From IMG/VR virus record IMGVR_UViG_3300025895_000123: a stretch of 64,000 bases of DNA. One strand, written 5' to 3'. The position numbers and the translations under genes were made by a program. This stretch comes from a virus. Shown here piece by piece: positions 1 through 64,000 of the stretch; positions within the stretch are counted from its first letter, which is position 1; each line of letters begins with the position of its first letter. The notes under the pieces are model-generated. The model saw only the letters and a list, made by a program, of their open reading frames with translations, was not told where the DNA came from and made no database searches.

Positions 1-119
1 CGTCTGTGGCCTTGCGTTTTAACTTGATGGTCGCGCTGTGATTCGATTCCATCAAGCGAACTCCTAGGGAAAGAAGACGAGAGACTAATCCCTTTTATAA
101 CAAAGGCCACATCTCTCTC
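1..119 (+). ncRNA. Structured ncRNA, copy 1 (5' end cut off by window edge); homologous to 9770-9936
   Basis: CGTCTGTGGCCTTGCGT (1-17) and AAAGGCCAC (102-110) pair; CTTGATGG/CCATCAAG stem; AGGG..GAGAGACTAAT..CCCT stem-loop; same layout as the 9.8 kb copy with compensatory changes; no ORF. Confidence 0.7.
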
Positions 120-136
120 CCTTCGGGGTTTTTTCT
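117..136 (+). terminator. Short UUCG-loop hairpin plus T-run
   Basis: CCCTTCGGGG followed by TTTTTT; convergent with ORF 137-496. Confidence 0.5.
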
Positions 137-496
137 TTATAAGTTCTTCCATTCCTCATCAACAACTTTATCAGTGTGCATAATCTTCTCACTTTTAAGA
201 ACATTGTTTATCGCTATAGCAGCCTTTTTACTTATTTTTCTAACTTTTTCTTTTGATTCTTTAGAAGCATTCTTCGACATTTTAAATTGCATATTTAATA
301 TTTTCTGTTCTTTCGTAATATCTTCTATTTGATCTTGAAGTTGTTCTTGCTTTCCTTCATGTTTTGCAACTTCTATACTTTTTTGTTGTGGGTCTTTTTG
401 GATAAATTTCTTGAGAAGAAGCATTATTCCACCAAAGAGTGCAACACTTCCAAGACCAAATATCCCTATCTTAGCAGCACCTAACGATTCTAACAT
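137..496 (-). CDS. Membrane-anchored coiled-coil protein
   Basis: N-terminal hydrophobic helix (IGIFGLGSVALFGGIMLLL) then Lys/Glu/Gln-rich coiled coil. Confidence 0.6.
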   Translation of the reverse strand: MLESLGAAKIGIFGLGSVALFGGIMLLLKKFIQKDPQQKSIEVAKHEGKQEQLQDQIEDITKEQKILNMQFKMSKNASKESKEKVRKISKKAAIAINNVLKSEKIMHTDKVVDEEWKNL

Positions 497-512
497 ATTG
501 TATACCTCTTAA

Positions 513-845
513 TTACGCAGCTTTCTTTAGTTTTGGCACATTAACACGAAGTACACCTTTCCTTCTTTCAGGACCAATGTATCTAGGATATTTTTTCTTT
601 TTTTGTCCCATCTTAGATAATTCTTGTTTTGTTATAGTAATCGCACCATGTTTTGCTGCATTTGATAACCTTAATAACCTATCTTTTCTTTCGTTACTTA
701 AAGGAACATTAGGTCTGGAAATCATATTAAATATTTCGTCACTCTTTTTATTTAAACTATTAGATGCATTAAATCGATTCTTCTCAGACCTATTCCGAAT
801 TGTCTCCTCTGGACTATATATTCTTACTTCAACTATAGATATCAT
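513..845 (-). CDS. Small basic hypothetical protein
   Basis: 110 aa, Lys/Arg-rich, overlaps upstream gene by 4 nt; MISIVE start weakly resembles the MIxxxxLFE family. Confidence 0.6.
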   Translation of the reverse strand: MISIVEVRIYSPEETIRNRSEKNRFNASNSLNKKSDEIFNMISRPNVPLSNERKDRLLRLSNAAKHGAITITKQELSKMGQKKKKYPRYIGPERRKGVLRVNVPKLKKAA

Positions 846-1225
846 AGGTCTTCCTCATCTCTTTTCGACAGTCTTAATTTTTTCACTTTATTGGTAGGTA
901 CTCGAGGATCAATATACTCAGGAAGTTTCTCTTTTTTATCAGGATCAGTAAATCTAAGAACTGTTGTTTTACCTAATAATTTGTAATCATCTTGCGGCAA
1001 TTTAGTATTTTCAGCATCAGGTAGCACAGATTCTCCTGGTTCAACTTCAACTTCTTTATCAGGATCAACAGCTAAATCCATACTACCGAATGGAACATCC
1101 TCTGATTTTGCAGCAGGTTCATCAAATCGAATCTCATCCTTTTTAATCCAACCCTCTAAATTTATCTTTGGTAATGATTTATCCTCAATACCAAACGTAT
1201 TAACAAAAGGACTGTCTTCAGACAT
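842..1225 (-). CDS. Hypothetical protein (acidic, Pro-rich)
   Basis: 127 aa ORF in tightly packed operon with GGAG RBS. Confidence 0.6.
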   Translation of the reverse strand: MSEDSPFVNTFGIEDKSLPKINLEGWIKKDEIRFDEPAAKSEDVPFGSMDLAVDPDKEVEVEPGESVLPDAENTKLPQDDYKLLGKTTVLRFTDPDKKEKLPEYIDPRVPTNKVKKLRLSKRDEEDL

Positions 1226-1235
1226 AGTTACTCCT

Positions 1236-1748
1236 TTACGCCGTTAATTGTACTTGAGACACAGGTATACCCGATGTTTGTTTTCGAATATTACCTTCTC
1301 GTTGCCATCTACTCGCTATACCCGCTAATTTTCTAAGAGTTAATGATCCAAGAACACCAAGAGCAGCAGCACCTATTAATCCTGTTGCTATTGCAGTACC
1401 AACAGTAGGTGCTAATCCAATAGAAGCAAGCAATCCTGCTACTCCGCCAATATATGCTCCCATTCCTGCACCAACACCAGCACCTTGTTTCTTAGCAACA
1501 GTATCGACTTCATTGAGATATTGCTTAACATCTTTATCTTTTAGTGATTTAAGAATTTTTTGTTTGTCTTGAAAAGACATTTTTTTACCAGATGTTAAAG
1601 TTTCGCTTAATGCAATGAATTCTTGAACAGATGGTTTCTCAATTAAATCTTCAATTGGTCTACCTATAAAAAATCTTTTCATTTTACTTAACATGCCCTC
1701 GAATAATAAGTATTCTTCGTCTTCAAATAGGTATGCAGTTGGTATCAT
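1236..1748 (-). CDS. MIxxxxLFE-tag protein with Gly/Ala-rich hydrophobic segment (putative internal virion protein)
   Basis: Starts MIPTAYLFE; glycine-zipper-like GAGVGAGMGAYIGGVAG segment. Confidence 0.6.
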   Translation of the reverse strand: MIPTAYLFEDEEYLLFEGMLSKMKRFFIGRPIEDLIEKPSVQEFIALSETLTSGKKMSFQDKQKILKSLKDKDVKQYLNEVDTVAKKQGAGVGAGMGAYIGGVAGLLASIGLAPTVGTAIATGLIGAAALGVLGSLTLRKLAGIASRWQREGNIRKQTSGIPVSQVQLTA

Positions 1749-1800
1749 TTTAGTTATCCTTTACCTTTATTTTCAAACTTAATAAAGAAATAGTCAATTT

Positions 1801-1835
1801 AATAATTAATTAATATGTATAGAAATTGTTAAAAT
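1801..1835 (+). promoter_or_regulatory. Conserved phage promoter motif
   Basis: TATAGAAAT at 1818-1826 then TGT-TAAAAT; upstream of + strand cassette. Confidence 0.65.
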
Positions 1836-1880
1836 AACCCCATCCATTTATATTTATTTAATAATTAGAAGGAGATCAGA

Positions 1881-2075
1881 ATGGCTAATGTAAATCCGGA
1901 GTGTGCCGTAGTTTTGTCTTTGTCGAATTTGTTTAATGACCCTCTTGTCCGTGAAGAACTAAAAAACGACCATGTAAAAAACTGTGATCTATGTAGACTG
2001 TATGACAAATTTTATTCAACTAAGGAGGAAAGTCTAATATGGGTGGAAGATATATCATCTCAGAAGCACAAATAA
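1881..2075 (+). CDS. Hypothetical protein
   Basis: AAGGAG RBS; 64 aa with CxxC. Confidence 0.5.
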   Translation: MANVNPECAVVLSLSNLFNDPLVREELKNDHVKNCDLCRLYDKFYSTKEESLIWVEDISSQKHK

Positions 2076-2863
2076 ACTCACTAAGATTGAATGCACAGAA
2101 TAAAAATCTTGATGAATGTATAAATATCATTAAATACATTGAAAAATTTCAATTGATGCAACAATCTTATGACTCAATAGAAAATGATATTACATTATTA
2201 AGAAAATGTTATCATATGTCTGAAAAACTCACACCAAATACTTTCCTCATTACCGGATTTGACATAAAAACAATGTTGTGTGATGAAAACTTTAAAGAAA
2301 TTATATCAACAACATCTGAAATTAAAGAAACTCAATGGATAGGGCATTTTTCCCAACCAATTAAAAAACAAATTGAAGATATACAAGCATCTATATCTAT
2401 AGTTTTAGCTTTAGAACAAAACGAAGAGGAGGAAGCAATGGGAGGAAGATACATTATCACAGATGTTCAATTCGGTTTATTAAGAACGCATGCAGATGCA
2501 AATAATCAGATTCAATGTGAAAAATTAATCAATAGCGTAGCAGAAAAACAATGGATTGGTCATTCCCTTAGGAAACTTGATGAAGACATCGAAGCACTTC
2601 GAAACCTTCCACTTGATAAGGGACAACTAACTGAAATATATGTTATCACCGGTGTTGAGATTGGTCTGATATTGGCAGATATTCAACATGAAAATTTTAC
2701 AAAAATTATGATTGATATTCATAATCTCAAAAAAACCCGGTTGATACATAAAACTAATCGTCCAATTAATGAACATGTAGATGATACATCAAAATGTTTT
2801 TCTAATCTAGAAAATGTAATTGGTGAAGAAATATTTGAGGGTATAGATAATGAAAAAATCTGA
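2039..2863 (+). CDS. Hypothetical protein built from tandemly duplicated domains
   Basis: MGGRYIISEAQ.. and MGGRYIITDVQ.. repeats; each half has a second related subrepeat. Confidence 0.7.
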   Translation: MGGRYIISEAQINSLRLNAQNKNLDECINIIKYIEKFQLMQQSYDSIENDITLLRKCYHMSEKLTPNTFLITGFDIKTMLCDENFKEIISTTSEIKETQWIGHFSQPIKKQIEDIQASISIVLALEQNEEEEAMGGRYIITDVQFGLLRTHADANNQIQCEKLINSVAEKQWIGHSLRKLDEDIEALRNLPLDKGQLTEIYVITGVEIGLILADIQHENFTKIMIDIHNLKKTRLIHKTNRPINEHVDDTSKCFSNLENVIGEEIFEGIDNEKI

Positions 2864-3290
2864 ATTGATTAAAACTATCATAGCTGTATTAAAATACGAG
2901 GACCACGACCACGCTACCGGGGTTTTTAACGTAGGACAATTAGCCAAGGATCGAGTAAGAGATATGCTTTCACTTCACAGAGAAGATTCTTTAACATACG
3001 CAATACAACATGCTAAGATTAAAGAATTAAGAGAGGTATATGATTATCTCGAAAAATACATAGAACATATGATCAAATATCCTGTTGAAAAATGTCCGTT
3101 GTGTCAAACGTTAAGTAGACAAGTGAATTTTAGGAAAAATACATTCGTTGTCGAATTAGCGGAAAATTACATCCCTACCTTAGTCAGCCATGTTGGTAGG
3201 GGTAAAGCAATTAAACGAATTGTAGAGGAAGCCTCAGTTTCCCTTAAAATTCAAGCAGCACAAGCTATTGACAATTTAGCTAAGAAATAA
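2850..3290 (+). CDS. Hypothetical protein with CxxC
   Basis: 146 aa ORF overlapping upstream stop; CPLC motif. Confidence 0.6.
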   Translation: MKKSELIKTIIAVLKYEDHDHATGVFNVGQLAKDRVRDMLSLHREDSLTYAIQHAKIKELREVYDYLEKYIEHMIKYPVEKCPLCQTLSRQVNFRKNTFVVELAENYIPTLVSHVGRGKAIKRIVEEASVSLKIQAAQAIDNLAKK

Positions 3291-3329
3291 ATTAAAGATG
3301 AGGGACGTAGACTTTGTTAAATAATGATT

Positions 3330-3350
3330 AGCCCCTTCGGGGGCTTTCTA
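3330..3350 (+). terminator. Intrinsic terminator
   Basis: AGCCCCTTCGGGGGCTTTCT hairpin with UUCG loop. Confidence 0.65.
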
Positions 3351-3372
3351 TCTACTAAAGAAAGGGAAGATA

Positions 3373-3657
3373 ATGGATGACAACATATATAGAAAAGTTT
3401 TTGATGAAGTAATTAAGGTACCAGAGAAAGATCTGTTTGAAATATTTTTTTCATGTAAAGAAGATATGAAAAAAATTGAAAAAGACTTAATCCCAAGAAC
3501 AAGATGCACAAGCATGATTAAATTAGTACAGTACTTATTAACTGCATACATATGTAGAAACTCAGAGGTGTCAAGAAATGAACAATCAGATAAAGGGTAT
3601 CCACGAATGGATGTACTCTACACTTTAGACCTTAAAGAAAGGGAAACAAATGAGTAA
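3373..3657 (+). CDS. Hypothetical protein, paralog of 3650-3847
   Basis: KVFDEVIKVPEKDLFEIFFSCKEDMKKIE aligns with KVLKEVEKLSNKDLASLYLSCKQKMKEIE. Confidence 0.65.
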   Translation: MDDNIYRKVFDEVIKVPEKDLFEIFFSCKEDMKKIEKDLIPRTRCTSMIKLVQYLLTAYICRNSEVSRNEQSDKGYPRMDVLYTLDLKERETNE

Positions 3658-3847
3658 ATATGTATTTATAAAAGTACTTAAAGAAGTTGAAAAATTGTCT
3701 AATAAAGATCTAGCATCATTATATCTTTCATGTAAACAAAAAATGAAGGAAATCGAAGCCGAAGAAATTCCAAAAGCAAAAGGTGAAAGTGTTCGTGAAT
3801 TATTACAACAAATATTAACTAAATATTTATGTAAAGAATCGAAATAA
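3650..3847 (+). CDS. Hypothetical protein, paralog of 3373-3657
   Basis: Shared KD..SCK..MK.IE..IP...LLxxY motif. Confidence 0.65.
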   Translation: MSKYVFIKVLKEVEKLSNKDLASLYLSCKQKMKEIEAEEIPKAKGESVRELLQQILTKYLCKESK

Positions 3848-3853
3848 TCTCTC

Positions 3854-4111
3854 TCAATTAGGGGATGTTCCTGGAGAACTCCCCGGTTGAGGGTTTTCTT
3901 TTTTAACTATCTCCGTAATCTTCTTTTGCATCCATAGTTCAGTATCTTTTGTATTCTGACTGTCTGGATGAACACAATAATTTGTTCCTTGCCTTGGTGG
4001 CATAGATCTAATCGTATCTGCGTCATGTTCAGTTAACATAACTAATATAGTTATATCCTTAGAATCAAATTCTAAGTCAAGACTATCGTTACCCTTTATT
4101 ATTACTTTCAT
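3854..4111 (-). CDS. Hypothetical protein
   Basis: 85 aa ORF with AAGGA RBS, divergent from the RAMP gene. Confidence 0.55.
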   Translation of the reverse strand: MKVIIKGNDSLDLEFDSKDITILVMLTEHDADTIRSMPPRQGTNYCVHPDSQNTKDTELWMQKKITEIVKKENPQPGSSPGTSPN

Positions 4112-4124
4112 ATTAATCCTTTTT

Positions 4125-4159
4125 GGTATTCATGGCATACATATAGAAATATATACAAT
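4125..4159 (+). promoter_or_regulatory. Conserved phage promoter motif driving the RAMP gene and array
   Basis: TTCA ends 4132, 9 nt gap, TATAGAAAT 4142-4150, then ATA-TACAAT. Confidence 0.7.
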
Positions 4160-4238
4160 AGAGGTAGAAGCATGAGGCTTCTACCATTTTAATTTACCGA
4201 ACCTACCCCAGGGGATAAATAGGGGGAAAGGATTTATC

Positions 4239-5204
4239 ATGGCTGAATATAAAACGAAGGAGAATGTCAAATCTCGAAAAAAGAAAAAAGTCTGGGAGTA
4301 CTATCAAGTCAATTTTCTTCTCAGGACTGAGATGTTAGGTACTTGTGCCGAAGCGTCTATCATGGAAATTCATGTCATTGAGAAGGCCAAAAAACAGATC
4401 ACTAAAGCAAATCGACTTGACAAGAAAATTAAGGCGTTAGATAAATTCAAAGGATCAGAAATTTCTGAAGAAAAAGAAATCGATGAACTCCAGGGTGTTA
4501 TTCGCACCTACATGGAACTAACGGGGAAACCAGCTCATGAAACTTTACCCCGTGATAAAAAAGAGTTAATGCAAATTGCTGAAGAAGTCCGAGATGAATT
4601 TCATGAACTTGTTAAAGCGGGTGAAGATGTTAAAGCAACTGTCTTCATGAGAAACACCAAGGTCAACCTTGGAATGGAACTTGAACCAGATGAAGACGAA
4701 ACAACAACATGGCCAATAATATCCACTCATATGCTCCTTGGAAATTTCAAGGAGAATGCGAATATTGTCATCAATGGAACTCATAAAGATGACAAAAAGA
4801 GTTTATTACCAGCACAACTTTCTACTAAGGTAAGTGTCGGTGAACAATTCGCAATGAGTGTCAAACCAGTGGAACCTTTCATGATTCCTAGTAATGACAT
4901 TGTCCGTAATGGTAATGGTGATCGGGAGATTCTTGAAAGAATTGTTAGATGGACAAATAACTTTGGAAAGACTGAAACTGCTATCGCAACATCTGAGATG
5001 CTTCCAGAAGGAACTACTTTCGGATGTATACTCCGTGTTCGGAAAAATTCTCCAATTAGTGAAGACTTTCTTAAAGAATTACTGGAGTATGGTAAAAACA
5101 ATGGCCTTGGTTCCTGGAGAGGTTCTGGGAACAAAGGATCATATTACTGGCAATTAGAGAAACTTGTTGATTACATGGAAGATAAACCGGATGGTTGGAA
5201 CTAA
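4239..5204 (+). CDS. Stand-alone Cas7/Csm3/Csf2-like RAMP-superfamily protein
   Basis: RAMP-like elements: N-terminal strand YYQVNFLLRTEMLGT, PIISTHMLLGNFKENA helix, SEMLPEGTTFGCILRV strand, C-terminal Gly-rich loop GLGSWRGSGNKG; helical insertion after the first strand. Confidence 0.75.
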   Translation: MAEYKTKENVKSRKKKKVWEYYQVNFLLRTEMLGTCAEASIMEIHVIEKAKKQITKANRLDKKIKALDKFKGSEISEEKEIDELQGVIRTYMELTGKPAHETLPRDKKELMQIAEEVRDEFHELVKAGEDVKATVFMRNTKVNLGMELEPDEDETTTWPIISTHMLLGNFKENANIVINGTHKDDKKSLLPAQLSTKVSVGEQFAMSVKPVEPFMIPSNDIVRNGNGDREILERIVRWTNNFGKTETAIATSEMLPEGTTFGCILRVRKNSPISEDFLKELLEYGKNNGLGSWRGSGNKGSYYWQLEKLVDYMEDKPDGWN

Positions 5205-6164
5205 TCATAACGCAATGGTTGGATGCTATTTTGTCCAGTAAATCTTTGTAACGGTGGGATGAATTACATCCTTGTGCCATCATGTTATGGTCATCTAACG
5301 CAATCTCAAGTGTTTTCTAGAGGTGGGATACCGTAGTATCTGTTGTAATTTCGTAACGGCAAACTAGGGTGGATCTTACGTGGATTTGAATTACCTCATG
5401 TATTGGTAAAGCAGTCTGTGATGATTTAAGATGGAGCGTTGTTACGGTCTGGTATCATGAGTTCCCGTTACCTGTGGTGTTGGTAGATTAATATCGTGTA
5501 TGATGCGATTAAGTCTAATCTCGTCTTGGTAAAATGGGATGGTACGATGCGATGTCTAGGTCAAATTAAGTCTTGGAAAGTGGACTGGTCTCTGATTATG
5601 TAACGTCAAGGTACGATACTATGAGGTGTTATGCCATCTTGTATGATAAACTAGAGTACAGGTCGGGTACGATGCGATTTAGCAATGTATCCTTTGTTCC
5701 GGTATTGGCCCAACCAAGTCATGCAATTTGTAGTGTTGGTGAATCGGGGTAGGGTTTGATTGAGTTGAGTATATTTACCTGATTTAATGTCTCGTATTGG
5801 TCCATTTTTGTCTCGAATGTGAGATAGGGTTGGATGGTGTTTTGGTAATATGCGATAATGTGACTTAACTCAAAACATCGCAAAATATCGTCGAGGTAAA
5901 GTAAAGTTCTATAGTGTGAACTAAAGTGTTGGTACGATGCCTAGTACAGGTGTATTTGAGCTGGATTTTTTGATGCAATACATCGTGGCGACAAATAAAA
6001 TAAAGCAAAGTAATAAACTAGTATAAGTATTCGTATTTAGTAACGGTACATTAAAGTGCTGTCCGTTCCGGTACAGGTGGGATGGTATGATGTTCTGTAT
6101 GATATAGTAATATCGGATTATGTGAAGTAGTGGTAAGATGAGATGTGATATAGTCACGTCGCGT
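5205..6164 (+). repeat. Non-coding pentamer-periodic array (NNNNY units punctuated by NNNGGY hexamers); putative guide-RNA array
   Basis: Pyrimidine (mostly T) at nearly every 5th base, e.g. 5613-5663 ACGAT ACTAT GAGGT GTTAT GCCAT CTTGT ATGAT AAACT AGAGT ACAGGT; starts at the RAMP stop codon, ends at a terminator. Confidence 0.85.
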
Positions 6165-6173
6165 CAACACCAA

Positions 6174-6209
6174 GATCCCCTTCTTCGGAGGGGGATCAAA
6201 CTTTTTTTT
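6174..6209 (+). terminator. Intrinsic terminator closing the RAMP-array transcript
   Basis: GATCCCCTTC-TTCG-GAGGGGGATC stem followed by AAAC and T8. Confidence 0.8.
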
Positions 6210-6245
6210 AATATTCATACAATATATATAGAAATAACGTATACT
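6210..6245 (+). promoter_or_regulatory. Conserved phage promoter motif
   Basis: AATATTCA (ends 6217)-N9-TATAGAAAT (6227-6235)-AACG-TATACT. Confidence 0.7.
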
Positions 6246-6272
6246 AAACCATAAAAAATAAGGAGGATTTTC

Positions 6273-6527
6273 ATGGAAAAATGGAAATCAGGATTTATGA
6301 AGGATATGGAAGCTTTAGAAGAAAAAGCAAAATTGGATAAAAAACCAATTCCTACAGGTGTCCAAGCCATTCTAGATAAAATATCTAACGGTTATTGGAT
6401 TTCTAATCTACCAAAACTAGATCAGAAACTGCTCGAACTAAATTGTTGTAAGCGACCAAAAATCGAAATAGCAAAGATTAAAGCATACCAAGAATGTGTC
6501 AAAAAATTTCCACATTTGATAACTTAA
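6273..6527 (+). CDS. Hypothetical protein
   Basis: AAGGAGG RBS; monocistronic between promoter and terminator. Confidence 0.65.
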   Translation: MEKWKSGFMKDMEALEEKAKLDKKPIPTGVQAILDKISNGYWISNLPKLDQKLLELNCCKRPKIEIAKIKAYQECVKKFPHLIT

Positions 6528-6544
6528 CTTCATAAAATCACACA

Positions 6545-6586
6545 AAGAAAATCCTCCATTCCCTTAACGGGGATTTTCTTCTTTTT
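6545..6586. terminator. Bidirectional terminator
   Basis: AAGAAAATCC..GGATTTTCTT inverted repeat between convergent genes. Confidence 0.55.
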
Positions 6587-6692
6587 AGAATAAAAGACCA
6601 CCTTGTTCATCCCACGAGCGCTATGAATTAGAGCTATAATTTGTCTAATTCTTCTATAGTCCCCTGCAACTACCCACAGATTCTCTTATCCT

Positions 6693-8726
6693 TTAAACAG
6701 CTTCTAATGCTTCTATTCTAGATGTTAAGTCATCAATCACAGCTTGTTGAGAAGTAATCAAAGTTTGTTGATCAGTAGATAACGTTGATAACTCCTGCAC
6801 TGATTTAATTAAAGGTGCTATAAACTCTGAATATCTCATACCAAGCATAGGTTCACTCTCACCAGTTTCTGGTACTGCTTTCTCTGGATCTGGATCAGGT
6901 GCTGGAGGTGGAGTCCATCCTCCAGGATATTCTGTCACATATGGATCTATGTATCCAGCAAAATCTACACCAAGATCATCCATTACAGTTTTAACTTCTT
7001 GTGCTATTACACCTTGATGAGGTCTTGTTCCATCATTCCACTTATAAGTCACTGTATTAAGTCTATCAATAAAATCTAATCCAAGACTGTCACCAAGTAC
7101 AGTTTTCAATCTACTATCTGAACTATTAATAGACGTATCTGTTGCCCAAACATCTTTCCAAAGATTAGCAGATCGACCAAGAGACAGATTATTACTAGGA
7201 CTAGGCATAAATGCAGGAACACTTGAATCAATTCCTATCCATCTAGCAGTACCACCAGAGTCTTTAGCAAACGCCCACGTATCACCACCCAAACGCTGAT
7301 TTTCAATATATATGCTATCATTAGAACCTTGACCGCATTTAAAATAACCATATACTGATCCAGCGGAATTCTGGAATCCAATAGTTGGATCATTACCGTC
7401 CTTATCCCAAACAACTATTCCATCAGCAGTAGTACTAAATGCTTTTCCACCAGCATGATATAATGCTACTCTATGCTCACCATAAAAATCAGCACACAAC
7501 TGATTTACAGAGGATTGATCATTTGCTTTAATTTGAACAGGACTATCATCTCTGTTACTACTTATAATAAACTCACTATCATTTACATAGATATAATCAG
7601 TAACATCATCAGTAGTATTATGGAAACCAAAAGATGGATATACTGCATCTTCGATTGTTAATCCCCATGGATTAGTAAATGCTGACTTAACACCATCATG
7701 ATATAGTTCGACAGCCCCATTTAAATTTGCTACTATACCGCTTTCTTCACCTGATCCAAGTAACATATTTAGTGCTGAAGAGCTGTAATGTATTCGCCCA
7801 AGTTTAGCTGAAGCTGAACTGTAGAATGCTACGCTGCAATCTGTACCCGATGTATCAAATAACTCAATACCGTAAGAAGCTGTTCCTAACATTTTGACAT
7901 TATCGTGATACAAATCAACAGCACCATTTGCATTCCCTCTAAGTACTGCTTCATCTGCTGAATTATTTATTCCAACTAGAGAAGAAGATGCAAAAAATCT
8001 ACCAAGTAATGCATCTACATCACTATATAAATTAATATATGCATCAGATCCAGAATTATCGTGCACAGCAACACCATTAGCTGCTGTTTCAAAAGACTTA
8101 GTTCCTGCATAATTAAGTTCAACAGAACCACCACCTGTAAATACACCTGAAACATAATCATTACCCTTAAGAGTAACTGTATTAGCAGGTTGGCCTATTG
8201 TAATATTTGTATCTTCTAACAAACCAATTCTTTGTATAGTAGCTGTTAAGTCAAATACATCATCTCCATCAACTGTAGCTTTAATATCCCCTGTACCAGT
8301 ATCAGTTACTTCGAGAGAACTATTTCCTTCTTCTATTAAACTTGTAACACCAGGAGCAGATAACTCTTCAGCAATATCTATGAATATAGCACAATCACCA
8401 ACCGTTAATGATCCAAATGTCACTGTGATCTGATCGTCCGTATCGTAAGTAATATTCGAAGGCGTTATCAAATCTCCAACATCATCATAACATATAACTA
8501 TTAATTGACTACTATCTAAATTATGAGTAATCACCCAAGATGTTGAACCTGTCGGTTGGTTATGAATATGTCTACGAGTTCTATTTGTTATTGGATACCA
8601 ACTGAGCAACCCGTCAACATCTGTGAAAACATATAATATATCATTAACAAAAACTAAACGACCTTCACTAGGACTATCTGGGAAACTAAGTAATGATGGT
8701 AAGACTGCTCCATGTAATTTAACCAT
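6693..8726 (-). CDS. Tail fibre/spike with C-terminal peptidase S74-type intramolecular chaperone
   Basis: SSDSRLK autocleavage motif, GVIAQEV, RYSEFIAPLIKSVQEL and terminal coiled coil; four V(E/D/A)LY(H/A)xxxK repeats; N-terminal WVITHNL module. Confidence 0.85.
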   Translation of the reverse strand: MVKLHGAVLPSLLSFPDSPSEGRLVFVNDILYVFTDVDGLLSWYPITNRTRRHIHNQPTGSTSWVITHNLDSSQLIVICYDDVGDLITPSNITYDTDDQITVTFGSLTVGDCAIFIDIAEELSAPGVTSLIEEGNSSLEVTDTGTGDIKATVDGDDVFDLTATIQRIGLLEDTNITIGQPANTVTLKGNDYVSGVFTGGGSVELNYAGTKSFETAANGVAVHDNSGSDAYINLYSDVDALLGRFFASSSLVGINNSADEAVLRGNANGAVDLYHDNVKMLGTASYGIELFDTSGTDCSVAFYSSASAKLGRIHYSSSALNMLLGSGEESGIVANLNGAVELYHDGVKSAFTNPWGLTIEDAVYPSFGFHNTTDDVTDYIYVNDSEFIISSNRDDSPVQIKANDQSSVNQLCADFYGEHRVALYHAGGKAFSTTADGIVVWDKDGNDPTIGFQNSAGSVYGYFKCGQGSNDSIYIENQRLGGDTWAFAKDSGGTARWIGIDSSVPAFMPSPSNNLSLGRSANLWKDVWATDTSINSSDSRLKTVLGDSLGLDFIDRLNTVTYKWNDGTRPHQGVIAQEVKTVMDDLGVDFAGYIDPYVTEYPGGWTPPPAPDPDPEKAVPETGESEPMLGMRYSEFIAPLIKSVQELSTLSTDQQTLITSQQAVIDDLTSRIEALEAV

Positions 8727-8765
8727 GCTATTAATCCTTATTATCTCTTCAATATTTTTATAACT

Positions 8766-9074
8766 CTATAAGATTCTTATATCTTCAAAACTTTTCTTTT
8801 TATCCCCTCTTTCACCTTTTCTTCTCTCTTTAAACCATTCAATAACTTGAATTCTCCCTGTATTACTATCTATTTCTGTTATAACAGCAATATTATATAA
8901 TCTCTCTAGAGTCTTTATACCAGCAGAAATTAATCTATTTTCTAAAGTCTTATCGTTCTTTAAATTATTAAAAATCTTATCAATAACTTTCTTACTTTGA
9001 TGATCAACATCTTTTGACTTAATTAATTCTCTCACAAAATCAAAATCTTTTTTTAAAATCTTTTTATTACCCAT
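8766..9074 (-). CDS. Hypothetical basic protein
   Basis: 102 aa ORF in operon. Confidence 0.55.
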   Translation of the reverse strand: MGNKKILKKDFDFVRELIKSKDVDHQSKKVIDKIFNNLKNDKTLENRLISAGIKTLERLYNIAVITEIDSNTGRIQVIEWFKERRKGERGDKKKSFEDIRIL

Positions 9075-9083
9075 AATAAACTT

Positions 9084-9443
9084 TCATTTTGTTTTAAGAT
9101 CTCGAATCATTTTATTAATTTCTCTTGACTCACTTCTTAGAGTCAAAGGTCTTTTTTTAGGATATTGATCTTGAATACCTTTTACTATAGAGTACAAGGT
9201 TCTGAGAGGATCTGAATTCTTTATGGTCTTTGCATAACGTTCAGATAACATCCCAAGAATTTTTAACTCGAGCCAATTAATTTTTATTGTTACATCGTCT
9301 CCAGGGGACATAAGTGTGCCAGCTGTTTTACAATCGGGACAATGATCTGATTCAATTATTTCATGTAGAACAAATTCATTTCGACATCGGGCACATTTTA
9401 AGGAGACATTCTTCTCCATTTTAATTCTCCAAAAGAACAACAA
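9084..9443 (-). CDS. Zinc-ribbon protein
   Basis: CARC..CPDC pair; probable start at MEKNV with GGAG RBS. Confidence 0.6.
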   Translation of the reverse strand: MLFFWRIKMEKNVSLKCARCRNEFVLHEIIESDHCPDCKTAGTLMSPGDDVTIKINWLELKILGMLSERYAKTIKNSDPLRTLYSIVKGIQDQYPKKRPLTLRSESREINKMIRDLKTK

Positions 9444-9465
9444 TCACATATACATTTTATGTCTA

Positions 9466-9711
9466 TTACTCCCCATTATTTCCCCTATTATTTTTTATAA
9501 AATCATGTATGTCTTGTATTGTTCTTAATTTTTCTGCTTCATCATCAGATATTTCAAAATTAACTTCTTCTTCTAATGTCATAATAAGTTCGACAACATC
9601 TAGAGAATCTGCCCCTAAGTCGTCAATAATACTTTTTTCTGCAGTAACCTCTTTTAAATCAACTCCTAGAGCTTCTGCGATTATTATATCGATCTTTTCT
9701 TCAGGTGTCAT
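9466..9711 (-). CDS. acpP: Acyl carrier protein
   Basis: LGADSLDVVELIMTLEEE phosphopantetheine-attachment motif; 81 aa, acidic. Confidence 0.92.
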   Translation of the reverse strand: MTPEEKIDIIIAEALGVDLKEVTAEKSIIDDLGADSLDVVELIMTLEEEVNFEISDDEAEKLRTIQDIHDFIKNNRGNNGE

Positions 9712-9724
9712 AAGACAGTCCTTT

Positions 9725-9759
9725 AATTTTCAAAATATATGTAGAGAAATAACTATAAT
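9725..9759 (+). promoter_or_regulatory. Variant of conserved promoter driving the ncRNA
   Basis: TTCA ends 9732-N9-TAGAGAAAT (9742-9750)-AAC-TATAAT. Confidence 0.6.
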
Positions 9760-9769
9760 AAACACGTTA

Positions 9770-9936
9770 TATATTTACTACCCTTCAATGGGTTGGCACG
9801 AGAGAGGATCAATCGCGTCTGTGAACTTGCGTAAAATCTATATAGCTTGTGCCGTAAAATTCTAAACTATATAGGTTGCTCCTTCAGGGAAGATGATGAG
9901 AAGACTAACCCTGCGAAACAAAGTTCACATCTTCTC
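9770..9936 (+). ncRNA. Structured, probably multi-pseudoknot ncRNA, copy 2
   Basis: ORF-free between promoter and terminator; helices GGCACGAG/CTTGTGCC, GTGAACTT/AAGTTCAC, AATCTATATAG/CTATATAGGTT, CAGGG/CCCTG, GAGAAGA/TCTTCTC; homologous to 1-119. Confidence 0.72.
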
Positions 9937-9940
9937 GAAT

Positions 9941-9970
9941 AGCCCCTTCGGGGGCTTCATCTTTTTTTTA
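9941..9970 (+). terminator. Intrinsic terminator
   Basis: AGCCCCTTCGGGGGCT then CATC and T8. Confidence 0.75.
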
Positions 9971-10005
9971 ATTTTCAACATTTATATATAGAAATTACTT
10001 ACTGA
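9970..10005 (+). promoter_or_regulatory. Conserved phage promoter motif
   Basis: TTCA ends 9977-N9-TATAGAAAT 9987-9995. Confidence 0.7.
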
Positions 10006-10041
10006 TATAATGCAAACTAACCTTAAAGAGGAGAACTTATA

Positions 10042-10290
10042 ATGGAACTATTAAACGATGGTATTCCAAATGTCGAACCTTTAACAAAAATCGAATATGC
10101 AGATATATTGAAAAGATTCACAAATGAAAATGGATATCTAAAAAATATCGATTTTGAACGTAGTGATAAGAAAATACTAACAAAAGAGGATCTAATCGAT
10201 CAAGAAATCCAAAATCAGTTTGAAGAAACCGAAAGAACGATTAGATCAATCAAAAAAAACATTGCTGAAATAATGCTCAATGATAAGTAA
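10042..10290 (+). CDS. Hypothetical acidic protein
   Basis: GAGGAG RBS; 82 aa. Confidence 0.6.
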   Translation: MELLNDGIPNVEPLTKIEYADILKRFTNENGYLKNIDFERSDKKILTKEDLIDQEIQNQFEETERTIRSIKKNIAEIMLNDK

Positions 10291-10951
10291 AGTTAGATTC
10301 AAACTAGAGGGGTAAACTCCCTTCTGGGCGTTTACTTTCACAGAGTATATATCACAATCACCTCTCATATTGAGAGTCGGTAATACTATGATTCAGTTTG
10401 ATATCTTTGAGCAGAATTTTGATAATCCAAATAATGAAATAGTTGTAATCATTGTATTACATTCTAATCATCTAAACAATCAAAAATTTCATTTTTTACA
10501 TAGGGGTAAATACGGGACCGATTGTTTTTATTCGTTATTTAATGCTCGAATGATTCTTTAATTTTTTTTGGAGATTTATTCTAGTAGTTAGCATTCAGTT
10601 CCATCTAAATGATTCTAAATCGTTCTCTCTCGTAAACATCTATCCCAGTCGATATTCCGGGGGTTCCGAATGGAACCCTGGGGCCATCCCTGGTGTACTC
10701 CATTCTTACTGTCGGAAAGTGTCCTTTTGCCCTTGGGCAACTTATTTTTTTTAAACAATTTTACAAAATGGGTCTAATTTTTGCATACAATTTTTATGTT
10801 TTAAAATTTAATCCTATCCCATTCAATTTAAGTCATAAAAATAATACATAAAGTTCTAAGGTGATCAAATGTATATAGGTGATAACTACATAATTACTTA
10901 CACTAGTAATTTACTAGTAATTCTGTTGATATATACTTTATGTCATAGGTA

Positions 10952-11167
10952 TCATTTCGCTTTATTGTAAGCTCTTTGAAGTAATTTCTTTCCACCAGAT
11001 ATATGAGCGAGTTGTCTTCTTGGATCTTGGGAATCAAACCCTTTCTTTAATAGAGCTTTACCTAATACAAAATCTTTATTACCAAGTTTCTTTAAAAACC
11101 TATTTCTTTTGATTTCAATTGGTTCCCAATCTTTTTCGCCTTCAAACATATTAATTACAGATATCAT
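10952..11167 (-). CDS. MIxxxxLFE-tag small basic protein (putative internal head protein)
   Basis: Starts MISVINMFE; Lys-rich. Confidence 0.65.
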   Translation of the reverse strand: MISVINMFEGEKDWEPIEIKRNRFLKKLGNKDFVLGKALLKKGFDSQDPRRQLAHISGGKKLLQRAYNKAK

Positions 11168-11179
11168 TTTTGATTGTCC

Positions 11180-11401
11180 TTATCTAGATGCTAGAGTCTT
11201 TGCTCCACGATAAAAACCTCTTGATCTTATAATCTTTTTTGGAATACCAGTACCATAGTTTTTATCAGCCTTCGTTTTTAATTGATCCCTTATATACTTA
11301 GTCTGATCTTCTTTACCTAAATGTTTAGACATACGATTCAATTTAGTTTGAATCATCCCAAATTCTCTTTTCTCAAATATTGTAGTTGTTAATGAAATCA
11401 T
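11180..11401 (-). CDS. MIxxxxLFE-tag small basic protein
   Basis: Starts MISLTTTIFE; Lys/Arg-rich. Confidence 0.65.
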   Translation of the reverse strand: MISLTTTIFEKREFGMIQTKLNRMSKHLGKEDQTKYIRDQLKTKADKNYGTGIPKKIIRSRGFYRGAKTLASR

Positions 11402-11422
11402 CTTAATTCTCCGGCAAAAAAT

Positions 11423-11659
11423 TTATTCTGTCTTTGATCCTCTTCGTTTCAGTTTAGATGAAGCTTTGAGGTAAACTAAAGATGCTTTATCATTTTTTCC
11501 TAAAAGTCTACCAGCGTCTTTCGCAAGTTGATTACCAATTAATGTTGTAACTGGGTTTGCTTTAGGATTCTTACTTACAAATTTTCCTAATGATCTATAA
11601 ACTTTAGTTCGTTCTTTACTAAGAATTCTTTTCTCGAATAAAGTAGATAATGAAATCAT
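11423..11659 (-). CDS. MIxxxxLFE-tag small basic protein
   Basis: Starts MISLSTLFE. Confidence 0.7.
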   Translation of the reverse strand: MISLSTLFEKRILSKERTKVYRSLGKFVSKNPKANPVTTLIGNQLAKDAGRLLGKNDKASLVYLKASSKLKRRGSKTE

Positions 11660-12057
11660 TAGACCTTCTCCATAAAGTAATTTGTGCTCATTAATTTCTT
11701 CTCTGATGTTAGTCTGTATGTTCCAGGAAAAATACCTCTAAGAATTAGAATTGCATCGACATTCTTCTCCTCAAAATCACCTTTGAGATCAAATGATCCA
11801 ACTTTATCTCCTTTGGCAAATTTGAAATCAGGATTCTTTTTAGTTTTGAAATGTTCTTCTTTAGTTGCAAAATCTATACCAACAGAGAATTTCCCCTTTT
11901 TGTTGATGTTATCTCGTCTCACACTTAAATGATGGCTTTCACCTCTTTTATATTCTAGAGCAATCCAATATGCTATTTTATCAGGATCATCCAAATATAG
12001 ATGGGCTCTACCACGAAGTAACAATTTAGCTTCAAATAAAGTAGACAATGGAATCAT
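11659..12057 (-). CDS. MIxxxxLFE-tag protein
   Basis: Starts MIPLSTLFE; 132 aa. Confidence 0.7.
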   Translation of the reverse strand: MIPLSTLFEAKLLLRGRAHLYLDDPDKIAYWIALEYKRGESHHLSVRRDNINKKGKFSVGIDFATKEEHFKTKKNPDFKFAKGDKVGSFDLKGDFEEKNVDAILILRGIFPGTYRLTSEKKLMSTNYFMEKV

Positions 12058-12069
12058 TTGATTATCCTT

Positions 12070-12780
12070 TTAAACGTTTACTGTTGGTGATCCAAAAGGT
12101 ACATTAGCTAAACGTTTTTCTTCTTTTCTAACTTTACGCTTATTCAATCCTTGAGCATAATCATATTCACCACTATCTTTTCTGATACCTTCTAATCCTT
12201 TTCCTACTCCATATGCTTTAGTGGTGTAATTTGCTAGGTCCTTTTCTCGTCTTAATATTTCAGGAGTTGTATGCTTACCTACTACTTTCCCTTTTTTCTC
12301 GTTATAGAACCTTGTTACTTTATCTTTATTTCTAACAGTTAGTTCATCAGCTTCATGTCTACGAAGTAGTGCTCCTTCTCTATCTAACTGTTTCTTACTT
12401 ATAATATCAGATCTTCCTTTAAGAGCTAACGGATCTGAAAACTTAGAAATCCTTCCACTCTTCGGCCAGATTATGGTTGGTTTCATAGTCATTGCTTTCT
12501 CTGGAGTCATACCAGGAATCATCATCGCGGTTGTATGTGGGTTTCCTCCTGGTTGAATAGCTCTTGGACCAACTGTATCGGCAAATTCTGATTTCTTAAA
12601 CTTAGAACCTGTACCCTTTAATTTAAAAGCTGTACCTTTATCAATACCCTTCATATATTGTCGCTCAGAACGGATCATTCCTTTACTTTTCAGATCCTTT
12701 ATCCCCTTTCCGCTGATTTTACCAGCAGCAATCATTTGTTCTGCCTTCTTTAACTCGAATAAACCAGATGTAATGATCAT
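12070..12780 (-). CDS. MIxxxxLFE-tag basic protein
   Basis: Starts MIITSGLFE; 236 aa, Lys-rich. Confidence 0.7.
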   Translation of the reverse strand: MIITSGLFELKKAEQMIAAGKISGKGIKDLKSKGMIRSERQYMKGIDKGTAFKLKGTGSKFKKSEFADTVGPRAIQPGGNPHTTAMMIPGMTPEKAMTMKPTIIWPKSGRISKFSDPLALKGRSDIISKKQLDREGALLRRHEADELTVRNKDKVTRFYNEKKGKVVGKHTTPEILRREKDLANYTTKAYGVGKGLEGIRKDSGEYDYAQGLNKRKVRKEEKRLANVPFGSPTVNV

Positions 12781-12791
12781 TTTGATTGTCC

Positions 12792-13184
12792 TTATTCACC
12801 ATACAAATATTTATTTGGGGAGACTGATCCTACTTCAGCTCTAGACATATTATGCCCACCTTTTAATTGATCTATTGGTTTACGTCCCTGAAGCTGTCTT
12901 CCAATATTTGTCGATTTAGATAAAGCTGTCCCTTTCGCAAATTTTATACCGGCACTTGCTGCTACCTTTCCAGTAGACATTGCCGACTTTAACTTTTCTC
13001 CAAATGTTGGTTTTCTTTGACCAAACACAACTTCAGGAGAGACAGTATTGAAATTCATACCTTTTAAACTTTTTCGCAAATTCGACAAATTCTTTCTTTT
13101 GGCACTAACAGAAACACCTTCAATCTTTTTACCAATTTTTTGTTTGAGTGTTTTTATTTCAAACAAATCAGATACAGGAACCAT
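12792..13184 (-). CDS. MIxxxxLFE-tag basic protein (start revised from 13259 to 13184)
   Basis: Internal ATG at 13184 gives MVPVSDLFE, preceded by AAAGGG RBS and following the upstream stop at 13189. Confidence 0.65.
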   Translation of the reverse strand: MVPVSDLFEIKTLKQKIGKKIEGVSVSAKRKNLSNLRKSLKGMNFNTVSPEVVFGQRKPTFGEKLKSAMSTGKVAASAGIKFAKGTALSKSTNIGRQLQGRKPIDQLKGGHNMSRAEVGSVSPNKYLYGE

Positions 13185-13188
13185 AATA

Positions 13189-13398
13189 TTACCCTTTCTT
13201 GAACATAGCTTTGGATGTATTAAAGATCCACTTAGCTTGATCTTTCGAGAAACCACCATTATCCTTACATGATTTCTTCATACCTACAGCCATATCATGT
13301 ATCTCTCCACCCTTCTTTTTAGTGGCGCCAATTATTGCGTTTAATGTACCCTTTGCATTCTCTGTTGCATCTTCAAATAATGTAAGTATACTAATCAT
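13189..13398 (-). CDS. MIxxxxLFE-tag small protein
   Basis: Starts MISILTLFE; GGAGG RBS. Confidence 0.7.
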   Translation of the reverse strand: MISILTLFEDATENAKGTLNAIIGATKKKGGEIHDMAVGMKKSCKDNGGFSKDQAKWIFNTSKAMFKKG

Positions 13399-13409
13399 TA
13401 TTTCCTCCT

Positions 13410-13619
13410 TTATCTTAACCTATGAGCAGGATTTCTCTTCGCCAAATTTTTAGCACCAACCACTAATGCATCTCTTTTCTTACCAAATGGCATATTCATT
13501 GCCTTCTTTAACATTCTATTTGGTACACGTGATTGTCCTAATCCTGGAAATGAAGAATCTAATCTACTCAAAAATACATCTTTCTCTGAGTACTCAAATA
13601 AATCACTTATAGAAATCAT
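13410..13619 (-). CDS. MIxxxxLFE-tag small protein
   Basis: Starts MISISDLFE. Confidence 0.7.
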   Translation of the reverse strand: MISISDLFEYSEKDVFLSRLDSSFPGLGQSRVPNRMLKKAMNMPFGKKRDALVVGAKNLAKRNPAHRLR

Positions 13620-13807
13620 TCTTCGCTCTCCTCTTGATCAATCCTTTTTAATGTATCAGTTGCGAAATATTGTCTTGTCGCTTTACATTCATCACAACGT
13701 ATGTTTCTAATTGGTTTAGTTGATTTCTTAACTTCTACAATAATTTTCATTCCACATTTTATACATTCAAATTCTCTTTTCATTAATTCTTTTGGGCTTA
13801 CCCCCAT
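13616..13807 (-). CDS. Zinc-ribbon protein
   Basis: CIKC..CDEC. Confidence 0.65.
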   Translation of the reverse strand: MGVSPKELMKREFECIKCGMKIIVEVKKSTKPIRNIRCDECKATRQYFATDTLKRIDQEESEE

Positions 13808-13821
13808 TTTACACCATCCTA

Positions 13822-14076
13822 TTACTTATTTACTCCCATTCTAGAAGAAGCTAGACTTGGTTTTTGAATTCGGCCAGGAATTGATTTCTTATTGAGACCA
13901 ATTGGAGCACTAGCTAGACTTACATTTGGTTGTAATCGTTTTCTATAGTTTTGTGGACCTAAAGTAGATCCTAGGTATCTTTCATTGATAGACCAATCGA
14001 TCTTTGGATTGCCTAGATCTATTGCTTCACGATCTTTTAAATCATTCGCTTCTATAATATTAGTTATACAGAGCAT
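13822..14076 (-). CDS. Small protein with degenerate tag (MLCITNIIE)
   Basis: 84 aa; N-terminus ends in IIE at the same spacing as the family tag. Confidence 0.55.
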   Translation of the reverse strand: MLCITNIIEANDLKDREAIDLGNPKIDWSINERYLGSTLGPQNYRKRLQPNVSLASAPIGLNKKSIPGRIQKPSLASSRMGVNK

Positions 14077-14088
14077 TTTAGTTTTTCC

Positions 14089-14517
14089 TTAGTTTGGCAT
14101 ATTCTCTATCTGATCTATTGTATCCTTTGTCTCTTCTTTTAGAGCTTTAAGTTTAGAAACTTTAAATGTTTCTCTCACTACAATAACCGTTCCCCCTAAG
14201 GAAACCGTAAACGTACACCAAGCTATGAAGCCATCCATCGCGACTTTAAAGAAACCGGTAACGTCACTAGCCGCCTCCGGATGTTTGATTACAAAGTCCA
14301 TAAACTCATTTCGCATACCGAACAGTTTCCAAAGGAAGAACAGTGACGTTAACAGTGGAAAGAAAAATATAAGCATCTTAGCAGAAGAAAAATTCTCTAA
14401 CATCTTCTTTATAAACGCCCGCCAATAAGGTATTAATAAATCTTCTCTTCGATCTTTTCCCGATCGTCGTTCACCTCTACGCACTAACGATTTTTCTTGT
14501 TTTCCTTGATCAATCAT
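14089..14517 (-). CDS. Two-TM membrane protein (holin-like candidate)
   Basis: Two hydrophobic segments, basic N-terminus and charged C-tail. Confidence 0.5.
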   Translation of the reverse strand: MIDQGKQEKSLVRRGERRSGKDRREDLLIPYWRAFIKKMLENFSSAKMLIFFFPLLTSLFFLWKLFGMRNEFMDFVIKHPEAASDVTGFFKVAMDGFIAWCTFTVSLGGTVIVVRETFKVSKLKALKEETKDTIDQIENMPN

Positions 14518-14734
14518 AATATAGTTCCTTACATATAAGTTAACACTTTTAATTATTGCAATAATATCAATAGGGTAGAGATGTATAGTCCTAATTGTTA
14601 TGTATGACTATTATATCGAACTTTTAAGAAATAGTAATATAGGTTTTTAGTAATCAATAATTAAAAGAGTAGCTTCTTTATCGATAGAATATTTATAATC
14701 CTTTTGTTTTGGAGCGTCATTTACCTTTTATAGA

Positions 14735-15166
14735 TTAATATTTAGCAGATGCGAATGTCAATGTAATTGAATCAGTTCCATCATTTGAAACAAAAATATC
14801 TTTCGATTCACCATCATAAGCAAAGAACTTCATGTTTGAATGTTCAGGATTTGTGGTGTTACCTATCTTAATTTTAAAAGGGGAGTCAGAGAAAATAATC
14901 ATTTGATTGATATTTGACGCCAATTCATGATCTACTGTTGATCCGGGAAGATTTGCTTCACCAGATTCATGAGAAATAGGCTCATGCATGATCATATTAT
15001 CCATAAATCTTGAAGTTTTTTGTTGATCTTCATCTGTCAATACTACACTTACACTCGTCTTTAATGTCTTAGCCATGTGCAATTCTCCTAATTTAATATT
15101 CAAATATTTGATAAAGAAATTAATTAAGTAATTCCGCACGTAAATTGGCGGAAGAAAAAAATACAT
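14735..15166 (-). CDS. Hypothetical beta-rich protein, possibly structural
   Basis: Probable start MAKTLK with GGAG RBS. Confidence 0.55.
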   Translation of the reverse strand: MYFFLPPIYVRNYLINFFIKYLNIKLGELHMAKTLKTSVSVVLTDEDQQKTSRFMDNMIMHEPISHESGEANLPGSTVDHELASNINQMIIFSDSPFKIKIGNTTNPEHSNMKFFAYDGESKDIFVSNDGTDSITLTFASAKY

Positions 15167-15194
15167 CTAATTGTTTGTTTCTGAATTGAATTGT

Positions 15195-15229
15195 CGGAGC
15201 ATGATCCTATTTAGTTAGGATCATGTTCC
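15195..15229. terminator. Hairpin (terminator candidate)
   Basis: GAGCATGATCCTA/TAGGATCATGTTC inverted repeat. Confidence 0.55.
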
Positions 15230-15406
15230 CACTAATTTTTTTTGGTAAAATATTGTGCGGGTTCATCAGATGGGAGTAAACGAAGATCACGTTTCCGGGG
15301 AAACATATGGATCTATCTAAATCACCCGCACTATCAGTCATACAAGGGCTGGGTTCATAGCTATAGCATGTCACCTCAGAATTTTATCCCTCAATATAAC
15401 CAACAA

Positions 15407-15895
15407 CTAAATATCACTTTCTCCTACCTGTACTCCACTCTTCTTTGTTGAACGGTCAACAACTGAGAAAATACTATCATTCTCAGGAGTAGGAACAGAC
15501 GTTCTATTGTCATCCTCCCCTTCTTCTGATAAAACCGATTTTTTAGCATCATCAATTGAAGTTAAAGGAGCTTTTGGACGATTATCTTCTTCAACAAGTG
15601 AATCTCCATTTCCGTCAACATTTGTTGGACCAACAAAACTACTAGATACAGTTTCAGCTTTAGGAACTTCTACAGATTTCGCACCCGGTGGAACAACAGG
15701 TTGAGGATTTGAAGGAAGCCTTGATGCTGACTGAATTTTAGCAAACAAAGTTGTCGCCATACTTGCTTCTTTGAACCCCTGAAAAGTACATGTATTCAAT
15801 TTACCTAAAATTAAACTTGCTTCTTCTCCAGTAACAATTAATTGAAACATCTGTGGTGGTTGAGGTGCCGGTGGTGGTTGAGTACCTTGATTCAT
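15407..15895 (-). CDS. Hypothetical protein with low-complexity C-terminus
   Basis: GGAGG RBS; Pro-rich N-terminus. Confidence 0.6.
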   Translation of the reverse strand: MNQGTQPPPAPQPPQMFQLIVTGEEASLILGKLNTCTFQGFKEASMATTLFAKIQSASRLPSNPQPVVPPGAKSVEVPKAETVSSSFVGPTNVDGNGDSLVEEDNRPKAPLTSIDDAKKSVLSEEGEDDNRTSVPTPENDSIFSVVDRSTKKSGVQVGESDI

Positions 15896-15926
15896 TTTTT
15901 CGCCTCCTAAATAAAAAGTAACATGT

Positions 15927-16277
15927 TCACATTAATGGAAAATTAGTTGGTGGACCTTGAGGATACCATGATCTTAAAAAAGTAACGATAGTAATAACAA
16001 TCGTGATTACTCCCATAATAATACCCACAGACCAAAAGAATCTAGAAAAGTTAGCTAATATTTTGCCTTGTTGCGCTATAATCTTATCTAATTTACTAAT
16101 AGTATCTGACGGGGTTGATCCTACGACCTTTAACAACGCTGTAATTGCCACAGTTAGTTCTTTTATTGCTTCTGTATTCCCGTCATTAGAACTCTTAACT
16201 TGTGAGAAAAGAAGCTGTACTATTCCCTCAGATACTAACCCTTCTCCCTTATCTCTATCATTTCCCATACTATTCAA
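15927..16277 (-). CDS. Coiled-coil plus C-terminal TM protein (holin/XhlA-like architecture)
   Basis: Helical N-part and single TM FFWSVGIIMGVITIVITIVTFL. Confidence 0.5.
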   Translation of the reverse strand: MNSMGNDRDKGEGLVSEGIVQLLFSQVKSSNDGNTEAIKELTVAITALLKVVGSTPSDTISKLDKIIAQQGKILANFSRFFWSVGIIMGVITIVITIVTFLRSWYPQGPPTNFPLM

Positions 16278-16848
16278 CCCCTAATTTAATATTTTCAACT
16301 GCTCTTCGCAATTTCTCCCTATCTCTTCTTAATCTTTCATCTGATAAATCCTTATCCACTTTCATTTCCTGTGTAAATTTCCGAAAATTTTCAGCATTTT
16401 CTTCTAACTGACCTCTAACAAAATCTAAAGATCTTTGAAGTTCATCTCGTTCATTAAGAAGAATTCTTTTTTCAATTGCTCGAGCAGATGAACGAATTAT
16501 ACCTGGAATCTGTATTGGTTTTTCTAAATAATCATAAATTTCGAGAGATCCTGCCTGTTTAATACTTTCAATATTAGGTTTCGCAGTAATAATTATAATT
16601 TGTATATTAAAATCTTTTTGTTTAGCATATTTTGCTACAGTTATACCATCAAAAACCTCTCCTGGAGATAAATATATATCAGCAATAACTAAATCAATAT
16701 CATCTTTATCAATAGCTGTTATTGAGGTAGAGTAAGTCAAAGATGTAATAACTCTATAATTTTCTCGTTCCAATGTCATCCGAAATAATTCAATAACTTC
16801 CGGTTCATCATCCACTATTAATACTGTTGGTACTTTTTCACTATCCAT
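16270..16848 (-). CDS. Response regulator (receiver plus coiled coil)
   Basis: VLIVDDE, DLVIADIYL phospho-Asp, IITA, YLEKP. Confidence 0.9.
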   Translation of the reverse strand: MDSEKVPTVLIVDDEPEVIELFRMTLERENYRVITSLTYSTSITAIDKDDIDLVIADIYLSPGEVFDGITVAKYAKQKDFNIQIIIITAKPNIESIKQAGSLEIYDYLEKPIQIPGIIRSSARAIEKRILLNERDELQRSLDFVRGQLEENAENFRKFTQEMKVDKDLSDERLRRDREKLRRAVENIKLGVE

Positions 16849-17447
16849 TACTGATCCTCACCACGCCTTTGAATAGATTTTACTGCATCGATCAATTTTG
16901 ATCTAACAGATGTCATGTTCCGATTAATTTGTTTTTGATGATTAACTAATTTTCTCGCCATATCTAAATAGTCTTCATCATTAACTTTACAATCGTCAGA
17001 TAATGTTAATTGTGTAATAGCTTCTTCAAGTTTCTTTTGAGATTCTCTATTACTCTTCTCTAATTTTCTTTGTTCTGTGATTAATGTTTTTCTTTCAACA
17101 GCACGAGTGCAAATTTGTTGAAGTGTATCACGGCTAACTGGTTTAGTTAAATAATCAGCTGCTCCATATCTTAATGCTTTTTGACTAGATTCAATTGTTG
17201 GTTCTCCAGTCATCATAATTACCAAACAATCCGGTATAGCATCTTTAATAGCCTTTAATATCCTTAACCCACTAATTTTAGGCATTAATATATCTAAAAA
17301 CACTACATCATAATCATATTTTTGAATAAATATTCTTGCCTCTTCCCAATTTTCGGCAGTATCAACATCATGCCCTTGCTTTGAAAGCATCGATTTAAAA
17401 GAAAACCTTATAGATCTTTCATCATCAATAATTAAAACTTTTGCCAT
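16848..17447 (-). CDS. Response regulator (NtrC-like receiver plus coiled coil)
   Basis: VLIIDDE, DVVFLDILMPKISG, MMTG, YLTKP. Confidence 0.92.
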   Translation of the reverse strand: MAKVLIIDDERSIRFSFKSMLSKQGHDVDTAENWEEARIFIQKYDYDVVFLDILMPKISGLRILKAIKDAIPDCLVIMMTGEPTIESSQKALRYGAADYLTKPVSRDTLQQICTRAVERKTLITEQRKLEKSNRESQKKLEEAITQLTLSDDCKVNDEDYLDMARKLVNHQKQINRNMTSVRSKLIDAVKSIQRRGEDQ

Positions 17448-17467
17448 ATTTGTTAACTCCTTAAAGA

Positions 17468-19279
17468 TTATTTAACCTTTGGAAGATCAATAGTGAATTT
17501 AGTCCATTTATCTTCTTTACTTTCAACACGTATGTTCCCACCATGATCTTTTATAATACCATAACTTATAGAAAGACCTAAACCCGTACCAAAATCTGGT
17601 CTTTTAGTTGTGAAAAAAGGTTCAAATATTCTCTGTCTAGCTTTTTTAGGTATACCAGGGCCATGATCCTTAAAGGTTAATCTTAAATACTCATGATGAT
17701 TACGAACTTTAACTTCAATAATTTTATCAATTTCTTCAATATTAGGATATTTCTCATTTAAAGCATAAATAGAATTACTCATTAAATTAACGACAACCTG
17801 TTGTATCTGTGAATTACTACATAAAACCATTGGTAAATAGTCTTCAATTTGTACATCAATAGTAACTCCATGTTTTTTCAAATTTGCTTTAAAAAGACTT
17901 ATTGAATCTGTTATGACCTCTTTAATGTCATTTGCGCTTTTCTCAACTTCATCTCTTCTAGCGAATGCGAGCAAATTTTTAACAATTTTAGCAATCCTAT
18001 TTCCTTCTCTAACAATTTCATTAGAATAACCATATTCCTCTGAACTTGACATTAACATATCTTTAAGTAACTCTCCATAAGTAATAATACCAGTGATGGG
18101 ATTATTAATTTCATGGGCAATTCCAGCCGCCATTTCTCCAAGAGAAGAAAGTCTTTGACTTTCGGCAAGTTGTTCTTGAATCTTATGACGTTCTGTGATG
18201 TCCCGTAACATTCCACGAAATCCTATTGGAGTATTATCTTTTGATCTTTTAATAAAAATATTAGATTCAATATGTCTTACTCCATCTTGTTCCTTAAATC
18301 TCCAATGCATCTTTTTGAAATCTTCATTAGACTTATGTATTCTAATGAATACTTGTTTTAATGACTGTGCAGTTTTTTCGAGGAAAAAATCACTGAAATG
18401 TTTTCCCAAAATTTTATTAGTCTTAAAATGAAATATAGTTAAAGCTGCAGCATTCACAAAAGTGAATCGTCCTTTTAAATCAATTTCATAATATCCTTCA
18501 TCTATGTTTTCAATAATAGTTCTATATTTATCTTCACTTTCTCTTAATTGCTCCATTACATCTTTATACTTTGTTACATCTGTGAAAGAATAAATACATC
18601 CTTTTTCTGGACGAAATCGATCAAGCATTTTTCCCATTAAAATACAAGATACACGAAAGCCATCTTTATGCAGAAAATCATGTTCTAAAACAACTTGACC
18701 ATTTCTAACGAATTGACTTTCTACTCTATTACTAATTTTAACAAATTCTTCTTGATCTTTATAAAGAAATTCAGATTTGTATCCTATTATCTCATTAGGT
18801 TTATATCCAAGAATCTTAGTCATTGCCTCATTACTCAAACGATTTTTTTTATCTTGGATATAACAAATACCATGACTCGTTGTATTGAGAACTGTAGATA
18901 GTAATTCTTTCGTATCTTCTTTTTCCTCAAATTGTTTCTGTAATTGTTTCTGTGATTTACTTTCTTTTAAACCAAATTCTATAATAAATATACCTAACAT
19001 TAAAAATAATACAGCAAATAGGAATCCGGCAAAGTCTTGAATATATTGTTCTAAATCGCCAATACCTAATTTATTAAAAACACCAAAATGATAACTAATT
19101 TCAACAAAAGCACCAAATACTATAAGGGATACACCAATAATAATATTTCTAACCTTTTGTATTCTTAGGTTTCGAAAAATTTTTAATAAATATAGCACAA
19201 TGATGAGCATGAATAAATAATTGGTACATTCTAGAATTACTTTTGTCATCATTATTGTCCTATCACTGAGATTTATCAC
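17468..19279 (-). CDS. Membrane PAS-PAS sensor histidine kinase
   Basis: N-terminal TMs, two PAS-like domains, H-box AHEINNP, N-box NLMSNS, DHGPGI, FEPFFTTK, GTGLGLSISYGII. Confidence 0.95.
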   Translation of the reverse strand: MINLSDRTIMMTKVILECTNYLFMLIIVLYLLKIFRNLRIQKVRNIIIGVSLIVFGAFVEISYHFGVFNKLGIGDLEQYIQDFAGFLFAVLFLMLGIFIIEFGLKESKSQKQLQKQFEEKEDTKELLSTVLNTTSHGICYIQDKKNRLSNEAMTKILGYKPNEIIGYKSEFLYKDQEEFVKISNRVESQFVRNGQVVLEHDFLHKDGFRVSCILMGKMLDRFRPEKGCIYSFTDVTKYKDVMEQLRESEDKYRTIIENIDEGYYEIDLKGRFTFVNAAALTIFHFKTNKILGKHFSDFFLEKTAQSLKQVFIRIHKSNEDFKKMHWRFKEQDGVRHIESNIFIKRSKDNTPIGFRGMLRDITERHKIQEQLAESQRLSSLGEMAAGIAHEINNPITGIITYGELLKDMLMSSSEEYGYSNEIVREGNRIAKIVKNLLAFARRDEVEKSANDIKEVITDSISLFKANLKKHGVTIDVQIEDYLPMVLCSNSQIQQVVVNLMSNSIYALNEKYPNIEEIDKIIEVKVRNHHEYLRLTFKDHGPGIPKKARQRIFEPFFTTKRPDFGTGLGLSISYGIIKDHGGNIRVESKEDKWTKFTIDLPKVK

Positions 19280-19955
19280 TCTTTAAAACACCAGCTAACT
19301 CAAATATATTTCCTAGATTAACTCGACCTGGTGGTGTATTCAATTCACTACTTTCAATAGTCTTCATGAAATCAAAATCATATGCATTTATAACAATCTT
19401 AGTCTGAGTTAAAACTAAGATTGTTTCGAGTTTCACATTAATAGATTGATCTATAGAATTCATTTCACCAACAAAAACATTGGTGAGAAAATCTACTTTT
19501 AATGAAGGTTTTTTCTTAAATTTTTGAACTACTCGAAGTAAAAATCCTTTTTTATTTTTTAGATCAAGAATGCTCTTTTTATTTGCAGCAATTTGTTTTG
19601 TACAATAATCATTAATTTCATCTATTATATTAATAGTGAATATTTCTTCTCCTCTCAATAAATAATTATTTAAAAGAGCACGAAGAGTTGATTGAACTGA
19701 AGACCTAATTTTACCTTCTGGAGGATCAATATATCCAGTGTCATCATAAAGTCTGCGTTTTTCTGGATGCTTTAAAAGATTATATGCTTCATCAATACTA
19801 TCATATCTTTTTTTAGCCTCATCTTGTACATCTTTACTTTTAGTAGCAACTTTATCAGGGTGCCACTTCTGAATTAATTCTCTATATATTCCTCTTAGAT
19901 CTTCCTGTTTAACATCACTACTAACACCTAATACATCATACGGTGTTTTTTCCAT
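19263..19955 (-). CDS. J-domain (DnaJ-type) co-chaperone
   Basis: PYDVLGV..WHPDK..AYNLLKHPEKRRLYD. Confidence 0.9.
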   Translation of the reverse strand: MEKTPYDVLGVSSDVKQEDLRGIYRELIQKWHPDKVATKSKDVQDEAKKRYDSIDEAYNLLKHPEKRRLYDDTGYIDPPEGKIRSSVQSTLRALLNNYLLRGEEIFTINIIDEINDYCTKQIAANKKSILDLKNKKGFLLRVVQKFKKKPSLKVDFLTNVFVGEMNSIDQSINVKLETILVLTQTKIVINAYDFDFMKTIESSELNTPPGRVNLGNIFELAGVLKSDKSQ

Positions 19956-19977
19956 TCAGGATTTTCCTTTTTAATAA

Positions 19978-21099
19978 TCACTCTCTAATAGTGTCCAGAG
20001 TTATACAATGAAACCCACCTGCGAATAACCTCTTATGACGTAATCTAACTGGGATAGGAGTAAACCCTTTTTTCTCTAATAATCTGATCAAAGGTGTATA
20101 TTCTTTGTTAACAATAATTTTGTTCCCATCTATTGATAGAACATTAATATCAATATATTTGCTAGCCAAAATTAAGTCATCACTATCATAAGAAGTAATC
20201 TCAATTGGTTCTGGGGCATCTATAATATCCCAATTATGCAAAAAATGAGGAAGCACATCTATATCTTTAACTGTTTTTCGATTTACTAACAACGTACCTT
20301 CTTTAAGCGGCATAATTGCACTATCAATATGATTATCACATAACCAACAAACATGTATGTTGAAATCTCTACCTAAACATTGTTCTAACCATTTTATTCC
20401 AAGTAAATGGTTGGTATTTGAAACATTAACAACAATATCTTTATTAAATCGAAGACACTGAGCTGCATCTAAAAATATTTCATAACCTATGTCATAGTAT
20501 GTTTTCTCTTTTGGATATCGTGATAAATCTATATCCTTTTTAGACTTGATATAACTTAAATCGAATGAATCATCCAATAACATAGGTCTCGGTGCACAAA
20601 TCCACTTAGCACCATTCTTAAAATACTCCATAAACAATGGTTTTAGAAGATCATTCTCAAAATATCTAGTTCTTACTTGAACTGCTGTTTCAATAATCTG
20701 ATTATCTATTATTAATACTTGGTCTCTAACATTAAGAGCAGGAACAGTTAATGCTTTCCAATGAGGGGTTTTAAAATTTTGAATTTGATCCATAACTACT
20801 GGTCTTTTGACTTTAATATCTTCTTTTTCTAATATTTTTACAAAATTTTCAATGTCTTCTTCATGTTCCTCAATATGTGATTTTTTAATACTTTTTGAAT
20901 AAGAGTTATCACTAAAATAAATATCCCCACCATATAAATCATTATAAATATTATCGTGAAAGAATATCTTAAATGATAAATCTAAATTTGGAAGATTTGC
21001 ATTGATTGAATTTCCCACTATAACTTCTCGAAGTGGACTCCATTCGTTAACACTATGAATCATAATATTAGAGACCTTTTCTAATTTAGATATTTTCAA
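19978..21099 (-). CDS. Amidinotransferase (glycine/inosamine-phosphate amidinotransferase family)
   Basis: NEWSPLREVIVG, NVRD, HIDS, INVLSID, GGFHCITLD with catalytic Cys. Confidence 0.88.
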   Translation of the reverse strand: MKISKLEKVSNIMIHSVNEWSPLREVIVGNSINANLPNLDLSFKIFFHDNIYNDLYGGDIYFSDNSYSKSIKKSHIEEHEEDIENFVKILEKEDIKVKRPVVMDQIQNFKTPHWKALTVPALNVRDQVLIIDNQIIETAVQVRTRYFENDLLKPLFMEYFKNGAKWICAPRPMLLDDSFDLSYIKSKKDIDLSRYPKEKTYYDIGYEIFLDAAQCLRFNKDIVVNVSNTNHLLGIKWLEQCLGRDFNIHVCWLCDNHIDSAIMPLKEGTLLVNRKTVKDIDVLPHFLHNWDIIDAPEPIEITSYDSDDLILASKYIDINVLSIDGNKIIVNKEYTPLIRLLEKKGFTPIPVRLRHKRLFAGGFHCITLDTIRE

Positions 21100-21343
21100 G
21101 TTTAAACTTCTCTAGTTCTTCAGAAAAATCATCAGGTAATCCAGCATCTCTAGCTAATGCCCTAGTCGTATTACGAAGTTCCTGATATACTTTATCGCCA
21201 GTATGCCAATATTGAGACATACTTACTTCATTAGTCTCACGGTGTTTTATGTAATGTTCATGCGCAGCATATCCCATTAATAAAGCGACTCTTTTTAAAT
21301 CTACTTTGAAATCTAATACTGGATCTGGATCTGGACTTGCCAT
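21086..21343 (-). CDS. Hypothetical protein
   Basis: AGGAGG RBS; 85 aa. Confidence 0.6.
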   Translation of the reverse strand: MASPDPDPVLDFKVDLKRVALLMGYAAHEHYIKHRETNEVSMSQYWHTGDKVYQELRNTTRALARDAGLPDDFSEELEKFKLENI

Positions 21344-21373
21344 TTTGAAATCCTCCTAAAATAAATATTAATA

Positions 21374-22174
21374 TTATGTAGTTCTAATTTTCCTAAAAAC
21401 TTTGAAAATATAAGGATCAATGTTTAAATTAGAGGGTTTAATCTCTAATAAATTAAAAAATCGAGAAAAGAAAAGATTAGAAGATGTTTCTGAAAAGACA
21501 TTAACATGCCAAAGAGGAGAGTCATTTATATTAAAAAACTTAGCATTATGATCAATGAACCATATAATTCCACCTAATTGTAAATAAGTAAATAATTTTT
21601 TTACAAATTCTTCTAAATTATTATGTATATGAGACAAAACATGACTAACTCTTATTATTCTAAACTTTCTATCTATACTCTTAAAACTATTATAACAATT
21701 TATATTATGTTTTCTTAAATAATGATTACTTTTCTCACATAAATCAAATCCTGAAACATCTAAATTTAAACTTTTAACTAAAAAACAAAATTCTCCAAAA
21801 GCAGAACCTACATCAAGTAAAGATTCTAATTCAATTAGATCTTTTATGATCTTTAATTCTTTTAACATTATTTCTAAATTTAAAAAACGATCTTGAAATA
21901 AATTTATTGTCTCATTTTGATTAGAAGCATACATAGCAGTGTGATATTCTATTTCTTCAGACTTATCAAATACTAATCTTTCGTAAATATGATCACAGTT
22001 TAAACATTGATTTCTTTCAAAAAAATATTTTACAATGTTTACCTTTTTAAACAAATCATTATCTTTTGTAAAAGGTTTAAAATTATATTTATTTTGATCA
22101 ATATGATGTCTATTAAAACTAATAATTTTTGATTCTATTGAATAACAAATAGGGCAATTACTTAAAATTCTCAT
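21374..22174 (-). CDS. Class I SAM-dependent methyltransferase with N-terminal Zn site
   Basis: CPIC..CLNC; LLDVGSAFGEF motif I. Confidence 0.8.
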   Translation of the reverse strand: MRILSNCPICYSIESKIISFNRHHIDQNKYNFKPFTKDNDLFKKVNIVKYFFERNQCLNCDHIYERLVFDKSEEIEYHTAMYASNQNETINLFQDRFLNLEIMLKELKIIKDLIELESLLDVGSAFGEFCFLVKSLNLDVSGFDLCEKSNHYLRKHNINCYNSFKSIDRKFRIIRVSHVLSHIHNNLEEFVKKLFTYLQLGGIIWFIDHNAKFFNINDSPLWHVNVFSETSSNLFFSRFFNLLEIKPSNLNIDPYIFKVFRKIRTT

Positions 22175-23180
22175 GTTTAATATTTATCCTAAAAGTACAT
22201 CGATCATAAAAATCATTATAAACAACTGTTTCACTCTTTTTTATTCTAAAATAATCTCTTTCTACACCAGGGGAATGTGGAGCATCTTTATTATAATCAA
22301 GCATCAAAAGCGTCCAAGGAATAATGGAGCTAGTTTGTTTAATATCTAATATCTCGTTATATCGAACTGCGTGATATTCAATAATAGGAATAGTATAATT
22401 AAAGCAATTCTCCATCATGTAAGAAATACACATCGTAGTTGATGCTTTTCTAGGATTAATTTCTGTGAAAAAAACATTACCATTAGATATCATTAAATCA
22501 ATATGGCCCAATCCCCTATAACCATCTCTAGATAAAACAATTGCTACATCACCTGCTACTTTTAATACCTTTGATCGAATAGATTGTGATATAATTGACG
22601 GATACTCCCCACCTTTAAAAACAACATTGTTTGATATAAATTGGTCAACAATAGGAGATAACCAGATTTTATTAGACCCAGATATAACAAAATGTAAACT
22701 AACATTATGAACATTCGGCAGGAAATTAGAAACTCTAATTGATGATTTTAAGGGGAATGAAGTAAATATTTTTGTTACACTGGTAAATTGATCGCAAACT
22801 AAACAATTCTTACCACCATAACCAAATTCTTCAAATATTATAAATCTTTCCCACTTCTTTTTAATCCTATCCAAATCAGAAATTAATCGAAGTACATTTT
22901 TAAATACTTCAAAAGAAGGAGTATTAACTATATCTTGAAGTTGATTATATTGATAAATTTTACTATTCCATTTATTAGCAATATAATATTCTGGACCTAT
23001 TAAACAACAGTCATTACAAGGTTTCATAAAAACTTCATAATATACTGCATCTTTCTCTGTTGCTAAATGACATATTTCTGATTCTGATAAAACGTTTAAT
23101 TTTTCCCCTAAATATTCGGCAAGTATATGACCTAAAGGTCTGTATCGTTTTAAATCGGTCTTTAAATAATAAAGACTCAC
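22158..23180 (-). CDS. ATP-grasp-like ligase
   Basis: C-terminal GLGHIDLMISNGNVFFTEINPR. Confidence 0.65.
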   Translation of the reverse strand: MSLYYLKTDLKRYRPLGHILAEYLGEKLNVLSESEICHLATEKDAVYYEVFMKPCNDCCLIGPEYYIANKWNSKIYQYNQLQDIVNTPSFEVFKNVLRLISDLDRIKKKWERFIIFEEFGYGGKNCLVCDQFTSVTKIFTSFPLKSSIRVSNFLPNVHNVSLHFVISGSNKIWLSPIVDQFISNNVVFKGGEYPSIISQSIRSKVLKVAGDVAIVLSRDGYRGLGHIDLMISNGNVFFTEINPRKASTTMCISYMMENCFNYTIPIIEYHAVRYNEILDIKQTSSIIPWTLLMLDYNKDAPHSPGVERDYFRIKKSETVVYNDFYDRCTFRINIKHENFK

Positions 23181-24556
23181 AATTTCTCCGAATGATAAGT
23201 TTTTTGTCTAAAATCTTCAATTGTGAAATCTACTACTGAACTAATCTCAAAAGTCCTGGTGCTAATTAATTGAACATGTGTTTGATCCCAAAAAATTAGA
23301 AATTCACCATCATCAGAGGCTTCTACAGTTGAATATCTTAAAGGGTGATAATGATCTGTCATATCCATTTCATTCAAATATGTTTTAATATCTGGACATT
23401 TTGATAATACATCCCTTTCTCCTAAATCAATATAACTAACCTTCTTCATAGACAATCCATCAACTAAAAATAATCTATTAGGATGACCTATCGTTACAAA
23501 ATAAGGATGTCCATCTCTTTTGAAAACTTTATGTGCAGTATATCTATAACCAGTAGGTTCTTGAAATCTATCGACAGAGACTATATTGCGATCTTCTATT
23601 CGATATAAATCAATAGCTGCTGGACCCAAATATACCATCTTACCTTTCAAAAAAAGAAAATTATGAGATGATACATATATTAAATCATCTAAAAATTCAA
23701 TATGAGAAGGAACAAACCCTGCTTTTAAAAATTCAAAATTAATCGATTTTTGCATATCAATTAATAAAACCTCTCCATGCAAAGGAGATATTTTAAATCT
23801 ATTAATTTCAAGAGCTTTATAAGAAGGTATATTTTTAGCTACTATTGATTCAGGATAATTACTATCATATATCAATTTTTCTAATTCAATATAATCATTT
23901 ACTATTTGACCATTCGGCATTTTAACTCTTTGATCAAAAAATTCTGTCGCAAAGATAAAATCATCATATGACCTAACATCATGTGGTGGGTATTTATGAG
24001 TTTCAATCTCTATAATCTTAACCTTTTCTTGTAAATCAAAAGAGCATGAATATATCTCATAGTAATTTGTATTTTGTTTACCTACTCCTATCAAAAAATG
24101 ATCATTTCTAGTACAATCTAAACCACTTGTTTCACTAACATAACTATATTTACCGTCAAATACTTCGCTAGCAGAAAATACATAACACATCAATTTTTCT
24201 AAATCAAAATAACGAAATGTATCATGTGGCAAATTAGGTTGAAGAAACAAGAAATTAAAAAATCCATTTCCCGCACCAAGTGATGAGTGTGAAGGATAGT
24301 TGGGAATATCCAATTTCTCTAAAATAGAAATATTTTCATCAGACAACAATTTATAATAGATCAATTTCTCTTTTCTAAAATCTATCTTTACAAAAGTCGA
24401 AAGAAACGGGTAATCATCATTGCTTAAATGAAATAATATAGGTCTAGAGAATTTATTTCTTACCGATTCACTTAATTTAAAAGATTTCTCAAATCTCTCT
24501 ATTTTTAACAAAGCTTTCACTTTACTATGAAATATCATTAATTTAACTCCAACCAA
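23177..24556 (-). CDS. Hypothetical protein, possibly beta-propeller
   Basis: 459 aa; repeated short beta-strand pattern. Confidence 0.5.
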   Translation of the reverse strand: MVGVKLMIFHSKVKALLKIERFEKSFKLSESVRNKFSRPILFHLSNDDYPFLSTFVKIDFRKEKLIYYKLLSDENISILEKLDIPNYPSHSSLGAGNGFFNFLFLQPNLPHDTFRYFDLEKLMCYVFSASEVFDGKYSYVSETSGLDCTRNDHFLIGVGKQNTNYYEIYSCSFDLQEKVKIIEIETHKYPPHDVRSYDDFIFATEFFDQRVKMPNGQIVNDYIELEKLIYDSNYPESIVAKNIPSYKALEINRFKISPLHGEVLLIDMQKSINFEFLKAGFVPSHIEFLDDLIYVSSHNFLFLKGKMVYLGPAAIDLYRIEDRNIVSVDRFQEPTGYRYTAHKVFKRDGHPYFVTIGHPNRLFLVDGLSMKKVSYIDLGERDVLSKCPDIKTYLNEMDMTDHYHPLRYSTVEASDDGEFLIFWDQTHVQLISTRTFEISSVVDFTIEDFRQKTYHSEKL

Positions 24557-25770
24557 AGCTCTAAGTTTAACAGCATCCAGACTTTTTTAAGTACTATAAA
24601 ATCAAATTGATCATCAAATTGTTTTACTATTGAACATACTAACTTAAAATCTAAAAACTCATAAATCTTAGATTTTGGATCTTTTAAATATTTATATAAA
24701 AGATCACTTATTTCATCTTTTCTTTGTTCATAAAAAATCGAACTCAACACTAACCCCTCTTTAGGCCTTTCAACAGTGAAATTAGGAACTAAAGAACCTA
24801 ATGATTCATACATTACATATTTTATTTGCCCTAAACAATTTCGCATTTCAACAGGAAGAGACAAACTGAAGTCAATAAATCTCTTATCTAAAAATGGAGA
24901 TATCCACTCTAAATTAAAATGATTAGCATACTCTAATCGTCTATCAAAATAAAATTCTGAACCAAACCAACTAAACATAAAATTTACAAAATCAAATATA
25001 TGAATATCTTTAATCCCACAATTTTCTACACCTAACCTATATGCTTCGTCAAAAGTAAATCCGGTGGACCACCAGTTCATTGATTCCAGATAAGTTGAAG
25101 TATCCTTAATTTTAGATAATTTTATTAACTCATTAAAATCAACTGATATCTTAAAATCTTTTAACACTTTACCAACTTTACGATATCCTAAAGCCTTAGA
25201 TACATCATATTCACCTTTACTAATTCCCTTACAAATGACAGGACGATACATTCCTATGTATCCTAAATACATTAATTCTATTCCTTCACCACCAGATATA
25301 ATATCTGTATATTCCTTAATTCTTTTTACAAAAAGATATAATCCTAAATCATTTGTATATCCTCTAGGTGCACTGTGTATCTTATTCATTTCAATTAAAG
25401 AAGATTCTAAATCAACATTTTCTGTTAATTCTTCTTCACTTATGAATATATGATTTGTTTTAAAATGTTTCACTGTTTCATAGGAATATCGATAATCGCT
25501 CATTTCCATTCTACATGTACAAAAAGTTGAGATATTTTTGAAATAACTAATTATTACACTAGAATCAAATCCTCCGCTGCATTGAAAGATTGTATTTTGC
25601 GGCGAAGTAATATTTTCTAATACTACTTGATTAACTATATTTAATAATTGATCTTTTGCATCAGAAAAAGATATATTTGATTCTTTAATTTTAGGTACGT
25701 CTGGAAATTTTTTAGAGCAACCATACATCAAATATCGAGAGATATAATCTTTCATATCTAAGGATTCCAA
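24538..25770 (-). CDS. Asparagine synthase-like N-type ATP pyrophosphatase (no glutaminase domain)
   Basis: SGGFDSS PP-loop, SGGEGIE, SPFLD. Confidence 0.8.
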   Translation of the reverse strand: MESLDMKDYISRYLMYGCSKKFPDVPKIKESNISFSDAKDQLLNIVNQVVLENITSPQNTIFQCSGGFDSSVIISYFKNISTFCTCRMEMSDYRYSYETVKHFKTNHIFISEEELTENVDLESSLIEMNKIHSAPRGYTNDLGLYLFVKRIKEYTDIISGGEGIELMYLGYIGMYRPVICKGISKGEYDVSKALGYRKVGKVLKDFKISVDFNELIKLSKIKDTSTYLESMNWWSTGFTFDEAYRLGVENCGIKDIHIFDFVNFMFSWFGSEFYFDRRLEYANHFNLEWISPFLDKRFIDFSLSLPVEMRNCLGQIKYVMYESLGSLVPNFTVERPKEGLVLSSIFYEQRKDEISDLLYKYLKDPKSKIYEFLDFKLVCSIVKQFDDQFDFIVLKKVWMLLNLELWLELN

Positions 25771-25997
25771 TTTAGACTATCCATTATTTCAAGAAATTTA
25801 AAATGGTTTAAAAACATTTCATCTATATTAACAACTTCTGTTACTTCTCCTTCTAATTCACGAATTCTTATCATCATTGACTGAAAAATTTCATCTCTAT
25901 CATAAAAAAGCGATCTCGATTCATTATCAAGCTTTAATTTGATATATCTTTCAGCTGCACAACGAATGGTTAAAATTAATTCACACATTGTATCCAT
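25758..25997 (-). CDS. Hypothetical protein
   Basis: 79 aa, coupled in operon. Confidence 0.5.
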   Translation of the reverse strand: MDTMCELILTIRCAAERYIKLKLDNESRSLFYDRDEIFQSMMIRIRELEGEVTEVVNIDEMFLNHFKFLEIMDSLNWNP

Positions 25998-25998
25998 T

Positions 25999-26787
25999 TT
26001 AATTTCTCCTTTGATAACAATGATATAATTTTGTATTGCACAATTTATCTACCATTTTCAATTCTTTCGATAGCAATTCGTTTAAAATCTTGTTTTTCTC
26101 AACTCGATTTTCTATCAATGAATACAATTTAAGAAATAAAATTCTATTTTTAGGTTCGATTTTTAACTTATTAATAGATCCTAATTCAGTGAACAAATTG
26201 TTTCTCTTACAATATTTTAGATCTATATAATCTATCTCTAAAAAATTAAATAAATTAACTTTATATTCATTAAAAAACTCAATAGGTAAAATAAATATTT
26301 CATCTTCGTTAAAAACATTACGTACAGATAACATATGATCAGTTAAAGATCGACTTTTAATATGATTATACATTTCATCATTCACTTTAAAATCTAATAA
26401 TTTTTCAACATTTTTTAAATCTATTTCTGTAATATCACAATTTAAAATTATTTTATAATAAATCACACTTATATAAAACTTCTTTAAATCTCTAACTAAA
26501 CAAACATGTTGAAATTTATTAACATAAGGTGAAAGATATTTTTTAAAATGTATAATATTCTCTACCATAGTAAATCGAGAAGAAGCATCTAATAACAAAA
26601 CACGTTGATTTTTATCAATATTACTATAATTCCAGTGCTCTAAATACTTCTCTGTGTCAAATAAATCATACCCATTATGAGAAGGTTCTTGCAATTTTCC
26701 TGTATTAATTTGTGGGTGCTTTTTACACATAGAATAAAAAGATGTTGTTCCACTTCTACCTGGTCCTATATTCAGAAACGAAATCAT
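25999..26787 (-). CDS. Sulfotransferase-family protein
   Basis: IGPGRSGTTS PAPS-binding loop. Confidence 0.7.
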   Translation of the reverse strand: MISFLNIGPGRSGTTSFYSMCKKHPQINTGKLQEPSHNGYDLFDTEKYLEHWNYSNIDKNQRVLLLDASSRFTMVENIIHFKKYLSPYVNKFQHVCLVRDLKKFYISVIYYKIILNCDITEIDLKNVEKLLDFKVNDEMYNHIKSRSLTDHMLSVRNVFNEDEIFILPIEFFNEYKVNLFNFLEIDYIDLKYCKRNNLFTELGSINKLKIEPKNRILFLKLYSLIENRVEKNKILNELLSKELKMVDKLCNTKLYHCYQRRN

Positions 26788-27578
26788 AAAATTTTCCTTA
26801 TTTTCAACCTATCTTTAACTATATGTTTCTCTACTCGATCAACACACAAACGACAACAAGAGTAACAAGAACTTTCTTCTATCTTAGGTAAAACAAATAT
26901 ATCTCTTGGAAATGATTTAAGAAGAAGTCTAAGATTTAATTCACTTAAAGGAATATTAATATTTTTAAAATTTCGAATACATAAACAAATCTTTTCATTT
27001 ACTAAATCTATTGTTATTTCATTATGATATTCTCTACAACGATTTATTATTTCATTTCCAATAATAGATTTAACACCTAAAGGATTCTCAATTTCTGCAT
27101 ATTCAATTACCATATCATTTTGATTATGAAAAATAAAATTGTACAACTTCGTTCTATCTTGATGCACTATTCCTCTAACGATATTGATTTCATCATCTCT
27201 AATTTCCTCAATATCTTTTAATTGACAATCAGAACTTACATGCCAAAATATTTGATCAATATATGGACGAATTTCTGGATCTTTATGATATTCTTTCTTC
27301 ATAAACAATCCATTAGTCGAAATAGTTAATTTTTCATCGAATTTATTTAAAATGTATATAATTAATTCTTTAGGTAATTCACCTACTTCTCCACCTTGAA
27401 GATAAACTTGAACACTAATCTTATTTGTCCTTAATATATCAATAATATCCTTAATATATTTATAATGCTTATCTATAATATCTTTAGTTACTCTTTTAGG
27501 TGAATTAATGTTAGGAAAAACACAATAATTACATTTCCAATCACAAATCTCAGTTGGTACTAAATCTATACAAATCAT
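26784..27578 (-). CDS. Radical SAM enzyme
   Basis: CDWKCNYC, GGE. Confidence 0.85.
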   Translation of the reverse strand: MICIDLVPTEICDWKCNYCVFPNINSPKRVTKDIIDKHYKYIKDIIDILRTNKISVQVYLQGGEVGELPKELIIYILNKFDEKLTISTNGLFMKKEYHKDPEIRPYIDQIFWHVSSDCQLKDIEEIRDDEINIVRGIVHQDRTKLYNFIFHNQNDMVIEYAEIENPLGVKSIIGNEIINRCREYHNEITIDLVNEKICLCIRNFKNINIPLSELNLRLLLKSFPRDIFVLPKIEESSCYSCCRLCVDRVEKHIVKDRLKIRKIL

Positions 27579-28681
27579 TATCTCTCACCCATTTTTATAG
27601 CGGCACAAACTAGGTCTATAGACTTCTCTGATAGATTTAATGTATTAGGTAATAAAACCGTGTTATCTTGAATATATTTAGCATTTGGAGTATCTTCAAA
27701 TGTTTTCATAAAATAATGAGAATGTGCTTCATAATTACGATATAATATTTGTACTCCAAATTTTCGACCAAATTCTACAATACTTATAGCATTAGATGTT
27801 TCGTATTCATAAATAGATGGTGATTGATGGAATCTTTTAAGTTTAATACCTTTTGTCTCATAATAATTACAAACCTTATCTCTCATTTCTAACAATTCAT
27901 CTATATCATCTAGTTGTTTTGATAAAAAATAAGCATTATGAACAGGCATTACAAAATTAGCACCAATACCTAAATTCGAATGAACAGGAGGTTCATACCA
28001 TCCACCTTGATAAGATAATTCTTTGCATTTTCTATAAAGATTTTCATCATCAAAAAGTATTGCACCACCTTCTCCGCATGTAATTAATTTAGGTACTCCA
28101 AAAGATATAAACCCCACCTTTCCTCTTGTTCCTGAATGCACACCATTAAACCATTGTCCTAAAGCATTACAAGAATCTTCCAATAAAGGAATATTATATT
28201 CATGACAAATAGAAACTACTGAATCTAATTGAGATCCCGTATACCCAGCATGATTAATATAAAGAACAGCGTCACATAAATTCGGATTAAAATCTAATCG
28301 CTTAACTAATATTGATTCATCTAGACAAAAATTATCCTTACGAACATCGATAGTATAAGGAATTATATTTAAAAATCTACAGCAATTCGCCCAAGCAATA
28401 TTACCATAATTAGGGCCTATTACTATTGATCCTTCTTTCAATCCCAAAGCTAACATTCCTAATATAATAGCAGATGACCCACTATTAACAGCAATAGCAT
28501 ATCTACAATTACAATATTTAGCTAATTTTTTTTCGAATTCTTCTCTTATACTAAAATCAGATATTGCTCTAGTTTTTAATATTTCAGATAAGTCTTTAAT
28601 CCATTCATCTTTCATGAAAGGATGATATGGTCTTACCTTCCATTCCCCTTTCATTTGCCAAACATCTCTCTGTTCGTACAA
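27578..28681 (-). CDS. DegT/DnrJ/EryC1/StrS-family sugar aminotransferase
   Basis: AVNSGSSAI, EDSCNALG, SFGVPKLITCGEGG (PLP Lys). Confidence 0.9.
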   Translation of the reverse strand: MYEQRDVWQMKGEWKVRPYHPFMKDEWIKDLSEILKTRAISDFSIREEFEKKLAKYCNCRYAIAVNSGSSAIILGMLALGLKEGSIVIGPNYGNIAWANCCRFLNIIPYTIDVRKDNFCLDESILVKRLDFNPNLCDAVLYINHAGYTGSQLDSVVSICHEYNIPLLEDSCNALGQWFNGVHSGTRGKVGFISFGVPKLITCGEGGAILFDDENLYRKCKELSYQGGWYEPPVHSNLGIGANFVMPVHNAYFLSKQLDDIDELLEMRDKVCNYYETKGIKLKRFHQSPSIYEYETSNAISIVEFGRKFGVQILYRNYEAHSHYFMKTFEDTPNAKYIQDNTVLLPNTLNLSEKSIDLVCAAIKMGER

Positions 28682-29584
28682 TTAAACCTCCATATTATAA
28701 TAATTTCCTCTTCGACAACTAACAATAGATCTTATTTGATTTTCCGCATAAATGTAACAAGTATCACAATATTCTCCTGGTTCAAATAATTTACAACACA
28801 AATGGGATTTAAAAAATTCAGGGCAATAACGACGTCTATAACTACGTTCTAAATAAGCTCCACAATGAACTAATTCTTTTGTTTCAAAATCAATAGTAGG
28901 TTGTGGACTATTCCAACCACACATTACTCTTTTTGCGGCAGCTTTTTGATCTAAATATTTTATTACCTTAATCCTGTCCAAAGTAAAATCAGCATCAATG
29001 TGGTCTTCATTTTTTAATTTCTTAAAAAATGATTCAATTAAATAAATAAAAGAATTGATTCCATGAGTTTTAGGATTCATTATTTTATACCAAAACATAT
29101 CTCTAAAGAATCCTAAATTTTTATAAAACTTATAATTACTATCTAAAGACTCTATCGTTTTTTTAGTTGTTACTACAACATATCTCCATCTTGATCTTTC
29201 TAAAAATTCTAAGTCATCATAAAATTTCAATACTTTTTTATCATCAATTTCTTTAATTAAATGTTCACAATAATAAACATTATCTTTTTCGAGAAAATCA
29301 TATCCCTTCAAACGAACTAATCCGTTTGACATTATTTGTAACCTTTTAACCTTAGGATGAGAATATACTACATGAAATGCATCTTCTAAATTAGTTAATA
29401 ATCCAGGTTCGCCTCCGCAAAACTCAATCATAGTATTATCGGGAATATACTTAAGAATATATTTAAGAAAATCTAAATCGATTTCCGAATTAAAACTAGG
29501 ATTAGTCATCGAATGAACATTACAATAATAACATGTCTTATTACATTTCTTTGTTAATATCAATTCTAAAAAATAAAACTTCAT
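28682..29584 (-). CDS. Radical SAM enzyme
   Basis: CNKTCYYC, GGEPG; C-terminal Cys. Confidence 0.85.
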   Translation of the reverse strand: MKFYFLELILTKKCNKTCYYCNVHSMTNPSFNSEIDLDFLKYILKYIPDNTMIEFCGGEPGLLTNLEDAFHVVYSHPKVKRLQIMSNGLVRLKGYDFLEKDNVYYCEHLIKEIDDKKVLKFYDDLEFLERSRWRYVVVTTKKTIESLDSNYKFYKNLGFFRDMFWYKIMNPKTHGINSFIYLIESFFKKLKNEDHIDADFTLDRIKVIKYLDQKAAAKRVMCGWNSPQPTIDFETKELVHCGAYLERSYRRRYCPEFFKSHLCCKLFEPGEYCDTCYIYAENQIRSIVSCRRGNYYNMEV

Positions 29585-30156
29585 AACAGAGTCTCTATAT
29601 CTATTCTTTCTTTACCATATATATATCTTATACCGTTATTTATAAGAATATAATTTTTAGTAAGAATATCATCATAATTAAATGGATAACAATAATAAGT
29701 AGGAGAAAAATTAAGATAAAATTTGAACCACTGAATCATATCTATTATATCTTTTTGAAACTCAATAATTTTACGTGTAGTAGAAAGATGACTTATTCGT
29801 GAGTGAGAATATCCATGACCACCAATTACCAAATCAGATGTTGTTTCTATTAATCTTTTAATTTCAGGCAATGATATATAATTATAAGGTTCTCTAAATC
29901 TTTTATCTAACGCCTCTTCGCATGTAGGAAATTCAACATATTCACCATCAAACTGTTTTCTTTGACATTTATGCAATATTAAGCTACAAGGAACAAATAA
30001 AATTTTAGTTGTCTCTATATCTCTAAAGAACGTCCAATAATAATATTGACTATACAAACAATCATCAAAAGTAAGAATATAATTTTCCCAATTGATGTTA
30101 GCTAATAAATGTTTCTTCTTTATTTCATGTATCATCAATACAGGTTTAGATATCAT
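29581..30156 (-). CDS. Polysaccharide deacetylase (NodB/CE4-like)
   Basis: LTFDD, GGHGYSH, YCYPF. Confidence 0.75.
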   Translation of the reverse strand: MISKPVLMIHEIKKKHLLANINWENYILTFDDCLYSQYYYWTFFRDIETTKILFVPCSLILHKCQRKQFDGEYVEFPTCEEALDKRFREPYNYISLPEIKRLIETTSDLVIGGHGYSHSRISHLSTTRKIIEFQKDIIDMIQWFKFYLNFSPTYYCYPFNYDDILTKNYILINNGIRYIYGKERIDIETLL

Positions 30157-30964
30157 TGATTAACTCCAAAAGCAAATCATTCTTATCCATAAACAATTTT
30201 TCTTTTATATGTTCTTCCGTAATAAGAAGAGGAAAATGATTGATAGAAGGATCTATATCAAATAATCTTAAATAACAACTTAATCCATCAGGCACATATC
30301 CATCAGCAGAATAATTAACTTTTAAACCATAATATAAGCTTTCAAAAATTACTTTACCAATATTTTCATTGAGGGCAGCCCAACTATCTTTATATTTTTC
30401 ATGTCTTAATATTCGATTATATTCATATATATGAACGTTACCAATACTATTTAAAACATTTTTCTTATGAACATTGTCAAGAAGTCGTTTAGAACTAAAT
30501 TTATGATAATATATATAAGTTTCAAGATCACAAAAATCAATATTAGATTGGTTACAAAGAAGAATACATTTATAATCAATGACTTCATTTAATGGTGGTA
30601 TAACACCATATACAGTTTCTACTTTCAATTTACCTAATTGTATATCTAGACTATCTAAAACTAAAATTTGATTTGCATTCAAAGATAATCTTTTTAATGG
30701 ATACCAAAAATTATTATAAAGCAAACAACTAGAACAAATAATTGCATCAGCTTCAAAACTTAATTTTGTTGTTAAACTATTCACTAAATGTTTATCACTA
30801 AAATTATTCATTATATGTCTTAATGAATTACCAAAATTTTCATATGATATAATCTTTAATTCAGCGTCTATACCAAACTTTTGTAAATTATAATAAGTAT
30901 CAATAATCGATGTAAAAGTCCCATCAAAATAACCACAATAATAGTGTACGAGTAAGACTTTCAT
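30146..30964 (-). CDS. Putative divergent GT-B glycosyltransferase
   Basis: ENIGKVIFESLYYGLKV resembles the GT-B C-terminal E-x7-E motif. Confidence 0.45.
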   Translation of the reverse strand: MKVLLVHYYCGYFDGTFTSIIDTYYNLQKFGIDAELKIISYENFGNSLRHIMNNFSDKHLVNSLTTKLSFEADAIICSSCLLYNNFWYPLKRLSLNANQILVLDSLDIQLGKLKVETVYGVIPPLNEVIDYKCILLCNQSNIDFCDLETYIYYHKFSSKRLLDNVHKKNVLNSIGNVHIYEYNRILRHEKYKDSWAALNENIGKVIFESLYYGLKVNYSADGYVPDGLSCYLRLFDIDPSINHFPLLITEEHIKEKLFMDKNDLLLELINDI

Positions 30965-31791
30965 ATAAACAACCTTACAATTTCATCATATTTGTTTAAA
31001 AATCTATTATATAAATCTGTTTTATCTAAATCTTTAAATCTATAATAACTTCCGTCTTTAACGTTATATGGATTAAAGTATTTTACCTGTTTACCGTGAA
31101 AATAACATTCAAGAGGAAGACGCGGATGAGGATCAAAATAAGTATTAGCATGATAATAAATAAATACATCAAAATATTCAAAAAAATTCTTAAAATGATC
31201 ATCTTGTTTAAAATAAATTGGTATACCTATATCTAAATTTAATTCTTTAATAAAATCATAATTATCATTTCTAGGAGAATTGATATAATACCCCTTCTTA
31301 TTACTTCCGATAGGTTTCATTCGATCAAACAATAACTTCATTCTATATTGTTTGTCTTTATAAACAAAAGGCATCTCTCCATAATAAGTAACATCATACA
31401 AATCTTTTCTAAACATATATTCAGGTTTATCAGTGTACAAGTCACTTATAACAGTTATCTCTGTGATAACATCTATATGACTTGCTCTCAAAATACCACG
31501 CAATTTATTAATTGTTGTGTAATCAACAATCAAAACCTTTTCGAATACATATTTAACAATATTAAATCTTCTTATACATTCAATATTGCTTTTCCAATCT
31601 AGATCATCCAAATTATATCTTTCTTCTAAAATATCAAAAAGATAAGTTTGATAACTCAAATCAAAATCAATCAAAATCATTTTCATTTCTGGATTATGTT
31701 CTAATATGGCGAAATAATATTCAAACGCATCTATAATTGCACCATTAATCATTTCATAAGGGTATCCATTATAAAGAAGTACAGCTCTCAT
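30961..31791 (-). CDS. Putative divergent GT-B glycosyltransferase
   Basis: FDPHPRLPLECYFHGKQV. Confidence 0.45.
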   Translation of the reverse strand: MRAVLLYNGYPYEMINGAIIDAFEYYFAILEHNPEMKMILIDFDLSYQTYLFDILEERYNLDDLDWKSNIECIRRFNIVKYVFEKVLIVDYTTINKLRGILRASHIDVITEITVISDLYTDKPEYMFRKDLYDVTYYGEMPFVYKDKQYRMKLLFDRMKPIGSNKKGYYINSPRNDNYDFIKELNLDIGIPIYFKQDDHFKNFFEYFDVFIYYHANTYFDPHPRLPLECYFHGKQVKYFNPYNVKDGSYYRFKDLDKTDLYNRFLNKYDEIVRLFI

Positions 31792-31793
31792 AC

Positions 31794-32612
31794 CTATCCT
31801 TTATCAGGTGTCCAACCAATACTCTGAACATAGTTTTCAATGTCTTGATATATATTTGGTGTAACCATATCACTCAAATGCAAATATTCAGGGTTATTAA
31901 AGAAAGAATTAAATGCCTTACCTGCTTCTGACAAATAATCTAATTCAGAATCCCTAACAATCCTGGTATTATCAGAATACTTACGCATATTTAAAAGATC
32001 TCTAACTGTGAAATAATCATTATATTGTTCTGTTGAATGTCGAAAATCTTTATCCATTGATAACCCAGTTAACTCCATTACATCTCTAAGTGTCTTCTCT
32101 TGATTCGCAATTAAAGTTTCAAATTTTATAACAAGAATATTTTCTCTTTCACTATAAGGTAAAAATTTATTAAAATGAGGAAAATAAGCAGATGCATAAC
32201 TCTTAACTCCTTCCTTATCTCCTCTATGTTGTGTAACTACCCAACATGCTCTAGGATCTCTACCAATAAAAATTCCATAATCACAATATCTTAAAAAATC
32301 TTCTGCTCTAATATACACAAATATATAAGGTTTATCTGTCATTATATTGTAGATCTTAATTAAATTTTCTTTAGTAAGATTTTTTTGAATCTGAGGAAGG
32401 GCAAATGCATCACATCCATAAGTCTCTAGTATATGATACAATCCATTAAAAGAAAAATCAGTTAATTTACCATCTCTCAAATCATCCCCAATATTTATAA
32501 CACTTCTATTAGAATTCATAAAAAATTGATTCTTAAAATTATTATCAAACATATCTAAAAGGAGACTCTTTCCTCCATCAGTCATCATCATTAATCCGAT
32601 TATTTTCTTCAT
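31794..32612 (-). CDS. Sulfotransferase-like protein
   Basis: RDPR and IKFETLIANQEKTLRDVMELTGL pattern; N-terminal P-loop degenerate. Confidence 0.55.
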   Translation of the reverse strand: MKKIIGLMMMTDGGKSLLLDMFDNNFKNQFFMNSNRSVINIGDDLRDGKLTDFSFNGLYHILETYGCDAFALPQIQKNLTKENLIKIYNIMTDKPYIFVYIRAEDFLRYCDYGIFIGRDPRACWVVTQHRGDKEGVKSYASAYFPHFNKFLPYSERENILVIKFETLIANQEKTLRDVMELTGLSMDKDFRHSTEQYNDYFTVRDLLNMRKYSDNTRIVRDSELDYLSEAGKAFNSFFNNPEYLHLSDMVTPNIYQDIENYVQSIGWTPDKG

Positions 32613-33357
32613 TTAACTTCCTTACTCTATCTTCTAAAATTTTAATTTGTTCTGGTGAATCTATCCCAAATCCAATATGCTTTATCTTATACATTAGAAC
32701 TGGAATATTAACATCAATAAACCTGTTTTGTTCTAGACTTTCGACATCTGAATTTCTACTCCACATTGACATTCCTTTTCTCATAAAAAGTTCTTTAGGA
32801 AATATAAAAATGCCTACATGTTTATTATATTGATTCAATTCGAGTCTCTCTCCACTCTTTTGAATTGGTATAACAGCTCTAGAATTGTATATCATTCTAT
32901 TGTTATATATTACTATTTTACAAGAGAGTGGATTACATAAATCATCACTATTATAAAAATTTGAATAAAATGAGGATACTGATTGACTTCTAAAAACTTC
33001 ATTAAATACAACTTTATTAATCTCATCAGGAAAAATGTGTGGTTCATCACTAGGAATAGATAAATAATAATCAAATTTTTGATTTACAAGATAATATTTG
33101 AATGCTCTTTCTGTACCACAAGAGGCTTTACCAGAATCAATAACATCAATATTCACAAAATTTTTAATAACATAATCATGTATTTCACTACTATCTGTTG
33201 ATACAACAATCTTATCTAAAAAGTTAAATTTTAAAGCATTATTAATAACATGATAAATTATTGGTTTACCTAGAAAATCATGCATCAATTTTCGAGGGAA
33301 CCTCTTTGACTCCAGTCTCGCTGGAATTATTCCTACTGCCCGCTTCGGTGATATCAT
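32578..33357 (-). CDS. kdsB: CMP-Kdo synthetase-like cytidylyltransferase
   Basis: IIPARLESKRFPRKL, KHVGIF, LEQNRF, GIDSPE. Confidence 0.85.
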   Translation of the reverse strand: MISPKRAVGIIPARLESKRFPRKLMHDFLGKPIIYHVINNALKFNFLDKIVVSTDSSEIHDYVIKNFVNIDVIDSGKASCGTERAFKYYLVNQKFDYYLSIPSDEPHIFPDEINKVVFNEVFRSQSVSSFYSNFYNSDDLCNPLSCKIVIYNNRMIYNSRAVIPIQKSGERLELNQYNKHVGIFIFPKELFMRKGMSMWSRNSDVESLEQNRFIDVNIPVLMYKIKHIGFGIDSPEQIKILEDRVRKLNEENNRINDDD

Positions 33358-34183
33358 ATTTTTTTCTAACCTCTCCTAATACTGCGGAAAAAATTTTACT
33401 ATGATGACGACTAAACATATGGTTAGAACGATCTTCTAATTTATATTTAAAACAATGTATCCCACACAATTTTATTGATATTTCATGATCAACATAATAA
33501 TAATAATTATCTTTCAATTCACAATCTCTAATAAGACAATTCCATTGAACTCCATCACCTCGATCTTTTTTGAAATCAAATGAATAATTAAGATAAAATT
33601 GTTCCGCTCCCCAATCACCTACAATTACCATATTAGCTAAAGCTTTTCTAAATCCTATTAATTTAGTGATTAAAGGCTTTGTCTTACCTGCTAATAATCC
33701 AGCATTAATAGTTCCACCAAATTTATCAATAAGTCTAATATATTTATCTAATACTTCATCTCGAAAAGTTCCACCTTCAGGTCCTCTATATGTTCTCTCA
33801 TGTAAACTACTAAGTGGAATTTTTTCACAAGACAAAAAACAACCTTCTGTTGATTTTATTATTTCCCAAATTCCTCTAATATCTGACTGAAACCAAATAT
33901 CAACATCAAAAATTGCAATATAGTGATCTGGATAACTAGTTAGAATTGATATTAAATCTATATATCGACTATTCCCTATTATGTTCTCTTTTCTTAATAT
34001 GCATGGTATAAATTTGACTCCTAAAGCCTCACAATACCGTTTTATTACATCTGTGACTCCATAATCTAGAACCATAATAGAGTCCTGATATTTCCCTAAA
34101 CTTCTTAAACTAACTACCCATTCAATTAATTGTCTGCCAACACTTTTGCTTGCGGCTCCAAAAATTATTGTTTTATTTTCCAT
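33278..34183 (-). CDS. GT-A fold glycosyltransferase
   Basis: AIFDVDIWF DxD motif; INAGLLAG; WGAEQFYLN. Confidence 0.65.
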   Translation of the reverse strand: MENKTIIFGAASKSVGRQLIEWVVSLRSLGKYQDSIMVLDYGVTDVIKRYCEALGVKFIPCILRKENIIGNSRYIDLISILTSYPDHYIAIFDVDIWFQSDIRGIWEIIKSTEGCFLSCEKIPLSSLHERTYRGPEGGTFRDEVLDKYIRLIDKFGGTINAGLLAGKTKPLITKLIGFRKALANMVIVGDWGAEQFYLNYSFDFKKDRGDGVQWNCLIRDCELKDNYYYYVDHEISIKLCGIHCFKYKLEDRSNHMFSRHHSKIFSAVLGEVRKKYDITEAGSRNNSSETGVKEVPSKIDA

Positions 34184-34763
34184 TGATATATTCTTTATAA
34201 TCTTTTAATGCATGATCATTAGTAAAACATTTTTCTAAAACAGCAGGAGGCACAGTTGCGTAGCTTACTCCTTCTAACATAGCCCACATAACATCCCCCT
34301 TCTCTCGAAAACTTGCGGCAATAATTTCCGTTTTATAATTATATATGTTTTTAATTCTAATGCAATCATTAAGAAAACTACGATTTTCATTTTTACAAAG
34401 AAGAACAATACAAAAATTACAACCAAGATCACAAGCTTTATGAAATTGTATTAAATCGTAGGTTGTTGTTCCACATACTCTTATACCAGAAGTATCAATC
34501 AATTTACGAATTAACCCAAATTTCTCTTTAATTAAAGGGACTTTATAAATCATTCTACCTTTAACTGAATTCGAATCAATTAAATCTTCTTCTTTGTCAA
34601 TTTGAAGAAATATATTATCGAACATCTCCGACATTCTTACAGCAAAACTTGTGGCATTAGTATTCTCTTTTCTAAGAAGTATTGGATTTGTCGTTACTCC
34701 TTCAACATAATCTTTCCATTCAACAATTTTTGTTATATCAGCAGTATCAATAAAATACTTCAT
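34173..34763 (-). CDS. Transaldolase/fructose-6-phosphate aldolase family protein
   Basis: YFIDTAD, GVTTNP, KVP, IIAASFR. Confidence 0.85.
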   Translation of the reverse strand: MKYFIDTADITKIVEWKDYVEGVTTNPILLRKENTNATSFAVRMSEMFDNIFLQIDKEEDLIDSNSVKGRMIYKVPLIKEKFGLIRKLIDTSGIRVCGTTTYDLIQFHKACDLGCNFCIVLLCKNENRSFLNDCIRIKNIYNYKTEIIAASFREKGDVMWAMLEGVSYATVPPAVLEKCFTNDHALKDYKEYINGK

Positions 34764-34764
34764 C

Positions 34765-35697
34765 TTATACTTTCCTATAGTTCGTTGAAGTTCTATTTAA
34801 TCTATCATCACCAGAGAATTTACTATTATAAATCACAGCATTACGCTGACACTTTCTTTGATCACAATTTTTACATATATATTCTGATTCTGCTAAAGTT
34901 CCGAATAAATGATGTTTTCTTAAATCAATGAAACTTTCAGAACTAAATATTTCCTCTAGAGTTTGAGTTATAAAATCCCCCAATAGTAACACTCCATTAT
35001 AATCAAAACAACACATATTAATTGTTCCATCTACTTGAATTTGTAATGGACTATTTATTGGACGGCCACATGAATCCTTAATAATAGGACCTTCTCTATA
35101 ATTCAACGTATCAACCCAATTATGAGGACGCCAAATTTCAAGAAGATCCACTCTATCAGAATATCTATCTATAATCTCATCCACTTCATATTCGTTAATA
35201 TCAATAACATCTATTGTTATTACTAAACGAGTGTACTCTTTATTTTCGATAATATATTCAATATTATTTAATACTCTTTTATGTTGAGCAGGAGAAGCAC
35301 CAGTTATCCTGCAATAATTTTCTGTGTTGATTGAATGTAAACTAATTCTAATATCTTCAACTTTATGGTGAAATAATATATCAATTTGATCTTTATTCAA
35401 TGTGCTACCATTAGTTAATGTGTGGACACGAAGCCCTCTATCTTTTGAATATTTAATTTTTTCAAAAATAGTGGGGTCTAAAAATGCCTCACCAAAACCA
35501 GAAATAGTAGATTCCGTTATATAAGGAGCTTCTTTTCTTAACTTATCAATAATAAATTGATAAGTCTTTAAAGACATAATCTCTTTTTTCCTATTAAAGT
35601 AAGGTGTGGGATGAGTACAAAACTTGCATTTGTAATTACATTTTGTACAAGTTTCAATTCTCGCTTCATTTGTCTTAAGCATTATTTGCGACTCCAC
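34765..35697 (-). CDS. Radical SAM enzyme with SPASM/twitch domain
   Basis: CNYKCKFC; C..DGTINMCCFD..CKNC. Confidence 0.88.
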   Translation of the reverse strand: MESQIMLKTNEARIETCTKCNYKCKFCTHPTPYFNRKKEIMSLKTYQFIIDKLRKEAPYITESTISGFGEAFLDPTIFEKIKYSKDRGLRVHTLTNGSTLNKDQIDILFHHKVEDIRISLHSINTENYCRITGASPAQHKRVLNNIEYIIENKEYTRLVITIDVIDINEYEVDEIIDRYSDRVDLLEIWRPHNWVDTLNYREGPIIKDSCGRPINSPLQIQVDGTINMCCFDYNGVLLLGDFITQTLEEIFSSESFIDLRKHHLFGTLAESEYICKNCDQRKCQRNAVIYNSKFSGDDRLNRTSTNYRKV

Positions 35698-36448
35698 AAC
35701 TTTTTAATAAACTTTTTAATTCTTTTGCAGGTATTTGACTATCTGCATCACATAATGCGTTCTCAGGATCTATATGACACTCTATAAATAATCCATCCGT
35801 ACCACAAACAACAGAAGACTTCGCTAAATCATATGCATATGTGTAATTCCTCCAATATTTGTTAGGATGAGTTACATCAGTTAAAACTTTAAATTTATAA
35901 ACTGTTGCATTCTGCATTACCCTAATAAATCGAGGATCCATAATTAAATAATCAAATCCAAAACTAGTTCCACGATCAGTTATCATTAATTCGGCATTCT
36001 CATTTAATTCAAAAACTTTATTAACTATATTCCCTATATTAAAAGGACTAAGAGATTGAGGTTTTTTAATATGAAGAGGTACATTTCTTTTAACTGCAGC
36101 ATTAATTATAGAAGTTTGCATTGCTAAAAACGCAGGAATTTGAATTAAATCTACTCTATATCCATAATGATTAATTTGATCTACATCATGAAAATCTGTT
36201 GTGATCTTAACATTAAATGTAGTACTTACTTTCTCTAATAATCTTAATCCTTCCTCAAAACCTGGTCCATAATAATTATCTAATTTTGTTCTATTATCCT
36301 TAATGCACGACGCCTTAAAATAAAAATCTACATTTTTAATTTTTTTAATAACACTATTAATACTTCTAGCTGTATTCATTAATGTTTTTTCATTCTCTAT
36401 TACGCATGGACCACAAATTAAGAGCATAGTACTTCTCCAACAATCCAA
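35675..36448 (-). CDS. kdsA: KDO8P synthase-like protein
   Basis: GPCVIE, KAS..K.NRT, QIPAFL, KKPQ, RGTSFG, DVTH, GLFIECH.DPENALCD. Confidence 0.85.
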   Translation of the reverse strand: MDCWRSTMLLICGPCVIENEKTLMNTARSINSVIKKIKNVDFYFKASCIKDNRTKLDNYYGPGFEEGLRLLEKVSTTFNVKITTDFHDVDQINHYGYRVDLIQIPAFLAMQTSIINAAVKRNVPLHIKKPQSLSPFNIGNIVNKVFELNENAELMITDRGTSFGFDYLIMDPRFIRVMQNATVYKFKVLTDVTHPNKYWRNYTYAYDLAKSSVVCGTDGLFIECHIDPENALCDADSQIPAKELKSLLKSCGVANNA

Positions 36449-37335
36449 TCAATAAATGTATTATATTTATTTCGATCTAATACATGTTCAAAATTATTGT
36501 CGAATACATCTTTATAAAAATTTTTGAAGTTTGACGCCATAAAAGGGTATCGAATATTATAAAAATGAACCCCTGGTATAAATCTATCATGATATCCTAT
36601 AAAATCTTTAATATCATCAATTCCATCACGATGAGATCTACCTTTTAACTTAGGTAATATTAATTCCTTGTTATTTTGTATTGCTTCTATTAAAGAATAC
36701 GGTAAAGGATCAATATAATTTCTAGATTGTGGGTAAACATAATGAGTTATATTTGAGAAAAATATTTGTTGATCAAAAGTATGACGATGATTCAAAACAT
36801 ATTTAAATCTTTTACTAAAATCATATCTAATGTTTTGTCCCATTGTATACACATCAACATAAGAATATAAATTATTTAACATTCCTAAAAAATGATCGAA
36901 TGAATCCATTGTTATATAGTTTCTTACATAAAATCCTAAACAAGGTCTAGTGATTTCTATTTGTTCTACTATAAAGTCTGTAATCATAGGAATGAAATTC
37001 TTAATATCTTTATGATCATAAGTATAATAAAAACCATTATTACAAGAGTTATGTCCAAAAAAATTGTGTTCATTTCGAACATATATTAAATAATTAATGT
37101 CTTTTAAAGATATGATATTGACTGGAGATGAATAGTTACTCGGAACTTGTGTCACAAAAATAATTCTTTTGTATTTTTCATTTAACTCTTTTAAATCAAC
37201 TACATTTTTTGATTCTATGTGGTCTAGATATTCCGAGTGTTCACTAACCATTCTTTCAGAAATTGTGAATGCTCCACGTTTAAGTTTTCCGTAAGAAACA
37301 GATATTAACAAGTATTTTTTCATAGCTATTAACAA
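36418..37335 (-). CDS. Putative divergent GT-B glycosyltransferase
   Basis: YIDPLPYSLIEAIQNNK motif shared with 30961-31791. Confidence 0.45.
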   Translation of the reverse strand: MLIAMKKYLLISVSYGKLKRGAFTISERMVSEHSEYLDHIESKNVVDLKELNEKYKRIIFVTQVPSNYSSPVNIISLKDINYLIYVRNEHNFFGHNSCNNGFYYTYDHKDIKNFIPMITDFIVEQIEITRPCLGFYVRNYITMDSFDHFLGMLNNLYSYVDVYTMGQNIRYDFSKRFKYVLNHRHTFDQQIFFSNITHYVYPQSRNYIDPLPYSLIEAIQNNKELILPKLKGRSHRDGIDDIKDFIGYHDRFIPGVHFYNIRYPFMASNFKNFYKDVFDNNFEHVLDRNKYNTFIDWIVGEVLCS

Positions 37336-37340
37336 TAACG

Positions 37341-37369
37341 GGAGGTAAATATATAGAATATTTACCTCC
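37341..37369. terminator. 12-bp hairpin between the Cys/rSAM module and the sugar module
   Basis: GGAGGTAAATAT/ATATTTACCTCC inverted repeat. Confidence 0.5.
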
Positions 37370-37384
37370 TGTCATTATATTTAA

Positions 37385-37978
37385 TTAACTAAATTGGGAA
37401 TAAAAATTATCACACATAGATTGAATTTGTTCAACAGAGGTTGCTGTCTCCAAATCTTTACTAAACTGCATCCATTGCTTATAAAGAAAATTACGTTCAG
37501 AAAGTTTGTCTAATAACGATAAATATTCTTCTAAATCAGCAATAAGATCTTGATTATCACTGTTAACTATTTCAAGATATTTCTCTTCTCGATTCGAATC
37601 AGAAATGATATATCCTGCAGCAGCAAGTTTATTATTCAAGATTTGATAACTAAAGAAATCAAACATACTTAAATATCCAATTCTAAAAGCTACAAAGTGT
37701 TTAGATCGAATTTTAGCTCCTTGTCTTTCGGCAGAAATTGGATCTGGAATATCTTGAATAATCACGTCTGCTTGTGTAATTTGGTAATCAATATTTTTAG
37801 GAAGATAAACGTCTTTTCCATTTCGTAAGGCATCTTCAATGTATGATCTTAATTCAGGTGTTGGTATTTCGTAATATCTGACTCCGCTATGATCAAAGAT
37901 TGATGCTTCATCCCCACCCAAAACGGAAACAACTTTATAGTTAACACCAACATCAACAACACTTGCTAGAATTCTCAT
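37385..37978 (-). CDS. Hypothetical protein of the rSAM/Cys-repeat operon
   Basis: GGAGG RBS; 197 aa helical. Confidence 0.65.
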   Translation of the reverse strand: MRILASVVDVGVNYKVVSVLGGDEASIFDHSGVRYYEIPTPELRSYIEDALRNGKDVYLPKNIDYQITQADVIIQDIPDPISAERQGAKIRSKHFVAFRIGYLSMFDFFSYQILNNKLAAAGYIISDSNREEKYLEIVNSDNQDLIADLEEYLSLLDKLSERNFLYKQWMQFSKDLETATSVEQIQSMCDNFYSQFS

Positions 37979-37998
37979 ATATTTTCCTCCAAAATAAA

Positions 37999-38508
37999 TT
38001 ATTCCTTAACATTTTGATCGTTATTACATTGACAGGTGCACGAATAATTACATTGACAGGTGCACGAATAATAACAATTACACGTACACGAATAATTACA
38101 TTGACACGTACATGAATAATCACAATTACACGTACATGAATAATTACACTGGCAAGTGCATGCTTCAATTTTCTCTTCTTTGATAGTTTCTCCAGAGTCA
38201 ATCTCATATTTATTTAATAATAATTCTATTTTCTCCAATAAATCAGGAAGTAATTCAACAACTTCAAGAATTTCCTGCACTGCCTTTATAAGTAATGGAG
38301 AGAATTGACTATAATCAACTTTAAGATGCCCTGTTTCTGAATCTCGAGTAACTATCGAATATTCTTCTGACCTGAATACTTTCATTAAATCTTGTGCTAT
38401 TACGCCAAAGAAAAATCTTTTATCAGAAATATTCTCAGAATGTTTATCCAAATCATATTTAAATTTAACTACTTTAAAACGTTTAACTAACTCTGAATAT
38501 TGCCCCAT
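37999..38508 (-). CDS. S74-like chaperone domain fused to CxCxC(N/D/Y)Y repeats
   Basis: FGVIAQDL..VDYSQFSPLLIKAVQE then 5 full and 1 partial xCTCxCxY repeats; lacks the N-terminal SDxRLK. Confidence 0.75.
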   Translation of the reverse strand: MGQYSELVKRFKVVKFKYDLDKHSENISDKRFFFGVIAQDLMKVFRSEEYSIVTRDSETGHLKVDYSQFSPLLIKAVQEILEVVELLPDLLEKIELLLNKYEIDSGETIKEEKIEACTCQCNYSCTCNCDYSCTCQCNYSCTCNCYYSCTCQCNYSCTCQCNNDQNVKE

Positions 38509-38553
38509 AATTTACCTATTTAAAGATATTCAACCTCCATTTTAAGTAATTCA

Positions 38554-39279
38554 TCAGTAGTTACAATTGCAAGTACATGCGTAATTACATTGACAAGTAC
38601 ATGCGTAATTACATTGACAAGTACAACCATAGTTACATTGACAAGTACAACCATAATTACATTGACAAGTACATGCGTAATTACAATTACAAGTGCACAC
38701 ATAATCACATTGACAAGTACATGCGTAATTACAATTACAAGCACATTGGGATTCAAAAGTATTAACTCCCGATCGTAGGCTTTCTATTTGTTCGTTCTGT
38801 ACTAAATCCCCTTCCTCTAAATTTGTAAGATTTAATGATGCATGTGCAGACCAAGGACCGAACAAATTTAACGCTGTTCTCATTGCTATAATTGTGGCAT
38901 TATCTACAGTTCCTCCAACGGAAACTGCTGCAGGAATGCTAGCACCTGCAGATCGTCTAACATTTTCATTAGCAATTGCCGTTCTTAACTCATTAATGTG
39001 TTGACTTTTAATAGGAACACCTGTAAGAGAAGGATCAGTCCAAGAAGTTGGAGTCACTGGAGCAATTTTTCCAGCATGGGATGGACAACCTAATGTTGAA
39101 TGAACAGGACAACTACTTGTCGCTGTATGTGCTGCACAAATTGTCGTTGCTGAATGAGATGTACAAGGTGTAGTATTACTGTGTGCTGTACAAGTTGTCG
39201 TTGCTAAATGAGATGTACAAGTTGTCGTTGCTAAATGAGATGTACATTGTGAGGTACTCGAATGATCTGTACAAGCCAT
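38554..39279 (-). CDS. Cys-repeat protein A (8 CxxH + central domain + 8 CxCxC(N/D)Y)
   Basis: GGAGG RBS; central PIKSQHINELRTAI domain; tandem repeats at both ends. Confidence 0.85.
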   Translation of the reverse strand: MACTDHSSTSQCTSHLATTTCTSHLATTTCTAHSNTTPCTSHSATTICAAHTATSSCPVHSTLGCPSHAGKIAPVTPTSWTDPSLTGVPIKSQHINELRTAIANENVRRSAGASIPAAVSVGGTVDNATIIAMRTALNLFGPWSAHASLNLTNLEEGDLVQNEQIESLRSGVNTFESQCACNCNYACTCQCDYVCTCNCNYACTCQCNYGCTCQCNYGCTCQCNYACTCQCNYACTCNCNY

Positions 39280-39324
39280 AATCTTCCTCCAAAATTTTTA
39301 TTATGAACACTCAATATTCTTTTA

Positions 39325-39612
39325 TCAATAGTTACAATTGCAAGTACAAGAATAGTTACATTTACAGGTACATGCATAGTTACATTGACAAGTACATGCA
39401 TAGTTACATTGACAAGTACAACCATAGTTACATTGACAAGTGCACGAATAGTTACATTGACAAGTGCACGCATAGTTACAATTACAGGTACATGCATAGT
39501 TACATTGACAAGTACAACCATAGTTACATTGACAAGTGCACGCATAGTTACATTGACAAGTACATGCGTAGTTACATTGACAAGTGCACGCATAGTTACA
39601 ATTACAAACGCA
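39325..39612 (-). repeat. 24-nt coding tandem repeat (12 units)
   Basis: ACATTGACAAGTACATGCATAGTT-type units encoding xCTCQCNY; related runs at ~38020-38160 and ~38555-38745. Confidence 0.9.
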
Positions 39613-40248
39613 TTCTGATTCAAAAGTATTAAGTCCTGATCTTAAACTCTCTATTTGTTCATTCTGTATTACATCCCCTTCTTCTAAATTTGCAGGGTCT
39701 AATGATGAATGTGCAGACCAAGGACCAAACAAATTCAAGGCGGTTCTCATTGCTATAACTGTAGCGTTATCTACAGATCCTCCAACGGAAACTGTACCAG
39801 GAATAGTAGCTCCTGCACTTCTTCTAATATTTTCGTTATTAATCGCTGTTCTTAATTCATTTAGATGTTGAGCTTTAATTGCAACACCTGTAAGAGAAGT
39901 ATCAGTCCACGAAGTTGGGACTATAGCAGGAATATGTCCTGTACAACCAGATACTGGTCCTGCTGTGTGTGCTGTACAAGCTGTCGTTGCTAAGTGTGAT
40001 ATACAAGCTGATGTCGCTGCGTGTGCTGAACAAGGAGTAGTATTACTATGTGCCGAACAAGTTGTCGTTACTGAGTGTGATGTACATCCTGAATTAACAT
40101 GGCCACCACAAGTTGTTGTAAGTGAATGTGATACACAAGCTATAGTATTACTGTGTGCTGCACAAGTTATCGTCGCTGAATGAATACCACATGCACCAGC
40201 GCTATGAGTACCACAAGATGTCGTACTTGTGTGATTATTACAAGCCAT
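39325..40248 (-). CDS. Cys-repeat protein B (12 CxxH + central domain + 12 CxCxCNY)
   Basis: Paralog of 38554-39279; AIKAQHLNELRTAIN domain. Confidence 0.85.
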   Translation of the reverse strand: MACNNHTSTTSCGTHSAGACGIHSATITCAAHSNTIACVSHSLTTTCGGHVNSGCTSHSVTTTCSAHSNTTPCSAHAATSACISHLATTACTAHTAGPVSGCTGHIPAIVPTSWTDTSLTGVAIKAQHLNELRTAINNENIRRSAGATIPGTVSVGGSVDNATVIAMRTALNLFGPWSAHSSLDPANLEEGDVIQNEQIESLRSGLNTFESECVCNCNYACTCQCNYACTCQCNYACTCQCNYGCTCQCNYACTCNCNYACTCQCNYSCTCQCNYGCTCQCNYACTCQCNYACTCKCNYSCTCNCNY

Positions 40249-40265
40249 AATCTTCCTCCAAAGAT

Positions 40266-41423
40266 TTAATTCTTTACAATATGATTTAAAGCTTTCATAA
40301 TTCTACCGTTAATTTTATAAAATCTACAAAGTATTGGTTGGTTTGCATAATCTCTCCACTTCTCAATATAAGTATCTTTATCACTTTTTTCATACTTAAC
40401 TGGATTACACCGCAAACAATACCCAGCTTCACAATCAAGGCATTCTAAAGGCTGATAGCCAAAATTTGTATCGTGCAAAATATGAGAATCAACTAATTTT
40501 TTTATAAAATCTGAATCTTTTAAATTAGAAACAATATGATCATCAACTTTATCGTCATAAACACTTCCATGACATTTATAAATTTTTCCACCTACTCCAA
40601 TACAAACCATATCTCTTCCAGCAGAACAGAGAGCTTTATTTGGAGTAAACCAAGCAAAAAAGAATTGATTATTGTTCTTTTTATAAAATTCTATATCTTT
40701 CGTTGCTATCTCTGTAAGTGCATTTTCTAAATCTACACAATATTCATCAATTTCATTTTCATTATACTTACCCAAATGATAATAATCAATAGTTGGAAAA
40801 TAATTATTAGCATGAAAAAATTGTTGTCCTGAATGTCTCTCATAAATATCTCTTATATCATCATAAGCAGCAGGTAAATATTTAAAAGCATCAAGAGTAA
40901 CAGTAGATTTTATTGTACTTGGAATTCTATGTTTGTAAACACGAAAAATATTATCTCTAACTCGAGTCGAAGTTAAAACTCCATCTTTTCTAACTCGATA
41001 AATATCATGTATTGGCATTCCATCATACGACATTTGAATGCAAAATTTAGGATGTCCACCTTCAATAAAAGTGTCTTTGAATTTAATCAAAGAATCCCAT
41101 ACACCATCTAAATTATAACCATTACTAAAAATAAAATATTTAACTCTAGAGTTATTTGCATAATAATTCACAATATAATTTACAGTTTTATGAGCTAGTG
41201 TAGGCTCACCACCCCATAAACCAATATTTAATGCATCATAATGTTGTTTGAAAAAATCTGAGTCTAATAATTGATTTATTTTATTAATAAATAGATCAAC
41301 ATCTTTAAAGAATGTATTTCTAAAATGTCCATCTTCAAAACAATACTTACATCCAAAATTGCAAGAATCTGTTAGTGTTAAATCTATATTATATATACGA
41401 ACTTGACTAAAATTTTTACCCAT
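40266..41423 (-). CDS. Radical SAM/SPASM peptide maturase-like enzyme
   Basis: CNFGCKYC, WGGEP, CSAG..YKCHG..CLDC..CLRC. Confidence 0.88.
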   Translation of the reverse strand: MGKNFSQVRIYNIDLTLTDSCNFGCKYCFEDGHFRNTFFKDVDLFINKINQLLDSDFFKQHYDALNIGLWGGEPTLAHKTVNYIVNYYANNSRVKYFIFSNGYNLDGVWDSLIKFKDTFIEGGHPKFCIQMSYDGMPIHDIYRVRKDGVLTSTRVRDNIFRVYKHRIPSTIKSTVTLDAFKYLPAAYDDIRDIYERHSGQQFFHANNYFPTIDYYHLGKYNENEIDEYCVDLENALTEIATKDIEFYKKNNNQFFFAWFTPNKALCSAGRDMVCIGVGGKIYKCHGSVYDDKVDDHIVSNLKDSDFIKKLVDSHILHDTNFGYQPLECLDCEAGYCLRCNPVKYEKSDKDTYIEKWRDYANQPILCRFYKINGRIMKALNHIVKN

Positions 41424-41438
41424 TTTATCTCCACAAAC

Positions 41439-42443
41439 CTAAAATTGACTGAATTTCTTATTTGTTGCTTTATCTGCGTAAGATATACCAGTTGTTGGAG
41501 ATAAATAAGCATTACCAACACCCATACTCTTATCACAACGACCACAAGGTTCACATGTTACCCCACAAAAGGGAATACCATATAATGAATATACATAATT
41601 CAAATAAGGTCGTAATTGCGATCTCAAGATCTCCGTGTAACCTACAGGTCCAACAGAATCTAGATCTTGATGTGCAAAACTAAGAGCCACTTTATCACAC
41701 ATAGGCCATCTTTCACAAATTTTAATCATATCTTCAACAACATTATTATAATTTCCAGATTGAACTGTGTAACTCATACTAAAAAACACATTATGCTTAA
41801 CAAGATTATCAACTGCTCGTTCAACATGTTCTTTAGAGCTAGTTCCATTAGGAAATTTTCTACGAAAGTGACCTGACCCATCATAACTTACTTCAATACT
41901 AATATTTACATTGTTACTTTCGGCAAACATCTTTAATTCTTTATATTGTAGAATTAATCTTTCATCTAGGAATAAAAGAGCATTAGTTGTTATTGGAATA
42001 GCCCAACCTCCAGCCTTAGATAAAGATGAAACTTTTCGAACTAAATACTCATAAAGATCAAATCTTAATAAAGGTTCACCACCCATCACAACAATACAGG
42101 AGTTTAAATCCCCTTCTCTTTCATATATTTCATTTACAAAAGTATCTAACATTAATTCAGAACAATTAGCTTGATCGGAAAGACCTTGACGACTATCTCC
42201 TTCATAACAATATTCACAACGAAGATTGCAATTAGTGTTCAAATAAACAACATTAGTTCTTGTTGTTCCTTTTCTATCATTAACACTTTTCGATAATTTT
42301 TTTTGTTTATGTGTTATATTATCTTGATTGCATCCTTGTCCATCGCTACATGATTGACAGACTTCGCATGATAAATTTTTATCACTTAATATATCTTTAA
42401 TATCAATCATAAAAGTTTTTACATCTCGATTAGTAACATTCAT
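41439..42443 (-). CDS. Radical SAM enzyme with Cys-rich N-terminal extension
   Basis: CNLRCEYC, MGGEP; N-terminal CEVCQSC..C; C-terminal CGVTCEPCGRC. Confidence 0.85.
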   Translation of the reverse strand: MNVTNRDVKTFMIDIKDILSDKNLSCEVCQSCSDGQGCNQDNITHKQKKLSKSVNDRKGTTRTNVVYLNTNCNLRCEYCYEGDSRQGLSDQANCSELMLDTFVNEIYEREGDLNSCIVVMGGEPLLRFDLYEYLVRKVSSLSKAGGWAIPITTNALLFLDERLILQYKELKMFAESNNVNISIEVSYDGSGHFRRKFPNGTSSKEHVERAVDNLVKHNVFFSMSYTVQSGNYNNVVEDMIKICERWPMCDKVALSFAHQDLDSVGPVGYTEILRSQLRPYLNYVYSLYGIPFCGVTCEPCGRCDKSMGVGNAYLSPTTGISYADKATNKKFSQF

Positions 42444-42977
42444 TTATTGCTTTCCCATTTTAGAACGAATTTTTGAAACAAGATCCTGAACATCTTTTTC
42501 TATTTCATCAGATGCTTTACCAATAGCTTGTCCTGTTGCATCCTTGCCATGAATAGGGCAATCACAATCTACAGATTGTCCTGTTGCATCCTTACCATGA
42601 ATAGGACAATTCTCATCAACTCCAGCATGATCAATACACATTGTTGGTGGAGCATCTTGATGTCCACCACATGAACTATCAGCAAAAGTTCCATGCCCAA
42701 CACAAACTTGATCCTTTCCTAATCCTGATTGAGATGCTTCATTTGTGTCTGTAAAAGCTACAACATTTACACTATCAACAACCTTTTCTTTTGCAAGACT
42801 TGAGGGTTTTTGTTGCTGACAACATTCAACAATTCTAAGAAGTTTGTCTGCAACAAATAAACATATGTCACTAAGACTCTTATCGAATTTTTCTAAATCT
42901 TTTGCCACATTAAACATCATTTGTGATGAATTAAGAATTTTATTTTGGTCCACTATTTCGCCTCCATTATCCAACAT
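42444..42977 (-). CDS. Protein with five CxxH motifs (possible substrate or accessory protein)
   Basis: CVGH, CGGH, CIDH, CPIH x2; duplicated CPIHGKDATGQ. Confidence 0.7.
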   Translation of the reverse strand: MLDNGGEIVDQNKILNSSQMMFNVAKDLEKFDKSLSDICLFVADKLLRIVECCQQQKPSSLAKEKVVDSVNVVAFTDTNEASQSGLGKDQVCVGHGTFADSSCGGHQDAPPTMCIDHAGVDENCPIHGKDATGQSVDCDCPIHGKDATGQAIGKASDEIEKDVQDLVSKIRSKMGKQ

Positions 42978-44085
42978 TTTGAATAGATCCTTTTACCATT
43001 TCTCTGAATAACTCATTATCCTTCAACTCATGAACAATTCTTATAGACTGTTTATATAATATACCTAATAATTCGCAAATACTTTCTACTGGTTCACAAT
43101 AGTTAGCATTTGGTTCGTCGGTTTTCAATTGCTGGTAAGTACACCCAGCATTACAATACTGATATAATTCGCAATTTTTACACTTTTCATAGGTTCGAGG
43201 ATTAGATACTTGTGGAGATCTCATAATTTCAATAGTGTCCCCATATTCAATGTCTTTTACTGAATCATATAATGCATGAACATCATTCGATCCAAATCTT
43301 GCACATGGGTAAACCATACCATCAGGCATAAAGCCGGCACCAGTACATCCAGCAAAACATCCAAAAGGTCTTTTACCGTAAGTAGCACCAAAAAGTAGAT
43401 CTAAAATATATAATTGAAAAAACCCAACAGTGGTTCTTATACCACTTCTAATATATTTTATCATTTGGTCTGCAAGCTTTTCTGCCTGAATTTCAAAATT
43501 TTTGATATCATATTCTGACCAGATATTATCTCTAACCAGAGAATAATCTGGACTCAATATATTAAACTCTTCAACAAACCATTTATAATTATCAACCAAA
43601 GTGTCTACACTCTCAGGTGATACCATTACTTTACAACCACCTGTCCCTTGAAATCGAGATTTAAGAGGCTCTTTCATATAAAGATCTAAGCTAGAACTTC
43701 CATCTTTAAGGGGTCGATTATTTTTATTCCATAATCCGTCGAAAGATAGCGAAATCGCTAAATTGTTTCTTTTAAAGTATTCCCACTTTTCATCATCCAC
43801 AAAAGCTAATCCATTTGTCATCGCTATAATAAGAGTACATCTAGAATCTTTTTTTAAGATAGGAGTAATATATTCAATTAGTTCCCAATTTAATAATGGT
43901 TCTCCACCAAATAAAGCAGCATGAAATTTATTTTGACCATACCTCTTCATCATTTTTGGTAAAGTGTTATAATAATGTGAATCAAAAACAGCTGGAGTCA
44001 TATCTCTTGGCTTTTGATTAATATAACAATACGTGCACGCCATATTGCATCTTTCTGTAAGTACTAATTGAAGTTCAAATGACAT
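42967..44085 (-). CDS. Radical SAM/SPASM peptide maturase-like enzyme
   Basis: CNMACTYC, FGGEP, CFAG..YPCARF..CKNC..YCNAGC. Confidence 0.9.
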   Translation of the reverse strand: MSFELQLVLTERCNMACTYCYINQKPRDMTPAVFDSHYYNTLPKMMKRYGQNKFHAALFGGEPLLNWELIEYITPILKKDSRCTLIIAMTNGLAFVDDEKWEYFKRNNLAISLSFDGLWNKNNRPLKDGSSSLDLYMKEPLKSRFQGTGGCKVMVSPESVDTLVDNYKWFVEEFNILSPDYSLVRDNIWSEYDIKNFEIQAEKLADQMIKYIRSGIRTTVGFFQLYILDLLFGATYGKRPFGCFAGCTGAGFMPDGMVYPCARFGSNDVHALYDSVKDIEYGDTIEIMRSPQVSNPRTYEKCKNCELYQYCNAGCTYQQLKTDEPNANYCEPVESICELLGILYKQSIRIVHELKDNELFREMVKGSIQNVG

Positions 44086-44096
44086 CCAATATCCCT

Positions 44097-44714
44097 TTAT
44101 TTAATTACACAGTCTACAAGTTTTTCAGAAGGGTTACTATCTGATTCGAGAGCTAAACCAAATTTATCAATCTTTTCATTCATGTTTTCTACAGCTCTTG
44201 CACAACCCTCACCAGCAGAGACAATAACTTGCCCCTTCTCAATTGGTCCAATGATTCTTACAGGAACCTTACCAACAAGACCAACAGGTAATCCATTTAG
44301 TTCAGAATTCATAAGATATGCAGGTCTTGGAGAAAGTACACCAACAACACTTTCACAACAACTCTCATTACATATCTGTAAATCTGCACTTTCATCTTTA
44401 CAAATACTTAAGACAGTTCCTACCGGGCAATCACCTTCTTTTACAGTAAACCTTTCCGCTAAATCTGCATATTTTGCACTAACTGCTGTTCCTGAAAGAG
44501 TAATTCCATAAACAGCTTTATATCGTTGTCCGCTTCTTCCAAGATCAACAGTGTTATCTACGTTTGGAGTTATTTCGATACCATCTGCAAAAACTCCACC
44601 ATAATTAATACTGTCAAAATGACCAGAATTCCATCTTTTAGCAGAAGTACCAATGCTACCTTCATTAGTAGCACGAGGAACTATATTTCTCGTAGCCATT
44701 CGATTAACCTCCAA
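44097..44714 (-). CDS. Short fibre protein with G2-type autoproteolytic chaperone domain
   Basis: AKYADLAERF..GVLS..PAYLMN..VGLVGKVPVRIIGPIEKGQ. Confidence 0.7.
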   Translation of the reverse strand: MEVNRMATRNIVPRATNEGSIGTSAKRWNSGHFDSINYGGVFADGIEITPNVDNTVDLGRSGQRYKAVYGITLSGTAVSAKYADLAERFTVKEGDCPVGTVLSICKDESADLQICNESCCESVVGVLSPRPAYLMNSELNGLPVGLVGKVPVRIIGPIEKGQVIVSAGEGCARAVENMNEKIDKFGLALESDSNPSEKLVDCVIK

Positions 44715-44726
44715 AAAATTATAATT

Positions 44727-45719
44727 TTATGTTACAACCTGTAAAGTCAAATCATCATTACCATCAAGTTCAAAGAAAACATCAGGATCTGATGATGGGG
44801 AAACAAGAGGCATTAAATCATTATTACCATCAGATTCAAACAAACCATTTTGAATTGGATCTTCGTTACTAGGAGAGATATCATCGCTAGCATCAGATAC
44901 CCAACCATAACCAATAGTTGAGGGACCAACACCACCAACAGCAGCAATAATAAACTGAATAAAATCATTCCAACCTATTTCACTATATGCTCTAGTAGTA
45001 GAATTATAAACAATAAAAGAATCACTTGTCTGTACCTGGTTCGTCGTTGGAGCAGCATCTGTTAAAACCTCGCGCCAAACAGCAGGTACTCCAGGAGGGC
45101 ATTCAGTACAGACAAAAGTTTTACCAGTTGCCATATTAATCCATTGTTCTCCTACAAAAAATCCTTCATCCCAATTATCAGATGGTAAAGGGTCTCTAGA
45201 AAATGTAACCGTGTTAACGATAGGTAACAATCTATTTAAAGAAGGATTAGGATTAGGAACACCTGATAACCAAGTATTAAGATCTTCATCCCATTTAAGA
45301 AGACTATCATCAAAATCTCCTCGAATGATTCTTAATTCGGCAGAAGGTGGATTTGTCCCACTGGTATAATTTTTATTAAGAGTAATTACATTACCAGAAA
45401 ACTCGGGAGTACCATTTTCGTCTAATACAAAATTATTAGCATCTACAGTGAAATTTCCATTACCCAAATCAAAATGGCCATCTTGATCAGACCCATCGCC
45501 GAAGGTTATACCTCCGGCGAGTGCATCTGAAGATAACATAATGACCCATTTGCCAATATCCCTGTCTACTAAAGTAAATATTCTACCAGTTGTTTTGTTT
45601 ACCCATATTGTACCCTCAACATAACCTTCATTCTTGTTTTGGGCTGGAGTTGGATTAGATAGTTCAGCAACAACTCTTGGGAAACTGATGACAGAAAGGT
45701 CAGACATACTTTCCTCCAA
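44727..45719 (-). CDS. Virion structural/fibre-associated protein
   Basis: Two EG/FVG..W.N..TG..F repeats; LKWDEDLNTW module shared with neighbouring fibres. Confidence 0.6.
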   Translation of the reverse strand: MEESMSDLSVISFPRVVAELSNPTPAQNKNEGYVEGTIWVNKTTGRIFTLVDRDIGKWVIMLSSDALAGGITFGDGSDQDGHFDLGNGNFTVDANNFVLDENGTPEFSGNVITLNKNYTSGTNPPSAELRIIRGDFDDSLLKWDEDLNTWLSGVPNPNPSLNRLLPIVNTVTFSRDPLPSDNWDEGFFVGEQWINMATGKTFVCTECPPGVPAVWREVLTDAAPTTNQVQTSDSFIVYNSTTRAYSEIGWNDFIQFIIAAVGGVGPSTIGYGWVSDASDDISPSNEDPIQNGLFESDGNNDLMPLVSPSSDPDVFFELDGNDDLTLQVVT

Positions 45720-45725
45720 TTTTAA

Positions 45726-48700
45726 TTAAATTATACACATTACAAGCTTTTCTTCTACTTCAAGATTTTCCTCAATAGATTGTCCAATCTTATACAGAAG
45801 TTCGCTCTCTTTTCTAATTCCACGTGCAGCACCTTTACCAGCAGAAACAATTACCTGTCCTTTACCAATTGGTCCTATAACCCTAACAGGAACCTTACCA
45901 GCAAGACCAACTACTGTACCTTCTGATTCAGAATTCATCAGATAACCTGGGTCTTTAGAACATACACCAATAACGTTTTTACAGAGTTCAGTACCGCATT
46001 CCTCAATTTCGTATTCACCAGAATCACAAGCTTTCATAATTGTTCCTGGATATACATCGTCTTCGGCACAAGTATACTTTTCGGCAAGGTCAGCATATTG
46101 AGCAGATGTAGCTTGACCTAATACCGTACCACTGGTCCACAAATTAGTTCCCATAGATACTACAGGTACACCATTATGGCACATTGCTACCTGATGTCCA
46201 GTAGCATAATTACCAGCACCATTATTCGGATTATAATATGCTAATCCATAGAGATTTCCAAAATCAGCACCGGTAGAACTATTTCTATAACCACTACCCA
46301 TAGACCAAATATGTTGAGTCTTAGTATCGTCATAGGTTCCAAAAATACCTTCATCTCTATTAGCATCTGGAACTATAATTGCAGATACTAAATTATCATC
46401 TGCATCAGATCTCAACAATGAAGCACCTTCAACACCATCAACAGTATCTGCATCGAGACCAGATCCAGTACCATCATTACCAGTATGCCAAACGGCGTTA
46501 CCTTCAATTTCTAATCCACCACCGCCACCATTACCAGTAATATTTAGAATCTTACTTGTTCCATCTTGCTCGAGTCTTACATCGTAATCGTTGACAGCGT
46601 TATCCTTAAAATCAATATACCCGCCACCAGTTGCTCGAGCTATTTCAACACTACCAGATGATTTTACTTCAATTCTATTTCCACCACCATTATCAACTGA
46701 TAAAGTACCTCCTGAAAAATTAGCATCGACATCGCTTCTCAAGTAGCTAGCACCTTCGACACCATCAAGAGTATCTGCATCAAGACCAGATCCAGTACCA
46801 TCATTACCTGCATGCCAAACCTCACTACCTTCAACAGTGATACCACCGCCACCACCATTGCCACTAAAATCAAGAATCTTACTTGTGTCAACTTGTTTGA
46901 TTCTTACATCATAATCTTCAGCACTTTGATCCTTAAAATCAATATACCCGTTACCAGTTTCACGAGCTATTTCAATAGCCCCATCAGAAGGATTAAGAAT
47001 AATCCTATTATTAGAATACGACAGAGTAAGCATTAAAGCATTAAAAGTATCATTGATATCACTTCTCAAGTAACTGGCACCTTCAACACCATCAAGCAAT
47101 TCAGAATCTGCAGCTTTCGCAGTGAGTCCTAATTTACCTGCAAGACCATTATCAATGTAGGTTTTAGCAGCAAGTTGACTTGCAAAATCATCATCAGATG
47201 GTGCTCCTCCACCAAGACCTGTATCTGTATTTAAATTAGCAAGATTGACATAGTTATTGACAATTTCTGTTTCAGTGTAATAACGATTATCATGATCATG
47301 ACTGTCATTTACAACAGTCGCTACTATATCAACATTCGCAGAACCATCAAAGGATACAGAACCTGTAACATCACCTGACAAACTAATGTCTCTAGCATTG
47401 TTAAGTTTTGAAGCATTCTCAGCATTACCCTTAAACGTTTGTGCATAAATTTCAGCGAAACGATGTGTAGCATCACCAATATCATATGTAATATCTACGC
47501 TCGGTGTAGAATTACCATCTCTTCTCAAAAATCTTGCATCTTGTTCTATTTCTGTATAATATTGGGTATCATGACTATGACTATCATTTACAACAGTTGT
47601 ACTTATACCAGCGTCACCGGTACCATCAAAAGAAACAGTGCCTGTAACATCCCCAGACAATGTAATATTACGAGCGGTCTCTAGCGCTGTAGCCGTAGCT
47701 GCATTACCATCTAATTCACCATGAATATTTGTTCCATATACATCAGAAAATTTAGCACCTGCTGAACCAAGACTATGCACATTATCTGCATCTGGTAAAG
47801 CATCAGCATCACGGTTCAAATATGAGGAATCATGATTATGAGTACCTAACTCAATATCAGTCATTGATCCTGTAATACCTGCTTGCCATTTATCTGTTAC
47901 TTCATCATATACAAGTCTAGCATTCGGCAAATTACCGCGCTCAATTTCAATACCACCAGTTCCTGCAGTTATACCATCTCCAGTTTGATTGCGATTAAGA
48001 ACAATTTCATTGTCATCTACCTGAAGAACCGCAGTATCTACAGTTGTTTGTGTACCATTAACATAAAGGTCTCCTTGAATGGTTAAATCTCCAGAACTTT
48101 CAATTTCCCCTGCTGTGAGTTTACCAGCAGAATCTAAAGTAACATTATTTGCAGTTATTGTGAAATTATTTGCTCCACCACAATTAACAGTAATTGCATC
48201 ATTACCATCACCTAAAGTAGCTTGTTCTCCAAAAGTAACTGGTGTCTGTACATCAAGAATACCTTTAATACTAACAGTATTATTATCATCGTAACCAAGA
48301 TCTACATCTCCATCTACTCTAAGACCTTGATCAAATCTAACTACAGCGGTACCCGTTGTTCGAATAGAATCTACAGTTGCCATACCACTTGCTTCGAGAT
48401 CTTTACAAGTGATAACACCTTGTCCGACATTTCCTTGTGCATCAAAGGAAAATTTATTGTTAACCGTATCAAAAGATATCGGATAGTTTTGTCCTCCAAC
48501 TTGAAACTGGAATACAGGTCTTACATCAATATCTCCACCACCTGGATTATATGTAAACGGTTTTAGAGTAATGTTCGACGCTTGAATGGTAGGTACTTCA
48601 GCAGCAGATGTCGGAGAAACCCCAGCATCAATTGATAAAGATGTACCTTCAAAAGTTGCATTATCACCTATATGAACCGTAGTGGCTGAAACATAAAGAT

Positions 48701-49319
48701 CCTTAATCTTTTTAGTAGCTGAACCAATATTAAGAGAAGAATCATTTTCAGGAATTAAATCTCCTTTAAATGTAATCTCTTCAGTGGTTCCATTCCAGGA
48801 AAACATAGCATTTAAATCAGTTTGAGTCTGGTCTAGAAGTGCTACAATATCTACACCACTCACTGTAATGCTTGTTCCTTCTAATGTAATATTATCACCA
48901 ACATTAAGAACGCCTGCGCTTACAGCAGGAGCATAGTACTCCGATGCTCCAAATAAAACGCATTTGCCTTTTTCCCCACTCAAGAAAGTTAATGTAATCT
49001 GATTTTCATTATCAACTGTTACACTACTCGGAATCATTTGCACATTATTTTCATCATATACAATAAAGATAACATCTTCAGTTTGCAAATTATGAGTAAT
49101 AACCCAAGATGTTGATGATATTCCTTGAGTAAATACATAATGTTGAGTTTTATTTGTAAGAGGATACCAAGTTTCCTGTGTATCAATAATGGCGTAAAGA
49201 TATAACACACCACCTTTAAAACAAAATTGACCAATACTAGGGCTTACTGGAAAATCAGTTTCTCCATCGAGAACAATGGTTGAACTGTTCATCAATAAAT
49301 TAGTTAATACTTTTGCCAT
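45726..49319 (-). CDS. Long tail fibre with C-terminal G2-type chaperone domain
   Basis: ARNITLSGDVTG.VSFDG and VWH.GNDGTGSGLDAD repeats; YADLAEKY..GKVPVRVIGPIGKG; N-terminal WVITHNL module. Confidence 0.85.
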   Translation of the reverse strand: MAKVLTNLLMNSSTIVLDGETDFPVSPSIGQFCFKGGVLYLYAIIDTQETWYPLTNKTQHYVFTQGISSTSWVITHNLQTEDVIFIVYDENNVQMIPSSVTVDNENQITLTFLSGEKGKCVLFGASEYYAPAVSAGVLNVGDNITLEGTSITVSGVDIVALLDQTQTDLNAMFSWNGTTEEITFKGDLIPENDSSLNIGSATKKIKDLYVSATTVHIGDNATFEGTSLSIDAGVSPTSAAEVPTIQASNITLKPFTYNPGGGDIDVRPVFQFQVGGQNYPISFDTVNNKFSFDAQGNVGQGVITCKDLEASGMATVDSIRTTGTAVVRFDQGLRVDGDVDLGYDDNNTVSIKGILDVQTPVTFGEQATLGDGNDAITVNCGGANNFTITANNVTLDSAGKLTAGEIESSGDLTIQGDLYVNGTQTTVDTAVLQVDDNEIVLNRNQTGDGITAGTGGIEIERGNLPNARLVYDEVTDKWQAGITGSMTDIELGTHNHDSSYLNRDADALPDADNVHSLGSAGAKFSDVYGTNIHGELDGNAATATALETARNITLSGDVTGTVSFDGTGDAGISTTVVNDSHSHDTQYYTEIEQDARFLRRDGNSTPSVDITYDIGDATHRFAEIYAQTFKGNAENASKLNNARDISLSGDVTGSVSFDGSANVDIVATVVNDSHDHDNRYYTETEIVNNYVNLANLNTDTGLGGGAPSDDDFASQLAAKTYIDNGLAGKLGLTAKAADSELLDGVEGASYLRSDINDTFNALMLTLSYSNNRIILNPSDGAIEIARETGNGYIDFKDQSAEDYDVRIKQVDTSKILDFSGNGGGGGITVEGSEVWHAGNDGTGSGLDADTLDGVEGASYLRSDVDANFSGGTLSVDNGGGNRIEVKSSGSVEIARATGGGYIDFKDNAVNDYDVRLEQDGTSKILNITGNGGGGGLEIEGNAVWHTGNDGTGSGLDADTVDGVEGASLLRSDADDNLVSAIIVPDANRDEGIFGTYDDTKTQHIWSMGSGYRNSSTGADFGNLYGLAYYNPNNGAGNYATGHQVAMCHNGVPVVSMGTNLWTSGTVLGQATSAQYADLAEKYTCAEDDVYPGTIMKACDSGEYEIEECGTELCKNVIGVCSKDPGYLMNSESEGTVVGLAGKVPVRVIGPIGKGQVIVSAGKGAARGIRKESELLYKIGQSIEENLEVEEKLVMCII

Positions 49320-49325
49320 AGCAAA

Positions 49326-49565
49326 TTACTCTCCTGTTGAATTTGACTCAGTTTTCCATCCTTGAAGGACCGTCTTACCTTTCTTTGCATCCCTCAAAAT
49401 GAATATTAATCTATACTGTTCACCTAATGCTATCTTAACTTTTTCATAATCTTCGTTGTCAAAATCTTTTTCAATAGATTCAAGATTCTTTACTATTTGA
49501 TCGACCCACATATGAACTCTAGCGGTCATTAATTTCTTCGGATCACTAAATGTTGGCATTTTCAA
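49326..49565 (-). CDS. Hypothetical protein
   Basis: 79 aa in operon. Confidence 0.55.
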   Translation of the reverse strand: MKMPTFSDPKKLMTARVHMWVDQIVKNLESIEKDFDNEDYEKVKIALGEQYRLIFILRDAKKGKTVLQGWKTESNSTGE

Positions 49566-49794
49566 ATTTCTCCAACTTCAATAGATTAAGTTCTAACTTA
49601 GAAAATCTTCCATGTATTATCTGAAGAAGTTCCTCGAATTTTTTATCATCTTCGTATGAATATTTAAGTCCAGAAGTTTCAGTTTTTAAAAATTCAATAA
49701 TCTTTTTAGATGATCTTCGTAAACCTTCAATAGAACTACCTTCTTGAGGTTGAACTACAACCAATTCTTTAAGTATACCATGATCTTCTTCCAT
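49546..49794 (-). CDS. Hypothetical protein
   Basis: AAGGA RBS; 82 aa. Confidence 0.55.
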   Translation of the reverse strand: MEEDHGILKELVVVQPQEGSSIEGLRRSSKKIIEFLKTETSGLKYSYEDDKKFEELLQIIHGRFSKLELNLLKLEKFENANI

Positions 49795-49857
49795 TGAAAA
49801 TCCTTATAAATTTATGAAGAGGAGTGTATATTACTACACTCCTCTTATCTCAAAAAA

Positions 49858-52815
49858 TTAAGACAATGCAGCAGTCGACCTCACGATAGCTTTAATATCG
49901 CGAGATTCAGTAAGATCAACAGTTACAGAATTACTATCAGTAATAGTGATACCAACTAAATCATTACGATATTTCAAATCATCGTCTTTCACCCACACAC
50001 TTACATCAACCATTTGATCGCCCAAATTATGAGTAACCGTATGAGTAGTAGCTGCAGAAGATGAAGTAAAAGTAAAGACCAAAGCATCAATGCCAGTTTC
50101 GAGAGTATTTATGGCACTAGTAATAGCAGTTCCACGATCAGTAATTTCTTGTGCAATTGCATCAGCATTTACCTTGGCCTGAGCATCAAGATCCGTGAGA
50201 TCTGCCGTCAAATTAGTGTTACCATCAATATAGTTACTTCCACTATGAGCAACATAAGCACCAGCGGCACTTATTACAGTACCCATTGCGGTTTCAATTG
50301 CAGTGATTTCACTGGTGAGAGCATTGTCTGCACTTGTACGGTTAGTGATTTCCGTATTAAGAGCAGTGTCTAAATCTAAAAGATCACCAGTGACAGTTGT
50401 ATTTCCATCAAGGAAATTAGTTCCAGTATGAGCAACATAAACGCCAGCGGTACTTACGACAGCACCAAGAGAAGTCTCTAATGCATCAAGTTCACTCTGT
50501 GCCGCCCCACCAGAATCAGAAACGGCCTTAAGGGAGGTATCCAAATCCAGAAGGTCTGCGGTGATAGAAGCATTACCATCAATATAGTTACTTCCACTAT
50601 GAGCAACATAAGCGCCAGCAGTACTTACGGCAGCACCAAGAGCACCTTCGATAGCATCGACTTCATTTTGAGCACTATTAAGCCCAGTATCCAAATCAGT
50701 TAGATCTTCAGTTATAGAAACATTACCATCAATATAGTTGGTTCCAGTATGAGCAACATAAGCGCCACCTGTTCCAATTGCTCCACCCATTGCAGATTCA
50801 ATATTGTCAACTTCAGTCTGAAGAGCAGCAATAGTAGTCCCAGTAGCAGTAGCAATTGCATCAGCATTTGTCTTGACCTGAGCATCCAGATCTAAAAGAT
50901 CAGTCGTGACATCGGCGTTACCATCAAGATAGTTGGTTCCACTATGAGCAACATAAGCTCCAGCAGTACTCATCACAGCACCCATTGAAGCTTCGATTGC
51001 ATCAACTTCACCATTCAAGGTTGTGATATTGCCTTGTAGGGTAGTATCTGCATTACCTCGAGCAGTAGCTTCATTACTAACAGCAGTAGCTCTATCACTA
51101 ATTTCTTGTGCAATGTCATCCTCATTCGATTTAATTGCAGTATCTAAAGCAGACATACCATTAACAACAGAAGTAGATCCTGTTAAATAATTAGAAGCAG
51201 GAGCAGTATAAGCACCACCAGTACCAAGACCAGCACCTATCTGAGTAGCATCCAATTCGGCTTGAATTGCACTATCTGCACTACCTCGAGTTGTTATTTC
51301 TGAAGCAAGACCATCAGTATTTGTTTTAACCTGATCATCCAAAAGTGAATCAGCGTTAGCAAGAGAAGAAGCACCACTAATGTAATCTGCACCACCATCA
51401 GCAACATAAGCTCCACCAGTACCAAGACCAGCACCAGTTTGGGTATTATCTAATTCCGTTTGGATATTAGAAATGTTTGTCATAACGCTATCGGTAACTT
51501 TCAAACCGCCTGCACCAAGAGTAAGAGTAGATCCATCTAGTTTGATTCCAATTTCAGCAGCAGTATCTGTAGAAGAAGTACTTCCATCTTCCGTTAGATG
51601 TAGACCACCAGTAGCATACAGATCAATACCAATTTCATCACCGGGAAGTTCTACAATACCAGCACCAAATGCTAGATAGATTTCATTACCGTTCTTTTTG
51701 ATACCCGCACCTGCCGTAATCTGACCTGCACCTGAGAACTGTACCCAAACAATATCATCAGTATCAACGGTGACATTGCCTGTAAACTGGACGACAAAGC
51801 CCATATTAGCATATGTTGCACCTTCTTCAACAAAACAGAAAGATCCACCAGATACTTCATTCGCCGGAGTTCCGTCGAAATCAGTAGAACGAGTCCATGC
51901 ACCACCATCAACAACATCGTAAATACCATTTTCAGTAGCAGTACTCTGAGCCCGGACCAAAACACGGTTACCAGCGGCTACATTAACACCATCAATTGTT
52001 AACAAGCCACCAGTTGTAAGATCGATATTTGCAGTAGTTGCACATCGAGCAGACTCTTTCGGATCTAAACCTGCACTAAAAGCATCGACATAATTCTTCG
52101 TTGCGGCATCTTGTGCATCAACAGGTTCTGCAAGACCAGTAATACGATAAGTGTCAGCCATACCAATACTTCCACCCATTGTGCCACCTGATAGATTCAA
52201 TTTAAGAGCATCAGCAGAAGCACGAGCAGAAGCTTCATTCGAGATAGCAGTTGCATTTGCATCAACAGCAGTATCCAATTTGGAATCAGCATCATGCAAA
52301 CTAGTAGCACTATCAAGATAATTTGATCCACTTGGTTGCTGATATTGACCATCAGAAGCTAAACCAGCACCAGTTTGAGTGGTATCAAGTTCGGTCTGAA
52401 GACCGGAAAGAGAAGTTCCCGATCCACCAGTTACATCATCAACATCCTGCATAACCTGGTCAACATTGTTCAAAAGTACGTCTAAAGCATCAGCAACTGT
52501 GCCTGCACTAAGAGAAAGTTGTCCTTGAGATCCTACTTGTCCATCATAACCCATAACAGATGCACCAGATGAATCTCCTGTTTGTGCGCTAATACTTGAA
52601 ACGAATGTATCGTAATCTTCTTTGTCTTTAATAGACCGAATGATTACTTGTCCACCACCATTAAGGGTAGAAAATTTGAAAAGTTTAGAAGTATCATTAA
52701 ACCAACATCGTCCCGGTTCCACCACTGTAGGATCGGAACTAAGGGTTTCTACAACCATGTTTTCAATGTAGCCATTCTGTGCTACTGTTAATCCGTGGGC
52801 TTTCTGAAAGGCCAT
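49858..52815 (-). CDS. Long segmented coiled-coil fibre (side fibre/whisker-like)
   Basis: About 8 repeats of coiled coil + G.YV.H.G.NY.DG knob; DAATKNYVD; ARCATTANI..DGV..AGNRVLV fibre module; C-terminal HTVTHNL. Confidence 0.8.
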   Translation of the reverse strand: MAFQKAHGLTVAQNGYIENMVVETLSSDPTVVEPGRCWFNDTSKLFKFSTLNGGGQVIIRSIKDKEDYDTFVSSISAQTGDSSGASVMGYDGQVGSQGQLSLSAGTVADALDVLLNNVDQVMQDVDDVTGGSGTSLSGLQTELDTTQTGAGLASDGQYQQPSGSNYLDSATSLHDADSKLDTAVDANATAISNEASARASADALKLNLSGGTMGGSIGMADTYRITGLAEPVDAQDAATKNYVDAFSAGLDPKESARCATTANIDLTTGGLLTIDGVNVAAGNRVLVRAQSTATENGIYDVVDGGAWTRSTDFDGTPANEVSGGSFCFVEEGATYANMGFVVQFTGNVTVDTDDIVWVQFSGAGQITAGAGIKKNGNEIYLAFGAGIVELPGDEIGIDLYATGGLHLTEDGSTSSTDTAAEIGIKLDGSTLTLGAGGLKVTDSVMTNISNIQTELDNTQTGAGLGTGGAYVADGGADYISGASSLANADSLLDDQVKTNTDGLASEITTRGSADSAIQAELDATQIGAGLGTGGAYTAPASNYLTGSTSVVNGMSALDTAIKSNEDDIAQEISDRATAVSNEATARGNADTTLQGNITTLNGEVDAIEASMGAVMSTAGAYVAHSGTNYLDGNADVTTDLLDLDAQVKTNADAIATATGTTIAALQTEVDNIESAMGGAIGTGGAYVAHTGTNYIDGNVSITEDLTDLDTGLNSAQNEVDAIEGALGAAVSTAGAYVAHSGSNYIDGNASITADLLDLDTSLKAVSDSGGAAQSELDALETSLGAVVSTAGVYVAHTGTNFLDGNTTVTGDLLDLDTALNTEITNRTSADNALTSEITAIETAMGTVISAAGAYVAHSGSNYIDGNTNLTADLTDLDAQAKVNADAIAQEITDRGTAITSAINTLETGIDALVFTFTSSSAATTHTVTHNLGDQMVDVSVWVKDDDLKYRNDLVGITITDSNSVTVDLTESRDIKAIVRSTAALS

Positions 52816-52872
52816 AATTTAAATCTCCTTGTAATTCTTTTTTGGGTTCAATTGTCTAATTATTATTTAATT

Positions 52873-54114
52873 TTATTTCACTTCTTGCACTGAAACCTTA
52901 ACATTGCTCGATTCAGTTAATTCTACATAAAATATATTATCATCAAAATATTCAACACCTACTAAATCTTTTTGCCAAAATCCAGTAACCGGATTTTGTA
53001 CCATAATATTAATTAATAAATCTTGGGTATTAAGATTATGAATAATGGTGTGAAAAACAGAAGGAGTTATTGATTCATATTTATAAGTACTAAGTTTTGT
53101 ATCACCCCAATTGAGGACAGTTAGTTCACCACCCTCAATTCCAATTCTCCATGTATCATCCTCTTCATCCCATAGTAAAAGTGCAGCAGGGAGAGATCCT
53201 CGATTTACTCGTAAACCAGCAAATCTCCCTGTTACACCAGAATTAAGCTCATTTGCATTGAGCATAATTTCTCTATCATCAATTTCGACATCATCGGATT
53301 GTAATAATATTCTTTCGCCTTGGGCTTTAAAAATTCCTTGAATAGTTAAATCTTCTGCTACTTCAAGATCATGTGCAATATAGACATTTTCACCATTTAA
53401 TGATGTGTCACCTCCTACTTCTAATCCTTCAGAAATAACAACATCATCAGTGATAATAGTTGGATTTGTAGTGGACGGAGTTCCACCACCACCAGTAGGT
53501 ACTTCAAACTTATCAAGGAACCAATTAACATAACGCAAAAGCGCTATATTATCTTCGCTTAACCCATATTTATAGTAATTCTTTTTTCCGATCGAAGTAT
53601 CTATTTCAATAAACTCATCTGTTGATTCTGTAATAGAGGTCAGATCGTCCTCTACATCTTTAGTAAAATCAAAGAACGTTAGTACCGTAGCATTTCTATT
53701 GTGATCCCAGCCATCCGAGGATATTCCTGTCTGGGCGATATGTTGAATTCCAAATCGTACAGGGTTGTCTTGAACGGTGTTTAAATATTGGTATTGAATA
53801 TAAACTGCAAATTTACCATCTACATCGTATACATTACCATCAGACAGGATTAATTCAGTTGTAGACCTTATTTCGATCAATGTATGGTTCTGTATTACAA
53901 CGCCATCACTAATCTCAACAACAACATTATTACCATCTAATGAAGCAGTCACATTCAACCCTTTTAACACTACATTATTACCAATCATTTTTGATAAATT
54001 ATTAATAATTACTGGTAATTGATACATGTAGTTTGAAGCATTGACTTGGGAGTATTCGCTGAGATCAATGTATTTACTAGCGTCGCTAGGTCTTCGTAAA
54101 TCAGCCATAATCAC
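52873..54114 (-). CDS. Baseplate/fibre-attachment protein, paralog of 54155-55438
   Basis: Shared N-terminal domain; LLWDEEDDTW module; C-terminal HTIIHNL. Confidence 0.65.
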   Translation of the reverse strand: MIMADLRRPSDASKYIDLSEYSQVNASNYMYQLPVIINNLSKMIGNNVVLKGLNVTASLDGNNVVVEISDGVVIQNHTLIEIRSTTELILSDGNVYDVDGKFAVYIQYQYLNTVQDNPVRFGIQHIAQTGISSDGWDHNRNATVLTFFDFTKDVEDDLTSITESTDEFIEIDTSIGKKNYYKYGLSEDNIALLRYVNWFLDKFEVPTGGGGTPSTTNPTIITDDVVISEGLEVGGDTSLNGENVYIAHDLEVAEDLTIQGIFKAQGERILLQSDDVEIDDREIMLNANELNSGVTGRFAGLRVNRGSLPAALLLWDEEDDTWRIGIEGGELTVLNWGDTKLSTYKYESITPSVFHTIIHNLNTQDLLINIMVQNPVTGFWQKDLVGVEYFDDNIFYVELTESSNVKVSVQEVK

Positions 54115-54154
54115 TGCCTTTATAAGTTTTTAATATTTTAATTTACTCCCTAGA

Positions 54155-55438
54155 TTACGGTGCAGTATAATTACAATTACAAGTACATCCATAATTACAA
54201 TTACAAGTACAAGCAACAGGTTCAACGAAAAATTCAATCTTTGTCAACTGGCTTAAAGGGGTATGACTTGAAATATATAATTTACCAATATCATCATCAA
54301 CACCAATAACACCAATTTCTGATCCAGAATTTCGAGACAAATTCGGATCTTCACTTAATATTACACCAGTAGCACTTTCAATCCAAACCTTTCTTTGAAC
54401 TTGGCCTTCAGTCCAAGATACCCTCATCTTAGTTGGTCTATATCCTGTAGCCCAACCTCTACCTTCGACATCTAAGATTAAATAATCTCTTGATGCCTGT
54501 AAAGTGTAAAATACATCCGTCCATAATCCACCTTCAACAATTCCCCAATAATTTGGACCCATAAAATTATCAAAGAAAGGAACGGTTGTAAAATATTCAT
54601 TAGAATTTAAACCTATATCTGTTAAATGAACATTTCCATCACGGAATATTTGATTAAAATCTTTAAGAAATTGAGGTAAACTAGATTCATTATCTATCGA
54701 TAATGAACTGACATCAAAAAATCCTTTCGATCCCAAATTATTTGTTCCATAATATTTTGCGGCACCAGGAGATTCTACATCTCCTTTAAGAATTATTCCT
54801 TCACTAGGATCGAGTATAACAGAAGACCCGCCAGCTAATTCAAACAACTGATGAATTAAATATCGAGTTAAGACTCTATTTTTATCACTATAGCCTCGAA
54901 CCCAATAAACAACTCCATTAATTGTTATGTATTCCTCGAGTGATGGAAAAAAAGAAATTACATTATCTCCTCCATCCTTAGTAAATTGGTATATACCCAG
55001 AAGTAAACGATCTCTACTGGCCATAAATGAATATAGCGGATTCCCTGTTGGATCAATATAGTTAATGTTGAAAGAATGTTTATTCTGTTCAAATGTTTGT
55101 AGATAATTATAGTTACTAAACACAACGACTCTGCCCGATTGATCCAGACCAGACACACCGTCTAATTGAAGGTCTACTCTCTCATCTGTAACTAAAAGTG
55201 TATTATCTTGTAGAGCATTTCCTTCCTCCACACTTAGAACAACAGAATCAGATGAATAAGAGATGTTGGTAAGTTCTAAACCACTCATTACTATGTCATC
55301 ACCAAAAACCTTATAAACTGAATTTGCTACCCTACTCAAAAACACATCACTTTTATCAGTATCATACTGAAACACTCTTTGATCAAAAGGTTCAATAAAA
55401 TGCCTTTGAGAAGATGGTTCGACAACCCTGTTTGCCAT
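54155..55438 (-). CDS. Baseplate/fibre-attachment protein ending in two CTCNCNY repeats
   Basis: Paralogous N-terminal domain; ILKGDVESPGAAKYYGTN; terminal ACTCNCNYGCTCNCNYTAP. Confidence 0.7.
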   Translation of the reverse strand: MANRVVEPSSQRHFIEPFDQRVFQYDTDKSDVFLSRVANSVYKVFGDDIVMSGLELTNISYSSDSVVLSVEEGNALQDNTLLVTDERVDLQLDGVSGLDQSGRVVVFSNYNYLQTFEQNKHSFNINYIDPTGNPLYSFMASRDRLLLGIYQFTKDGGDNVISFFPSLEEYITINGVVYWVRGYSDKNRVLTRYLIHQLFELAGGSSVILDPSEGIILKGDVESPGAAKYYGTNNLGSKGFFDVSSLSIDNESSLPQFLKDFNQIFRDGNVHLTDIGLNSNEYFTTVPFFDNFMGPNYWGIVEGGLWTDVFYTLQASRDYLILDVEGRGWATGYRPTKMRVSWTEGQVQRKVWIESATGVILSEDPNLSRNSGSEIGVIGVDDDIGKLYISSHTPLSQLTKIEFFVEPVACTCNCNYGCTCNCNYTAP

Positions 55439-55678
55439 ATAATAATCCTCCCTTTATAATTGTTTTCTAGAGTTACTAAAAATCATTAAAATAATCAATA
55501 AATTAGATTCATTTGAGTCAAAGATAAACCCGTTCCGACAAGTATAAGTTAGTACATAAACCATATTTAGAAACATTTAAAGGGTGTTAAGAAATCCTGA
55601 TTTCATAAGTTGAATTTTTTATTCTTAATCTTTTTTAAAATTCATATTGAGTATCAAATAGATACATATTAATTTTTT

Positions 55679-55712
55679 AATTTTCACCCTTTTTTATAGA
55701 GAAATATTAGTA
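55679..55712 (+). promoter_or_regulatory. Variant conserved promoter at the strand switch
   Basis: TTCA ends 55686, TAGAGAAAT 55697-55705. Confidence 0.45.
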
Positions 55713-55811
55713 CCAGTTAATCACAAACGATATAAATAAAGATTTATATTTGTGTGACATAAACCCTATTCGTAGGGTTTATGTTTGTAACCTTTTTGAA
55801 AGGAGATTAGA

Positions 55812-56183
55812 ATGGAGTTATTATTTCAACAATTCTCGACGTATCCGGCCATGCTTATTTCTTTCTTTGGTATTGATATGTTACATGCAATGCCTCCAGA
55901 AGAATTTAAGACATTAGAAACAGATAATAAAAAGGTATGTTTTATCGAATTTGCTGTTTTTCCTTTATTTGACGAATCTTTAGGTTTAGGATTAATACTT
56001 GCAGTTGAGGAAATGAGAGTTTTTCCAGCTTTTATGCGATTCAAAAAATACAACGGGGATATTACTGATCATGTAGAAGAGTATGAATTACTCCAATATA
56101 TTGAAATAGAAGATTCTCAATATAGGGAGAAATTTAATGGGGATTTTAGAAGCTCCATCGGCGAAGTATTAAGAGAAATGTAG
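55812..56183 (+). CDS. Hypothetical protein
   Basis: AAGGAG RBS; 123 aa. Confidence 0.65.
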   Translation: MELLFQQFSTYPAMLISFFGIDMLHAMPPEEFKTLETDNKKVCFIEFAVFPLFDESLGLGLILAVEEMRVFPAFMRFKKYNGDITDHVEEYELLQYIEIEDSQYREKFNGDFRSSIGEVLREM

Positions 56184-56239
56184 ATATATAGATTATTTAT
56201 AATCATATTATATTGCGATTTTTACCCCAAAAAATTTAG

Positions 56240-56275
56240 TTTTTACGACCTAATATATAGAAATAATATAGTCGA
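56240..56275 (+). promoter_or_regulatory. Conserved phage promoter motif
   Basis: TATAGAAAT 56256-56264. Confidence 0.6.
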
Positions 56276-56281
56276 TATTAT

Positions 56282-56728
56282 ATGTATATCACATATAGTA
56301 TCAGTACAAAACAACTTAAAAAGGAGATAACTATGTTACCCATGATTAAAGTATCAATCGCAGTTGGAGGAATGGCAGTATTAACGTGGGCCGGAAGGAA
56401 AATGTTAATCGAGCACGGACTTCGCATGGATGAAGATTATCAAAGATTCGTTGCACTTGAAAGCCGAAAGGTTGACGATGCAAAGATTGATGGAGCTTCA
56501 GCTTCAGAGGTTAAAACTCTCAAAAAGAAAGTTTCGAAGAATCTTTCAAAAGAGAGAAAGAGAAAGATCAAGTACATGAGTTCTTCAAAAAACATGAACA
56601 AAATTTTGAAGAAACTCTCCAAAGAAGACAAGCAAAAATTGCTGTTACAGCATGGTGACCGTTACGGATTCAAATTAAAACCCGAACGTAAAAAATCTAA
56701 AGGCAAAGGTGCCGGAGCAACAGCATAA
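56282..56728 (+). CDS. Membrane-anchored Lys-rich protein
   Basis: Probable start MLPMIK (AAGGAG RBS); hydrophobic N-terminus, basic C-terminus. Confidence 0.6.
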   Translation: MYITYSISTKQLKKEITMLPMIKVSIAVGGMAVLTWAGRKMLIEHGLRMDEDYQRFVALESRKVDDAKIDGASASEVKTLKKKVSKNLSKERKRKIKYMSSSKNMNKILKKLSKEDKQKLLLQHGDRYGFKLKPERKKSKGKGAGATA

Positions 56729-56742
56729 TATTCATATCTCAT

Positions 56743-56770
56743 ATCCCGGGTGGTTATTCCACCCGGGGTT
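56743..56770 (+). terminator. GC-rich hairpin
   Basis: CCCGGGTGG-TTATT-CCACCCGGG. Confidence 0.6.
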
Positions 56771-56772
56771 GA

Positions 56773-57732
56773 ATGTATTATTTTTATGGAGGGGAAATGA
56801 TATTTGATAAAGCATGTAAAATCGCAGAAAGAGCAATGCCAGATTTAGCAAGCATAATTAGTAAATCTAAACTATTCTGGTTTCCAGGAAAGCCACATGA
56901 GTTTCTTCCAAAAGAATTAAACAATAAAGATATGGAATTTCTATCTGAACAATTTATGTTACCTTTTCCAACAGTGGCTATCGAAGATGTTGGAGGAATA
57001 GTCATACTTACTGATAAAGATAAAAATTCTAAAGGTATAAATAATGAAAGATATTATATTGATATTACTCGTTTAAAAACCGATAATGACGCATATTATG
57101 ATTTTAATGAAGAACAAGATAGAATACATAAAGCAATGATGAAAAATGCTAATATCGAAGATAAAGATCCATTAATAATTACGTTTGGTGCAATAGAACA
57201 AGTAAAATTTGTATCCCGAGATAAATTTTACGCTATTGGTAGAATAGAAAGATTAACAACAGTTTTATCAGAAGCTAAAAATAATGAAATAATCTTCGCT
57301 GACTATTTTGCACAACAATTAAGAGCTTTACCTAAACAACTTGTAGAAAATCATCTTCGCTCTGCTTTAAGAAATGCAATGTGCGCTATACAAGAAGTAT
57401 TATACGCAAATACACCAAATAGATTTATTCTAGAAGAATCTCCAATGATTCCAAGAAAGCTAAAGAGAGGGAAAATATTAAGATCTGTAGATAGACCTAT
57501 ATATACACTTCTTTCTCCGAGGGAAATTAGAAAGAAAATGAATATAACCACAGAAGGATCTGTGGACAAACAAACCAGAATATTCCTTGGAAGAAGAGCA
57601 CATCCTCGTACATATCTTGATCAAAGATATATTAACATGAAAGGAAAAACGGTTATGATCCCCGCTGTTTGGCCAGATGATTCTATTAAAATCATTGGAA
57701 ACAAGAGATATAAAGTAATGCTCGATTTGTAA
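56773..57732 (+). CDS. Hypothetical phage protein with C-terminal RRAH motif
   Basis: Probable start MIFDKA; C-terminal GRRAHPRTY..V.IPAVW. Confidence 0.7.
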   Translation: MYYFYGGEMIFDKACKIAERAMPDLASIISKSKLFWFPGKPHEFLPKELNNKDMEFLSEQFMLPFPTVAIEDVGGIVILTDKDKNSKGINNERYYIDITRLKTDNDAYYDFNEEQDRIHKAMMKNANIEDKDPLIITFGAIEQVKFVSRDKFYAIGRIERLTTVLSEAKNNEIIFADYFAQQLRALPKQLVENHLRSALRNAMCAIQEVLYANTPNRFILEESPMIPRKLKRGKILRSVDRPIYTLLSPREIRKKMNITTEGSVDKQTRIFLGRRAHPRTYLDQRYINMKGKTVMIPAVWPDDSIKIIGNKRYKVMLDL

Positions 57733-57742
57733 GGAGAAATAT

Positions 57743-58018
57743 ATGTCTATCGCTAAACAAATTTTTGATCGTACAAGAATTGCTATATCTCAACTTGATA
57801 GAGATGATAGATTTCTTACATTCCAACCAAGAAAAGAAAAAATTATTACCATTGATCTAAAAGAGATACGTTCAATTGAATGTGATATAAAAAAGCAAAC
57901 AATATTTATGAACGACGATTTGTTTGTATATTTTCCTGAACTAGGACTTGATATTGAATTTGCAGATTATTACGCACAATTAGTGGGAGCATGGATTAAA
58001 TTCAAGCATAGAGATTAA
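57743..58018 (+). CDS. Hypothetical protein
   Basis: AAGGAG RBS; 91 aa. Confidence 0.6.
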   Translation: MSIAKQIFDRTRIAISQLDRDDRFLTFQPRKEKIITIDLKEIRSIECDIKKQTIFMNDDLFVYFPELGLDIEFADYYAQLVGAWIKFKHRD

Positions 58019-58065
58019 TAAGAAAGGATTCTACTCAAATAGATGTAGTAGGATCCTTTCCATAG

Positions 58066-58097
58066 TTTTCATTAATATATAGAAATTATATTAATGA
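58066..58097 (+). promoter_or_regulatory. Conserved phage promoter motif
   Basis: TATAGAAAT 58078-58086 then TATATTAAT; preceded by AAAGGATTCTAC/GTAGTAGGATCCTTT hairpin. Confidence 0.6.
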
Positions 58098-58103
58098 ACC
58101 TGA

Positions 58104-58607
58104 TTGTTTATTTTTATGACAGGAGAACAAATGGAATTATTTAGTTTCGAAGAAGTCCGAGACAGAGTTAACAATTTCATAGAAAATATTAAAAAAAAAG
58201 GAGAATGGGATATAATTATTTATGAAATGTTAACTGCTGAATTTAGAAATTACTATACTCCTAATATTCCATATGATAAAGAACAACCTTATCAATCACA
58301 AGATTGTAAAATCTACATTAAAAACGGAACATTCGAAATTGAATTACATCAACATAGCTCTATAGTTTATCTTGTTGTTAACGTATTCCAAATTGATGGT
58401 ACTACAAGTCCAGATCAAATAGATCAAATTTCAATGAGAGAATGGTTATATGTATACTCTAATCCAGAAGGTATACAATTACTAGAAAAAGTAGAATTTA
58501 TAATAGAGAACACAGATTGGGAACAATTAGAGGAGGATAGGCGGCAAAGATTAGGACAAGGGATGAGACAAGAAGATTATGATTATAATGATGAAATCCC
58601 ATTTTAA
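58104..58607 (+). CDS. Hypothetical acidic protein
   Basis: Ends DYNDEIPF, an acidic/IPF tail like SSB C-termini. Confidence 0.6.
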   Translation: MFIFMTGEQMELFSFEEVRDRVNNFIENIKKKGEWDIIIYEMLTAEFRNYYTPNIPYDKEQPYQSQDCKIYIKNGTFEIELHQHSSIVYLVVNVFQIDGTTSPDQIDQISMREWLYVYSNPEGIQLLEKVEFIIENTDWEQLEEDRRQRLGQGMRQEDYDYNDEIPF

Positions 58608-58640
58608 TATTCAACAACATTATATAGAAATTAGGTTAAC
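58606..58640 (+). promoter_or_regulatory. Conserved phage promoter motif
   Basis: AATATTCA ends 58613-N9-TATAGAAAT 58623-58631. Confidence 0.7.
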
Positions 58641-58667
58641 AATATACATTATAATTAGGAGGAGATA

Positions 58668-59048
58668 GTGAAAAATGAAGAATATTCAGAAAATATGTTA
58701 AAATTGATTCTAAAAAGGATGGAACTATTACCTATGAGACGGTCAACAGACTGGATTATGGAATTTATCAAAGAAAGGGTAGAAGTAAATTTAGAAGTCT
58801 TTGGTAGCTCAGAATTAACAACTAAATTGTGTTCCAAAAACATTGATAGTCTAGAGAAACTTCCACAACAAAGGAAGGCAACTGATTTTAATATCTCTTT
58901 GTTGCGGGAAAAGTTTGGTCTTATCATTCACTTAATGAAAGACCCAGAAGAAGAATACAAAGAAGGAGGTGAGAAAAATCTCAGAATTGCAACAACAACT
59001 CAATATCTGGATGGAAAAAAATCAGAAGGTAATAATGGCGAAAAATAA
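58668..59048 (+). CDS. Hypothetical protein
   Basis: GTG start with AGGAGGAG RBS; duplicated RRSTD/RKATD motif. Confidence 0.6.
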   Translation: MKNEEYSENMLKLILKRMELLPMRRSTDWIMEFIKERVEVNLEVFGSSELTTKLCSKNIDSLEKLPQQRKATDFNISLLREKFGLIIHLMKDPEEEYKEGGEKNLRIATTTQYLDGKKSEGNNGEK

Positions 59049-59256
59049 TGACCATGTTAAAAAAGGAGGATACGCTACTATTGTAGGAAAAGGGTCTCGA
59101 TTGCAAGAGACCCTTTTTAACCAAGGATACAATATAGTTGATCCAGTAGTTGCCTTTCGACTAGGTTGGTTTAAACCTATGAGATCTGGACCCAATAAAC
59201 AAAACATATATGGTTTAGAATATGGTCATCATTGGTCAAAATATTTACGATTTTAG
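59035..59256 (+). CDS. Hypothetical protein (start revised to MAKNND)
   Basis: ATG at 59035 with GAAGG upstream, overlapping the previous gene end. Confidence 0.5.
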   Translation: MAKNNDHVKKGGYATIVGKGSRLQETLFNQGYNIVDPVVAFRLGWFKPMRSGPNKQNIYGLEYGHHWSKYLRF

Positions 59257-59259
59257 TAA

Positions 59260-59294
59260 TGCCCGGAGCAATCCGGGCACACAATCTTTTTTTT
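59260..59294 (+). terminator. Intrinsic terminator
   Basis: GCCCGGA-GCAA-TCCGGGC followed by T-run. Confidence 0.7.
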
Positions 59295-59329
59295 AATATT
59301 CAAAGATTTCATATAGAAATAGTGTTAAT
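59295..59329 (+). promoter_or_regulatory. Conserved phage promoter motif
   Basis: AATATTCA ends 59302-N9-TATAGAAAT 59312-59320-AGT-GTTAAT. Confidence 0.7.
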
Positions 59330-59334
59330 GTAGA

Positions 59335-59512
59335 TAGGGCGGAATCAGTTTTTCTGTTTCCGTTCTTTCAACCCTAGGGGGCTTTAGCTTCCTCCGACGT
59401 AATCATTAATATCTTCGGATATTGACGATTAGGTTAAGTCGGTTCGTCTGCCCGATCAGGGGAGTGTTGATGAATATATATTCGTATATGTTCATCAACG
59501 CCCCTCTGATTG
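59335..59512 (+). ncRNA. Candidate structured ncRNA
   Basis: ORF-free between two promoter motifs; GGGCGGA/TCTGCCC closing helix, CCGAC/GTCGG arm with AATATC-TTCG-GATATT, then a ~25-bp hairpin 59455-59510. Confidence 0.5.
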
Positions 59513-59528
59513 CAGCAAAAATCAATCT

Positions 59529-59563
59529 AATAATTAATTATTTGATATAGAAATTATATTAAT
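59529..59563 (+). promoter_or_regulatory. Conserved phage promoter motif
   Basis: TATAGAAAT 59546-59554 then TATATTAAT. Confidence 0.6.
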
Positions 59564-59713
59564 AAGAAATTCGCGAATTTCAACCAGGGACATAAAAACA
59601 TCCTGGAGTATTCTTGTATAAGAATATTTCCGAAAAGCGGAAGGGGGTTATTTTTGCGATGGTAAAAATATATGTAAATTAACCTTTTACAAACTTGTTA
59701 ATAAGGAGAATCT

Positions 59714-60175
59714 ATGCTCGACGAAAATGATTTAGAATTCTTAAAAACTCTAGTATTTAATGATTTAAAATTGAATTATACTGGGGAAAGTATTGAATCT
59801 TTAATGAATTGTGGTAATATTAATTTCAATATACCCAAAGAAGATGTTAAGTTTAAAAGACATCTACTTTCAAAATTAGTAACAATGATAATGAATAATG
59901 CAAATCAAATTAAATTAAATTCTATGCAACAACTCGTTGACGGAGAAATTGCTATCAGAGCTGCTAAAAGACTAAGTGCTGCACAAATTAATACTATAAG
60001 TACATCAATTATAGAGCAAAAAAAGCTCGAAGCTATTAAGAAATTTCGACAAGCAACAGGATTAGGATTAAAAGATGCAAAGCAATTCATGGATTGTTTC
60101 ATTCCAAATAATCCTTTACCATCAAATTTTTCCTATATTATAGCGGCAAATAAATTCTCAGATATATGTGTATAA
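59714..60175 (+). CDS. Protein with ribosomal protein bL12 (L7/L12) C-terminal-like domain
   Basis: KKLEAIKKFRQATGLGLKDAKQFMD matches the bL12 CTD signature. Confidence 0.7.
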   Translation: MLDENDLEFLKTLVFNDLKLNYTGESIESLMNCGNINFNIPKEDVKFKRHLLSKLVTMIMNNANQIKLNSMQQLVDGEIAIRAAKRLSAAQINTISTSIIEQKKLEAIKKFRQATGLGLKDAKQFMDCFIPNNPLPSNFSYIIAANKFSDICV

Positions 60176-60429
60176 AGGAGAGAAACATGCGCACTGTTAT
60201 GATGTTAACACCTGTTAATAATATAAAAAACAACCGTGTTATTTACAGTGAGTTAGTATTTACTAAAACATATAACTGGATTGATGAAATTGACGTTGGT
60301 AAATGTGATTCTACTGAGTTATCAAAAAAAAGAGTTTGCGATGTATCAATATTTGATGATTATCCTTATATTAATAATGAATTTCATATCGTTATTCATA
60401 TATTCTCATCATCAAACATACATATGTGA
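60166..60429 (+). CDS. Hypothetical protein
   Basis: Probable start MRTVMM with AAGGAG RBS. Confidence 0.55.
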   Translation: MCIKERNMRTVMMLTPVNNIKNNRVIYSELVFTKTYNWIDEIDVGKCDSTELSKKRVCDVSIFDDYPYINNEFHIVIHIFSSSNIHM

Positions 60430-60439
60430 AAGGAGTGAG

Positions 60440-60946
60440 ATGAAAATTAAAACGCAACCACTTATCAAAACATTTCTTTTCATGTCATATGATGCTAATG
60501 GTCCAAAACAAATTTCATCATTTCAAGGAAAGAATTTAATACAAACAATATCTCTCCAATTCCAACATAGTAAAAAATTTATGCACTGGAATGAAACTTA
60601 CTTTGGAGCTGAAGAAACACCATCTCTAGAAAAAGCAATAAAAACAATATATATTATTGAAGAAAGTAGACGTGATGAAAAATATATTGTAATGGACATC
60701 ACAGATCCGACTTGTGTATCCGTAATATTTCCAAAAAATAAACAACCACCTGATTTCGATGATATTATTATTGGGTACAAATACACTATTGAATCTTATA
60801 TTAAAACTGTTGATGATGAAGATCAAGCTAAGTTTAATAGCTTCAATGAAGCTGAGAGCGAACTTGAACATCTACAAACTCTCCAACCGGAGAATGTTTA
60901 CAAAATTCGAAATGTAACTAAAGATGAAATCATTATCACCTCTTAA
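60440..60946 (+). CDS. Hypothetical protein (start revised from 60281)
   Basis: AAGGAG RBS before ATG 60440 (MKIKTQ). Confidence 0.6.
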   Translation: MKIKTQPLIKTFLFMSYDANGPKQISSFQGKNLIQTISLQFQHSKKFMHWNETYFGAEETPSLEKAIKTIYIIEESRRDEKYIVMDITDPTCVSVIFPKNKQPPDFDDIIIGYKYTIESYIKTVDDEDQAKFNSFNEAESELEHLQTLQPENVYKIRNVTKDEIIITS

Positions 60947-61009
60947 AAATTTGATTTATTTTGATTCGAGGATAGATCTATTCTATCCTCCGAATTAATT
61001 TTCTTTTTT

Positions 61010-61044
61010 AATATTTATAGGTAATATATAGAAATATATTAAAT
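61010..61044 (+). promoter_or_regulatory. Conserved phage promoter motif
   Basis: AATATTTA ends 61017-N9-TATAGAAAT 61027-61035; preceded by TTCGAGGATAGA/TCTATCCTCCGAA hairpin. Confidence 0.65.
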
Positions 61045-61060
61045 ATAAAGCTAAAATTTT

Positions 61061-61372
61061 TTGATCACAAGGAGGAAGGGAATGGACAAATCGAGAAATG
61101 AATTAATTAATGCAATCGATAAAATGATTGCAGTGAGTAAATTACAAAATTTAGAATTTTCAGGATGCGCATATCTAGAGTTTAAAAATCCTGTCGCGTC
61201 TGGAGAAGATTTTGAAATCGTTGACGTAACAGCTATTTGCGTTCCATTCGAAGAAATGACAGAAGGTTTCAAAGCACATGAAGTCATTGTGACAAAAGAT
61301 AGATTTTTAGATGGGAAAGATAAATCAGTTTCCCATTCTAAACAAGTATTTTCTTTTAGGGAGGTTCCGTGA
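61061..61372 (+). CDS. Hypothetical protein
   Basis: Probable start MDKSRN after AGGAGGAAGGG. Confidence 0.6.
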   Translation: MITRRKGMDKSRNELINAIDKMIAVSKLQNLEFSGCAYLEFKNPVASGEDFEIVDVTAICVPFEEMTEGFKAHEVIVTKDRFLDGKDKSVSHSKQVFSFREVP

Positions 61373-61539
61373 TTAATTTAAAAATAGAATATAAAGATCC
61401 TATTCCAGATAAAATGAGATCACTTTATGAACAAGCTTTCAAAGTAGCATTTAATGGATGTGAAATCATATGGGAAAATAATAAATTAGTTATACTTACA
61501 AATATTAAAAATTCTAAATTAGAAATAGAAGAGGAATAA
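61369..61539 (+). CDS. Small hypothetical protein (not in ORF track)
   Basis: GTG overlapping upstream TGA (GTGA), GGGAGG RBS, 56 aa. Confidence 0.45.
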   Translation: MINLKIEYKDPIPDKMRSLYEQAFKVAFNGCEIIWENNKLVILTNIKNSKLEIEEE

Positions 61540-61540
61540 T

Positions 61541-61684
61541 ATGATAAATTATTTCGCTAAAAACAAGGGCATATGGATTATATTCGCAATGAATGTATGG
61601 ATAGCATTCTTTATACCCTCTGCCTTTAATTTAGTGATTGCTATAATAATGCTATTTATTGTATTGGTTCTGAGGGTTAAATAA
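61541..61684 (+). CDS. Small membrane protein (not in ORF track)
   Basis: GAGGA RBS; 47 aa, largely hydrophobic. Confidence 0.45.
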   Translation: MINYFAKNKGIWIIFAMNVWIAFFIPSAFNLVIAIIMLFIVLVLRVK

Positions 61685-61926
61685 TGCAAAAAAAATTGTC
61701 TCAGCACTATAAAGAATTTTGTCTATTTAACACATGGATATTAGTAAGAATTGTGGTGCATCTTTCAGAGACTCACCCTTGGCACGATCGTCCACCGAGT
61801 CTAAAAAACTGGATTAAAAATAGCACTCCACTTAGTATAAAAATGAGTTGCTTGATCACAATATGTATAATCGTGTCCTATGAGATGGTACTGTTCGCAA
61901 TAATAACATTTATAAGAGGAGAGTAA
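61684..61926 (+). CDS. Small membrane protein
   Basis: 80 aa with C-terminal TM. Confidence 0.5.
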   Translation: MQKKLSQHYKEFCLFNTWILVRIVVHLSETHPWHDRPPSLKNWIKNSTPLSIKMSCLITICIIVSYEMVLFAIITFIRGE

Positions 61927-61927
61927 A

Positions 61928-62437
61928 ATGGCAACTTGGTTTTCGGCAGATTATCACTTTGGACACGCTAATATTATACAACATTGTCATCGCCCATATA
62001 AGAATATTCATAAAATGCAAACTCAATTAATTAAAAACATTAATAACGCTGTACAAGTAAAGGATAAATTAATAATAGCTGGAGATTTCTCTATGTATGG
62101 TGTTGTTCAAAAACATATTGTTAAACAAATCAGAGATCAAATTAATTGTAGGAACATCATATTAATATTGGGTAATCATGACGCTCTATATCCATTCGAT
62201 TATACTGATTTCTGCGGATTTGAATCTGTTCACACTAGATTAGAATACGAAAATCTTATAATCAATCATGATCCAGGAAAAGCATATCAAGAATCCAATA
62301 AAGTTTGGATAACAGGTCATGTACATACCCATTGGAAAACTAACAGAAATTGCATTAATGTAGGAATAGATATGTGGCAATATAACCCCGTACATATTGA
62401 TATGATTTTTCGAACTATAAAAGGGTTAACAATGTGA
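61928..62437 (+). CDS. Calcineurin-like metallophosphoesterase
   Basis: ADYHFGH, AGDFS, LGNHD, NHDP, GHVH. Confidence 0.88.
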   Translation: MATWFSADYHFGHANIIQHCHRPYKNIHKMQTQLIKNINNAVQVKDKLIIAGDFSMYGVVQKHIVKQIRDQINCRNIILILGNHDALYPFDYTDFCGFESVHTRLEYENLIINHDPGKAYQESNKVWITGHVHTHWKTNRNCINVGIDMWQYNPVHIDMIFRTIKGLTM

Positions 62438-62928
62438 AAAGAGTAACAGATCGACAAATTCGAAAATATTCGCATATGATTATTGATCGAGCGAAATATG
62501 ATATCACAATTCTTTCAGAAATATTTGATAATATTATTCCTGGTATTATTTATGATTCTTTCTTTATGGGAAGAGATTGGGAAGGAACAACAAAAAAGTA
62601 TCAATATCAAAAGAGAGAAGATGGAATATTAACTTTTAATATTAATAGAGAACAAGCTAAAAAAGCTAAGATTAACCCTTATCATAAACAAAGCTATGTA
62701 ATTTATATAGTTAACTATTACACTTTAGAAGAGAAATTACCACCATTAGAAATGAACGAAATAAGAAGACATGATGATTCATATGTAATGACTAAAATAA
62801 TGTTACATTCAAGAAAAAAAGCAAAATACAAAAAACAATTCGAAATATTTGGTTTCCTAAAAATATTAACCAAATTAGACCCCAACGTGCTTCTGAAAAT
62901 AGAAGGGAGGATATTGGCAGAATCATGA
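62434..62928 (+). CDS. Hypothetical protein
   Basis: 164 aa, coupled start. Confidence 0.6.
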   Translation: MKRVTDRQIRKYSHMIIDRAKYDITILSEIFDNIIPGIIYDSFFMGRDWEGTTKKYQYQKREDGILTFNINREQAKKAKINPYHKQSYVIYIVNYYTLEEKLPPLEMNEIRRHDDSYVMTKIMLHSRKKAKYKKQFEIFGFLKILTKLDPNVLLKIEGRILAES

Positions 62929-63410
62929 TTAAAACAAAAGTTAAAATTGTTGGGGATCTAATTACAAAATGCATAGTTGATAATACATTATCATGTAAAC
63001 AAGTATTTCAAATATTTGATCCCTATGTTGAATTTACTGCTTCAGAAACCCCTACAGCATATGCTTATACATGTGATGATGAACCCCCTAATTATTTTAC
63101 TATAACAGAGAATGCTATATCTACAACTTGTAGAGAATTAGGTCTTCTAAAATTTAAAATAAATAAAAAATTTAATAAGAAAATTAGAACTTTTAATATT
63201 AATTCAAGAATGCGATATTCATTATGGTTGTCTAATTCATGGAAAACCAAAACAAATCAACTTATCCAATCTGAATTAATATTTTGTCAAGGTATATTGG
63301 TGACTTCTACACCTAATGGTCCTGGTATGTATCATTTTCTGCGAGAGATGAAAAAACTTGTACCAACCTGCGTTACTGATTTAGAGAAACTAATGCTTAT
63401 GAATCTATAG
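62925..63410 (+). CDS. Hypothetical protein
   Basis: GGGAGG RBS; 161 aa. Confidence 0.6.
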   Translation: MIKTKVKIVGDLITKCIVDNTLSCKQVFQIFDPYVEFTASETPTAYAYTCDDEPPNYFTITENAISTTCRELGLLKFKINKKFNKKIRTFNINSRMRYSLWLSNSWKTKTNQLIQSELIFCQGILVTSTPNGPGMYHFLREMKKLVPTCVTDLEKLMLMNL

Positions 63411-63418
63411 GAGGATCA

Positions 63419-64000
63419 ATGACCAATAATAATAAACCACATGATTATCTTCTCACATTTTGGTTTACCGGAGGAAATCCTGAACATTTAATATCCAGAG
63501 GTCTCAATGAAGAAAAGGCTTTACAATTAGCAAAGGAAATTAAAGGTAACCTTCCTGAAAATATTAAGATTGAGAAGTTATCAGATATTCTTAAAGTTAC
63601 AACCAAAGAAGTAACTATACAGGAAATTATGAAAACTAGCTTCTCTGAAGATCATTTGATAAATTCAATTAATCTCTTTGAAATTATGATCATTCAGGGT
63701 AAAATTCATCTCCAAAAATTTCTAGAGATTTTCTCCCCATATGGGTATTGTAAAGGAAATGATGATCATGATATAGATTTGCTTAAAACAGCTAATTTTC
63801 AACTCGCACCATCATCAGCAGAAGAATCATTATCTGGTGAATTTCCAATGATCAATTTTGGACTAAGATTTCTTCCAAAAAAGAAACAACCTTTTGGTCA
63901 CGATAATCATAGATACTATATAATATCTCAGAGAATTGGTAAAGTAGAAGAGTACAAAAGACGAATTATGTTTAAATCATTTACTGGAGAAGATATTAAG
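63419..64000 (+). CDS. Hypothetical protein, runs off the window end (not in ORF track)
   Basis: AGGAGG RBS, ATG 63419 (MTNNNKPHDY..), frame open to 64000. Confidence 0.65.
   Translation, partial: MTNNNKPHDYLLTFWFTGGNPEHLISRGLNEEKALQLAKEIKGNLPENIKIEKLSDILKVTTKEVTIQEIMKTSFSEDHLINSINLFEIMIIQGKIHLQKFLEIFSPYGYCKGNDDHDIDLLKTANFQLAPSSAEESLSGEFPMINFGLRFLPKKKQPFGHDNHRYYIISQRIGKVEEYKRRIMFKSFTGEDIK

What the first reader, a model, noticed from the sequence alone, without database searches (positions are those of the whole stretch)
4125..6209. Lone Cas7-like RAMP co-transcribed with a 5-nt-periodic non-coding array: candidate RNA-guided system without CRISPR repeats
Seen: one transcription unit runs promoter (4142) > 321-aa gene > ~960 nt ORF-free tract > strong terminator (6174-6209). 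The tract has a pyrimidine, mostly T, at almost every fifth base. Examples are 5220-5255 TGGAT GCTAT TTTGT CCAGT AAATC TTTGT AACGGT and 5613-5663 ACGAT ACTAT GAGGT GTTAT GCCAT CTTGT ATGAT AAACT AGAGT ACAGGT. The last three bases of each pentamer are biased (GAT/TGT/AGT/GGT/TAT) and the first two vary freely. It is also more G-rich than the rest of this AT-rich window. Known: the protein carries RAMP/Cas7-type motifs (terminal GLGSWRGSGNKG loop), and Cas7 proteins polymerise along guide RNA with a fixed nucleotide step per subunit. No cas1/2/3/5/6/8/10 or classical repeat-spacer array is present in the window. Inference: each subunit grips the constant part of one pentamer and displays the variable bases as a gapped targeting code, perhaps against competing phages or host genes. 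From memory and unverified, this resembles recently reported phage VIPR systems (Cas7-related protein with GGY/NN-patterned RNA); this array is far more degenerate than GGY/NN and could be a distinct variant.
Basis: partly seen in the sequence, partly recalled or inferred. Interest (0 to 1): 0.96.

Follow-up and report, generated by a model that had tools for sequence, protein, structure and literature searches.

The report
Marine phage VIPR guide-RNA system
A marine phage carries a lone CRISPR-like (Cas7/RAMP-type) protein gene followed by about 1 kb of five-base-periodic guide-RNA genes, which makes it a divergent member of the VIPR systems first described in 2026 preprints, not a new kind of system.

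Summary
Gene 4239-5204 (321 aa) is followed by a 969-nt ORF-poor tract and a strong terminator. The tract has a lag-5 autocorrelation 9 SD above shuffles and is the only such region in the 64-kb window.

The protein folds as a RAMP. Its best AlphaFold-DB matches include all five UniProt entries that founded the Vipr family in the VIPR preprint. Its best PDB matches are Csm3/Cas7.

All 11 distinct related loci fetched (mostly phage or metagenome contigs) carry a 5-periodic, sense-strand tract beside the gene. No other neighbouring gene is conserved. Against a 76%-identical relative the array has diverged to shuffled level.

So this is a phage VIPR system (Vipr protein plus vrRNA array). It is a new member of a known kind, and the scan has met VIPR on other DNA before.

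Three features are particular to this clade:
- The repeat unit is relaxed from GGY/NN to NNN-R-Y. This fits the G-loop keeping W and R but replacing the Asp that reads the first G in the solved complex.
- The array has no tails or ribozymes. It is cut into about 19 blocks of 5n+1 nt by NNNGGY hexamers (19/20 hexamers end in GGY, against 10/162 pentamers). This holds across the family.
- There is no accessory (vap) gene.

Targets, expression and RNA processing remain untested. Gapped target searches gave nothing above chance.

The parts
4132..4159 (+). Promoter-like site (ATGGCA, 16 nt, TACAAT) upstream of the vipr gene
   Evidence: Consensus scan gives 9 of 12. The -10 element and downstream leader are conserved in relative L007. 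Function is inferred.
4163..4185 (+). 9-bp hairpin in the conserved 5' leader, probably at or near the 5' end of the transcript
   Evidence: Found by the hairpin scan. The leader is 79% identical to that of L007, more than the gene at 76%. Its role (mRNA stabiliser or attenuator) is inferred.
4239..5204 (+). vipr gene: 321-aa Vipr-family RAMP (RRM core, helical bundle insert about residues 39-130, beta-hairpin 232-252, G-loop 289-300)
   Evidence: AF2 model pLDDT 82. Foldseek and VIA hits.
5205..6173 (+). vrRNA array: about 162 NNN-R-Y pentamers and 20 hexamers, forming about 19 GGY-terminated blocks of 5n+1 nt
   Evidence: Lag-5 z = 9. Phase parse and shuffles. The same architecture occurs beside every homologue.
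5220..5255 (+). Example block: six pentamers plus hexamer AACGGT (36 nt)
5613..5663 (+). Example block: nine pentamers plus hexamer ACAGGT (51 nt)
6079..6134 (+). Example block: ten pentamers plus hexamer AGTGGT (56 nt)
6174..6209 (+). Intrinsic terminator (10-bp stem with 6 G-C pairs, then a T-run) closing the unit

Best explanation
This is a phage-encoded VIPR system.

Likely mechanism (inferred from the published type II work). One transcript runs from a promoter near 4132-4159 through the vipr gene and the 969-nt array to the terminator at 6174-6209. Copies of the 321-aa Vipr protein bind the RNA one per five-base unit. They hold the fixed R-Y end of each unit in the G-loop and thumb pockets and expose the free bases. 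The exposed bases of successive units together read a gapped DNA sequence in a competing phage or other mobile element, and bound genes are silenced. No nuclease or other partner gene is conserved, and no invariant catalytic acid stands where Csm3 has one. The expected outcome is therefore binding and repression, not cleavage.

Features of this clade.
- Only the second G (here R) and the pyrimidine of the canonical GGY are kept. This matches a G-loop that retains Trp293 and Arg294 but has Ser where the solved Vipr has the Asp that reads the first G.
- A full GGY appears only in six-base units (R-N-N-G-G-Y). These recur every 4-12 pentamers and shift the register by one base.

My further inference, held at about even odds: these hexamers delimit individual guides, as nucleation, stop or processing sites. 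On that reading the tail-less array holds about 19 guides of 7-13 units.
For: Shown here.
1. The 5-nt periodicity is strong and unique in the window.
2. The AF2 model (pLDDT 82) matches A0A1F4YLN4 (E = 4e-13, TM 0.70 by hit), A0A2D6XG06, A0A0F9A1L0, X1U2U4 and A0A661D0E2 within the top 8 AFDB clusters. These are exactly the five entries the VIPR preprint names as founding Viprs.
3. PDB matches are Csm3/Cas7 of types III, VII and IV, with Z up to 10.2. The nearest ESM-Atlas and BFVD folds are viral proteins.
4. Each of the 11 distinct homologue loci fetched (13 loci including two duplicates) has a lag-5 tract on the gene's sense strand. In most it begins at the stop codon.
5. Hexamers end in GGY in 229/284 cases, against 259/2170 pentamers across nine loci. 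In the window the counts are 19/20 and 10/162. The boundary consensus is GT | R-N-N-G-G-T.
6. Against relative L007 the gene is 76% identical and the leader 79%. The array is 52.5% identical, the same as shuffled sequence at 51.5 +/- 2.7%. This is the hypervariability expected of guides.
7. The SUSP1 Vipr G-loop CGVGDWR aligns to GLGSWR here. The residue roles come from the structure paper.
8. The window is a tailed phage from marine metagenomes.

From the literature: RNP formation, the 1-nt-skip DNA code and silencing were demonstrated for type II VIPR.
Against: - No RNA data exist: no listed sequencing run is RNA. Transcription, processing and binding are therefore all inferred.
- Sequence similarity to a characterised Vipr is confined to the G-loop (hhalign E = 0.01, probability 4%). 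Membership rests on fold and locus architecture.
- Canonical GGY units make up only about 6% of the pentamers, and no 3' tail, pseudoknot or ribozyme was found.
- No natural target was found. Local searches under six pairing rules equal shuffled controls. Eleven exact gapped scans of public collections gave 0 hits nine times and two single hits compatible with chance.
- A homo-oligomer prediction gave no verdict.
Confidence: 0.85

Rival explanations
1. The protein-RNA complex is real but acts on RNA, like the Csm3/Cas7 backbones of type III and type VII CRISPR that are its best solved structural matches. Alternatively it uses a pairing rule other than the published NN-plus-one-skip, for example three paired bases per unit.
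For: The top PDB folds are RNA-targeting Csm3 and type VII Cas7. Three unit positions, not two, are free. NNN triplets show a modest stop-codon deficit in several loci, for example 23 against 40 +/- 5 in L001.
Against: The closest folds overall are Viprs, which bind dsDNA. The stop-codon deficit is absent in the window and reversed in L005 and L006. No residue equivalent to the Csm3 catalytic Asp is invariant after strand 1. No pairing rule outperformed shuffles in target searches.
Confidence: 0.1
2. The array is not a set of working guides. It could be a decoy or sponge RNA that soaks up a rival phage's Vipr, or a decaying remnant.
For: Orphan and decoy vrRNAs exist in satellites and phages (abstract). 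The repeat is degenerate. No targets were found.
Against: The array is always paired with an intact, conserved vipr gene on the same strand. The register, the R-Y ends and the GGY punctuation persist while the free positions turn over completely. This argues for selection on function with the cognate protein.
Confidence: 0.04
3. The periodicity is a DNA-level feature with no RNA role, such as bent DNA, iterons, or an origin or packaging site.
For: A five-base period is half a helical turn. No expression data exist.
Against: The signal is strand-asymmetric and always co-oriented with the RAMP gene: sense parse scores are about twice the antisense scores in most loci. G is roughly twice C on the sense strand in all nine arrays parsed. 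The tract ends in a terminator. It co-occurs only with a Vipr-fold protein.
Confidence: 0.01

Closest known systems
VIPR systems (Vipr protein + vrRNA): bioRxiv 10.64898/2026.04.26.720920, structures in 10.64898/2026.04.26.720927. The characterised type II example is Escherichia phage phiSUSP1.
   Same: - Phage-borne.
- A lone RAMP with RRM core, G-loop, thumb and helical bundle.
- No cas genes or CRISPR array.
- A flanking non-coding array of five-base units on the sense strand, with a fixed part and a hypervariable part.
- G-loop Trp-Arg conserved.
   Different: - The protein is 321 aa against 195 aa, with a much larger helical insert.
- The unit is NNN-R-Y, not NN-GGY.
- There are no roughly 40-nt tails or pseudoknots between guides. 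SUSP1 has them.
- One continuous array of about 1 kb is punctuated by GGY hexamers.
- There is no vap gene.
- Ser replaces the Asp that reads G1.
Non-canonical and 'staggered' VIPR arrays mentioned in the preprints: YNNNG, NNNGG and NNNNG repeats and fig. S18 of 10.64898/2026.04.26.720920; WGT/NN and TGH/NN clusters in 10.64898/2026.10.21.760802.
   Same: YNNNG read in another register is NNNGY, the unit seen here. 'Staggered arrays' are described as abutting vrRNAs offset by one nucleotide, where the end of one marks the start of the next. That resembles the tail-less 5n+1 blocks.
   Different: I could not see the figures or data tables, because no supplements are held. Identity with those types is therefore unproven. 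The text describes a 1-nt overlap, whereas here each block carries one extra base. The GGY-hexamer punctuation is not mentioned in any text I could read.
Cas7-family backbone subunits of class 1 CRISPR effectors (Csm3 type III-A, Cas7 type VII, Csf2 type IV)
   Same: Same fold: VIA Z 8-10, Foldseek E 1e-6 to 1e-4. In both, one subunit binds per fixed RNA step, with a thumb that flips bases.
   Different: The step is 5 nt, not 6. There is no repeat-spacer array, Cas6, Cas10, Cas5, small subunit or adaptation genes. The guide is non-contiguous. The context is viral.

Membership tests
VIPR system | Protein with RAMP architecture (RRM core, glycine-rich loop, thumb) resembling described Viprs | tested here: met
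   The AF2 model has pLDDT 82. All five founding Vipr UniProt entries are within the top 8 AFDB-cluster hits, the best at E = 4e-13 and TM 0.70. The G-loop glycines and Arg are invariant.
VIPR system | Stand-alone locus: no CRISPR array and no other cas genes | tested here: met
   No CRISPR-like repeats by TRF. No Rfam hit. No PADLOC hit for 10 proteins. No gene other than vipr is conserved across 11 loci. Not every window ORF was screened.
VIPR system | Adjacent non-coding tandem pentanucleotide repeats (GGY/NN 'or a related consensus', at least 4 units) | tested here: met
   Lag-5 z = 9. There are 162 pentamers in runs of up to 12. The consensus is NNN-R-Y. Strict GGY occurs in 10/162 pentamers and 19/20 hexamers. 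So the 'related consensus' clause is met and canonical GGY/NN is not.
VIPR system | Fixed positions conserved while the N positions are hypervariable between relatives | tested here: met
   Array identity to L007 equals the shuffled control, while the gene is 76% identical. The R-Y phase and GGY hexamers are retained in nine loci.
VIPR system | vrRNAs are expressed and co-purify with Vipr | not testable with these tools
   Only DNA runs hold the locus.
VIPR system | Gapped (1-nt skip) recognition of dsDNA targets in competing mobile elements | tested here: inconclusive
   Local searches equal shuffles. Nine of 11 exact scans gave 0 hits. Two single hits are compatible with chance.
VIPR type II (SUSP1-like) | About 100-nt vrRNAs with a conserved 3' tail or pseudoknot, plus a vap1 gene | tested here: not met
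   No recurrent tail or hairpin spacer was found, in contrast with SUSP1. There is no conserved neighbouring gene. This system is therefore not type II.
Class 1 CRISPR-Cas (Cas7/Csm3 backbone) | Repeat-spacer array, 6-nt step, and partner Cas5, Cas6 and large-subunit genes | tested here: not met
   The period is 5, not 6. No array. No conserved partner genes.

The most novel reading that the evidence does not exclude
The tail-less NNN-R-Y arrays cut into 5n+1 blocks by single R-N-N-G-G-Y hexamers may be a VIPR architecture not yet described in print. In it, a one-base register shift at a lone canonical GGY unit delimits tens of guides on one long transcript. One relative's 3.9-kb array holds about 85 hexamers, 69 of them ending in GGY. 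The relaxed first-G pocket (Ser for Asp) may free a third base per unit and so change the pairing rule.
Probability: 0.3. Interest if true: 0.7.

Novelty: new member of a known kind. Interest (0 to 1): 0.45.

Why it matters
VIPR is a months-old discovery, and its diversity is known mainly from one characterised type.

This clade is metagenome- and phage-only as far as the searches here show: 77 homologues found by word-indexed search, and none found in the pattern scan of GTDB species genomes. It offers three things:
- A natural experiment on how the repeat-reading pocket sets the RNA motif (Asp to Ser goes with GGY to NRY).
- A compact way of packing many guides without tails or ribozymes.
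- A protein-only system with no accessory gene.

If the hexamers prove to be guide delimiters, that would give a simple design rule for multiplexed VIPR guide arrays. It does not change the picture of what VIPR is.

Tried and rejected
- **Curated profile libraries.** Pfam, PHROGs, NCBIfam, PADLOC and PDB sequence searches with the protein gave nothing significant. SUSP1 Vipr also has no NCBIfam model.
- **DNA similarity.** blastn of the locus against GenBank phages gave no match. tblastn gave only E >= 0.07.
- **Sequence bridge to SUSP1 Vipr.** jackhmmer from SUSP1 Vipr over the 223 retrieved proteins swept in 214. It started from 16-bit hits in a tiny, biased database, so I do not count it.
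- **Ribozymes or known RNAs in the array.** None at E <= 1.
- **RNA folding of the array.** z = -2.65 on 20 shuffles. This is weak, and no recurrent structure was identified.
- **A recurrent AATAAAGTAAAGGT motif.** Seen in relative L008. It is locus-specific, not a family handle.
- **Codon-likeness of the free triplets.** Inconsistent between loci. Positions 1-2 resemble codon positions 1-2 of the phage's genes only loosely.
- **Target search.**
  - Six pairing rules against the window and loci gave no excess over shuffled units and no self-target.
  - Eleven exact gapped or contiguous scans were run: six of IMG/VR, two of JGI metagenomes and one of GTDB genomes under the NNx rule, plus one contiguous NNN scan and one earlier NNx scan.
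  - Nine returned 0 hits.
  - An 18-base pattern hit a GC-rich phage contig once. By my rough estimate about 2 such hits are expected by chance, and there was no extension into neighbouring units.
  - A 22-base pattern from block 5741 matched the ribosome-site/start region of an XRE-type regulator in a Streptobacillus notomytis contig. About 0.07 hits were expected for that scan by my estimate.
  - I treat that hit as probably chance for four reasons: several scans were run, the skip bases fall on codon position 1 rather than the wobble position, the host is rat-associated and not marine, and the other 18 blocks score at chance on that 53.7-kb contig.
- **Contigs from a second marine study.** They match the gene and its immediate flanks (4145-5236) without a difference, in pieces, and none lies on the array beyond 5236. 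This is suggestive of array turnover, but the assemblies are thin and a gap proves nothing.
- **Complex prediction with three copies.** No verdict. Not evidence either way.
- **Whole genome.** None is held for this window.
Full report
**1. What is in the sequence**

A 321-aa ORF lies at 4239-5204 on the + strand. A 969-nt stretch follows (5205-6173) in which no + strand ORF exceeds 59 aa. Then comes a 10-bp G+C-rich hairpin with a T-run at 6174-6209.

Upstream there is a weak sigma-70-like site at 4132-4159 and a 9-bp hairpin at 4163-4185. The hairpin belongs to a leader that is 79% identical in the nearest relative.

Base identity in the tract at lag 5 is 0.386, 9.0 SD above shuffles. Harmonics appear at lags 10 and 15, and there is no lag-3 (coding) signal. 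A sliding scan shows this is the only region of the 64-kb window with such a signal.

The tract is G-rich and C-poor on the sense strand: 25.6% and 13.7%, against 13.6% and 18.1% for the window.

**2. Fine structure of the array**

A dynamic-programming parse follows the pyrimidine phase and allows slips. It scores 250 against 102 +/- 11 for shuffles.

- It yields 162 pentamers with consensus NNN-R-Y. Position 4 is G 46% and A 32%. Position 5 is T 86% and C 13%, a figure partly circular because the parse anchors on pyrimidines. Positions 1-3 are nearly free.
- The phase slips by +1 about every 4-12 units.
- The slip is almost always a six-base unit ending in GGY: 19 of 20 hexamers, against 10 of 162 pentamers.
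- The junction consensus is GT | R-N-N-G-G-T. The first hexamer base is never T in the unmerged parse. In the window the preceding unit always ends in GT.

The array is therefore a chain of about 19 blocks of 5n+1 nt, mostly 31-56 nt. Each block consists of relaxed units closed by one canonical GGY unit that carries an extra base. Another first-stage note on this same window (e1-5350112) describes the same punctuation. I reached it independently.

There are no recurrent tails, spacer hairpins or ribozymes.

**3. The protein**

No curated profile or PDB sequence matches it.

It has 77 homologues by word-indexed search, and 163 cluster representatives by exhaustive HMMER. All are unnamed, from metagenomes, viral contigs and a few NCBI assemblies. 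A pattern scan of GTDB species genomes found none.

Invariant residues include G289, G291, R294, G297 and G300 of the terminal loop.

An AlphaFold2 model built on 40 homologues has pLDDT 82 and pTM 0.79.

- **AlphaFold-DB clusters.** The top hits are A0A1F4YLN4 (E = 4e-13, TM 0.70 by hit), A0A2D6XG06, A0A0F9A1L0, X1U2U4 and A0A661D0E2, all within the first eight. These are exactly the five UniProt entries the VIPR preprint lists as the RAMP homologues that defined the family.
- **PDB.** The best folds are Csm3/Cas7 of types III, VII and IV: Foldseek E down to 1.6e-6, VIA Z up to 10.2.
- **BFVD and ESM Atlas.** The nearest are viral RAMP-like proteins.

I fetched phage phiSUSP1 (KT454805.2). 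Its 195-aa Vipr (28474-29061, minus strand) is flanked by canonical GGTNN arrays with hairpin tails.

Sequence similarity to the window protein is limited to the helix plus G-loop. There CGVGDWR aligns with GLGSWR. According to the structure paper:
- D177 reads G1.
- W178 stacks on G2.
- R179 holds Y3.

Here W293 and R294 are kept, and the Asp position is Ser. In relatives that position is Ala, Gln or Thr. This fits an RNA unit that keeps G2 (as R) and Y3 and has lost G1. The correspondence is an inference from a short alignment, not a structural superposition.

**4. Comparative evidence**

Thirteen loci encoding homologues were fetched. Eleven are distinct, because L009 and L013 duplicate L008 and L012.

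- Every one has a lag-5 tract on the sense strand of the gene. In most it begins at the stop codon.
- Two start later: L002 after 1.2 kb, L012 after 0.3 kb. Three loci have a further tract upstream of the gene (L005, L008, L012), and two have a second tract further downstream (L003, L004).
- Tract length ranges from 0.7 to 3.9 kb.
- Across nine arrays, 229 of 284 hexamers end in GGY, against 259 of 2170 pentamers.
- The commonest run of pentamers between breaks differs by locus: about 4 in L002, L005 and L006, 6 in the window, 7 in L004 and L010.
- Position 4 prefers A in L010.
- Only the vipr gene is conserved among the neighbours. There is no vap-like partner.
- Against L007 (78% protein identity) the gene is 76% identical in DNA and the leader 79%. 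The first 299 nt of the array are 52.5% identical, indistinguishable from shuffled sequence at 51.5 +/- 2.7%.

So the frame and punctuation persist while the free bases turn over completely. That is the expected behaviour of guide arrays.

**5. Context**

The window is part of a large tailed phage with tail-fibre and virion proteins. It has 32% G+C. It was seen in marine metagenomes from several studies. No RNA data set holds it.

**6. Mechanism**

*Demonstrated in the literature for type II VIPR:*
- Vipr protomers bind one per repeat.
- They flip out GGY and present NN.
- The NN dinucleotides pair with dsDNA, skipping one target base per unit.
- Binding silences transcription of rival elements.

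*Inferred for this locus:*
- The same mode of action, from one long vipr-array transcript.
- Repression rather than cleavage, because no nuclease partner and no invariant Csm3-type catalytic acid are present.

*More speculative, at about even odds:*
- The GGY hexamers are high-affinity or register-breaking units that delimit separate guides of 7-13 units. That is similar to the 9-16 repeats of published vrRNAs.
- Whether the third free base pairs with the target is open.

**7. Targets**

I could not find any.

- Six pairing rules tested locally gave no excess over shuffled units and no self-targeting.
- Eleven exact scans of public collections gave nine blanks.
- One 18-base hit is at chance level by my estimate.
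- One 22-of-22 hit lies on the start region of an XRE-type regulator in Streptobacillus notomytis.

I regard the last hit as probably fortuitous. About 0.07 hits were expected for that scan alone by my estimate. The codon phase is wrong and the habitat is implausible. The other 18 blocks do not converge on that contig. Exact matching is a blunt tool here, so absence of targets is weak evidence.

**8. Comparison with what is known, and novelty**

The system meets the defining features of VIPR that can be tested in silico. It fails those specific to type II (tails, vap1).

The preprint's methods already mention YNNNG-type repeats and 'staggered' abutting vrRNAs. A later preprint lists WGT/NN-like motifs next to Vipr folds. 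The supplements that would allow a type assignment are not held.

The scan has also met VIPR repeatedly on other DNA.

I therefore rate this a new member of a known kind. There is a moderate chance that the GGY-hexamer punctuation, the relaxed pocket and the vap-less, tail-less layout amount to an undescribed variant.

Noticed in passing
window 4125-4238 (hairpin 4163-4185); L007 1580-1692: The 5' leader of the vipr gene, including a 9-bp hairpin just after the -10 box and a CCCC...GGGGG element, is 79% identical between two phages whose vipr genes are 76% identical and whose arrays are unrelated. This suggests a conserved regulatory or stabilising RNA element.
   Followed up: partly
L001 4865-8826: A relative on a 109-kb viral contig carries a 3.9-kb continuous array of 673 pentamers and 85 hexamers (69 ending in GGY). 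That would be on the order of 85 guide blocks, very large for a phage.
   Followed up: partly
window 4145-5236, against runs X3-X5: Contigs from a second marine study match the vipr gene and its immediate flanks, in pieces, without a single difference. They stop at 5236, and none covers the array beyond that point. This hints that strains share the gene but differ in guides. The assemblies are thin, so it is only a hint.
   Followed up: partly
L015 4840-4871 (-), Streptobacillus notomytis LJRV01000092.1: The free dinucleotides of block 5741-5795, read with one skipped base, match 22 of 22 positions across the ribosome site and start codon of an XRE-type HTH regulator. About 0.07 hits were expected by chance for that scan by my estimate, and no other block matches the contig.
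   Followed up: yes
window 38023-38160, 38557-38746, 39328-39607, with 27-nt repeats at 39122-39246 and 39963-40086: Three consecutive minus-strand ORFs carry related in-frame 24-nt tandem repeats (up to 11.7 copies). Two of them also carry 27-nt repeats. They are probably paralogous repeat-containing structural proteins.
   Followed up: no
window 6693-8726 (-) and 45726-49319 (-): Two tail-fibre-like proteins share the same N-terminal module (phrog_21918, residues 13-127). This looks like a common anchor domain on two different receptor-binding proteins.
   Followed up: no
window 4239 against 4332: The public protein record for this gene starts at Met32 (290 aa). The longer 321-aa reading includes the first beta-strand (residues 19-28), which is conserved in all homologues, so the deposited start is probably too short.
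   Followed up: partly
L012 2930-4053, 5126-5951 and 7301-8801: In a 172-kb phage contig the vipr gene has arrays on both sides. An IS605-type TnpB/OrfB pair lies 2 kb upstream, and phage topoisomerase II genes follow the array.
   Followed up: no
L008 6025-6935: The motif AATAAAGTAAAGGT recurs five times inside one relative's array at irregular spacing. AAAGT units also cluster next to hexamers in several loci. These may be a preferred boundary unit or a repeated guide.
   Followed up: partly

Follow-up and report, generated by a model that had tools for sequence, protein, structure and literature searches.

The window analysed here, a 64,000-nt stretch of viral DNA (IMG/VR record IMGVR_UViG_3300025895_000123), contains a gene for a Cas7-like RAMP protein, vipr, followed on the same strand by a long tract with a 5-nt period and by a strong intrinsic terminator (Table 1). 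No credible ORF is present in the 950 nt after the vipr stop codon, and a consensus scan of the plus strand of the array calls neither an internal promoter nor an internal terminator. Upstream of the gene, a promoter match and a hairpin (together 4132..4185) likely mark the upstream limit of the vipr transcription unit; the promoter match is tentative because promoter-like sites are no commoner than in shuffled sequence. The gene and the array are probably co-transcribed. The final unit of the array, which runs into a small hairpin and then the terminator, may be capped differently from the others.

In the gene annotation of the window, a tail-fibre gene adjoins the vipr locus. The neighbours of vipr give zero cas matches in Pfam or PHROGs, and no CRISPR-like repeats are found within 30 kb of the locus. 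The locus finds no match among RNA runs. Among DNA runs, four yielded contigs that comprise the source assembly and low-depth fragments, and the array is left uncovered in the other samples.

Table 1. Features of the vipr locus in the window, with the Vipr gene of phage SUSP1 for comparison
Feature	Position	Strand	Description
Weak sigma-70-like promoter match	4132-4159	+	consensus scan; tentative
9-bp hairpin	4163-4185	+	scores as a terminator on both strands
vipr gene	4239..5204	+	321-aa Cas7-like RAMP (P0001)
Putative staggered vrRNA array	5214..6164	+	~183 NNN-R-Y repeats; 21 hexamer-bounded units and a last unit without a hexamer
NNHGGY hexamer ends	5219, 5255, 5291, 5324, 5360, 5407, 5448, 5484, 5530, 5561, 5612	+	
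NNHGGY hexamer ends, continued	5663, 5709, 5740, 5801, 5846, 5897, 5933, 5951, 6047, 6078, 6134	+	
A-rich non-periodic element inside the array	5985..6033	+	core ATAAAGCAAAGT at 6000-6011
Hexamer-less final unit	6135-6164	+	six pentamers, then a small hairpin (~6140-6165), then the terminator
Intrinsic terminator	6174..6207	+	10-bp stem with 6 GC pairs, T run after it; predicted to close the vipr-array transcription unit
SUSP1 Vipr	KT454805 28474-29061	minus	Escherichia phage SUSP1, type II; has vap1

Structural comparison identifies the product of the gene as a RAMP, as the sequence-only reading of this DNA had proposed. An AF2 model of the protein (P0001; pLDDT 81) finds its best PDB matches by Foldseek in Csm3, type VII Cas7 and Cmr4 (E 2.5e-6), together with Cas7-11 domains, and the top of the structure matches consists essentially of Cas7-type proteins only. 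The same model gives a VIA Z of 10.1 against Csm3 (6ae2_B). It contains an expanded three-helix bundle at about residues 39-126, a conserved beta-hairpin (residues 232-252) at the expected thumb site, and a G-loop, GLGSWRGSG, at residues 289-297, in which R294 is invariant. A public gene call of the same protein (P0002, 290 aa) starts at Met32, at position 4332 of the window rather than 4239. The start at 4239 is the correct one, since the first beta-strand (residues 19-28) lies upstream of Met32 and is both conserved and confidently modelled.

VIPR is a CRISPR-related RNA-guided DNA silencer described in 2026 preprints, in which a lone phage RAMP, Vipr, is accompanied by vrRNAs. A vrRNA consists of 9-16 YNNGG pentamers followed by a 3' tail, and its NN bases read double-stranded DNA while skipping one target base (bioRxiv 10.64898/2026.04.26.720920). 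Five Vipr seed proteins are named in that discovery preprint (X1U2U4, A0A0F9A1L0, A0A661D0E2, A0A1F4YLN4, and A0A2D6XG06). When the P0001 model is searched against 2.3 million AlphaFold clusters, all five fall within the top 9, with A0A1F4YLN4 at rank 1 (E 9e-14). P0001 has no match in Pfam or PHROGs, and blastn and tblastn searches against 50,697 phage records return nothing for the locus. Its homologues comprise 77 close relatives and 880 cluster representatives at E <= 1e-3.

These homologues include a long form, to which P0001 belongs, and a short form. By hhalign, the two families match from end to end (E 3.6e-45), interrupted by a single helical insertion of about 75 residues. The short family can in turn be aligned at full length with the experimentally studied Vipr of phage SUSP1 (173 columns, probability 83%, E 8.5e-6). 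Aligned directly, the long family and SUSP1 Vipr show only a weak match confined to the G-loop, so the short family is needed as a bridge. A companion cryo-EM preprint on type II VIPR, whose residue numbering fits the SUSP1 Vipr sequence that we extracted from KT454805, describes a helical filament in which each repeat is occupied by one protomer and GGY is sequestered between neighbours. In that structure, G1 is read by H17 and D177, G2 is read by R138 and W178, the pocket for Y includes R179 of the next protomer, and the helical bundle holds the skipped target base. The W and R of the G-loop are retained between SUSP1 Vipr and P0001. By remote alignment, H17 and D177 correspond to T35 and S292 in P0001, with Q in the short family, and this replacement would fit the loss of the first G of the repeat.

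The array itself has a strong 5-nt rhythm. Identity at lag 5 is 0.386, compared with 0.272 +/- 0.015 in dinucleotide-preserving shuffles (z 7.7), and it is likewise raised at lags of 26, 31, and 36. The strongest 950-nt lag-5 windows of the whole 64 kb coincide with the array region, and a scan of both strands identifies it as the only pentamer array of its sort in the window. The tract is G/T-rich and C-poor (13% C). An Rfam search of the array finds no family, and its RNA folding is at the level of shuffled sequence (z -0.17 and -0.56).

The sequence-only reading had reported that the 5-nt phase slips by +1 at hexamers ending in GGT or GGC, and had listed 22 such hexamer ends. Parsed with these boundaries, the array resolves into 157 pentamers, with T at position 5 in 80% and a purine (G/A) at position 4 in 77%, and 22 hexamers of the form NNH-G-G-T/C (20 T, 2 C). 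A motif-agnostic cyclic five-state HMM with uninformative insert states finds 18 slips of +1 in the window, one of +3, and one of -1, and over 11 loci about 400 slips of +1 versus about 45 others. A second HMM has an explicit six-state path, whose extra base was initialised as uninformative. Trained on 11 related loci, this path settled on N N H G(.89) G(.96) Y, as estimated from 476 hexamers, and in the window the model recovers all 22 of the listed boundaries plus one doubtful extra at 6022. Of these 23 hexamers, 22 end in GGY, compared with 10 of the 160 pentamers that are in phase (Fisher p 1e-19). The pentamer rhythm and the slips at GGY are real and far beyond chance.

The odd spacings of 33, 47, 45, and 18 nt that had been singled out are exactly where the HMM places its irregularities: +2 at 5317-5318, +1 at 5371, -1 at 5816, and +2 at 5939-5940, respectively. 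A bias of the spacings towards 5n+1 is present as well, but it carries no separate weight, because it follows automatically from +1 slips. Independent evidence for punctuation lies in the nearly exclusive use of +1 slips, in the GGY context of the hexamers, and in the unit sizes, which are under-dispersed (mean 6.4 repeats; variance 6.1, versus 34 for a geometric distribution). The GGY motif alone does not define a boundary, since four units are off 5n+1 and 10 in-phase pentamers also end in GGY.

The same module is found in relatives on IMG/VR contigs of up to 172 kb. All 12 long-form relatives examined have a period-5 array of 0.3-3.8 kb directly 3' of the gene, and the arrays lie on the strand of the gene at every locus. 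The long-form loci with readable flanks are L001, L003-L012, L015, and L017; across 13 loci, no gene besides vipr is conserved within +/-6 kb, and this includes any accessory vap gene. Extra period-5 arrays lie upstream of vipr in L001 (5266-5948) and in L009 (3683-4087 and 5683-5948). L001, a 172-kb phage contig, also has an IS605 OrfB/TnpB-like gene split into two ORFs (2930-4053), 2 kb upstream of vipr.

The short-form family, much the larger of the two and with proteins of about 215 aa, matched more than 566 viral contigs, and 80 of its loci were fetched from IMG/VR (L021-L100); contigs of three other short-family proteins are too short to show an array. Arrays of at least 100 nt occur in all 80 loci, and many of them lie upstream of the gene rather than downstream. 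Their grammar consists of NNN-G-C pentamers with A-A-H-G-G-C hexamers every 26-31 nt. Slips of +1 number 1122 versus 64 others, and 1090 of 1174 units are 5n+1 in length, with modes of 26 and 31 nt. The long and short clades thus have the same punctuation at only about 25% protein identity, and its presence in 80/80 short-form loci indicates that it is a general property of a large Vipr clade.

Comparison of arrays from related phages, which the sequence-only reading had suggested as a way of looking for gain or loss of whole units, reveals whole-unit turnover among L004, L015, and L017. Each of these arrays holds about 100 units in about 4 kb. BLAST among the three detects short colinear patches only (35-140 nt), and about 25 pairs of equal-length units are at least 80% identical, with their order conserved and the other units unrelated. 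By the same criterion of at least 80% identity, unrelated loci share zero unit pairs. In a shift test, in which windows of unit size are moved along the arrays, homology blocks coincide with the hexamer-bounded units: the matches peak at an offset of 0 (46/257) and fall to 6-11 at +/-15-20 nt. When pairs are picked on the pentamer body alone, the variable bases of a unit's own 3' hexamer are co-inherited with it (80/88/68% identity), versus a background level of 44/52/40% for the upstream hexamer (p 4e-5). Because the 3' hexamer is co-inherited and the upstream one is not, the unit consists of n pentamers and then its hexamer. The earlier proposal that the hexamers delimit discrete units is borne out by both tests.

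In a pair of arrays that are 99.6% identical, the sole indel is of 10 nt, equal to two whole pentamers. The commonest unit length depends on the lineage: one clade favours 26 nt, another 36-41 nt, and L003 41-46 nt, and the window has a mode of 36 nt with a broad spread. Among the three related arrays, it is whole units that are inherited, lost, or replaced. Units also have a polarity: position 4 is G in 46% of internal pentamers, then in 54% and 72% as the 3' end approaches, where the GG of the hexamer follows, and the first pentamer of units is A-rich and C-poor. Two near-identical direct duplications occur inside the single array of L004, each of one or two whole units: an adjacent pair of 84 nt, 90 nt apart (~10487-10660), and a pair of 72 nt, 231 nt apart (8683-8985). 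The pattern suggests that arrays grow via unit duplication followed by divergence.

Substitutions in homologous units show where the information lies. By position, the frequencies are N1 5%, N2 5%, n3 13%, R4 34.5%, and Y5 16%, and the two motif positions drift within their base class while N1N2 stay. The low rate at N1N2 implies that the nominally variable bases are under purifying selection, as a guide code predicts; such conservation would be expected of guides and not of a generic binding scaffold. The intermediate rate at n3 raises the possibility that the third base may contribute to the code. We rejected a reading of N1N2n3 as a reading frame: TAA/TAG are depleted in some arrays, but so are GTA/TAC, and TGA is enriched. 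The joint depletion of TAA/TAG and GTA/TAC points to avoidance of the TA dinucleotide rather than to coding.

One stretch of the array stands apart from the pentamers. The A-rich stretch at about 5987-6041 had been interpreted as possibly a decayed or recombined guide. Simple decay is not supported, since a similar element interrupts the arrays of L004 twice (7482-7527 and 8021-8060), L015 (5249-5291), L017 (4198-4250), and L001 (7551-7601). These elements, found in arrays of distantly related phages, share a core like ATAAAG(T/C)AAAGT (ATAAAGTAAAGT) with a T/G-rich run before it, and in L004, L015, and L017 a 9-bp inverted repeat brackets the element. In the window, 5985-6033 therefore looks like a conserved non-guide element. 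A phage promoter motif was considered and rejected, as the window shows no enrichment of the core and has it nowhere outside the array. The element could separate sub-arrays, signal processing, or provide an internal start.

Searches for natural targets were small or limited to exact matches. All units were compared with local non-array DNA under the rules NN, NNx, xNN, NNxx, NNN, and NNNx, and matches were at the level of triplet-shuffled units; near-matches under NNN involve eight units, versus 2-6 in shuffles, which is not significant. The exact gapped patterns scanned in public collections came from the two longest units of the window, under NNx (a rule that takes in contiguous NNN as well), and from one unit conserved in three phages, under NNN and NNNx; these gave 0 matches in viral contigs and 0 in metagenome contigs. 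A 19-nt match inside another vipr gene was dismissed as a target because it is purine-rich and of low complexity. As no natural target appears under any rule tried, guide function is argued here from homology and from the selection pattern.

Taken together, the evidence makes it likely that the locus is a phage VIPR, with a lone Vipr and a staggered array of about 22 vrRNA guides in which the hexamer forms the 3' boundary of each. Each guide would be made up of 4-11 pentamers of the form N1 N2 n3 R4 Y5 and would close with one N N H G G Y hexamer. By analogy with the type II system, one Vipr protomer would bind each repeat, gripping the constant R-Y bases, and the exposed variable bases would read the double-stranded DNA of competing mobile elements, leading to silencing. 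The extra G of the hexamer would move the 5-nt register by one; a filament could then not continue in phase into the next unit, which would make the hexamer the 3' boundary of the guide. The boundary may act by RNA cleavage or only as a register break. The earlier reading spoke of guides that would template filaments of different lengths. Type II Vipr does form a filament by cryo-EM, but in VIPR the filament serves to present the guide for DNA recognition and is not itself the end product. As far as they reach, the comparative data support reading the hexamers as boundaries between guides, in agreement with the 2026 account of staggered VIPR arrays.

If the register break operates without cleavage, the array would yield one or a few long RNAs on which separate Vipr filaments lie side by side, with GGY as a nucleation or stop site. 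The position of the array between one gene and one terminator, free of internal plus-strand promoter or terminator calls, is compatible with this, as are the shuffle-level folding and the empty Rfam search, with no ribozyme or structured tail between units. In addition, the hexamer has the canonical GGY, for which type II Vipr shows its highest binding specificity (cryo-EM preprint), and the VIPR architectures confirmed by sRNA-seq do not include staggered arrays (10.64898/2026.04.26.720920). On the other hand, the vrRNAs characterised to date, each about 100 nt long, are discrete RNAs recovered together with Vipr on purification, and 'individual processed vrRNAs' are mentioned in the legend of fig. 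S18 (10.64898/2026.04.26.720920). The observations made here fit cleavage and a register break equally well; we regard long uncleaved RNAs as unlikely.

If the units are not guides at all, they would have no targets, and the periodic RNA or DNA would serve to soak up or decoy a protein, to scaffold an assembly, or to act at the level of DNA through curvature or dsDNA binding sites. RNA bound by ring proteins such as TRAP is a precedent, as it has short motifs at 5-nt spacing, and our searches returned zero targets under any rule tried. Such a function is hard to reconcile with the finding that N1N2 are far better conserved than the motif positions when homologous units are compared, with the rapid, spacer-like turnover of units between related phages, and with a signal that lies on the gene's strand at every locus; moreover, homologues have been shown experimentally to guide DNA binding (10.64898/2026.04.26.720920). 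We therefore consider it very improbable. Still less credence goes to the idea that a decaying repeat has gathered its slips as neutral indels or by replication slippage, with GGY coincidental. The four window units with other irregularities (+2, +1, -1, and +2) speak for it, but the ratio of +1 slips to all others is about 9:1 in the long family and 1122:64 in the short one, GGY is associated with them at p 1e-19, the same punctuation recurs in clades at about 25% protein identity, and unit lengths are strongly under-dispersed and lineage-specific. The slip, GGY, and unit-length statistics effectively refute it.

Beyond the preferred reading of a phage VIPR with hexamer-bounded guides, a bolder proposal can be made, which we put forward as speculative and on present evidence doubtful. 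The clade with the expanded helical bundle might have the most compact guide array known, with tail-less, repeat-less guides of 26-61 nt, up to about 100 of them in 3.8 kb. The hexamer G would be both a ruler and a processing signal that is read, and perhaps cut, by Vipr, and the code would be changed, with up to three informative bases per protomer. If this is true, loss of the G1 readers (H17 to T, D177 to S) frees the third base, and the pairing rule differs from NN plus a 1-base skip.

As a class of RNA-guided DNA recognition, VIPR is only months old, and it has been suggested to be ancestral to CRISPR. The locus and its 90-odd relatives provide a testable grammar of n pentamers and one NNHGGY hexamer, with the boundary immediately 3' of Y, and the comparative evidence presents hexamer-bounded units as the entities under selection and turnover. 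The comparison also brings out a large subfamily in which the helical bundle is expanded, the G-reading residues are altered, and each repeat has a third base that is semi-constrained; it is the natural place to look for a variant pairing rule. About 100 guides in less than 4 kb may also interest designers of multiplexed guide arrays.

The published VIPR survey covers 667 systems in seven types, with six vap families and a vap operon described as 'typical', and includes the alternative repeats NNNGG, YNNNG, and NNNNG (10.64898/2026.04.26.720920). The protein in the window has the RAMP fold and a G-loop related to those of the Vipr seeds, and pentanucleotide repeats lie beside vipr on its strand, with an NNN-R-Y pattern that corresponds to the YNNNG class and not to YNNGG. 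The location is viral and the setting is non-CRISPR, with no CRISPR repeats and no other cas genes. A two-gene operon with vap is absent; this is not strictly disqualifying, as the operon is only 'typical' and there are six vap families for seven types. At 321 aa, the protein compares with about 20 kDa for published Vipr.

Among the VIPR variants, staggered arrays resemble the window in having a lone phage RAMP beside a long pentanucleotide array of the Y-NNN-G class with abutting vrRNAs. The fig. S18 legend describes them as 'the end of one vrRNA marking the start of another', with a 1-nt overlap (10.64898/2026.04.26.720920), and it is from the wording of this legend that we equate them with NNHGGY punctuation. 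In the Y-NNN-G register, the final Y of a window hexamer would be shared with the next unit, which gives a spacing of exactly 5n+1. Membership of the Vipr family, punctuation, whole-unit inheritance, and N1N2 conservation match the array to staggered vrRNA arrays of the YNNNG type, as far as that legend describes them. Further arrays of period 5 located by Vipr-like folds have been reported with non-canonical motifs found by entropy periodicity (WGT/NN, TGH/NN, and others; bioRxiv 10.64898/2026.10.21.760802). They resemble the window in having a degenerate first constant base, and WGT/NN is near n3-G-T; they differ in that their motifs occur about 10 times, and the accessible part of that text describes neither hexamer punctuation nor kilobase arrays.

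The type II system of SUSP1 (bioRxiv 10.64898/2026.04.26.720920, 10.64898/2026.04.26.720927, and 10.64898/2026.10.15.759431) is likewise phage-borne and shares with the window a RAMP, a G-loop ending in W-R, and a pentamer RNA on the strand of the gene. It is likened to the window also in having one protomer per repeat and a code in the variable bases, properties that the window would share by analogy. In SUSP1 (KT454805) there are four vrRNAs, which lie apart from one another and are about 100 nt long; each combines 9-16 strict GGY/NN repeats with a pseudoknot tail at its 3' end. The window, by contrast, has neither strict GGY/NN repeats nor a structured 3' tail, and so falls outside type II: about 22 tail-less units of 26-61 nt lie in one tract, only R-Y is constant, and vap is absent. 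Its Vipr is 126 residues longer than that of SUSP1, and the G1 readers H17 and D177 are replaced.

Class 1 Cas7 proteins (Csm3, Cmr4, and type VII Cas7) are the best solved-structure match to the window Vipr (Z 10.1), and like Vipr they are RAMPs that polymerise on a guide RNA, whose bases are flipped at regular intervals by the thumb. They differ in their 6-nt period, in placing no sequence requirement on the guide, and in working with CRISPR repeats, Cas6/Cas5 capping, and other Cas proteins. The window has neither a repeat-spacer array nor Cas5, Cas6, Cas10, or a small subunit, so its likeness to class 1 CRISPR-Cas is one of fold only. The conclusion that the locus is a further example of the recently described VIPR kind, and not a new kind, is well supported.

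Follow-up and report, generated by a model that had tools for sequence, protein, structure and literature searches.

The intergenic gap at positions 9700-10050 of the phage DNA studied here, a piece of AT-rich sequence, raises the question of whether it holds an RNA gene, what such an RNA folds into and what it does for the phage. The window, meaning the whole stretch of 64,000 nucleotides that was analyzed, is taken from the viral record IMGVR_UViG_3300025895_000123. A sequence-only reading had placed in the gap a compact, pseudoknotted, stand-alone RNA of no known family, and had noted a second copy at the very start of the window. The present analysis supports that reading, since the main helices are kept by compensatory change in five further homologs. 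From the comparison of these sequences, it is close to certain that the locus encodes a real and new family of structured RNA with a double-pseudoknot fold. The family and fold are categorically new, a label that covers these two and not a demonstrated mechanism. The structured noncoding RNA genes are about 165-210 nt in size and occur in one to three copies per phage in a marine jumbo-type phage and three of its relatives.

Two paralogs in the window and five homologs in related phages

The RNA in the gap (copy 2, window 9779-9936) and the one at the start of the window (copy 1, window 1-123) are paralogs with 64% identity. Alignment of 9816-9936 with the first 119 bases of the window gives 70% column identity, and the 17-mer CGTCTGTGNNCTTGCGT occurs at window positions 1 and 9816 only, compared with 0.2 expected occurrences. 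The alignment and the 17-mer found exactly twice show that both copies and the sequence blocks they were said to share are present.

The 5' side of copy 1 is cut by the window edge. To obtain the missing end, the protein encoded at 137-496 (- strand) was matched by identity to a JGI contig, L094, which covers both copies and continues for 8 kb past the start of the window. The full copy 1 lies at L094:10116-10300, on the minus strand of the L094 locus, and includes a promoter motif and the 5' strand of a pseudoknot helix (PKa), UAGCGCGA. The order upstream of copy 1 on L094 is the terminator of the preceding gene, the promoter-like motif, GGUU and UAGCGCGA.

Relatives were reached through homologs of the neighboring 119- and 170-amino acid proteins, which are 54-70% identical on contigs of related phages, and the syntenic regions L111/L112, L115 and L119/L120 were taken. 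The longest related-phage contig is 306 kb, which indicates jumbo-class genomes. A first covariance model, built on copy 2 alone and containing only the nested helices P1, P2 and P3, matched copy 1 (47.7 bits) and a further four sequences (50-85 bits). With a second model, for which these six sequences were used, the seventh member was added at 89.6 bits; in this second round copy 2 scored 164.9 bits and the truncated window copy 1 scored 108 bits. The seven distinct members are copy 1, copy 2, L111:6983-7147, L115:7239-7401, L115:12999-13156, L115:1755-1926 and L119:8171-8333 (the three on L115 are called L115a, L115b and L115c). Five of them are thus new homologs from syntenic contigs of three related phages, and identity between member pairs ranges from 50 to 72% across the four phage lineages. 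Extension of copy 1 upstream and a covariance-model search had been proposed as checks; the first gave the copy 1 5' end and the second the five homologs.

None of the 4227 covariance models of Rfam 15 matched at the gathering threshold in the 64-kb window or in L094, L111, L115 and L119, in agreement with the earlier statement that the RNA could not be assigned to a known family. Permissive Rfam scans of three members (E up to 10) returned only unrelated matches with E >0.4, which differed by member. ARAGORN found no tRNA or tmRNA gene in the window, and the members have no reading frame in common. The 118-codon open reading frame at 9509-9865 (+), which runs antisense through an acyl-carrier-protein gene into the RNA, shows no conservation and can almost certainly be taken as spurious.

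A three-way junction with two pseudoknots

The elements of copy 2 and copy 1 are listed below.

9779-9936, + strand: core of copy 2, from the 5' hairpin through the end of PKc (covariance-model match)
9780-9793, + strand: P0, a small 5' hairpin, ACCC/GGGU (folding), variable and outside the conserved core
9795-9802, + strand: PKa 5' strand, GGCACGAG, after a conserved GGUU, pairing with 9846-9853
9816-9819, + strand: CGUC, unpaired, in the junction 5' of P1, identical in all seven members
9820-9828, + strand: P1 5' strand, U followed by GUGAACUU, pairing with 9921-9929
9835-9845, + strand: P2 5' strand, AAUCUAUAUAG, pairing with 9867-9877
9846-9853, + strand: PKa 3' strand, CUUGUGCC, inside the P2 loop and abutting the P2 5' strand (covariation)
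9867-9877, + strand: P2 3' strand (covariation)
9885-9889, + strand: P3 5' strand, CAGGG, after the semi-conserved pyrimidine junction UCCUU, pairing with 9909-9913
9898-9904, + strand: PKc 5' strand, GAGAAGA, in the P3 loop between conserved AAGAAG-like and CUAA segments, pairing with 9930-9936
9909-9913, + strand: P3 3' strand, CCCUG (covariation)
9921-9929, + strand: P1 3' strand, AAGUUCAC followed by A, after an invariant AACAA (covariation)
9930-9936, + strand: PKc 3' strand, UCUUCUC, directly 3' of P1 (covariation)
1-135, + strand: copy 1 with its 5' side cut by the window edge; CGUCU at 1-5, P1 at 5-13/103-111, P2 at 23-30/49-56, PKa 3' strand at 31-38, P3 at 66-70/89-93, PKc at 79-84/112-117
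119-134, + strand: copy 1 cUUCGg hairpin with a 3-bp stem, followed by U6

The helices follow the order PKa-P1-P2-PKa'-P2'-P3-PKc-P3'-P1'-PKc'. In the fold, P1 (9 bp) closes a three-way junction from which P2 and P3 extend as hairpins, and two H-type pseudoknots are added to it: PKa, between the 5' segment and the P2 loop, and PKc, between the P3 loop and the 3' tail. PKa abuts the P2 5' strand without a linker, so that stacking on P2 would be possible, and PKc begins right after P1, so that it could stack on P1. As modeled, this geometry would allow two coaxial stacks. Around the junction there are about 40 invariant or nearly invariant unpaired nucleotides, in the segments CGUC, UUGCG, UCCUU, AGGAAAGAAG, CUAA and AACAA.

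Base pairs were counted for P1, P2, P3, PKa and PKc on an alignment of the seven sequences, which come from four related phages and form the sample behind all covariation counts. Standard pairs occupy 94.6% of the 258 pair cells. After shuffling, 74% of the cells hold standard pairs and none of 500 shuffles reaches the observed value; when the 3' partners are slid by 1-3 columns, the proportion falls to 39-47%. Both sides of the pair change in 29 of 38 pairs. For P1, all cells are paired and 5/8 pairs have changes on both sides; the corresponding values are 96% and 11/11 for P2, and 100% and 2/4 for P3. RNAalifold extends P1 by an invariant U-A pair. The counts for P1, P2 and P3 lean toward the structure because these nested helices were contained in the model used for aligning. 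The search model did not contain PKa and PKc, whose covariation is therefore independent of the alignment method.

For PKa, the crossing helix GGCACGAG/CUUGUGCC that had been read from copy 2 is confirmed, with 98.2% of the cells paired across the seven members and both-side changes in 7/8 pairs. Its sequence is wholly different between members, for example GAUGUGAC/GUCACAUC in L115b and UAGCGCAAG/CUUGCGCUA in L119, and its length is 8-10 bp. The newly obtained 5' end of copy 1 contains the partner that had been predicted for it: UAGCGCGA pairs with UCGCGCUG of the P2 loop, in a position equivalent to that of the copy 2 pairing.

PKc is 6-8 bp long in all seven members. In the seven-sequence alignment it is misaligned through an indel and reaches 77%, but with the register fixed by the conserved CUAA and the end of P1, all 42 cells are Watson-Crick pairs and 5/6 positions are changed on both sides. 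The versions GAGAAGA, GAGAGA, AAGAGG, AAGGGA and GAGGGG each have an exact complement, and only 7 of 5000 reassignments of the tails match the anchored score. GAGAAGA/UCUUCUC and GAGAGA/UCUCUC are the versions of the two window copies, as recognized earlier.

The nested helices proposed from the two window copies were also recovered. P1 co-varies between the copies (GUGAACUU/AAGUUCAC versus GUGGCCUU/AAGGCCAC), the inner stem of unrelated sequence corresponds to P2 and is a perfect stem in each copy, and P3 is present as AGGG/CCCU. One proposed pairing did not hold. CGUCU can pair with AGAUG or AGACG in the two window copies, but a third pseudoknot of the type CGUCU:AGAYG was rejected across the seven members, where CGUCU is invariant and its partner becomes AGUUG, AGCCG or ACCUA. 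Judged by eye, neither a triplex of a pyrimidine strand on PKc nor a T-loop in P2 is consistent across members, and both were rejected. There are 14 G-U pairs compared with 5 A-C pairs; this excess and terminators oriented in the same direction as the RNA indicate that the sense strand is the + strand of the window.

Some features are restricted to subsets of members. The 5' hairpin differs or is longer in other members, for instance GGAGAAG/CUUCUCU in L111. Three members have an additional conserved 5' extension, CCUGGRGA... (L111:7148-7182, L115:7402-7425 and L115:1927-1960), which gives a longer P0 hairpin with one compensatory change and which in L115a extends over the final codons and the stop of the gene upstream. 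Paralogs of the copy 1 type carry UUCGAUU, resembling a tRNA T-loop, in the P2 loop (window 31-48; L115c at L115:13085-13110), and this sequence is not present in the other paralog types.

Gene organization and distribution

Copy 2 is flanked by an acyl-carrier-protein gene (9466-9711, -; PP-binding) and an 82-codon open reading frame (10042-10290, +). The putative signals on either side of it are the following.

9722-9750, + strand: promoter-like motif before copy 2, TTTAATTTTCAA, 8 nt, TAGAGAAAT, one mismatch from the recurrent TATAGAAAT (repeat family D8)
9941-9969, + strand: intrinsic-terminator-like hairpin AGCCCCUUCGGGGGCU followed by a U run (terminator scan)

For TATAGAAAT, 12 occurrences were counted in the window where 3.3 were expected; 11 of them are on the + strand just upstream of + strand open reading frames, and an upstream box similar to TTTAATATTCAA belongs to the motif. 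The motif TTTAATATTCAA, about 8 nt, TATATAGAAAT was found on the + strand at 1818, 4142, 6227, 9987, 56256, 58078, 58623, 59312, 59546 and 61027, and it opens nearly every + strand gene cassette, including that of the Vipr gene. It does not conform to the σ70 consensus, and this suggests a phage-directed class of transcription. Of the promoter that the sequence-only reading had given to the RNA, what stands is this repeated phage motif upstream, a putative promoter; a canonical σ70 match does not, as the promoter scan found no σ70 consensus before copy 2 on the + strand. The extended motif precedes four of the seven members (copy 1, L115b, L115c and, with one mismatch, copy 2). The members without it, L111, L115a and L119, are placed directly after a coding sequence on the same strand.

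The CCCUUCGGGG hairpin described after each copy is present in both and is followed by a U run, but the terminator scan is positive for copy 2 and negative for copy 1, where the signal is weak (a 3-bp cUUCGg stem and U6). A GC hairpin followed by a U run is found after copy 2, L111, L115a and L115b (4/7). No recognizable terminator follows L115c or L119, which shows that an independent gene is not universal in the family. The next gene is convergent in 5/7 members, and for copy 2 and L111, whose next gene is co-oriented, that gene has a promoter motif of its own, placed after the terminator. For these reasons the RNA is not a 5'-leader element or riboswitch. The overlap of the terminator stem with PKc or P1 by which a cis-acting riboswitch would be recognized is also absent.

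Elsewhere in the window there are matches to tail-fiber, tail-spike and baseplate proteins, those to fiber and baseplate being T4-like. Long tandem arrays with 24- and 27-nt periods lie within minus-strand open reading frames at 37976-40280 (repeat families D1-D6), and Pfam identifies a PAS-HisKA-HATPase histidine kinase at 17468-19279 (-). In all four phages an RNA-ligase-like gene, with weak matches to the Pfam families RLIG1 and RNA_ligase, is located near the RNA cassettes: L094:11096-11809 (about 0.8 kb beyond the left edge of the window), L111:10663-11373, L115:13526-14233 and L119:12478-13194. Its homologs, 60-70% identical, are very widespread and some are on bacterial contigs. On one such contig (L131) the ligase homolog is accompanied by dsrC, dsrD and genes of the sulfite-reductase family (NIR_SIR), which may hint at the host range or at gene exchange with sulfate reducers.

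The copy number, position and orientation of the RNA vary between syntenic relatives. Outside them, no member was recovered. Four signature scans of IMG/VR gave no member. The scan with block A gave 84 IMG/VR matches, all by chance; the loop-pattern scan and the three-block patterns on IMG/VR viral contigs gave no matches, nor did the P3-loop signature. Signature scans of JGI metagenome contigs (15 matches) and GTDB genome contigs (9 matches) returned only chance matches, the GTDB scan giving no bacterial member, and the phages collection contained no similar DNA. There was no member in relatives reached through the adjacent acyl-carrier protein (L085-L093, five whole IMG/VR records) or in further contigs of the clade, including those from P0005 and P0008, and the RNA-ligase route, which led mostly to bacterial contigs, gave no new one. 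Sequencing reads contained no variants: runs X1 and X2 were identical and are probably the source, and X3 and X4 gave only short identical fragments. Two weak model matches were rejected, L094:17443-17582, which lies inside a coding sequence and lacks the motifs, and L111:11918-11946, on inspection. The variable copies and positions, together with the absence of the RNA from further contigs, from the phages that share the acyl-carrier protein and from bacterial genomes, indicate that it has the behavior of an accessory cassette confined to a narrow clade of phages.

Possible functions and relation to known RNAs

Our overall reading, to which we give about an even chance on the strength of the sequence comparisons, is that these are uncatalogued noncoding RNA genes, carried as optional cassettes by a small clade of large marine or estuarine phages, whose product is a stand-alone folded RNA that acts in trans. 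A phage promoter would give rise to the RNA as a small transcript of its own, or the RNA would be released from the 3' end of an upstream mRNA; its end would be set by its own terminator. It would then act in trans as a folded object, most likely as a module that binds a specific protein or small molecule, and it might be used during host takeover or in conflict between genetic elements. This mode of action is our best guess; a role as an mRNA leader or antisense regulator is probably not the case. Conservation centered on a junction, with helices free to vary, is typical of riboswitch and ribozyme families, and by analogy we infer from the invariant junction and freely varying helices of the present RNA a pattern of ligand- or protein-binding RNAs and ribozymes. 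The conserved neighbors point to no partner protein or ligand.

The same pattern leads to catalysis as an alternative, in which the double-pseudoknotted junction would be the active site of a self-cleaving or otherwise catalytic RNA. Cleavage would free the RNA from an upstream mRNA or make defined ends, perhaps for the ligase-like enzyme about 1 kb away. Self-cleaving ribozymes are common in phage genomes, and the complex fold and invariant junction nucleotides would suit one. The three members that come right after a coding sequence without a promoter motif would need processing for their release, and the RLIG1/RNA_ligase-like gene is about 0.4-3.6 kb from a member in all four lineages. We nevertheless find this unlikely, given that the ribozyme models of Rfam return no match, even with E values of up to 10 allowed, and that the helix order is unlike that of HDV-like, twister, pistol, hatchet and glmS ribozymes. 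Cleavage would also be unnecessary where the RNA has its own promoter motif (4/7) and terminator (4/7), and members of the ligase family occur widely in bacteria and phages without the RNA. The position of 5/7 members at convergent junctions, three of the family being directly after a same-strand coding sequence, may instead point to a cis-acting module at transcript ends that serves termination, insulation or protection against exonucleases as in the xrRNAs. A terminator hairpin does follow most copies, and the pairing of the P3 loop with the tail, together with a 5' segment that pairs back, resembles the topology of flavivirus xrRNA. We consider such a module rather unlikely, as the promoter motif separates copies 1 and 2 from the upstream genes and the gene upstream of copy 1 has a terminator of its own, so that there is no upstream mRNA to protect. 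Moreover, a plain hairpin is enough for termination and leaves some 40 invariant unpaired nucleotides unexplained, and the 5'-side pseudoknot partner is the P2 loop, unlike the junction used in xrRNA.

The fold could also be a scaffold for a base-pairing sRNA, whose exposed UCCUU/CUCCU between P2 and P3 would pair with Shine-Dalgarno-like AAGGA(G) of host or phage mRNAs. In the model the conserved UCCUU-like junction is left unpaired, and its sequence complements ribosome-binding sites, for example AAAGAGGAG upstream of the gene at 10042; a stand-alone gene with a terminator is shared with many sRNAs. We consider this improbable: the seed is just 4-5 nt and degenerate (UUUCC in L115b), no extended target complementarity was identified, and a fold with two covarying pseudoknots and a conserved multi-helix junction would be unusual for such sRNAs. 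A part in the VIPR system, as guide-RNA tail, solo vrRNA or accessory RNA, was considered for the reason that the Vipr gene with its array (4125-6209) lies between the two window copies, about 4 kb from each, and that vrRNAs carry a pseudoknotted tail at their end (bioRxiv 10.64898/2026.04.26.720920). It is largely refuted and retains only a very slight probability. Neither the RNA nor the sequence before it contains a tract of GGYNN repeats, no 5-nt periodic tract occurs in or upstream of either copy, the RNA is about three times the length of the vrRNA tail, and the tblastn search for Vipr homologs gave one in the window phage (L094) but none in the ~20-kb loci of L111, L115 and L119.

The RNA might belong to a new functional class, either a stand-alone early aptamer that soaks up a host small molecule or, alternatively, a new class of ribozyme whose products feed the RNA-ligase-like enzyme. 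This is a speculative proposal with a low probability. Such a role fits the junction conservation, the free helices, the divergent paralogs, the accessory presence and a region that contains an inter-phage weapon (VIPR). Earlier RNAs with invariant junctions and covarying pseudoknotted helices proved to be ribozymes, riboswitch aptamers or ribonucleoprotein cores. An aptamer would be the RNA counterpart of protein "sponges", for example for an immune-signaling nucleotide. Folds of this complexity are seldom newly found, and here one is encoded by a free-standing, multi-copy accessory gene of large uncultured phages, among genes of host takeover and inter-phage conflict, where RNA functions are only starting to be recognized. 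The five covarying helices and seven natural variants provide a concrete model that is ready for in vitro work.

Among known phage RNAs, the closest in position is the VIPR vrRNA, in which a tract of GGY/NN repeats, five bases each, precedes a short, conserved pseudoknot tail (bioRxiv 10.64898/2026.04.26.720920). Both are phage-encoded pseudoknotted noncoding RNAs in a common accessory region, 4 kb apart, but the present RNA lacks GGYNN repeats, is found in Vipr-free loci and has a much larger, unrelated fold. A catalogue of viral structured RNAs lists 10,006 candidates, 8,495 of them from IMG/VR (PMC10690425). The present RNA is probably not in this catalogue, since the catalogue is mostly from IMG/VR and four signature scans of IMG/VR gave no member. 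It shares with the raiA, ROOL, GOLLD and IMES motifs a discovery through covariation, an intricate conserved structure and an often phage or environmental origin, but it matches none of those orphan classes within Rfam 15.

The flavivirus xrRNA is built on a three-way junction in which the P3 loop pairs just 3' of P1, and its 5' end pairs with the junction and threads a ring. The present RNA has a three-way junction, a P3-loop pairing of the PKc type directly after P1 in all seven members and a knotted topology, so that the two resemble each other in topology only. It is larger by a factor of about 2.5 and originates from a bacterial virus; the P2 loop, and not the junction, is the partner of its 5' segment, and there is neither sequence similarity nor an Rfam match. 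As it ends at a terminator, it has no downstream RNA to protect, unlike xrRNA. HDV-like ribozymes have the order P1-P2-P3-P3'-P1'-P4-P4'-P2', a 2-bp P1.1 and a catalytic C in J4/2, and double-pseudoknot ribozymes of this kind are known in phages (HDV-like "theta"). The present RNA is similar to HDV-like and glmS ribozymes in its compact nested and crossing helices and its conserved junction nucleotides, and the pairing of the P3 loop with the segment after P1 is topologically like HDV P1.1. However, the helix order does not match, PKc has 6-8 bp compared with 2 bp, no catalytic C or cleavage-site signature can be assigned, and there is no Rfam match of the HDV/CPEB3 type.

The pRNA of the phi29 family is likewise a phage-encoded, stand-alone structured RNA, about 120-174 nt in size; it has its own promoter and terminator, to which a putative promoter motif and, in 4/7 members, a terminator hairpin would correspond in the present RNA. 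The covarying loop-loop pairs of pRNA are intermolecular, and PKa or PKc could thus in principle be intermolecular as well. The present RNA has no Rfam pRNA match, belongs to a large-genome phage with T4-like fiber and baseplate matches and, unlike an essential packaging component, has several divergent paralogs per genome and a variable presence. The flavivirus xrRNA, the HDV-like and glmS ribozymes and phi29 pRNA would be its nearest architectural analogies, as resemblances and not memberships.

Follow-up and report, generated by a model that had tools for sequence, protein, structure and literature searches.

A short N-terminal tag shared by basic proteins of an uncultured marine phage, a probable counterpart of the T4 capsid targeting sequence

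Introduction

Ten minus-strand genes of an uncultured phage encode basic proteins that begin alike, with a short peptide of the form MIS..LFE, and show little likeness beyond it. We suggest that, in this lineage, the tag probably plays the part that the capsid targeting sequence (CTS) plays in T4, with packaging of the tagged proteins and cleavage of the tag, a reading drawn from comparisons of sequence and gene context. The principle of a capsid address is already known; what is new is the MIS..LFE tag, together with the cargo that bears it. The window, as the term is used here, is the whole stretch analysed, 64,000 nucleotides of the IMG/VR virus record IMGVR_UViG_3300025895_000123.

The Tag and Its Array

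The pattern M-[ILV]-[SPIC]-x-x-x-[LMI]-[FI]-E opens ten minus-strand ORFs of the window, nine of them in tandem at 10952–14076 and the tenth at 1236–1748. When a loose regular expression of the tag was run on all candidate starts, 10 of the 921 in the window fitted it, as did 2 of the 340 in the reversed sequence. Given these match rates, an array in which nine of ten consecutive genes are tagged is far above chance. The ten matches are the ORFs listed in an earlier note, made from the letters alone, which had described about ten proteins with a common MIxxxxLFE start; all ten are present on the minus strand where the note had placed them. A tag-like string, LINSINLFE, inside an ORF at 63419 was taken as a chance occurrence. 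The codons of the tag vary synonymously (TCT/TCA/AGT, TTA/TTG, TTT/TTC, GAA/GAG, ATA/ATT/ATC). The tag is therefore conserved as a peptide, and a DNA repeat is ruled out as its origin. Every tag in the window ends in L/M/I-F/I-E, with the Glu at residue 9 in nine cases and at residue 10 in MISLTTTIFE.

The nine tandem genes are closely spaced, and an AGGA-type ribosome-binding site precedes each. Tail-fibre and accessory genes surround them, and no head module is found there. The members, by coordinate, are as follows. The ORF at 11180–11401 (73 aa, MISLTTTIFE then K) has an ortholog at L011:10414-10635, and that at 11423–11659 (78 aa, MISLSTLFE then K) has one at L009:690-920. The 132-aa protein of 11659–12057, MIPLSTLFE followed by A, is a singleton cargo with no family, and the ESM Atlas gave no usable fold match to it. 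The largest array cargo, 236 aa, is encoded at 12070–12780 and begins MIITSGLFE, then L; its homologs P0002 and P0003, with 45–47% identity, start MLTVSDLFE and MISISAVFE. For the ORF at 12792–13184 (130 aa, MVPVSDLFE then I), described from the window sequence, the start at 13184 that the note had chosen agrees with the gene packing, being 4 nt past the preceding stop. The A2 family is represented by the ORF at 13189–13398, 69 aa, in which MISILTLFE is followed by DAT. The last tagged member, at 13822–14076 (84 aa), has the weak form MLCITNIIE, then A. That this weaker tag, too, is genuine is borne out by its orthologs at L007:9295-9486 and L011:9281-9502, which begin MISITKIIAE and MISITKLFD. 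One untagged minus-strand gene, a 63-aa Zn-ribbon ORF at 13616–13807, lies within the array and overlaps the next start. It is conserved at L007:9491-9679 (Pfam Zn_ribbon_Elf1, a weak match) and L011:9511-9711. Away from the array, the ORF at 1236–1748 encodes a 170-aa protein of the A4 family, with the start MIPTAYLFE-DEEYLLFE followed by G. That is, it has two cut-type LFE sites, and its C-terminal hydrophobic segment is Gly/Ala-rich. The A4 family has 34 representative homologs, with starts mostly of the MI(S/P/A)..LFE type.

BLASTP found no significantly similar pair among the parts that follow the Glu in the window. The description of these proteins as otherwise unrelated thus holds at that level; it fails for two remaining members, at 10952–11167 (71 aa, basic, MISVINMFE then G) and 13410–13619 (69 aa, MISISDLFE then Y), which are linked transitively via proteins of relatives and are distant paralogs. 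The tagged proteins are all Lys/Arg-rich, and their whole-protein pI is 9.4–10.7 as against a median of 6.1 for the 62 other ORFs (Mann-Whitney p = 2e-6), in agreement with the basic character ascribed to them earlier.

The Tag in Related Lineages

The tag is carried by 47 proteins, distributed over six related uncultured lineages, namely those of the window, L007/L017, L009, L011, L021, and L024. It finishes in [LIMVF]-x-E at residues 9–12 in 40 of the 47; in four, Asp replaces Glu. The tagged cargo ranges in size from 57 to 267 aa. The 38 tagged proteins of the window, L007/L017, L009, L011, and L021 belong to at least 19 cargo families, of which 11 are singletons, and the tagged gene sets of the window, L007, L009, L011, and L021 are not alike. 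Two enzymes are included. The protein of L007:11378-11845 is a GNAT acetyltransferase, which scores 27 bits in Pfam where the cut-off is 20.7, and that of L021:15789-16328 is a NUDIX hydrolase.

Among cultured phages, neither nucleotide nor protein searches gave a match to the array, to the 236-aa member, or to the A2 family. PHROGs and Pfam gave no significant match to the ten window proteins, and a search of IMG/VR with protein patterns, an exact DNA word, and alignment patterns found no relatives. Scans for promoters, terminators, and the T4 late-promoter word were not above chance.

Comparison with Known Capsid Addresses

The internal proteins of T-even phages are diverse and basic and are similar in the leader only (PMC3012670; PMC12373910). 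The T4 CTS, MKTYQEFIAE, stands at the head of IPI, IPII, and IPIII, and the ip loci are polymorphic in T-even phages (PMC9026906; PMC3012670; PMC12373910). Cleavage by the T4 protease gp21 follows L/I-x-E, and an Asp in position 10 of the CTS prevents processing but leaves targeting intact (PMC9026906). The MIS-tag set resembles this system in several ways. A leader of about ten residues with a hydrophobic-x-Glu end is common to small, basic, otherwise unrelated proteins; the tagged genes are clustered in variable arrays, as in the T-even ip loci; Asp variants at the cut position occur in both; and enzymes carry such a propeptide in both, Alt in T4 and the GNAT and NUDIX proteins in the MIS-tag lineages. 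Mullaney and Black, in 1996, and Repoila et al., in 1994, reportedly dealt with the T4 CTS on internal proteins and with the T-even ip loci. There are also differences. The likeness of MIS..LFE to MKTYQEFIAE is confined to the hydrophobic-x-E end, and the window has about ten members whereas T4 has three. Unlike T4, the MIS-tag phage belongs to a deep-branching uncultured marine lineage without a cultured relative.

The inner-body and ejection proteins of the phiKZ-like giant phages offer a further comparison. Many head proteins of these phages lose an N-terminal propeptide, which a diverged gp21 homolog (phiKZ gp175, SPN3US gp245) cuts off after Glu, and these propeptides have redundant sites (PMC9026906), which resemble the double LFE sites of the 170-aa A4 protein. 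The P3 residue of the MIS tag is L/I/M as in T4, unlike the phiKZ type. At P3 of the phiKZ-type cleavage motif stands a small residue (S/A/G), and the propeptides are long, not a common short tag.

The A2 Family and the Head Module

The A2 protein, a member of the array in the window, has 60 homologs, and these connect it to the head module of T4-like phages. Their leaders are of at least six unrelated kinds, 9 to 53 aa long. Immediately ahead of the conserved domain, the leader/domain junction has Glu at P1 in 59 of 60 and L/I/M at P3 in 55 of 60, and this L-x-E-D junction could owe something to conservation of the domain instead of to cleavage. The domain is modelled as a three-helix bundle (pLDDT 81), for which a fold search of BFVD gave no meaningful match (best E 1.1).

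In the 240-kb contig L018, the gene order is Portal_T4, a 64-aa ORF, Peptidase_S77 (matching phrog_207, E 2e-57), the A2 homolog, a 206-aa ORF, a 190-aa ORF, T4_CASP, and Gp23. The 206-aa ORF and the adjoining A2 homolog have a common 30-aa leader ending in MLVE. The layout recurs in a JGI contig of 53.6 kb, and in at least seven cases, A2 homologs and S77 proteases could be tied to the same contigs by identical longest-contig sizes. In L019, the A2 homolog lies inside a group of eight ORFs with T4-like CTS starts (MKTWKEYLNE and others, compared with MKTYQEFIAE in T4). On T4-like contigs, then, A2 homologs are among the small ORFs between portal, protease, and scaffold, an arrangement like the T4 head module gp20-67-68-21-22-23. 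Some are fused behind a leader that resembles the 64-aa ORF at the gp67 position. Homology of A2 to gp67 or gp68 was considered and rejected (BLASTP E 0.39 and E 43), and only the gene position is alike. In the window, moreover, the A2 gene no longer belongs to the head module and its protein begins with the short tag, unlike the T4 core proteins.

The kind of leader tracks the lineage rather than the cargo. MDKKRYLSVAISHALIAE is found on the A2 protein P0014 and MDGKKYLSVAILETLLVE on the A4 protein P0197. In P0012 and P0014, 8–10 additional residues stand ahead of the tag-like stretch. A sister leader begins MKLYPERLNRDF.... Because one domain occurs with at least six leaders and one leader occurs on different cargo, we tentatively raise the possibility that, in this large uncultured marine T4-related group, each lineage has addresses of its own, interchangeable leaders co-evolving with the scaffold and protease of that lineage, and that cargo domains pass freely from one address to another.

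For the window's lineage itself, the genes of a prohead protease, a scaffold, and a major capsid protein were not encountered; the window is almost the entire 65-kb contig. When the contigs of relatives were walked both ways from the array, radical-SAM genes were found upstream and small ORFs downstream, with no head genes in the stretches covered; the part of L024 that was covered showed a gp5-like hub and a UvsX-like gene only. An S77 protease of the window's lineage was not found among the best 120 of 4428 S77 matches.

Alternative Roles of the Shared Start

The tag might target proteins to the prohead core as structural or DNA-condensing proteins, which would be degraded, expelled, or kept for charge neutralisation rather than injected as effectors. 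The best-conserved member, A2, occupies the place of the T4 core proteins gp67/gp68, beside the protease, and is kept across many T4-like lineages, unlike arms-race cargo. All tagged members are rich in Lys and Arg, and the lysines of T4 internal proteins touch DNA phosphates (PMC3012670). However, genes turn over from one lineage to the next (11 of the families to which the 38 proteins belong are singletons), and GNAT and NUDIX enzymes are tagged too; both observations suit delivered accessory cargo better than core, and we consider a purely structural role unlikely.

The shared start might instead be a leader by which a modifying enzyme, such as a radical-SAM maturase with many precursors, recognises its substrates, in place of a capsid address. 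Such genes are abundant in these genomes and at times adjoin the array (L021:7704-9245, L007:7555-8256), and six to seven of them follow one another upstream in the L007 lineage. In the window and L011, however, no radical-SAM match was found among the array-adjoining ORFs, in the part of them covered by the domain-library scans. The features of a RiPP system, a consistently adjacent maturase, a long leader, and a Cys/Ser/Thr-rich core, are absent: the leader, at 9 aa, is very short for recognition by a maturase, and the cargo, at 57–267 aa, lacks Cys-rich cores and includes folded enzymes. A2, moreover, exchanges leaders across lineages yet retains a protease-type junction, beside a prohead protease. 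A role as a maturase leader thus appears quite improbable. Least probable of all is that the tag, hydrophobic and strictly N-terminal as it is, acts as a membrane or secretion signal, a degron, or a translation-enhancing 5′ coding element, since it is too short and is without the positive n-region, cleavage, or lipobox features of signal peptides, its synonymous codon variation disfavours an mRNA element, the tag-like stretch lies behind extra residues in P0012 and P0014, and the head-module context of A2 homologs speaks for another role.

Proposed Role of the Tag

The earlier note had seen in the tag a capsid-targeting and cleavage signal like that of the T4 internal proteins but of different sequence. 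The comparative evidence, that is, the motif, the portability of the tag, and the A2 context and junction, favours this capsid-address reading. We propose the following course of events for this start of 9–10 residues, M-I/L-S/P-I/L/V-x-x-L-F-E. The hydrophobic N-terminal half of the tag would dock the nascent protein on the prohead scaffolding core, and its hydrophobic-x-Glu end would be cut by a prohead protease of the gp21 type (Peptidase_S77), so that the tag is lost as the head matures. The mature proteins, small and basic, would remain inside the head with the DNA, and some at least may exit with it on infection, like IPI–III and Alt of T4. Acquisition of the tag would turn any gene into cargo, which would account for the fast-changing array of unrelated proteins. 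By analogy with T4, the window's own phage is expected to have such a protease and to carry the tagged proteins, cut after the Glu, in its virions; their injection and action against host defences are likewise suggested by that analogy.

Significance

Phage proteins that are injected with the DNA act ahead of any phage gene expression, and the injected internal proteins of T4 are specific inhibitors of restriction systems (PMC12373910). The underlying principle here is textbook T4 biology. What a recognisable address tag adds is a way to predict such proteins from the sequence alone where a phage cannot be grown in culture; the window phage provides about ten candidates and its relatives provide dozens, including two enzymes. 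The exchange of leaders in the A2 family provides natural data on what a capsid address requires, which is relevant to the loading of tagged cargo into phage heads. If addresses are indeed interchangeable, MIS..LFE and its sister leaders would define an ejected proteome predictable from sequence, the GNAT and NUDIX proteins included, and this proteome could then be searched for new proteins that act early in infection, against host defences or in host takeover.

Tagged ORFs in the Window

The earlier note had claimed that some ten basic proteins, otherwise unrelated, share an N-terminal tag. Nine tightly packed ORFs of 69–236 aa at 10952–14076 (−), each preceded by an AGGA-type ribosome-binding site, and a tenth of 170 aa at 1236–1748 (−) start with the consensus M-[ILV]-[SPIC]-x-x-x-[LMI]-[FI]-E. 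All ten are basic, with pI values of 9.4–10.7 versus a median of 6.1 for the 62 other ORFs (p = 2e-6). A scan of 921 candidate starts in the window with a loose form of the motif returned exactly these ten ORFs. The control, the same sequence reversed, gave 2 matches among 340 starts, and the claim of a shared tag is borne out. Codons within the tag vary synonymously across the ORFs; hence the peptide is what is conserved, and a DNA-repeat origin is ruled out. "Otherwise unrelated" holds within the window, where a BLASTP-type comparison past the Glu found no significantly similar pair of tagged proteins, but two members are linked, solely transitively, via proteins of relatives. Searches of Pfam and PHROG with the ten proteins gave no family match.

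An untagged Zn-ribbon ORF of 63 aa (13616–13807, (−)) is embedded in the array. Such a mini-protein is also kept inside the tagged arrays of two related uncultured phages (L007:9491–9679 and L011:9511–9711), and in a further one, L024, three Zn-ribbon mini-ORFs lie immediately upstream of the array (7625–8092). At the head of the window's array is a membrane-protein gene (14089–14517); in the 217-nt gap upstream of it stands one copy of TATAAATA (14690–14697, (−)), the late-promoter word of T4, which is not enriched over the whole window. In the plus-strand block, a 221-aa protein (63419–64000, (+); full length in L001:6686–7351) contains an internal LINSINLFE, whose likeness to the tag is probably due to chance.

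The Phage and Its Relatives

The source of the window, which covers nearly all of a 65,199-bp metagenome contig, is a highly divergent tailed phage of marine origin. Among its genes are those for tail fibres, S74 tail spikes, a sugar pathway, an acyl carrier protein and a two-component system. An amidinotransferase-like protein (19978–21099, (−)) has 39.5% identity to one of Campylobacter phage CP220. Three genes of the sugar pathway have collinear counterparts on the T4-like contig L018, which also shares with the window the A2 family described below. These common genes, the window's matches to distal long-tail-fibre proteins, a gp5-like hub and UvsX-like gene in L024, and a faint Gp5 match on another A2-carrying contig are the grounds for regarding the lineages that use the tag as T4-like. 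Searches among cultured phages with the array, the A2 family and the 236-aa member found nothing similar, and a search of IMG/VR found no relatives.

The 236-aa window member has two homologs, with 45–47% identity, and the homolog contigs (35.8, 122.7, 158 and 306 kb) show synteny to the window. They too carry arrays of tagged ORFs, with gene sets that differ from the window's. With L011, L021 and L024 added through a JGI scan and homolog look-ups, the set grew to 47 tagged proteins in six lineages. Of these, 46 have I or L at position 2, 44 have S, P or A at position 3, and all have I, L, V or T at position 4. In 40 tags, [LIMVF]-x-E ends at residues 9–12 (at residue 9 in 28 of these), and in four proteins Asp replaces the Glu. 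Elsewhere in the relatives' 12–20-kb loci, no ORF with the tag was found. Downstream of the L011 array, an ORF of at least 2364 aa (13110–20201) runs off the locus.

Behind the tag, the cargo varies. BLASTP of 38 tagged proteins from five lineages gave at least 19 cargo families, with 11 singletons. Enzymes are among them, as follows: a GNAT acetyltransferase (L007:11378–11845, start MIPVSNLFE; Pfam 27 bits versus a cut-off of 20.7) and a NUDIX hydrolase (L021:15789–16328, start MLSIQRLFE; precomputed Pfam).

One Domain, Many Leaders

The best-conserved tagged member, at 13189–13398, consists of the tag and a 60-residue domain (family A2). Its profile retrieved 60 homologs, 67–112 aa in length. 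Their mature domains are alignable throughout, but their leaders range from 9 to 53 residues and belong to at least six unrelated kinds: MIS..LFE; MKLYPERLNRDF... (34–41 aa); MDKE.IKKAL.FEND... (45–53 aa); the T4-like MGFKQFYTE and MATWKEF...; MDLMEMAESWL..LFE; and MDKKRYLSVAISHALIAE. Glu directly precedes the domain in 59 of the 60 and L, I or M stands two residues earlier in 55, the middle residue being variable (D, N, F, A, T). T4 gp21, the prohead protease, cuts after L/I-x-E (PMC9026906), and the A2 junction matches this published rule, although part of its conservation could reflect the domain itself.

The 170-aa protein at 1236–1748 represents a second, widespread family, A4, with 34 representative homologs (P0184–P0217) of less than 50% mutual identity. 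MI(S/P/A)..LFE-type tags head most of them, and in many of the tagged ones another hydrophobic-x-E follows some nine residues after the first; the window protein has two such cut-type sites, LFE...LLFE. Their Gly/Ala-rich hydrophobic C-terminal segment is a feature of what may be a membrane-active ejection protein. One A4 homolog, P0197, bears MDGKKYLSVAILETLLVE in place of a MIS-type tag, the leader also found on the A2-family protein P0014 (MDKKRYLSVAISHALIAE). Judged from these alignments, the leader pattern in the two families argues that the leader is a property of the lineage and the cargo is swappable.

Head-Module Context

In L018, part of a contig about 240 kb long, the genes run in the order Portal_T4, a 64-aa ORF, Peptidase_S77 (phrog_207 head maturation protease, E 2e-57), an A2 homolog, a 206-aa ORF, a 190-aa ORF, the T4_CASP scaffold and Gp23, to be compared with 20-67-68-21-22-23 in T4. 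The capsid protein has 33–35% identity to cyanophage gp23, and the 206-aa ORF has the same long leader as the adjoining A2 homolog, ending MLVE/G (slash, junction). The layout recurs on a 53.6-kb JGI contig, where six small ORFs separate protease from scaffold. By the criterion of identical size of the longest contig, at least seven contigs, some of only 3–13 kb, carry both an A2 homolog and an S77 protease. The 64-aa ORF in the gp67 position (L018:8988–9182) reappears in front of the A2 domain, fused to it as the N-terminal leader, in P0033, P0051, P0057, P0060 and P0061, which suggests fusion and fission among putative prohead-core genes.

L019 is a T4-like marine contig of 152 kb that encodes gp13, gp15, a terminase and tail-tube proteins. 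Its A2 homolog sits within eight adjacent ORFs (6801–11059) between the terminase and sheath/tube genes. Their T4-like targeting starts, MRNWKEYLIE (twice), MKTWKEYLNE, MAKFKKFLKE, MAKFKHFLTE, MGFKEYLTE, MGKFKTFLTD and MRFKTFYEN (the last on a protein with Pfam Tad6), are close to the T4 ipII/ipIII start MKTYQEFIAE.

Proposed Function of the Tag

The comparative evidence on leaders, junction and the head module of relatives lends indirect support to the note's reading of the tag as a capsid-targeting and cleavage signal of the T4 internal-protein type, though with a different sequence. If it works as in T4, the tag would bind the scaffolding core through its hydrophobic first half, a gp21-type protease would cleave after the Glu, and the basic mature proteins would stay with the DNA, some being ejected. 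In T4 IPIII, the first ten residues are enough for packaging; targeting involves residues 4 and 7, processing residues 8 and 10, and with Asp at position 10 the protein is packaged but not cut (PMC9026906). The four Asp-variant tags may likewise mark proteins packaged yet uncut. T-even internal proteins are diverse, similar in the leader only and recognised by it, and specifically inhibit type IV restriction enzymes (PMC3012670, PMC12373910); the window's tagged proteins are also mostly unrelated and alike in the leader.

A purely structural or DNA-condensing role in the core fits in part, agreeing with the basic composition and with the conservation of the A2 family, but it is a poorer match to the turnover of cargo and to the tagged GNAT and NUDIX enzymes. 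The numerous radical-SAM genes of these phages hint at a leader recognised by a radical-SAM maturase; however, these adjoin the tagged arrays inconsistently, the tag is very short for such a leader, and the protease-side evidence runs against it. On the 306-kb ENA contig, six or seven consecutive radical-SAM genes lie upstream of the L007 region and of a two-component system. A secretion signal, a degron or an mRNA element fits poorly.

Compared with the T4 system, the address tag differs and its cargo set is new, in a lineage that is uncultured. Beyond this, one cargo domain wears many lineage-specific leaders, all of them joined to it by a putative protease motif.
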